Below are positions 1-20,000 of a stretch of 20,000 nt of DNA, piece after piece. Location of the stretch: the IMG/VR virus record IMGVR_UViG_3300021255_001403; one strand, 5' to 3'. A model generated the notes under the pieces. The model was not told the origin of the DNA, did no database searches, and saw only the letters and a list, made by a program, of their open reading frames with translations. The position numbers and the translations under genes are program-made. Numbering within the stretch: position 1 is the first letter of the stretch; each line of letters opens with the position of its first letter. This DNA is from an uncultured virus (IMG/VR IMGVR_UViG_3300021255_001403). Its lineage: Duplodnaviria > Heunggongvirae > Uroviricota > Caudoviricetes.

Positions 1-968
1 GGGCTAATGACCTTGAAGGATTTGAAATATCTTCTCGTCCTATTAGTCTTAATGCTTCTATTGATAGAGACCATAAGATTGAAGAAGATCTTTCTGTAAC
101 TTGGGGTTTGCAGTATAGTGGTGTACCTATTGAGATTGCTCCTTTCTATGGTCAGGAACTTATTAAACTCAATCCTGAAGTTACTAACTTCCAGACTGTA
201 GCAGGTCTTCGTACTATCTTCTCTCTCTTATATAAGCATTTCACGATTAAGAATAAACCGAAGTTTGAAACTTGGTTACGTCAGATATCTGACTATGATA
301 TTGACTGCATGATCTTTGGTGCTTATTATGCATCTTTCCGTGATAATAACTTCCTTACTTATGAATGCCCGAAATGCCATAAAGCATTTATTGAAAAGAA
401 AGATTGTAAGGATATGGTTGTTTATCCGAATGATAAAGTTAAAGAACGCTTTGCTAGTATTCTTAAGAAAGATACTGTTGGTACTAAACTCTATAAGACT
501 AAGCCGATTAAGATTAATGATAAATATGCTGTAGGATTTGTTACCCAGTCTATATACAGTAACATGTTTGAACCTGCTGCTCTTAGTGATGATTTCAAGA
601 AGAAATATGCTACTATTATCAATATCATGCCTAATATTGATCGTGTATATCGTATCAATTATGATACCCATAAACTCGATCCGATTATGTTTGGTGTAAT
701 CGAAGGAGATATCACTAAGACTGTACAGCGTAAGGTTAAGGGTCTTAATACTATTATCTCTAGCTTTACTCCTGATGAACGTTCTTTACTTATTGCTGAA
801 GCAGATAAGATTTCTCGAGTATTTGATGCTGACGTTATTAGGTATCAGATTCCGTCTACTGTATGCCCTGAATGTGGTACTAAGATTAAGGGTGTGCAGG
901 AAAGTCCTCTTAACCTCCTTTTTATGCGTGCTCAATTACCGATCGTAGCAGCCTCTATTCCCGAGTAA
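1..968 (+). CDS. 5'-truncated Zn-ribbon protein, T4 gp26/gp51-like baseplate hub or tail assembly chaperone candidate
   Basis: Frame is open from position 3 (ANDLEGFEISSRP...), so the true start lies upstream of the window. Two CxxC pairs (YECPKC, TVCPECG), the second close to a C-terminal 'LLF', as in gp26-like myophage proteins. Function inferred from motif layout. Confidence 0.55.
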   Translation, partial: ANDLEGFEISSRPISLNASIDRDHKIEEDLSVTWGLQYSGVPIEIAPFYGQELIKLNPEVTNFQTVAGLRTIFSLLYKHFTIKNKPKFETWLRQISDYDIDCMIFGAYYASFRDNNFLTYECPKCHKAFIEKKDCKDMVVYPNDKVKERFASILKKDTVGTKLYKTKPIKINDKYAVGFVTQSIYSNMFEPAALSDDFKKKYATIINIMPNIDRVYRINYDTHKLDPIMFGVIEGDITKTVQRKVKGLNTIISSFTPDERSLLIAEADKISRVFDADVIRYQIPSTVCPECGTKIKGVQESPLNLLFMRAQLPIVAASIPE

Positions 969-970
969 GC

Positions 971-1144
971 ATGATCTGCGACGATAATAAGGGCAAAATG
1001 ACTTTCGGGGAAGTTTTAGGCTATAATCTTGGATTACTCCAGTATTTATGGGTTAAAGCTTTGAAGAATCTGAAAAGGATGAAGGGGTCTACTAATAAAT
1101 CATCTGGGGCTAGCAGTCTTGCTGAAGTTATTGCAGACCTCTAA
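971..1144 (+). CDS. 57-aa ORF (MICDDNKGKMTFGEVLGYNLGLLQYLWVKALKNLKRMKG...), possibly the frameshifted C-terminal extension of the upstream gene
   Basis: Not in the ORF track. ATG 971 to TAA 1142-1144 fills the gap between neighbours. It lies in the -1 frame, which is open from 914. No clear SD. Confidence 0.65.
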   Translation: MICDDNKGKMTFGEVLGYNLGLLQYLWVKALKNLKRMKGSTNKSSGASSLAEVIADL

Positions 1145-1162
1145 TGTAAGAGGAGGATATCA

Positions 1163-1474
1163 ATGAATCTCATTCAGTTTTACGAGAAAATATCCTCTGA
1201 CAATACTACTGTGGGAAATACTGCGTATTTCTCAGAAGAAGTAACAATATTCAATATACTTAATGGTACTTTTCCAGATGAAGATATATTACATATTGGC
1301 ATCATGAGTGATGCAAATCCAACGTTCAAAATAACTTTAAGGAACGAGACTATTGCTTCTTGTGCTGAGGATAATATGAAAGACCAAATAGTTCAAGGTG
1401 CTTACTACCCCTTATATCGTATCTCAGTTAATAGGGAAGGAAGCACTTTATATATAAAGCTAATTCAATTATAA
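1163..1474 (+). CDS. hypothetical protein, 103 aa
   Basis: AGAGGAGG SD upstream of ATG; followed by a terminator hairpin. Confidence 0.85.
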   Translation: MNLIQFYEKISSDNTTVGNTAYFSEEVTIFNILNGTFPDEDILHIGIMSDANPTFKITLRNETIASCAEDNMKDQIVQGAYYPLYRISVNREGSTLYIKLIQL

Positions 1475-1487
1475 ATCAAATAAAATG

Positions 1488-1514
1488 CACCCAGGGATAA
1501 ATAATCCCTGGGTG
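1488..1514. terminator. bidirectional intrinsic terminator
   Basis: CACCCAGGGAT / ATCCCTGGGTG 11-bp stem between convergent genes, A-rich on the left and T-rich on the right. Confidence 0.85.
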
Positions 1515-1522
1515 TTTATTTT

Positions 1523-1996
1523 TTATCCAATTTTACGATCTATTGCCATCTTACTATACTTATTTTGTACATTACCCAATTCTTCTTCGATTCTATAATC
1601 TTTGTGGAATAATTTGTAGATATCTTCAATATCTTCTTTACTCCTATACTCATCATATTTATCATCGGCGAAGAATTCTTTTTCAGCTACAGCAAATACC
1701 ATTCCCATAGCATAAGATGGTTCTAATAGTGTAACTAATTCAAATCCCTTATTCTTACTTTTAGCAGAGAACTTATATTCGCAATCACATCTATTACTTA
1801 TAGAAGCTCTTAATATAAGTTCATAATTACCACTTCTAAAAATATATACTCTCATACTAAGAATATTATCAGTTCTCTTACACAAACAAACCATCTTAGA
1901 ATTCTTAAGTTTATTTTTTGGTCTAGCAATATAAGACCTATCAAACGGACTGAGTTTATTAATAGTAAAGGAAACTACTTTATCAGATTTGCTCAT
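1523..1996 (-). CDS. hypothetical protein, 157 aa
   Basis: Purine-rich SD (AGAAGAGAGAG) upstream; last gene of a three-gene minus-strand cluster. Confidence 0.8.
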   Translation of the reverse strand: MSKSDKVVSFTINKLSPFDRSYIARPKNKLKNSKMVCLCKRTDNILSMRVYIFRSGNYELILRASISNRCDCEYKFSAKSKNKGFELVTLLEPSYAMGMVFAVAEKEFFADDKYDEYRSKEDIEDIYKLFHKDYRIEEELGNVQNKYSKMAIDRKIG

Positions 1997-2020
1997 TTTA
2001 CTCTCTCTTCTTTCTCTTAT

Positions 2021-2548
2021 TTATTCGATATCATCCATTTCAGTACCATAAGTATATGAGAATGATTCTAATATCTCTTGAACTAATTTATCATTATCAT
2101 CTAATTTCTCTATACGATACATACTATCAAAGATTTCAGATAATACTCCAAGGATATTATTAAAATCAATATTGAAATGATTCTTAGATATCTTCAATCC
2201 GAATACATAAGCAAATAACTCATCAGTTAATTCTTTTTCGTTATTATACTCAGATTCAGTATAATCTGTAACCACTTTCATTTCCCCAGTTTTCTTAATA
2301 TTAAAATAAAACTGGAAATTTAGCATATGTGCTTTATTAATAGAATCTGAATCATCTTTAAATACTGGTACCATTCCATAGTCTATAAATGTGTATATAG
2401 GAACAGTATCGTCAGATAAAGGATCACTAAAGTAATCATTTATCTTTGGTACAAACCCTGCATGGCAGATACTATTATCTACCTTTCTTCTAGTGATAAA
2501 GATATCTAATTTCCCTTTATCATCTTCACTAAACATGAATAGAGCCAT
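2021..2548 (-). CDS. hypothetical acidic protein, 175 aa
   Basis: AAGGAG SD upstream of ATG; tight packing with neighbours. Confidence 0.85.
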   Translation of the reverse strand: MALFMFSEDDKGKLDIFITRRKVDNSICHAGFVPKINDYFSDPLSDDTVPIYTFIDYGMVPVFKDDSDSINKAHMLNFQFYFNIKKTGEMKVVTDYTESEYNNEKELTDELFAYVFGLKISKNHFNIDFNNILGVLSEIFDSMYRIEKLDDNDKLVQEILESFSYTYGTEMDDIE

Positions 2549-2561
2549 TTACTAACTCCTT

Positions 2562-3305
2562 TTATAGATCTCTTATTTCATCAAAAAGACCAAATACTTT
2601 CTTTATTCTTGTAGTAGTTTTCTTAGTAAAGCTAGTAAGTCTTGTATTATACTCGTTGAAGAAGTATTTAGAATCTTCTATACACATTTCTCTGAATTCT
2701 TTAAGTTTCATATTTTCATAAGTCTTATATTTATTAGTATCAGCAAATACTCTTTCTAATCTTATATAATGAAGAGGATTACATGGTTTACCTTCGGCTT
2801 TATCTAATTCAGATACTAAACAAGAAGACTTAATAGTCCCAAAATCTACTACATTATCACATTTTCTTCTTACAGTAAAACTCTTACATATTTCAATATA
2901 CCTAGAAGTTACATCCAAAGTACAAATATTAGAATCACCAAAATCAGGATTATTCATATCTTCAAATAAATCAAAACATGGTGTAGTATCAATACATTCA
3001 TTAGGAACAATCTTTCTTGTATACGGATCAAACTGGAATCTCATATGATAACCAATATTGATTTTATTTCCTACTAATGCATCATATCCTAAATTCACAT
3101 CTTTAAGAGTTAGATTATTAAATTCTTTTTCTGTGGTATTCAGATTCAGTATGGTGTATTCATTAATAGGTGGTACTGTATATTGGGAATTTAGCTCTTG
3201 ATAAAATCTAGTTAACTCTAGTGCTGCTTCAGCCTCTTTCTTATTTTTAATATCATAGAAATTCCCTGCAAAATAGACTACATACCCTTTGTTAATTTTA
3301 CTCAT
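2562..3305 (-). CDS. hypothetical protein, 247 aa
   Basis: AAAAGGAGAG SD upstream; long ORF with no recognisable motif. Confidence 0.85.
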   Translation of the reverse strand: MSKINKGYVVYFAGNFYDIKNKKEAEAALELTRFYQELNSQYTVPPINEYTILNLNTTEKEFNNLTLKDVNLGYDALVGNKINIGYHMRFQFDPYTRKIVPNECIDTTPCFDLFEDMNNPDFGDSNICTLDVTSRYIEICKSFTVRRKCDNVVDFGTIKSSCLVSELDKAEGKPCNPLHYIRLERVFADTNKYKTYENMKLKEFREMCIEDSKYFFNEYNTRLTSFTKKTTTRIKKVFGLFDEIRDL

Positions 3306-3383
3306 AATTAACTCACTCTCCTTTTCTTATTTTCTAGTTATTGTGTATATAAATATTTAAAACCGTGTAAAATTGTAGCGGGA

Positions 3384-3395
3384 GACATTTAATTA
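3384..3395 (+). promoter_or_regulatory. putative phage late promoter GACA-N6-TA
   Basis: GACAtttaatTA, 34 nt before the RNAP gene start; same spacing as seven other sites. Confidence 0.6.
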
Positions 3396-3429
3396 AATAT
3401 CCTTAGATTACGATTTAGGAGGTTTTGTA

Positions 3430-5172
3430 ATGGAAATCTTTGAAGAAGCTGCAGATAAAAAAGAAAAGCATCTACGAATATCTCCGTTAAATACAGAGCA
3501 ATTTATTAAAGTAAATGAATTGTTAGAAATAGATGACCCTATATTCTTTGCTAGATCTAATATGCCTACAGAAAGAGGTTTATTATCTAACGAAATATTT
3601 GGTATTACTAAAGAAGATAGAACTACGATATTTGCTTATATACATTTAGCCGGAGAAACTTTTATGCATCCATTAGCATATAAGATCTGGAGTAAATTAG
3701 ATTCCAATATCCCATCTTGTATTGCTGAGTTAGATACCTATAAAGTAGATAAAGAAACAGGTAAACTTATACCAGATCCTAATGGAGAGAATGGTATAAA
3801 GTTTTTACAAAAAGTAATAAAGACTATTAACTTTAAAACCAATAAATCTGCTAAGAGATTAGTTAAGACTACATTTCTAGAAAAATATAGAGATAAATTG
3901 TTTATAGATGACTTTGTAGTTATACCAGCAGGATATCGAGACGTAGATACAGAAATTGGTGGTAGAATTGGTGTTGGTGAAATAAATAAAATGTACGATG
4001 CTATCATCAGAGATTGTAAAGCATTAAAAGAATCTGATGATTATGGATTATCATTAAATGGATCATTAAGATTACGTATACAAAAAGGAATAGTATCTGT
4101 ATACGATTTCTTATGCTTTGGTAGAGATACTAAAGGTGTAGATTCCCAAGCATCAGGCTTATCAAGAAAATTAGGTCTTATTAGACGAGCTGGTATGAAG
4201 AAGTCTTTCGACTGGGGTGCTCGTCTAGTTATCTGTACTCAGAATCTAAGAAAAGAGAATTTATCTGATATACTCATAGACTTAGACTCTATTGGTTTAC
4301 CATTAGCGGCTATATGTGCTAACTATTATCCTTATATGATATTCTGGATAAGAACTTGGTTTGAAAATAATCTTACTGATAAAGAAGATATACTTGTAGT
4401 AGACCCTAAAAAGAAAACTGCTGTTAAAGGTGAATTACAAGACTGGAGAGAATACTATTCTGATGAAAGAATCAAACAAGAGTTAGATAGATTCCTTCAT
4501 GGTTCTTCTACTCGTCTTAATGCTATAGAAGCTCCTGTATCTGATGAATATAAACGTAAGAATACTAAAGCATATCTTATGTTTAAGGGTTATATGGTTC
4601 CAGATGAAGCTGTAGCTAAGCAGTATGAAAAACAAGACTCTCCTATAGCTGATGAAGAATATATGAAATTCTCTATACAAGAAAGACCACTTACTTGGTG
4701 TGATCTATTTTATAGAGCTGCTATGGATGTAACTAAAGATAGAACGGTATTAGTATCTCGTTTCCCTATTGATAGTTACTATAACCAGTATCCAGCTAAA
4801 GTTAAAGTAGTATCTACTAATGAAACTGAACCAATGATAGTAAATGGTACTTTCTTCAAATTATATCCCAAGATAAGAATAGAGGATATAAACCAAGATA
4901 CTTCAAATAAGTTCGTAGATGTAGCATTACCTAATAACGTACGTCTTGATTCTATTGGTGGTGACTTTGATGGTGATACTGTATCATCTAAAGCAGTTTA
5001 TTCTATAGAATCTAATGATGAGTTATTAAATGCTATCAATTCTAAAAAACATTATATCTCTCTCGGTGGTGAGAATATAATGTATACGTCTAAAGAATGT
5101 ATCCAATCATTATATAATCTCACTCTTGTATTACCTGACGATAAACCCAAGCTTACTGAAGCAAAATTTTAG
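3430..5172 (+). CDS. rpoC: phage multisubunit RNA polymerase beta-prime N-terminal subunit with catalytic motif, probably the virion RNAP
   Basis: GLLSNEIFG...FAYIHL...HP (beta-prime region A), VVIPAGYRD, GLIRR...GARLVI, SRFP, and GGDFDGD (NADFDGD equivalent). The protein ends soon after the catalytic loop, i.e. a split beta-prime as in phiKZ/AR9-type phages. AGGAGG SD. Confidence 0.93.
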   Translation: MEIFEEAADKKEKHLRISPLNTEQFIKVNELLEIDDPIFFARSNMPTERGLLSNEIFGITKEDRTTIFAYIHLAGETFMHPLAYKIWSKLDSNIPSCIAELDTYKVDKETGKLIPDPNGENGIKFLQKVIKTINFKTNKSAKRLVKTTFLEKYRDKLFIDDFVVIPAGYRDVDTEIGGRIGVGEINKMYDAIIRDCKALKESDDYGLSLNGSLRLRIQKGIVSVYDFLCFGRDTKGVDSQASGLSRKLGLIRRAGMKKSFDWGARLVICTQNLRKENLSDILIDLDSIGLPLAAICANYYPYMIFWIRTWFENNLTDKEDILVVDPKKKTAVKGELQDWREYYSDERIKQELDRFLHGSSTRLNAIEAPVSDEYKRKNTKAYLMFKGYMVPDEAVAKQYEKQDSPIADEEYMKFSIQERPLTWCDLFYRAAMDVTKDRTVLVSRFPIDSYYNQYPAKVKVVSTNETEPMIVNGTFFKLYPKIRIEDINQDTSNKFVDVALPNNVRLDSIGGDFDGDTVSSKAVYSIESNDELLNAINSKKHYISLGGENIMYTSKECIQSLYNLTLVLPDDKPKLTEAKF

Positions 5173-5186
5173 TTAATTCCATATAA

Positions 5187-5213
5187 ATGGGGTAGTCATA
5201 TAGACTACCCCAT
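5187..5213 (+). terminator. intrinsic terminator-like hairpin
   Basis: ATGGGGTAGTC / GACTACCCCAT 11-bp stem after the RNAP gene, followed by GAATTTT. Confidence 0.75.
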
Positions 5214-5228
5214 GAATTTTGTATCCTT

Positions 5229-5240
5229 GACATTAGCATA
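5229..5240 (+). promoter_or_regulatory. putative phage late promoter GACA-N6-TA
   Basis: GACAttagcaTA between the terminator and the AGGAGG SD of 5261. Confidence 0.6.
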
Positions 5241-5260
5241 ACTTGATAGGAGGTTAAAAA

Positions 5261-6568
5261 ATGAAGCGGTCTACTATACCTATAGAAAAAGTTAATCTTC
5301 GGAAATCTCACACCGAAGATAAAGAACTTTGTCTAAATAATAAACATGCCTATCCATATTTAATTAATGAACAAGATAATCTATCTATTTACCATATAAG
5401 AGATTGTTTGAATAACTGGAACAGTTATTCCAGTAGTCTTAAATCAAATATCCATAGAGTATCTCAATTACTTAATATGACTGAATCTAAACTACCAGAT
5501 TATATCAATGAAGTAGAAGATACTATATCCAATTATATAATCCCTTATGTAGATAACCCAAATTTTTATACTAGACTATTTGAGAATAGTAAGACTATTA
5601 AAGACTCTATAAAAGAGCAAGTAGAATGTGATAGATTACTTAGCAATTATAATGCTATATCAAAACGGTTTAATATAGATAAACACTTTATTTATGGCAT
5701 AAATGAGAATAGATCACTTACAGATATCATATACTCATTTTGTGATATGATAGATACTTATGATAGTGATTATAAAACCAAATTCTGTATAGCTACAGAA
5801 TGTGCTTTATATATAAATGATAAGAATTATCTGAATATACCAACCAGAGCTATTATTGAGAATATTATAGATTACCATCTTATGCAGTATGGTAATAGGA
5901 ATATGGAAAAATTTGTAGATAATATGAAAGATAGTATAGAGAAAGATTGCTTTATAGATGAATCTGCTGAAGAGTATATAGACTTTCTTAATGACGTATA
6001 TACTCATATGAATGAAGATATATACTCCGAGGATATAGAAAACCATTTTAACTCCAATTCAGATATTACTATTGTAGAAGCGTATGATGAGTATAATAAT
6101 CTATCTAACTCTTTAAAGAATCTTTATGAGAGTGCTATGCTAGATAAAGCTGATAGACTTATTGCTAGATATAAAATATCTCTTATCAAGAATAAGAAAA
6201 CTATCGAGAATGCTATAAAGTCTTTATTAGTAGTACACAGATTGAGAGATATAAAGAAGGGTACTTCGAATGCATTATCATTAGTATTCTTCTCAGCTCT
6301 TATGGGAGGAGCATTTGCATTTGGTGCTATTCCTGGAATACTCGGATTAATAACTACTTATACTTTACAACAATCTATCCAAGAAGTTTATCTAAGAGAT
6401 TCTATCAAAGCTTGGGAGAATCATAAAGAAATGGTAGAGAATAAATTAGATAGTACTTATGATAATGATACCAAGAAGAAACTGATATCTTATATAGCTG
6501 AATTGGATAATAATATAGATTTACTGAAAGAGAAATTAGTCGAATATGACTCCGAAAGGAGAGAATGA
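5261..6568 (+). CDS. putative virion (inner head) protein with a hydrophobic segment, 435 aa
   Basis: AGGAGG SD; late-type promoter; in the head module; IVEA and LYESA candidate protease sites; hydrophobic stretch ALSLVFFSALMGGAFAFGAIPGILGLI followed by a coiled-coil-like tail. Confidence 0.6.
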   Translation: MKRSTIPIEKVNLRKSHTEDKELCLNNKHAYPYLINEQDNLSIYHIRDCLNNWNSYSSSLKSNIHRVSQLLNMTESKLPDYINEVEDTISNYIIPYVDNPNFYTRLFENSKTIKDSIKEQVECDRLLSNYNAISKRFNIDKHFIYGINENRSLTDIIYSFCDMIDTYDSDYKTKFCIATECALYINDKNYLNIPTRAIIENIIDYHLMQYGNRNMEKFVDNMKDSIEKDCFIDESAEEYIDFLNDVYTHMNEDIYSEDIENHFNSNSDITIVEAYDEYNNLSNSLKNLYESAMLDKADRLIARYKISLIKNKKTIENAIKSLLVVHRLRDIKKGTSNALSLVFFSALMGGAFAFGAIPGILGLITTYTLQQSIQEVYLRDSIKAWENHKEMVENKLDSTYDNDTKKKLISYIAELDNNIDLLKEKLVEYDSERRE

Positions 6569-6571
6569 TAT

Positions 6572-7336
6572 ATGGGGTTATTTGAATCTTTTATATTAAG
6601 AGAAGCTGGAGAATCTGCAGATAAGAAACCATTTAAAATGGCTGGTGGTGAAGAGCAGGTACCAATGCGTCAAAATACACCAGACTTTACACAACCACAA
6701 TCTCAACAGCAAGAACCTCCTGCTGAGGATGCTGCTGATGGAGCAGCTCCTCCTCAAGATGCTGGTGGTGATCCTGCAGCACAAGGTGAAGAAGAAGCAC
6801 CTCCAGAAGAAGGAGGAGAAGAGGGTGCTCCTGAAGATCCTAATGCTGCTGGTGATATGGCTGGTGGAGAAGAAATGGGCCCACAAAATGCTGAGGAAGA
6901 ATTACAGCAAGATGAGAAAGAAGTCTTTGCTGATTTGAAACCTGAGCAGATGGCAATTAAAGTAAAAGAATTAAAAGATCAATATGCAACTCTTCATCAG
7001 ATTATAATGGATAATCTTGAGAAGATAAATAAGATTTCCCATACGACTTATGATGATGCTTTATTAGATCTTATTGTAAGAAAAATGGCATTACTTAAGT
7101 CTATGATAAGAGATTCTTTGGATAAGACTTTTGCTACTAGAACCTATGCTGAGAATAAAGAGGCTTTAGCAAGATTTACGATTACTTATAATGAGTTAGA
7201 GATTCTTTTAAGGAATATTCATCAAGCTAGATTAGATAGAGCTGATGCTCTTGCTGAAAGAAATAATAAAACCACTAAAAAAGGTAAGACACCAGAGTTC
7301 CCAACTTTATTTACACGGGGTTATGATGTACAATAA
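6572..7336 (+). CDS. putative prohead core/scaffolding protein, 254 aa
   Basis: AAAGGAG SD; acidic E/D/G/P/A/Q low-complexity N-terminal half and helical C-terminal half; LFES and LREA candidate cleavage sites; immediately upstream of the capsid gene. Confidence 0.55.
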   Translation: MGLFESFILREAGESADKKPFKMAGGEEQVPMRQNTPDFTQPQSQQQEPPAEDAADGAAPPQDAGGDPAAQGEEEAPPEEGGEEGAPEDPNAAGDMAGGEEMGPQNAEEELQQDEKEVFADLKPEQMAIKVKELKDQYATLHQIIMDNLEKINKISHTTYDDALLDLIVRKMALLKSMIRDSLDKTFATRTYAENKEALARFTITYNELEILLRNIHQARLDRADALAERNNKTTKKGKTPEFPTLFTRGYDVQ

Positions 7337-7363
7337 CTTTTACCTTTTAAAATTAGCTGTATA

Positions 7364-7375
7364 AACATTACTATA
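7364..7375 (+). promoter_or_regulatory. putative phage late promoter AACA-N6-TA
   Basis: AACAttactaTA upstream of the capsid gene leader; exact AR9-type late consensus. Confidence 0.7.
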
Positions 7376-7508
7376 ATACCAGTAGTGCCGAAATTAACCC
7401 TATGCAAGTTTGGGTGAGCTTAAATGCACTATTGGATTAATTATATGAATTTTACGAACTCTTGATAAGAAAGTTAATAGATCAAGGGAAATAAAGGAGG
7501 AAAACGTC

Positions 7509-9530
7509 ATGGCAGTAGTTGGTACTAGCCCTGCTAAGCAGCTCCAAGAGTCGCTTCGCAACTATGAAACAGACCCTATGCGTGGCTTGGCAAAGAAATT
7601 TGCTTCCATCGCACAGGCTGGTATATCTGAAAACGTTGATTTATTTAGTGAACCCACTAAATTTTTCAGTAAATCCGTTTTGAATAATCAGATGAAAGAT
7701 TTCTTTATTAAAGAATCTTTTGACCCCGAAGATCCGGATCTGAAAGGTAAACCGGACGCTGTAAAAGCTGCTTATGCTCAGATGGCTCAGTTATATGAAA
7801 ACGATATCTCTAGCCTTACTGAAGCAGCTCCGCTTGGTGCTTTCAACCCAGTTGTTGGTATTACCTTCCCGATGCATAAGAATCTTCTTATGACTACGGT
7901 ATTTGATAAAGGTGCTATTCCGAAAGATGTCGCTGCTGGTCCGCAGTTCACCTTGACGATGGAAACCCGTACTCTGTATAGTCCGGATGGTACCCAGATT
8001 GATATGTTCTTGGAGCAGAATAAGATTAAAGATATCGTTGAATCTGCTGTTCCTCGTAAGGATATCGTTCTGAAGCTTCCGGAAGACCAGAATACGGATA
8101 TTCTGTCTCTGCTTGGTGCAGCTAACCGTACGACTGCTAACGTATCTCGTGCTTCTAAAGTTACGAAGATTATCGTTAAAAATGTTTGGACGGTTAAAGG
8201 TGAGCAGTATGCTACGGTTGATAGCAATGGTAATGTAACTGCTATTTCCACTTATACTGGTGATGGTGAAGCACTGAATAAGGTTATTCCTATCGAACCG
8301 ATTCGTTTCGTTGCCTCCTATGGTCAGTATGACCGTACGTTCCAGCATCGTATCAACATGATCGTTCCGACTGATGGTACTGGTGGTGTTCGTAATGAAG
8401 AGTTCCAGTTCGCTGGTTCTATGCATAACAACCGTTTCTCCTTCATGACGACTTCTGCTAACGTAACGCATGTAATTCTGAGTGCAGCTCTGGATGTTTC
8501 TTCTGCTGCATATGAAACTCCGAAAGTTAAATGGTCCGCACGTACGGAATTCTTTGAAATCCCCGAAGCACCACATATCACGGTAACCATCTCTCCTGAA
8601 GAGACCCGTGATATCCAGGCTATGTATAATGTAAATCAGTTAACGAAACTGATGAGCATGATCAAGCTGACCTTGGTTAACTACAAAGATGATAAGATTC
8701 TCGAAGATCTTGATATGTCCTTCACGAATCTGCCGGCTACTAGCAAGATTGCTGCTGGTTTCGATTTCGTACCGCCGGATAACTTCCTGGGTAGCCATGT
8801 AACCTGGCGTTATGAAACCTTCATGGACTTCCTCGATACTCATGTAACGACTCTGTTACAGGTATTGAATGATGAAAACATGACGGTTTCCATATTCGGT
8901 CGTCCTGAACTTATTCGTAAGATTACTCCGAAAGAATATACGTATCAGACTCCGTCTACGATTGGTCCTGTTCAGTTAGACTATAAGAAGACGGTTAAGA
9001 CTACTGATAATCGTATCTATCAGTTCATTAGTTCGAACAAGCTGCGTAATGATAATAACCTGATTATTATCCTGAATCCGCGCAACTCTAAACGAGTAAT
9101 GTACAAGATCTTCGATTATCAGCTGTATGTAGGTAATGAAATTCGTGATACGGATAACTATCAGTTACCGGCAATCACCGCTTTCGAGCGCTTCCTCTTC
9201 ATTTCCTATCAGCCTGTACAGGGTCGTATCCAGATCTTCAACCCGACTGGCTTGAAGAAGCATCTGGTTAATAATAATCCTATTGGTAATCGTGCTCTGA
9301 ATGATTATACTGCTAATGAAATTAGCTATGATCATGAAACTGGTAAGTATATTGAATATACTCGTGACCAGCTGCCGAATACGCCGGTTAGCCCGACCAG
9401 CATTATTCAGCAGAGCCCGCAGGAATTCAAGGATGCAGACTATAGCAAGAATGTACCCATCTATTCCCCGAACTACACTAATAGTGATCCTTCTAATCCG
9501 GCTCCGTCCAATCCGAGCACTGGTTATTAA
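7509..9530 (+). CDS. major capsid protein precursor (jumbo phage), 673 aa
   Basis: AAAGGAGG SD, own promoter and terminator; the most biased codon usage in the window (CCG, CTG, CGT, TTC, AAC); about 105-aa helical propeptide ending at LTE|AAP; follows a scaffold-like gene; size typical of jumbo phage capsid precursors. No direct alignment was possible. Confidence 0.75.
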   Translation: MAVVGTSPAKQLQESLRNYETDPMRGLAKKFASIAQAGISENVDLFSEPTKFFSKSVLNNQMKDFFIKESFDPEDPDLKGKPDAVKAAYAQMAQLYENDISSLTEAAPLGAFNPVVGITFPMHKNLLMTTVFDKGAIPKDVAAGPQFTLTMETRTLYSPDGTQIDMFLEQNKIKDIVESAVPRKDIVLKLPEDQNTDILSLLGAANRTTANVSRASKVTKIIVKNVWTVKGEQYATVDSNGNVTAISTYTGDGEALNKVIPIEPIRFVASYGQYDRTFQHRINMIVPTDGTGGVRNEEFQFAGSMHNNRFSFMTTSANVTHVILSAALDVSSAAYETPKVKWSARTEFFEIPEAPHITVTISPEETRDIQAMYNVNQLTKLMSMIKLTLVNYKDDKILEDLDMSFTNLPATSKIAAGFDFVPPDNFLGSHVTWRYETFMDFLDTHVTTLLQVLNDENMTVSIFGRPELIRKITPKEYTYQTPSTIGPVQLDYKKTVKTTDNRIYQFISSNKLRNDNNLIIILNPRNSKRVMYKIFDYQLYVGNEIRDTDNYQLPAITAFERFLFISYQPVQGRIQIFNPTGLKKHLVNNNPIGNRALNDYTANEISYDHETGKYIEYTRDQLPNTPVSPTSIIQQSPQEFKDADYSKNVPIYSPNYTNSDPSNPAPSNPSTGY

Positions 9531-9571
9531 TAAAAGACTCTCCCTAAAATTACATAAATCCCACAATTATT

Positions 9572-9596
9572 CCAGAGGACCTAAATGGTCCTCTGG
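9572..9596 (+). terminator. intrinsic terminator of the capsid gene
   Basis: CCAGAGGACC / GGTCCTCTGG 10-bp stem followed by GATTAATTTTTT. Confidence 0.85.
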
Positions 9597-9618
9597 GATT
9601 AATTTTTTACAGATATAA

Positions 9619-9630
9619 AACATAAGAGTA
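9619..9630 (+). promoter_or_regulatory. putative phage late promoter AACA-N6-TA driving a non-coding region
   Basis: AACAtaagagTA just after the capsid terminator; no SD-led ORF downstream on +. Confidence 0.6.
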
Positions 9631-9775
9631 AAGTGCTATTAATAAACTAGTCTCCTTGAAAAAGAAATAAAGCCTGCTCATCTTTATTTCTTTACTGTTT
9701 CGGGTGTTGCTGATTTGTGTTCCTTTCTATTTCTGTTAAAGAAAAGAGAGTGCGTTAAGCACTCTCCTTTTCTTT
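9630..9775 (+). ncRNA. candidate small RNA A with anti-SD sequence
   Basis: Promoter, hairpin 9661-9693, U-rich single-stranded stretch containing TGTTCCTTTCTATT (9718-9731), then a 16-bp hairpin with one bulge (9738-9775). A further hairpin lies at 9789-9812. Confidence 0.5.
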
Positions 9776-9788
9776 GGGCTTATTTAAG

Positions 9789-9812
9789 GGGGAGAGCATA
9801 ATTGCTCTCCCC
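9789..9812 (+). terminator. GC-rich hairpin, possible terminator of the non-coding transcript
   Basis: GGGGAGAGCA / TGCTCTCCCC 10-bp stem followed by TATTCT. Confidence 0.6.
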
Positions 9813-9831
9813 TATTCTAGTGCGTGAAATC

Positions 9832-9858
9832 AAAAAAAATAACCCCTCCTAAGAGGGG
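9832..9858 (-). terminator. intrinsic terminator of the minus-strand gene 9878-10333
   Basis: CCCCTC / GAGGGG stem (9843-9858) with an A8 run on its left (U tract on the minus strand). Confidence 0.75.
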
Positions 9859-9877
9859 CATTAATTATCTCCTTTAC

Positions 9878-10333
9878 TTATACAGGAAGGGTGGTGATAG
9901 GATACGTCATTTTGAATTTATTCATATCAGTTATACAGATTATATCTATATAACCGTACTCTGATAGAATAACTTCGTCTAAAGTGTATTCCTCATCCAC
10001 CGGCCCATAATAGAATCCTTTACAGGTTTCTATTATTCTAGAATCTTTATCTTCTACCTCCAATTCCAGAAGCCAGTGTTTCTCAAAATTTGCTAAGAAG
10101 CAGAAAAATTTATTTTCTCCCAAAGTCTTTTTCATAGAAAAATTATCTGGAAAATCAACTGAATAATCTGACTTCTTATAAAAGAAAATTCCCTTTCTAT
10201 GAGTATTGATAGCAGAATTGACTGCTCTTAATCTCATAGATCCATACTCACCAATCTTGGTTCTAGCCATAATTGGCTTTCTGGACTTCAGAGTTTTTAA
10301 CTCTGAATCTGACACAAAACGATAAAGTTTCAT
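9878..10333 (-). CDS. hypothetical protein, possible ADP-ribosyltransferase-like fold, 151 aa
   Basis: AGAAAGGAG SD. N-terminal KLYRFVSxxE, central GIFF, and a late acidic DEVIL strand resemble the ART strand order. The CDS is solid, the fold call is weak. Confidence 0.55.
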   Translation of the reverse strand: MKLYRFVSDSELKTLKSRKPIMARTKIGEYGSMRLRAVNSAINTHRKGIFFYKKSDYSVDFPDNFSMKKTLGENKFFCFLANFEKHWLLELEVEDKDSRIIETCKGFYYGPVDEEYTLDEVILSEYGYIDIICITDMNKFKMTYPITTLPV

Positions 10334-10410
10334 GAATGTCTCCTTTCTATAGATAGAGGATCATAGCTATTTTGCATATGTATCTATATACATATAACCT
10401 CTATTCACTA

Positions 10411-10422
10411 CTATAATATATT
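10411..10422 (-). promoter_or_regulatory. putative early promoter ATATA-n-TATA
   Basis: Minus strand reads AATATATTATAG about 80 nt upstream of the 10333 start; resembles the repeated motif at 12356 and 19618. Confidence 0.45.
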
Positions 10423-10478
10423 ATTGTAAATATATCGTTTTACAAAATAAAGAGGAATGATATCTCTCTTTAATGAGT

Positions 10479-10491
10479 AATATAATATAAA
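10479..10491 (+). promoter_or_regulatory. putative early promoter ATATA-n-TATA
   Basis: AATATAATATAAA upstream of element B and the 10616 ORF; also contains TATAAT. Confidence 0.4.
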
Positions 10492-10494
10492 GTT

Positions 10495-10590
10495 ATAGAC
10501 TTTATAGTAAGTTTAATTTATTAGTTGTTCCTTTCTATTCTGCTACGAGAAAGAAGAGTGCTTGGGGTGTGAGCACTCTACTTTCTTTTG
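10495..10590 (+). ncRNA. candidate small RNA / leader B, paralogous to element A
   Basis: Exact copy of TGTTCCTTTCTATT (10526-10539) followed by a hairpin (10548-10586) sharing the AGAGTGC/GCACTCT core with element A and ending in a U tract. Confidence 0.5.
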
Positions 10591-10615
10591 TGTATTTAAA
10601 GGGGAGTGTATGAAA

Positions 10616-10855
10616 ATGACTTTTGTATTAAAAACTGTTCCAGGAGTTAGAGAGATTTATGTACCAACTAATAACAAAGATTTAGAAAGTAAGATGACAG
10701 AGCTAATAGATGCTGTAAATGAAGCTTATCATGATTATAAAGAATCTAAATTGAATTGTAAGAGATCTGATACAGAATATGGTATTTATCATGAAGCAGT
10801 AAATGAAGTATATAGATTCGTTAGAGCAAATCCTGAATGTACAATTAAAATATGA
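10616..10855 (+). CDS. hypothetical protein, about 79 aa
   Basis: AAAGGGGAG SD ending at 10606 favours ATG 10616 (or 10610) over the TTG at 10562, which lies within a hairpin. Confidence 0.8.
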   Translation: MTFVLKTVPGVREIYVPTNNKDLESKMTELIDAVNEAYHDYKESKLNCKRSDTEYGIYHEAVNEVYRFVRANPECTIKI

Positions 10856-10862
10856 ATATAGG

Positions 10863-10888
10863 TGTGCTACCCTTAATTGGGTAGCACA
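10863..10888. terminator. hairpin between convergent genes, probable bidirectional terminator
   Basis: TGTGCTACCC / GGGTAGCACA 10-bp stem. Confidence 0.75.
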
Positions 10889-10891
10889 TTA

Positions 10892-11065
10892 TTAATTATC
10901 ATATTGAGCAATTACTAATTCTACTTTATTCTTTTCCATTGGGCAATCGCTCATAATACTAGTAGGCTTCTTTATATCTTCCCACCATGGTTTCTTATTA
11001 GCACTAATTCTATCTTTTTCGGGAAGATTAGCACTATAATCATTCAATGCTCTAGAAGAATCCAT
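10892..11065 (-). CDS. 57-aa microprotein sharing a peptide with the capsid C-terminus
   Basis: GAGGTGA SD before ATG 11065; own AACA-N6-TA promoter; ends at the 10863-10888 hairpin. Sequence begins MDSSRALNDYSANLP. Confidence 0.8.
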   Translation of the reverse strand: MDSSRALNDYSANLPEKDRISANKKPWWEDIKKPTSIMSDCPMEKNKVELVIAQYDN

Positions 11066-11081
11066 AATTATCACCTCATTT

Positions 11082-11103
11082 GACAAATTATTAATGCACT
11101 GTT
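11082..11103. promoter_or_regulatory. overlapping face-to-face late promoter pair
   Basis: Plus strand GACAaattatTA (11082-11093) and minus strand AACAgtgcatTA (11103-11092) share the TA at 11092-11093. Confidence 0.65.
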
Positions 11104-11122
11104 TAAAAGAGGAGGCTTCTAT

Positions 11123-12322
11123 ATGATGTTTACAAAAACACAATTCAAAAACATGTATGAAGATGTGGAAATATGTATTGCTAATATAAAAATGAACCCT
11201 ATACAGGAATACTTTGATGATTTAAAATTTGCTTTAAATAAATTATTCCAAAGTCAGTGTAGTTCGGTTATTTATACTGAGAATATAGATAAATTATTCT
11301 TCGGTTTATATATAATGCCTAGAATCAATCCTAATGAAACTATCCAAGCTATTACGTCTACTAAAAAGCTTATAGTCAAGGCTTATGATATAGAAATAGA
11401 TTCTAAATTATTCAGTCCCTCTATTGGTCTTACCAATAGAGAAATTACTGCTCTTATTATACATGATATTGGAGCAATGGTATTAGATTCATCTCCAGCT
11501 CAAGAAGTTATTAAAGCTATAGATAGATACTTGGTAGATAATCATCAGGTATTAAAGCTTAGTGATTCTATTCATTATCGTCAGATACTCAATCTTGGGT
11601 TTAGAGATGCTATAAGAAAATGTACTTCCATATTCCAATTAGGTAGTTATAATGTAGAGAAAGATATATTTGCAGACTTTATTGATTGGACTAATTATAA
11701 AGAATCTGTATTATCTGGATTGAATAAGATAGAGAGTACTGGCAATAATATAAATAAGAATCTTGATAATAAATTTATTGTATTATCTTGGTTGATGAGA
11801 GTGTATAATGATGTAGTTGGATATAGATTATCTGTAATAAGATTATGTGAACGTATGAAAGAATTATCTCCCTCTAAGATAGAGAGAAAAGAATTAGATA
11901 CTTTGAATAAACGTATACAACTTATTGATGATGATATGCTATTAGAGTCTAATAAATCTGAAATGGATTTTGAAGGTAAAGAGTTATTAGAGTCTATTAG
12001 ATTATTACAATTTCCTATAGATGATGATGTATACGATTGCTTAAAACGTAGTAAGAATGATTTAGTAGGAATTGTATTACAGCAAGATAATATAGATCCT
12101 AATGAACCTGATGCTATACCAGATCTTATCCATAACATAAATAACTCTATGAGTCATATAAAAGACTATGTAGAGAATCATGAGACTAATAAAGATGCAT
12201 TTAAACAGTTTGATACCATTTATCGTGATATGGCTAAACGTCGTTCACAATTAAATGATGGTAAAATGTATGTAGTAAATTATGGGCTTAAAAATAAATT
12301 TACAAAACAAGAAGATCAATAA
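11123..12322 (+). CDS. putative virion protein with degenerate zincin-like motif, 399 aa
   Basis: AGAGGAGG SD; LTNREITALIIHDIGA resembles the LxxxExxAxxxHExGH zincin helix but lacks the Glu and second His; two LLES candidate cleavage sites; late-type promoter. Confidence 0.55.
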   Translation: MMFTKTQFKNMYEDVEICIANIKMNPIQEYFDDLKFALNKLFQSQCSSVIYTENIDKLFFGLYIMPRINPNETIQAITSTKKLIVKAYDIEIDSKLFSPSIGLTNREITALIIHDIGAMVLDSSPAQEVIKAIDRYLVDNHQVLKLSDSIHYRQILNLGFRDAIRKCTSIFQLGSYNVEKDIFADFIDWTNYKESVLSGLNKIESTGNNINKNLDNKFIVLSWLMRVYNDVVGYRLSVIRLCERMKELSPSKIERKELDTLNKRIQLIDDDMLLESNKSEMDFEGKELLESIRLLQFPIDDDVYDCLKRSKNDLVGIVLQQDNIDPNEPDAIPDLIHNINNSMSHIKDYVENHETNKDAFKQFDTIYRDMAKRRSQLNDGKMYVVNYGLKNKFTKQEDQ

Positions 12323-12327
12323 CATAT

Positions 12328-12350
12328 GGGATAGGCGAAATGCCTATCCC
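12328..12350 (+). terminator. intrinsic terminator
   Basis: GGGATAGGC / GCCTATCCC 9-bp stem followed by TAATTTT. Confidence 0.8.
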
Positions 12351-12355
12351 TAATT

Positions 12356-12378
12356 TTGATTATATACTATAAAAATGA
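12356..12378 (+). promoter_or_regulatory. putative early promoter, 23-nt repeat copy 1
   Basis: TTGATTATATACTATAAAAATGA, identical to 19618-19640; directly upstream of the SD of 12394. Confidence 0.65.
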
Positions 12379-12393
12379 AAGGAAGATATTAAT

Positions 12394-12771
12394 ATGAGTA
12401 TTCAGCATGAATTCGAGGTCGAAGTACCAAGACAAATTAAAGAGGTAGAAATAAAAGATTTTATATTTGATGAATCTGCTAAATATTTTATTAAGTCTTT
12501 TCTTTGTAAGGAGGCTGATAGAAAAGAGACAGACTATTATGATATTAAACCTAAGGAATTGAAAACTGGTACTAATGCTAAAGGGGATGTGATTAAATCA
12601 GGTAATGTTACTATTACACAGCTTTATGATATGGATGATTTTACTGAGAAAGAAGAGTATATAGTTGCTATTATTATTAATATAACAGATAAAGTAGTAA
12701 GAGTCATCCCAGTAACTAATCCTGAAGAGAAATATGGCATAATGAAATTGTTTATTACTGTTGATCAGTAA
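12394..12771 (+). CDS. hypothetical protein, 125 aa
   Basis: GAAAGGAAG SD; followed by hairpin TGCATCAT/ATGATGCA (12779-12798). Confidence 0.85.
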   Translation: MSIQHEFEVEVPRQIKEVEIKDFIFDESAKYFIKSFLCKEADRKETDYYDIKPKELKTGTNAKGDVIKSGNVTITQLYDMDDFTEKEEYIVAIIINITDKVVRVIPVTNPEEKYGIMKLFITVDQ

Positions 12772-12884
12772 AAGATTGTGCATCATCTTTATGATGCATA
12801 TATAAAAAATTAAATGAAATGAGTTTGATAGACGTTAGTATTTTTTTCTTGTTTATAATTTAATATAGAGGAGTATCTTTTAAA

Positions 12885-13253
12885 ATGGTATACACAATTA
12901 AAATCCCAGAAGAAAAATCTGAAATCAATATTGATGGAATAGAGTATAACGTTAGAAAGTCTTATACTGTAATAGGGTTTAAAGCTACAGATAAGAATGG
13001 TAATGAAGTTGATCATAATTCTTTTATTCCTAATATGATTTCGAATCCACTCACTAGTAATCAAATTACTTATACCAAAGATAATGTAATTAAGAGCACA
13101 TTACTTAGATTTTGGTATAGACGAGTTAAAGAAACTGATACTCTATTAATGATAGATATTACAGTGGATTTTAATAAGAAATGTATAATCATAGACCCGA
13201 TAAAGAATGATGAAGTAATTCGTATATCTTCTATAGAGTTATCTGTAGATTGA
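12885..13253 (+). CDS. hypothetical protein, 122 aa
   Basis: AGAGGAG SD upstream of ATG. Confidence 0.8.
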   Translation: MVYTIKIPEEKSEINIDGIEYNVRKSYTVIGFKATDKNGNEVDHNSFIPNMISNPLTSNQITYTKDNVIKSTLLRFWYRRVKETDTLLMIDITVDFNKKCIIIDPIKNDEVIRISSIELSVD

Positions 13254-13277
13254 TATATAGTTCTTTATTATCATCAT

Positions 13278-13289
13278 AACAGTAAAGTA
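13278..13289 (+). promoter_or_regulatory. putative phage late promoter AACA-N6-TA
   Basis: AACAgtaaagTA, 42 nt before ATG 13332. Confidence 0.6.
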
Positions 13290-13331
13290 TTGAGATTAAA
13301 GGTTTGTATATATTTAAAGGAGGACACTATA

Positions 13332-14123
13332 ATGGCATTTTATGGAACTCAGGAAGCATGGAGACCGTCTATATACTCTGGATTGAGCTTCTTCAATCCT
13401 ACTTCTAAGATTGATAAAACTTCTTTATCTTTCTCTATGTGGCAGACTACACTTTGTATTAAGATTGCACCTGCAATTGAAAGTGGTACAAATGAAGCTC
13501 CGAAATATGATTATAAGAATGCAGTTGCTATTTTCTTAACTCCGATTAAGGCTCATTTGTTTGCCGAGATTATGAAGAATTTTAAAGAGAATCCAGATCA
13601 GTATAATAATCATGGTATTAATTCACCTAGTGCTATTATTACCATTGATAAACCTGATACTTTCGGTCATCCTGAATGTGGTCCTGTAATCAGCATCCGT
13701 AAAGTAAATGATGAAGGAAATGTAGAACTCGGTTATTCTTATGAATGCAGTAGAGAAAATCAGTCTGCTATTGTAGGATTTAATGTAGAAAGTCCTAAAG
13801 ACTTTAAGAAGAATACCGAGATCTTTAAAGATATCGAGTTTGATGCTATTATTACTCAGCTGGAAGCTTATTATGAAGCTATGACTAATGCTACAGCATT
13901 CTCCGTAGTACATAACTTGTATCCGTTCTTGGATAAGATTGCTATTAAACTTGGTGTAGATTTATCTGGTACTCGTCGTACTTCTGGTGGTTTCTTCAGT
14001 AATACCGGTGCTGGATTTAGTACACAAACTATTGGTAATACTCCTAACCAGCCAATTAATGCTTCATCTAATGGTGGAGATTATGATGCATCACGGTTTA
14101 AAGCATTAATTGCTTCTGAATAA
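13332..14123 (+). CDS. hypothetical protein, 263 aa, possible Whirly/PC4-like single-stranded nucleic acid binding protein
   Basis: AAAGGAGG SD places the start at ATG 13332, not TTG 13290. Two apparent beta-strand-run plus helix units and a flexible G/S/N/T-rich C-terminal tail. Confidence 0.5.
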   Translation: MAFYGTQEAWRPSIYSGLSFFNPTSKIDKTSLSFSMWQTTLCIKIAPAIESGTNEAPKYDYKNAVAIFLTPIKAHLFAEIMKNFKENPDQYNNHGINSPSAIITIDKPDTFGHPECGPVISIRKVNDEGNVELGYSYECSRENQSAIVGFNVESPKDFKKNTEIFKDIEFDAIITQLEAYYEAMTNATAFSVVHNLYPFLDKIAIKLGVDLSGTRRTSGGFFSNTGAGFSTQTIGNTPNQPINASSNGGDYDASRFKALIASE

Positions 14124-14188
14124 TGTGTATGTACTCTAAGGGCTGGAATGTGGTGGATGTATAATCATCTTTACTAATTAAAATACAT

Positions 14189-14222
14189 ATAAGGAGGTAT
14201 ATATTTATACCTCCTTATTTTT
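14189..14222 (+). terminator. intrinsic terminator
   Basis: ATAAGGAGGTATA / TATACCTCCTTAT 13-bp stem followed by a T run. Confidence 0.75.
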
Positions 14223-14236
14223 TGGAGGTTATTACG

Positions 14237-14884
14237 GTGATACTTCCAGATCCTTATTCAAAATCTCTAGAAGTGGACTTTAATACAATTTTCGATACAG
14301 ATTTAGGCTCAGCTCTTTATCTATTAGATAATACTTCTAATAAATCTTATTTTGAAGATTATATTATGACTACTACTATGGAATTTCATTATTATAGTAT
14401 TCTTACTCGAAAGATTGAGAATCCTATAACCTATTTATTCAAAGACAAATATAAATCTAATGCAGATCTTATATTTAAAGAGTTACAGGATAAAAAGTGG
14501 GATAAAGTATTGGAATACAGTATTCCTACTGATATATTAAGAATGTTTTTAGTAGGTACAGAATCCGCTGGATTCAATCTTACTATTAAATGCATAAATG
14601 ATATTGAATGTGATCATATTAGAAAGATTAATAAGAAATGGAATCCTCAGATAGAAATAGAATCTGTAGAAGATTTTTCTGCTTTATATATTCACAATGT
14701 AAAATCACTAGTAACCAGAAAGTGGAATCCTAATTGTAAATCTGTATATCTATATGGTCATGCATTGAATTATAAAAACTTTGATATCAAGATGGATTGT
14801 ATCAATGATGTAGGACTATTATTTCCACATACACAATTCTTCTTTATTCCTCCATACTCTGATTTTGAATTACCGAAAGGATGA
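14237..14884 (+). CDS. hypothetical protein, possible degenerate HAD-fold (5'-nucleotidase-like), about 215 aa
   Basis: GGAGGT SD at 14224-14229 favours GTG 14237. N-terminal LEVDFNTIFDTD resembles HAD motif I (hhhDxDxTh.D) with the second Asp replaced. Confidence 0.5.
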   Translation: MILPDPYSKSLEVDFNTIFDTDLGSALYLLDNTSNKSYFEDYIMTTTMEFHYYSILTRKIENPITYLFKDKYKSNADLIFKELQDKKWDKVLEYSIPTDILRMFLVGTESAGFNLTIKCINDIECDHIRKINKKWNPQIEIESVEDFSALYIHNVKSLVTRKWNPNCKSVYLYGHALNYKNFDIKMDCINDVGLLFPHTQFFFIPPYSDFELPKG

Positions 14885-14892
14885 ATTAGTAT

Positions 14893-16755
14893 ATGAAATT
14901 GGTGAGTAATGTAATTACAGGAGAGACTCTTCGTAAAGCACAGTTAGATGGCTTAAAATTGTTTTCTGATGCAGTTTCGCGTACATACGGTCCTATGGGC
15001 GGTTACACTGGTTATAGTAAGGTAAACGTCGATAATAAGACAATGGCCGTTGCGTACTATACCAAAGACGGCGCGACCGCACTAAAAAATGTTATGGTAG
15101 ACAAGCCAATTGAATCTTTGATAAAAGATGAAATCGTTGATATCTGTACTCAGGTAATTAAAGATGTTGGTGATGGTACTTCTTCTGCAACTATTATGTC
15201 TTATCTGGTATTTAATAATCTTTATAAGTTATATGAAGAAGGCAACTCTAAACGTTTGATTATTAAATACTTTAAAGAACTTGTAAAAGAGGCTATAGAA
15301 ATCATAGAGTCTCGTAAGAGAGAATGTACTCTTGATGATATCTATAATATTGCTCTTACTTCTCTTAATGGTAATGAAGAAATTGCAGAGTTGATTAGAA
15401 GTGTTTATGAGCAGTATGGTATGGATGTATTCATTGATGTACAAGCATCTAATGATAAAACTACTACTATTAAAGGTTATGATGGATTAGTATATGATGA
15501 AGGTTATTTAGATCCGGCATTTATTAATAATGAATTTAATAATACCTGTGAACTTTATAATGCTCATATCTATACTTTTGCTTCTCCTATTGATACTCCA
15601 GAAATGCTTGATATCCTTAAACTGATTATTACTACTGAAATCACTAATCCTATTGCTATGGCTAATAATCAGGCTAAGAAAGGATTGAAGATTACTGTTC
15701 CTGCACCAGCACATGTATTAATTGTTTGCCCATTTATCTCTAGAGATGCAAACTCTTATCTTGATACTTTGATTAAGTCTTTCGAGCAGATTCCTATTTC
15801 TTCTCGTTCTCATCTGTGTATTGTTAGTGGTATGAATGATGATCCAGATAATCTGGTTGATATCATGAAACTTACTGGTGGTAAGTTTATTAAGAAATAC
15901 ATTGATGCTGAGCAGTTTGAAAAAGATATGGAAGCAGGTTTAGCACCTAATGGAGATAATATTCTTACCTTTGCTGGTAAAGCAGAGAAAGTAGAAGTAG
16001 ATGCTATTTCTATGAAGATTATCAATCCTCAGGAAATGCGTAAAGATGGAGTTATTACAGAATTCTTCAAGAATTATGTAGCTAGTCTTAAAGATACTCT
16101 TGCTAAATATGAAAAGACTCGTGTAGAGATTGTTAAGATTGGCAAACTCAAGAAACGTATCCATATCTTATTGGGTAATATGGTAGACTTGTATGTAGGT
16201 GGTATTGGTACTGGTGATAGAAAGCCTCTTACTGACTCTATTGAAGATGCGGTATTAAACTGCCGTTCTAGTGCTAAAGATGGTGTAGGATATGGAGCTA
16301 ATTTTGAAGGATTAAGAGCTTTCACTGAATTGCATGATAAATATACGGAAGAAGAAGATGAATTAAAATATCAAGTAGAATCAGCATTATATCAAGCATA
16401 TTTTGATCTCTGTGCTATGATATATCTCCCGTATTTCGAAGATATGCAGAAAACTAAGAAAATGTTGATAGAAGAAATGTATGTAGAAAATGTAGATAGA
16501 GGACCATTCAATATCATTACTGAAAAATATGATGGTACTGTATTATCCTCTATTAAATCTGAGCCTTCTATCTTAAATGCTATGGAACGTATTATCTCTG
16601 TAATATTTGATACGAATCAATTCTTAGTACCAGATCCGAGATTTAATATCTATGATATGGAAGATGAGACTATGGTGGTTGATGATACTGCTAATAAGAA
16701 TAATACTGAGGTTATAAATTCCGATGGTAAGAAATTGGGATTAAATAAAAAATAA
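14893..16755 (+). CDS. groEL: phage GroEL-like chaperonin, 620 aa
   Basis: TYGPMG (TLGPKG), TKDGATAL (TKDGVTVA), VGDGTSSA (GDGTTTA), GLVYDEGYLDPAFIN (GMQFDRGYLSPYFIN), IEDAVL...AKDGVGYG. Confidence 0.95.
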   Translation: MKLVSNVITGETLRKAQLDGLKLFSDAVSRTYGPMGGYTGYSKVNVDNKTMAVAYYTKDGATALKNVMVDKPIESLIKDEIVDICTQVIKDVGDGTSSATIMSYLVFNNLYKLYEEGNSKRLIIKYFKELVKEAIEIIESRKRECTLDDIYNIALTSLNGNEEIAELIRSVYEQYGMDVFIDVQASNDKTTTIKGYDGLVYDEGYLDPAFINNEFNNTCELYNAHIYTFASPIDTPEMLDILKLIITTEITNPIAMANNQAKKGLKITVPAPAHVLIVCPFISRDANSYLDTLIKSFEQIPISSRSHLCIVSGMNDDPDNLVDIMKLTGGKFIKKYIDAEQFEKDMEAGLAPNGDNILTFAGKAEKVEVDAISMKIINPQEMRKDGVITEFFKNYVASLKDTLAKYEKTRVEIVKIGKLKKRIHILLGNMVDLYVGGIGTGDRKPLTDSIEDAVLNCRSSAKDGVGYGANFEGLRAFTELHDKYTEEEDELKYQVESALYQAYFDLCAMIYLPYFEDMQKTKKMLIEEMYVENVDRGPFNIITEKYDGTVLSSIKSEPSILNAMERIISVIFDTNQFLVPDPRFNIYDMEDETMVVDDTANKNNTEVINSDGKKLGLNKK

Positions 16756-16765
16756 TTATGGTATA

Positions 16766-16777
16766 AACATATGGATA
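16766..16777 (+). promoter_or_regulatory. putative phage late promoter AACA-N6-TA
   Basis: AACAtatggaTA 10 nt after the chaperonin stop. Confidence 0.55.
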
Positions 16778-16878
16778 TAGATTAAAGTAGTTGCAGCTTT
16801 ATCTATATAGTAATATATTTTATTACATACCTCTTTCTATACGTTTTATGATGGGTAGTGGTGATAAACCACTACCCA
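16777..16878 (+). promoter_or_regulatory. structured leader or small RNA C with anti-SD-like sequence
   Basis: Hairpin 16777-16806, TACCTCTTTCTAT (16828-16840), then an 11-bp hairpin TGGGTAGTGGT/ACCACTACCCA (16852-16878) with no U tract. Confidence 0.4.
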
Positions 16879-16900
16879 AATTATGTACGGAGGTAATAAT

Positions 16901-17788
16901 ATGAATAATGAAGGATATGGTAAAGATTTAGACCTAAACACATTGCACGAATCTGTTAAGAATGCTAGTAAACCTACAGACTTAAACAGATTTACATTTG
17001 ACCAATACATTGCTAATCCTAGTGGAGGTCGCTCTAGATTTGTGGGAGAAATAGAGGCAGCTAGAAATACTTATAATCAAAAGTATGAGAAAATGCTTTT
17101 ACGAGTAGCTGGTCATATAAACTATCTGCTTTATAAAAGTAATAATGGAAGACGTTATGTAATCTATATACAAATGCCTTCTGAATCTACTAAGGGATTA
17201 GTATATGATGTGGTAATAGAGTTTACTACAAAAGATGATGTAAAAGTAAAGATGAATCATTTGAAAGAGTATCATGTAAGATTCTTTTCTAATGATCCTA
17301 ACTTTATATTCACTTATGCATTCATATTCAATAGAAAGAAGTTGATAATACCTGAATTAGTTAGTAAATTAGGGAAAGTCGTATTAAAACAACCTCCTCA
17401 TGTAACCAATCCTAATAAGATAGTAGGTTATGTAAAATCATTCTATTTTGCTTACCTATTTATGCTTAATAAAGGATTGTTTAATAAACTTTTGTGGATT
17501 AATGCTGGAACAGAGTCGCAGATGAAAACTATTTTTACAAATGTAGTATTAACCTCAGATAGGAAATTAAGGCAAATACATGATTTGGGGGTAATAGCTA
17601 AAGCTACGGCTAAAGGTGCTAAGCTTACTGGCTATAGTGCAACAGAAAAACATTCCATAGAAAAGGCTGGCAAGGAAGCTAGAAATTATTTAACTCATTA
17701 TGCTAAGACCATGAAACTTAATAAAGATAAGGTGGTGAAGTCAGCAAAGATGACTAGTAAAGTTAAGCGCACTAAATATATAAAGTAA
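16901..17788 (+). CDS. hypothetical basic protein, about 295 aa
   Basis: GGAGGT SD at 16889-16894 favours ATG 16901 over 16883; Lys-rich C-terminus. Confidence 0.85.
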   Translation: MNNEGYGKDLDLNTLHESVKNASKPTDLNRFTFDQYIANPSGGRSRFVGEIEAARNTYNQKYEKMLLRVAGHINYLLYKSNNGRRYVIYIQMPSESTKGLVYDVVIEFTTKDDVKVKMNHLKEYHVRFFSNDPNFIFTYAFIFNRKKLIIPELVSKLGKVVLKQPPHVTNPNKIVGYVKSFYFAYLFMLNKGLFNKLLWINAGTESQMKTIFTNVVLTSDRKLRQIHDLGVIAKATAKGAKLTGYSATEKHSIEKAGKEARNYLTHYAKTMKLNKDKVVKSAKMTSKVKRTKYIK

Positions 17789-17821
17789 TGAGCAGTTTCA
17801 GATAAGAAAGGACAAATCAAT

Positions 17822-19609
17822 ATGGTTGAAGTAAATAAAATCAATGATGAGCAATTAACTTACAGAGATCTGAGATTTTATACTCCTAGATACACTTTTG
17901 ATAGGTCTATGTATCCTGAAGGTCAGAAAATTGATGTAGTCTATAGGATTAATAAAAATATTTTTAGAGATCCTAAGAATTATAATAAAACTACACAATG
18001 TTATACTGCTGATCTCGTCAATATGGAAAATACTGACAATCCATATGTACCTCAAATTCCTATTGATCAATGGAGACCACAATGTCCGGAAGACATAATT
18101 TTCAATCATATACGAGGAGCTATCATTGCACCTATACATAAAAAGTATAATATGCGAGATGATGACAAGGCTAACGAAATGATCGACTATTTCTATGTAT
18201 CTTCTAAGAGATGCTATAATAGTGATACCAAGATGAAAAATGGGGAATTAAAAATTGGTTTTCGTGAGCATTGTACAAACTACATGAACTATTTCGAGAA
18301 GTATTATGATACTGAGCATCAATTGTTTGGTTTGTATGCTAGATTCAAATACTTCATTGATTGTGAGTCTAATAGATATACATTAGATATGTTTCTGAAT
18401 GAGCTTTGGACTTATTTCATTAATCCAAATGCTTCTTATACTGCTCACTATCTTAACTCTTGTTTAGATAGAATGAATATAGAGCAGTATAATCTTAATC
18501 TCAATTATAAGAATAATAAAAGTCCTGTACTTGAGTATAGTGATTTCCATGCGCAATTATTATTAAAGATTTCAGTAATGCAGAATATGATGATTCCTTT
18601 GATCACTCACTTCATTACTAAACGTAAGATTGATCCTAAGAATGTAAAATATGTATTATTGAAATCATTCGATCTCTTATTCCAGATAACTAAAGTTATC
18701 TATGGTGTAGACTTAGGTTCTAAGATATACGAAACTGCTACAAGTAACGTTACTAAAAACGTTTCCAATAATAGTTCTCTTTGGGATATGCAGACTATTC
18801 GTGGTAGAAATGTTACTACACATTCTATTGAAACTGTAGAAAACATTTTAATGCAGATTATTCCTAAATACACTTATGATAAGAATATTATCCACTTCAA
18901 CTATAATGCTATAAATAGGGATATCCGTACAAAGGTAACTGGTATATCATACGAATACGGATTTATAGTTTTATCATCTTCTAATCGTGATGATGAAAAT
19001 AATAGTGAGTGTGACAAATTCGAAGCTCATGCTTCTAAGATAAATGAGGCGATAATAAATCAGGTTATGGTTAATTGTCAAAAAGCCATGGATAAAATCA
19101 AAATCAAATATGGCCCATTCGATGAACGGGAAATCGAATTCTATAAACGTGCATTATGTAAAGATGGGAAATTCATAGTAAATAGTTTACAACGTACACT
19201 AGTAGATTATCTATTCGTAAAAGAATTTGATGATACACAGTCTGTACGTATTGTAAATATCCGCGATTATATTATTCTTATAATAGCAGCACGTAGAGTG
19301 CTTGAATCTTATAAAATGTTCCAACTTCCTTATATAATTGGAGGTAGAGTTAATAGAATCGTAACACGTAAAAGCATTAATAAGAAGCAATTACAAAAGA
19401 TCGAATCATCTGAGTATTTCCCACTTATTCATGCTAAATATAATAATGAAAAAATCGAGAAAGAAGTGATTCCATCGCTTATCGCTCAGATTATGTCTTC
19501 TGAATTTCAGACTGTGGATTACTGGCATCCGGAAGCTAATGGTATTCCCATTAACATCATTCCCGATGTTATTGCTGAGGAAGTAAGCAGATTTGTAATG
19601 CTCATATAA
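17822..19609 (+). CDS. putative sigma-like promoter-specificity subunit of the non-virion RNAP (AR9 gp226 / phiKZ gp68 type), 595 aa
   Basis: AGAAAGGA SD; predominantly helical; IIPKYTYDKNIIHFNYNAINRDI resembles sigma region 2.3-2.4 ([25 protein letters not shown]); two genes from the chaperonin, as gp226 is from the gp228 chaperonin in AR9. Confidence 0.6.
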   Translation: MVEVNKINDEQLTYRDLRFYTPRYTFDRSMYPEGQKIDVVYRINKNIFRDPKNYNKTTQCYTADLVNMENTDNPYVPQIPIDQWRPQCPEDIIFNHIRGAIIAPIHKKYNMRDDDKANEMIDYFYVSSKRCYNSDTKMKNGELKIGFREHCTNYMNYFEKYYDTEHQLFGLYARFKYFIDCESNRYTLDMFLNELWTYFINPNASYTAHYLNSCLDRMNIEQYNLNLNYKNNKSPVLEYSDFHAQLLLKISVMQNMMIPLITHFITKRKIDPKNVKYVLLKSFDLLFQITKVIYGVDLGSKIYETATSNVTKNVSNNSSLWDMQTIRGRNVTTHSIETVENILMQIIPKYTYDKNIIHFNYNAINRDIRTKVTGISYEYGFIVLSSSNRDDENNSECDKFEAHASKINEAIINQVMVNCQKAMDKIKIKYGPFDEREIEFYKRALCKDGKFIVNSLQRTLVDYLFVKEFDDTQSVRIVNIRDYIILIIAARRVLESYKMFQLPYIIGGRVNRIVTRKSINKKQLQKIESSEYFPLIHAKYNNEKIEKEVIPSLIAQIMSSEFQTVDYWHPEANGIPINIIPDVIAEEVSRFVMLI

Positions 19610-19617
19610 TATCTCTA

Positions 19618-19640
19618 TTGATTATATACTATAAAAATGA
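19618..19640 (+). promoter_or_regulatory. putative early promoter, 23-nt repeat copy 2
   Basis: TTGATTATATACTATAAAAATGA, identical to 12356-12378. Confidence 0.65.
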
Positions 19641-19675
19641 GTGAGAGGTTTAATAACCTCTCACTTTTATTTTTA
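19640..19675 (+). terminator. intrinsic terminator
   Basis: AGTGAGAGGTT / AACCTCTCACT 11-bp stem (19640-19665) followed by TTTATTTTT. Confidence 0.75.
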
Positions 19676-19725
19676 TTTAAATACATATCGACACAATCGT
19701 ATATGTGGGTTAGGAGGTTAATCTT

Positions 19726-19926
19726 ATGACTAGCAAATTTATTTTGATGGCTTCAGTAATCTCTATCGTATTGGCAGAACTAACGATTCATCTCTGTGGA
19801 TGGAGAGATCATTATGTTATGCTATTGGGTACATATTTTTTGTATTATTTCGGTATAGTTGCTTTGTATAAGATATATAATAAACTTAATGATCCTAATT
19901 TCATAGGAAAGCATAGGTGTTTGTAA
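19726..19926 (+). CDS. small membrane protein, 66 aa, two predicted TM helices
   Basis: AGGAGGT SD; hydrophobic segments FILMASVISIVLAELTI and YVMLLGTYFLYYFGIVALY. Confidence 0.75.
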   Translation: MTSKFILMASVISIVLAELTIHLCGWRDHYVMLLGTYFLYYFGIVALYKIYNKLNDPNFIGKHRCL

Positions 19927-20000
19927 ATGAGTCTTACTGACGATTTACGAGAACAATTACATATACTATTTCCTGATTATAAAGATGCTAGAAATGGAGA
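19927..20000 (+). CDS. 3'-truncated ORF (MSLTDDLREQLHILFPDYKDARNG...)
   Basis: ATG immediately follows the previous TAA; open to the window end; too short to assign a function. Confidence 0.6.
   Translation, partial: MSLTDDLREQLHILFPDYKDARNG

Follow-up and report, generated by a model that had tools for sequence, protein, structure and literature searches.

A predicted late small RNA with an anti-Shine-Dalgarno seed, and an insertion that joins two strain alleles, downstream of the capsid gene of an AR9-like jumbo phage

The DNA analysed here, referred to as the window, is a stretch of 20,000 nucleotides from an uncultured AR9-like jumbo phage of gut samples (IMG/VR record IMGVR_UViG_3300021255_001403). 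Among its products are a major capsid protein, a split RNA polymerase subunit and GroEL, and its promoter motifs are of the AR9 type. AR9 uses a late promoter with the consensus AACA-N6-TA/G and an AT-rich early motif (PMC5312081), and the same two motifs are used in the window. The spacing of six nucleotides between AACA and TA is the commonest one in the intergenic DNA of 8 of 11 relatives, and sigma-70-like sites were observed 5 times in the window against 7.8 expected. A tblastn search of GenBank phages with the capsid protein and the product of gene 17822 gave no match.

The major capsid gene (7509..9530, plus strand; PHROG major head protein, E 1.6e-15) forms the left boundary of a hypervariable cassette site. 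The small genes between it and gene 11123 differ among the relatives, and from these comparisons we regard the stretch as a cassette hotspot. The capsid gene has a long leader (7337-7508) with a late promoter and a stem–loop, about 88% of which is kept in the close relative L015. Toward its 3' end (9100-9450) the window and L015 are 98-100% identical, against 85% overall, which may reflect a recent exchange between the two lineages. A predicted terminator (9569..9599, plus strand) parts the capsid mRNA from the region described below. Between the cassette site and gene 11123 lies a late gene for 57 amino acids (10892-11065, minus strand), whose product shows the motif RALNDYxAN, which the capsid C-terminus has too, as RALNDYTAN. 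This gene is kept at the same place in L001, L005, L006, L007 and L009, is inverted in L008, and possibly encodes a capsid-tail mimic or an assembly peptide. Structured stretches without an ORF were also seen near the capsid locus of other relatives: a 246-nt stretch with three strong hairpins directly after the capsid gene of G002 (L009, 12026-12271), one with TCCTCCTTCC (L004, 12820-12994) and one with a late promoter and a terminator (L012, 13145-13335). Farther downstream in the window a conserved intergenic stretch (14124-14221) carries the motif GGGCTGGA, which recurs in the G002 unit described below; a hairpin here, in front of gene 14222, ties up AAGGAGG on both strands.

The intergenic regions on the two sides of a minus-strand gene at 9878-10333 had been described as carrying the same 14-mer, followed each time by a hairpin with an AGAGTGC/GCACTCT core, and both observations were confirmed. 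The 14-mer TGTTCCTTTCTATT is found at 9718-9731 (element A) and at 10526-10539 (element B) and is the longest word common to the two regions; a shared word of this length or longer arose in 7 of 5000 Markov-simulated pairs. Plus-strand terminators are called behind it at 9746-9766 and 10555-10579. The plus-strand fold has a z of -5.4 for 9700-9825, a stretch that includes the hairpin of an insert described below, and of -2.3 for 10500-10625. The likeness of A and B is longer than first noted, extending over about 85 nt and through a TATTTAA-GGGGAG Shine-Dalgarno (SD) sequence, which in B is the one used by gene 10616 and in A has become enclosed in a new hairpin. In addition, a second anti-SD tract, CTCCTT, which the preliminary description had missed, lies in A at 9652-9657.

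The late-type promoter reported ahead of A is present at 9619..9630 (plus strand); its AACA-N6-TA sequence fits the AR9 late consensus (PMC5312081), its predicted start is position 9630 and it is identical in L015. The early-type motif reported ahead of B is likewise found, at 10475..10496 (plus strand), but it is weak: it scores 9.5 bits against a training median of 16.4 (10th percentile 5.9), ranks eighth in the window, and scores 10.3 bits when read as its reverse complement. Element B (10526..10606, plus strand) comprises the seed 14-mer, a terminator hairpin with its core at 10555-10579 and the SD sequence at 10601-10606. The case for B as a discrete RNA rests on the weak promoter; B may be a shorter early copy of the unit, or only the leader and terminator of the gene that follows. 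This gene (10616..10855, plus strand) encodes 79 amino acids, and two homologues of it were found. Type III toxin–antitoxin systems consist of RNA repeats, a terminator and a toxin of the ToxN/CptN/TenpN kind; this arrangement was considered for the locus and rejected, as the 79-aa product behind the terminator matches no toxin family, nor any other entry, in Pfam or PHROG below E 0.03.

The unit is present twice in the window. A and B had been taken for a paralogous pair flanking the minus-strand gene, but at 3 of 3 relatives' sites examined (L015, L019 and the sheep-gut contig X6) there is a single copy and no such gene between, and the 79-aa gene follows this copy at all of these empty sites, in L015 and L019 directly. 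A metagenome scan for the unit gave five loci, two of which are the close relatives L015 and L019 and three (L016-L018) chance matches; exact-pattern scans gave no match in viral contigs or genome contigs. The X6 contig, from an independent sheep-gut run, joins position 9787 to 10602, and the same joint is found in L019. Relative to this empty site the window contains an insertion of 814 bases (9788..10601) with a 3-letter microhomology, GGG, at the joint. A hairpin at the left edge of the insert (9789..9812, plus strand) swallows the former SD sequence of A. The filled site was also found in run X2, from the possible source sample, with 12 differences from the window in 1220 bases.

Comparison with the two relatives shows that A and B are strain alleles of a single-copy locus, joined by the 814-base insertion. 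The flanks of L019 are 97.5% identical to those of the window, and its copy is 97% identical to A and 75.5% to B. L015 is 85% identical in the flanks and 96.7% over 90 nt of B, and its likeness to B begins exactly at the 14-mer. The terminator hairpin of A with its U tract (9738..9775, plus strand; 97% to L019) is accordingly of the L019/X6 type and that of B of the L015 type. Because A matches L019, and B matches L015 despite flanks of only 85%, we regard B as a foreign allele and not as an old paralogue, and the notion of a paralogous pair was given up.

In the history that we propose, the clade carries behind the capsid gene a module of late promoter, ORF-less unit of about 146 nt, terminator, ribosome-binding site (RBS) and 79-aa gene, the terminator being A-type or B-type by strain and the seed ahead of it unchanged. 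A donor segment with a terminator, the minus-strand gene under its repeated early promoter cassette and the B-type allele would have recombined into an A-type backbone, with the crossover at the short G-rich homology of the RBS, leaving A on the left side and B on the right. A single insertion of this kind is the simplest history and the one that we favour. Two independent deletions from a filled ancestor may have taken place instead, but would leave the closeness of B to L015 unexplained.

The gene at 9878..10333 (minus strand), a passenger of the insert, encodes an ORFan of 151 amino acids without a match in Pfam or PHROG. Its Atlas neighbours are Arr-ms and DarT/PARP at 0.93, its structure neighbours (DUF3841/DUF952) lie under the naming bar, and two remote homologues were found. 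The ADP-ribosyltransferase (ART) superfamily is marked by the ART fold with an Arg/His in strand 1 and a Glu in strand 5. Y4-R5 is invariant in the three-sequence alignment; the structure models (pLDDT 32 and 42, best Foldseek E 2.1) were too poor to use. The gene is plausibly, and in our view probably, ADP-ribosyltransferase-like. It has a predicted terminator of its own (9842..9875, minus strand), situated after the remnant of a lost downstream gene, whose RBS and ATG survive with 14 codons, and is driven by a cassette of early promoter (19.3 bits), stem–loop and RBS (10334..10426, minus strand). This leader cassette is repeated: G002 has four copies at 79-90%, each ahead of a different gene, and in run X2 it reaches a depth of 47.6 against 4-6 nearby, about ten times the local value, with a loose end into another RBS. 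With its own terminator, the leftover RBS and the repeated early leader, the insert is a self-contained cassette.

A similar arrangement is known from the PeSLs, the mobile promoter/stem–loop cassettes of T4-type phages (PMC2839356, PMC4122927). There, too, an ORFan lies between two regulatory elements of roughly 100 bp where a relative has a single element (PMC2839356), the elements are composites of promoter, stem–loop and SD sequence, and the region is hypervariable. A PeSL is repeated many times in its genome; the leader of the ART-like gene, with its copies ahead of different genes in G002 and its depth in X2, is PeSL-like in this respect, and the A/B unit is present twice in the window. 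The PeSLs differ in having sigma-70 early promoters, whereas the promoters of the window are those of AR9-type virion and non-virion polymerases. The A/B repeat differs as well, being single-copy in the relatives and carrying an anti-SD seed. Judged by these likenesses, the locus is a case of PeSL-like cassette shuffling in the AR9-like clade, with a filled site and two kinds of empty site.

As to the unit itself, A (9630..9775, plus strand; fold z -4.5) is a candidate late small RNA of about 146 nt. It is laid out as the 5' anti-SD tract, an AU-rich hairpin (9661-9693), an open linker with the seed, and the terminator. The seed 14-mer with its core GUUCCUUUC has a predicted mean unpaired probability of 0.81 and an opening cost of 0.6 kcal/mol, and the unpaired probability is predicted at 0.77-0.81 in A, B and L015. 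Within the seed, UCCUUUCU equals the last 8 nt of the 16S tail of B. subtilis (tail sequence from PMC5732282). No ATG occurs between the late promoter and the plus-strand terminator, which are 140 nt apart. At paired positions A, B, L015 and L019 differ by five substitutions, all of which leave the plus strand able to pair, through G-U; the stem changes between the more distant genomes G003 and G004 include mismatches. A and L015 share identity blocks of 25/25, 20/20 and 24/25 against 74.6% at four-fold sites (1194/1601), a contrast to be read with the facts that the blocks were picked post hoc and that the exchange suspected at 9100-9450 may inflate conservation near A. Contigs of RNA libraries from two studies span the capsid gene as far as 9571 (X19, from the same sample as the possible source) and 9540 (X20), with nothing in 9572-11400; as these contigs have no strand and short RNAs are easily lost, the gap speaks neither for nor against a transcript. 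In Rfam no match of the unit came near a gathering score. The single-copy unit probably makes a late small RNA that is predicted to be able to cover ribosome-binding sites. The original idea of a plus-strand late anti-SD RNA is supported in part for A, by its promoter, terminator, G-U bias and open seed and by the recurrence of the seed in three other lineages; its expression and its repressing action are inferred.

This recurrence came from the six relatives examined first, in which TGTTCCTTTC is intergenic twice, in G002 and in G004, each time between an AACA-N6-TA promoter and a terminator and without an ORF. A 10-mer of the predefined 14-mer was common to promoter–terminator units of two other genomes in 1 of 5000 shuffles, and any 10-mer of A was so shared in 47 of 2000. 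The G004 unit is kept in G003, where seed and terminator agree at 43 of 43 positions, the value for four-fold sites being 77.5%. When 41 records, 39 of them viral, were searched for the pattern, two more carriers came up: G040, which is identical to G004, and G014, whose unit has 15 nt in common with A, the capsid identity being 41%. A comparable unit, with ATTCCTTTCT, is present in G017. In all, GUUCCUUUC lies in intergenic DNA between a late promoter and a terminator in G002, in G003/G004/G040 and in G014, that is, in three other lineages whose units are otherwise dissimilar.

Such seed units are sparse: they were found in 5 of the 39 viral records and in 3 of the 20 near-complete ones, with 3 viral records for the backward-pattern control; the 34 viral records without a seed match include many fragments. 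Of the 39, 11 were analysed over the whole record. With a looser pattern for the seed there were 10 matches among 33 records, including G014, and an IMG/VR-wide scan gave 13 matches against 14 for a scrambled seed, only that in G014 being intergenic with a terminator. Anti-SD content is not a general property of late promoter–terminator units: it exceeded that of shuffles (at or below 0.05) in 4 of 31 units of six relatives. A covariance model (R1) was run over 88 sources; its matches were confined to the window, L015 and L019, with no distant homologue, so the seed may be shared between lineages by convergence. Late-promoter units without an ORF but of another, rod-like build, closed by long stems and containing CUCCUU or CCUCCUU tracts, were seen at L041 (G002, about 265030-265208, minus strand), at the start of L046 (G001, about 40173, minus strand) and at L025 (G002, about 187104); L041 and L025 have no match in Rfam.

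Two other explanations of the unit, both unlikely in our judgement, were weighed against a late small RNA. According to the first, it is a cis-acting 5' leader, an attenuator of gene 10616, in which read-through is held down by the terminator, the anti-SD tract pairing back onto the gene's own RBS; A would then be a leader orphaned by the insertion and B its replacement under an early promoter. The position of the 79-aa gene, behind the single copy at the three empty sites and behind B in the window, agrees with this, as does the A/B likeness that runs on through the RBS, and in the consensus fold the seed pairs with the RBS of gene 10616. Changing the CC of the seed in silico lowers the opening cost of this RBS from 6.2 to 3.6 kcal/mol in L019 and from 6.8 to 5.4 in B, but has nearly no effect in L015 (6.3 to 6.0). 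The other lineages also speak against a leader: the G002 unit ends against a convergent gene, and G003 and G004 keep the unit although the next gene differs between them, that of G004 having an early motif of its own.

According to the second explanation, no more probable than the first, the seed has no function as RNA; it would be what remains of a minus-strand RBS behind a terminator that works in both directions, retained as a short handle for recombination in the shuffling of cassettes. A hairpin followed by AGAAAGGA is indeed the anatomy of early leaders in the clade, a true leftover RBS exists at 9875, a standard start is missing behind 54 of the 528 intergenic SD motifs of six relatives, and G014 and G017 have an opposite-strand ATG at usable spacing (17 and 16 codons). 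That the likeness of B to L015 begins exactly at the 14-mer would suit a recombination handle. Yet on the minus strand neither hairpin has an early or late promoter in front of it (the best scores being below -2 and -7), and the opposite-strand frames, which open from ATC/ATA starts, are not conserved, with 35, 10 and 2 codons in A, L015 and B. A hydrophobic minus-strand peptide in A was rejected as a candidate, for it is not conserved in L015. The G-U bias in favour of the plus strand stands against a leftover as well, and so do the promoters: among the free intergenic sites of 11 records a late promoter lies upstream of 4 of 5 GTTCCTTTC and of 3 of 18 other TTCCTTTC (P 0.046 with G003 and G004 merged). 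As a separate observation, several strong SD sequences in the intergenic lists of G002, G004 and G005 have ATA, ATC or ATT behind them, with an open frame, which suggests non-standard start codons in these phages.

The preliminary description had gone further and made the ART-like gene the target of both elements. The RBS of this gene reads TGTCTCCTTTCTAT on the plus strand at 10337-10350 and can indeed form 10 contiguous pairs with the element, plus 3 more, and at 1.0 kcal/mol this stretch is accessible. Scored with 27 nt around the seed it ranks second of 22 window genes for A and for B; when a longer stretch is used and opening costs are counted, it comes third for A and falls outside the top 8 for B. 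Flank-shuffled controls, which cover A, B and L015, reach the best observed match in 240 of 500 cases for A and 268 of 500 for B. RBSs with GAAAGGA occur in 5 of the 22 window genes and in 223 of 2571 genes of 11 relatives. As the shuffled controls do as well and such RBSs are common, the match is not specific; it is what any GAAAGGA-type RBS gives. Type I toxins are small, under about 60 amino acids, and usually hydrophobic, and the ART-like product of 151 amino acids looks soluble and not like a small membrane toxin. Nor is the complementarity specific and extended as in a type I system, with 10-13 pairs that the controls equal. Although B came in together with the gene, the element occurs without it in L015, L019 and X6, and dedicated antisense antitoxins of the ART-like gene, or a type I toxin–antitoxin-like module, are therefore very improbable.

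For the late small RNA no target conserved across the seed-bearing genomes was found. The top matches of G002 and G003 are homologous genes, but the idea of a common target was rejected on account of G004, where the orthologue ranks 137 of 340. The RNA of L015 has its best predicted partner in gene 17822, with about 18 pairs plus 4 at the RBS (21 of 500 controls reach this), and for A this gene ranks first or second; it was rejected as a conserved target, its orthologues ranking 223 of 314 in G002, 241 of 339 in G004 and 269 of 361 in G003. The gene itself (17822-19609) is a conserved core gene of 595 aa, split in two in G009, G014 and G015, without a match in PDB, PHROG or GenBank phages.

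A class of ribosome-binding sites fits better than a single conserved target, though the evidence is suggestive only. In the five seed-bearing sequences, 36 of 133 genes with an early promoter have GAAAGG in the RBS, as do 5 of 59 with a late promoter; in the other seven the counts are 33 of 148 and 22 of 116. The stratified odds ratios are 4.6 for the seed-bearing sequences and 1.2 for the others, a difference reached by 51 of 792 permutations of the genome labels, and by 89 of 462 if G017 is counted as seed-bearing and G004 dropped. The early/late contrast is absent in G002 (9/35 vs 2/9) and present in the seedless G006.

On these grounds we propose that the phage's non-virion polymerase would make RNA A late in infection, and that its unpaired UGUUCCUUUCU seed would mimic the 16S tail and cover GAAAGGA-type ribosome-binding sites on several mRNAs. 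Early phage genes would be the most likely targets, host genes possible ones, and the RNA would help in their late shut-off; the ART-like mRNA would be one generic target and not a dedicated partner. We give slightly less than an even chance to this reading, a late RNA whose anti-SD seed blocks several GAAAGGA-type mRNAs, in which transcription, pairing and repression are all inferred. A broader version is doubtful and put forward tentatively. In it, late small RNAs of unrelated frames but with one GUUCCUUUC seed would form an early-to-late translational switch acting on GAAAGG-type RBSs concentrated on early genes, the seed–terminator module would be swapped between strains, and the insertion would have put a second copy under an early promoter.

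Among the closest known counterparts are the RoxS/RsaE RNAs, C-rich anti-SD small RNAs of Firmicutes (PMC5419742). Like these, unit A is predicted to have an unpaired pyrimidine seed, which would pair with the SD sequences of several mRNAs and block initiation. Unlike them it is phage-encoded, stands behind a late promoter and has no Rfam match, and its seed corresponds to the last nucleotides of the 16S tail and not to CCCC runs. By analogy it would work like RoxS/RsaE without being a member of the family. Short promoter-to-terminator small RNAs have also been reported from the jumbo phages 201phi2-1 and phiKZ (PMC11512511, PMC8244752), many of them arising by premature termination in the 5' UTR ahead of a gene. 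These were observed by sequencing, in another phage clade with another promoter type, whereas unit A is predicted from sequence; the parts of these accounts consulted give no anti-SD seed or target. For AR9 the portion of the report consulted describes antisense RNAs that overlap genes, not stand-alone anti-SD RNAs (PMC5312081). A literature search by title or abstract start, with most subscription papers outside its scope, found no anti-SD small RNA of AR9-like phages. New here are the explanation by alleles and an insertion and the shared GUUCCUUUC seed.

The locus also teaches caution in reading a single stretch of DNA: what look like 'paralogues' on both sides of a gene may be the alleles of two strains, brought together by an insertion. 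The functions of small RNAs in lytic jumbo phages are almost unknown (PMC11512511, PMC8244752), and the shared anti-SD seed with its bias in RBS class is open to a direct reporter test. If true, it would mean a translational early-to-late switch in AR9-like gut jumbo phages, written in the dialect of their ribosome-binding sites, and would bear on the way in which early genes are shut off in phages that have no more than two polymerases and two promoter classes.
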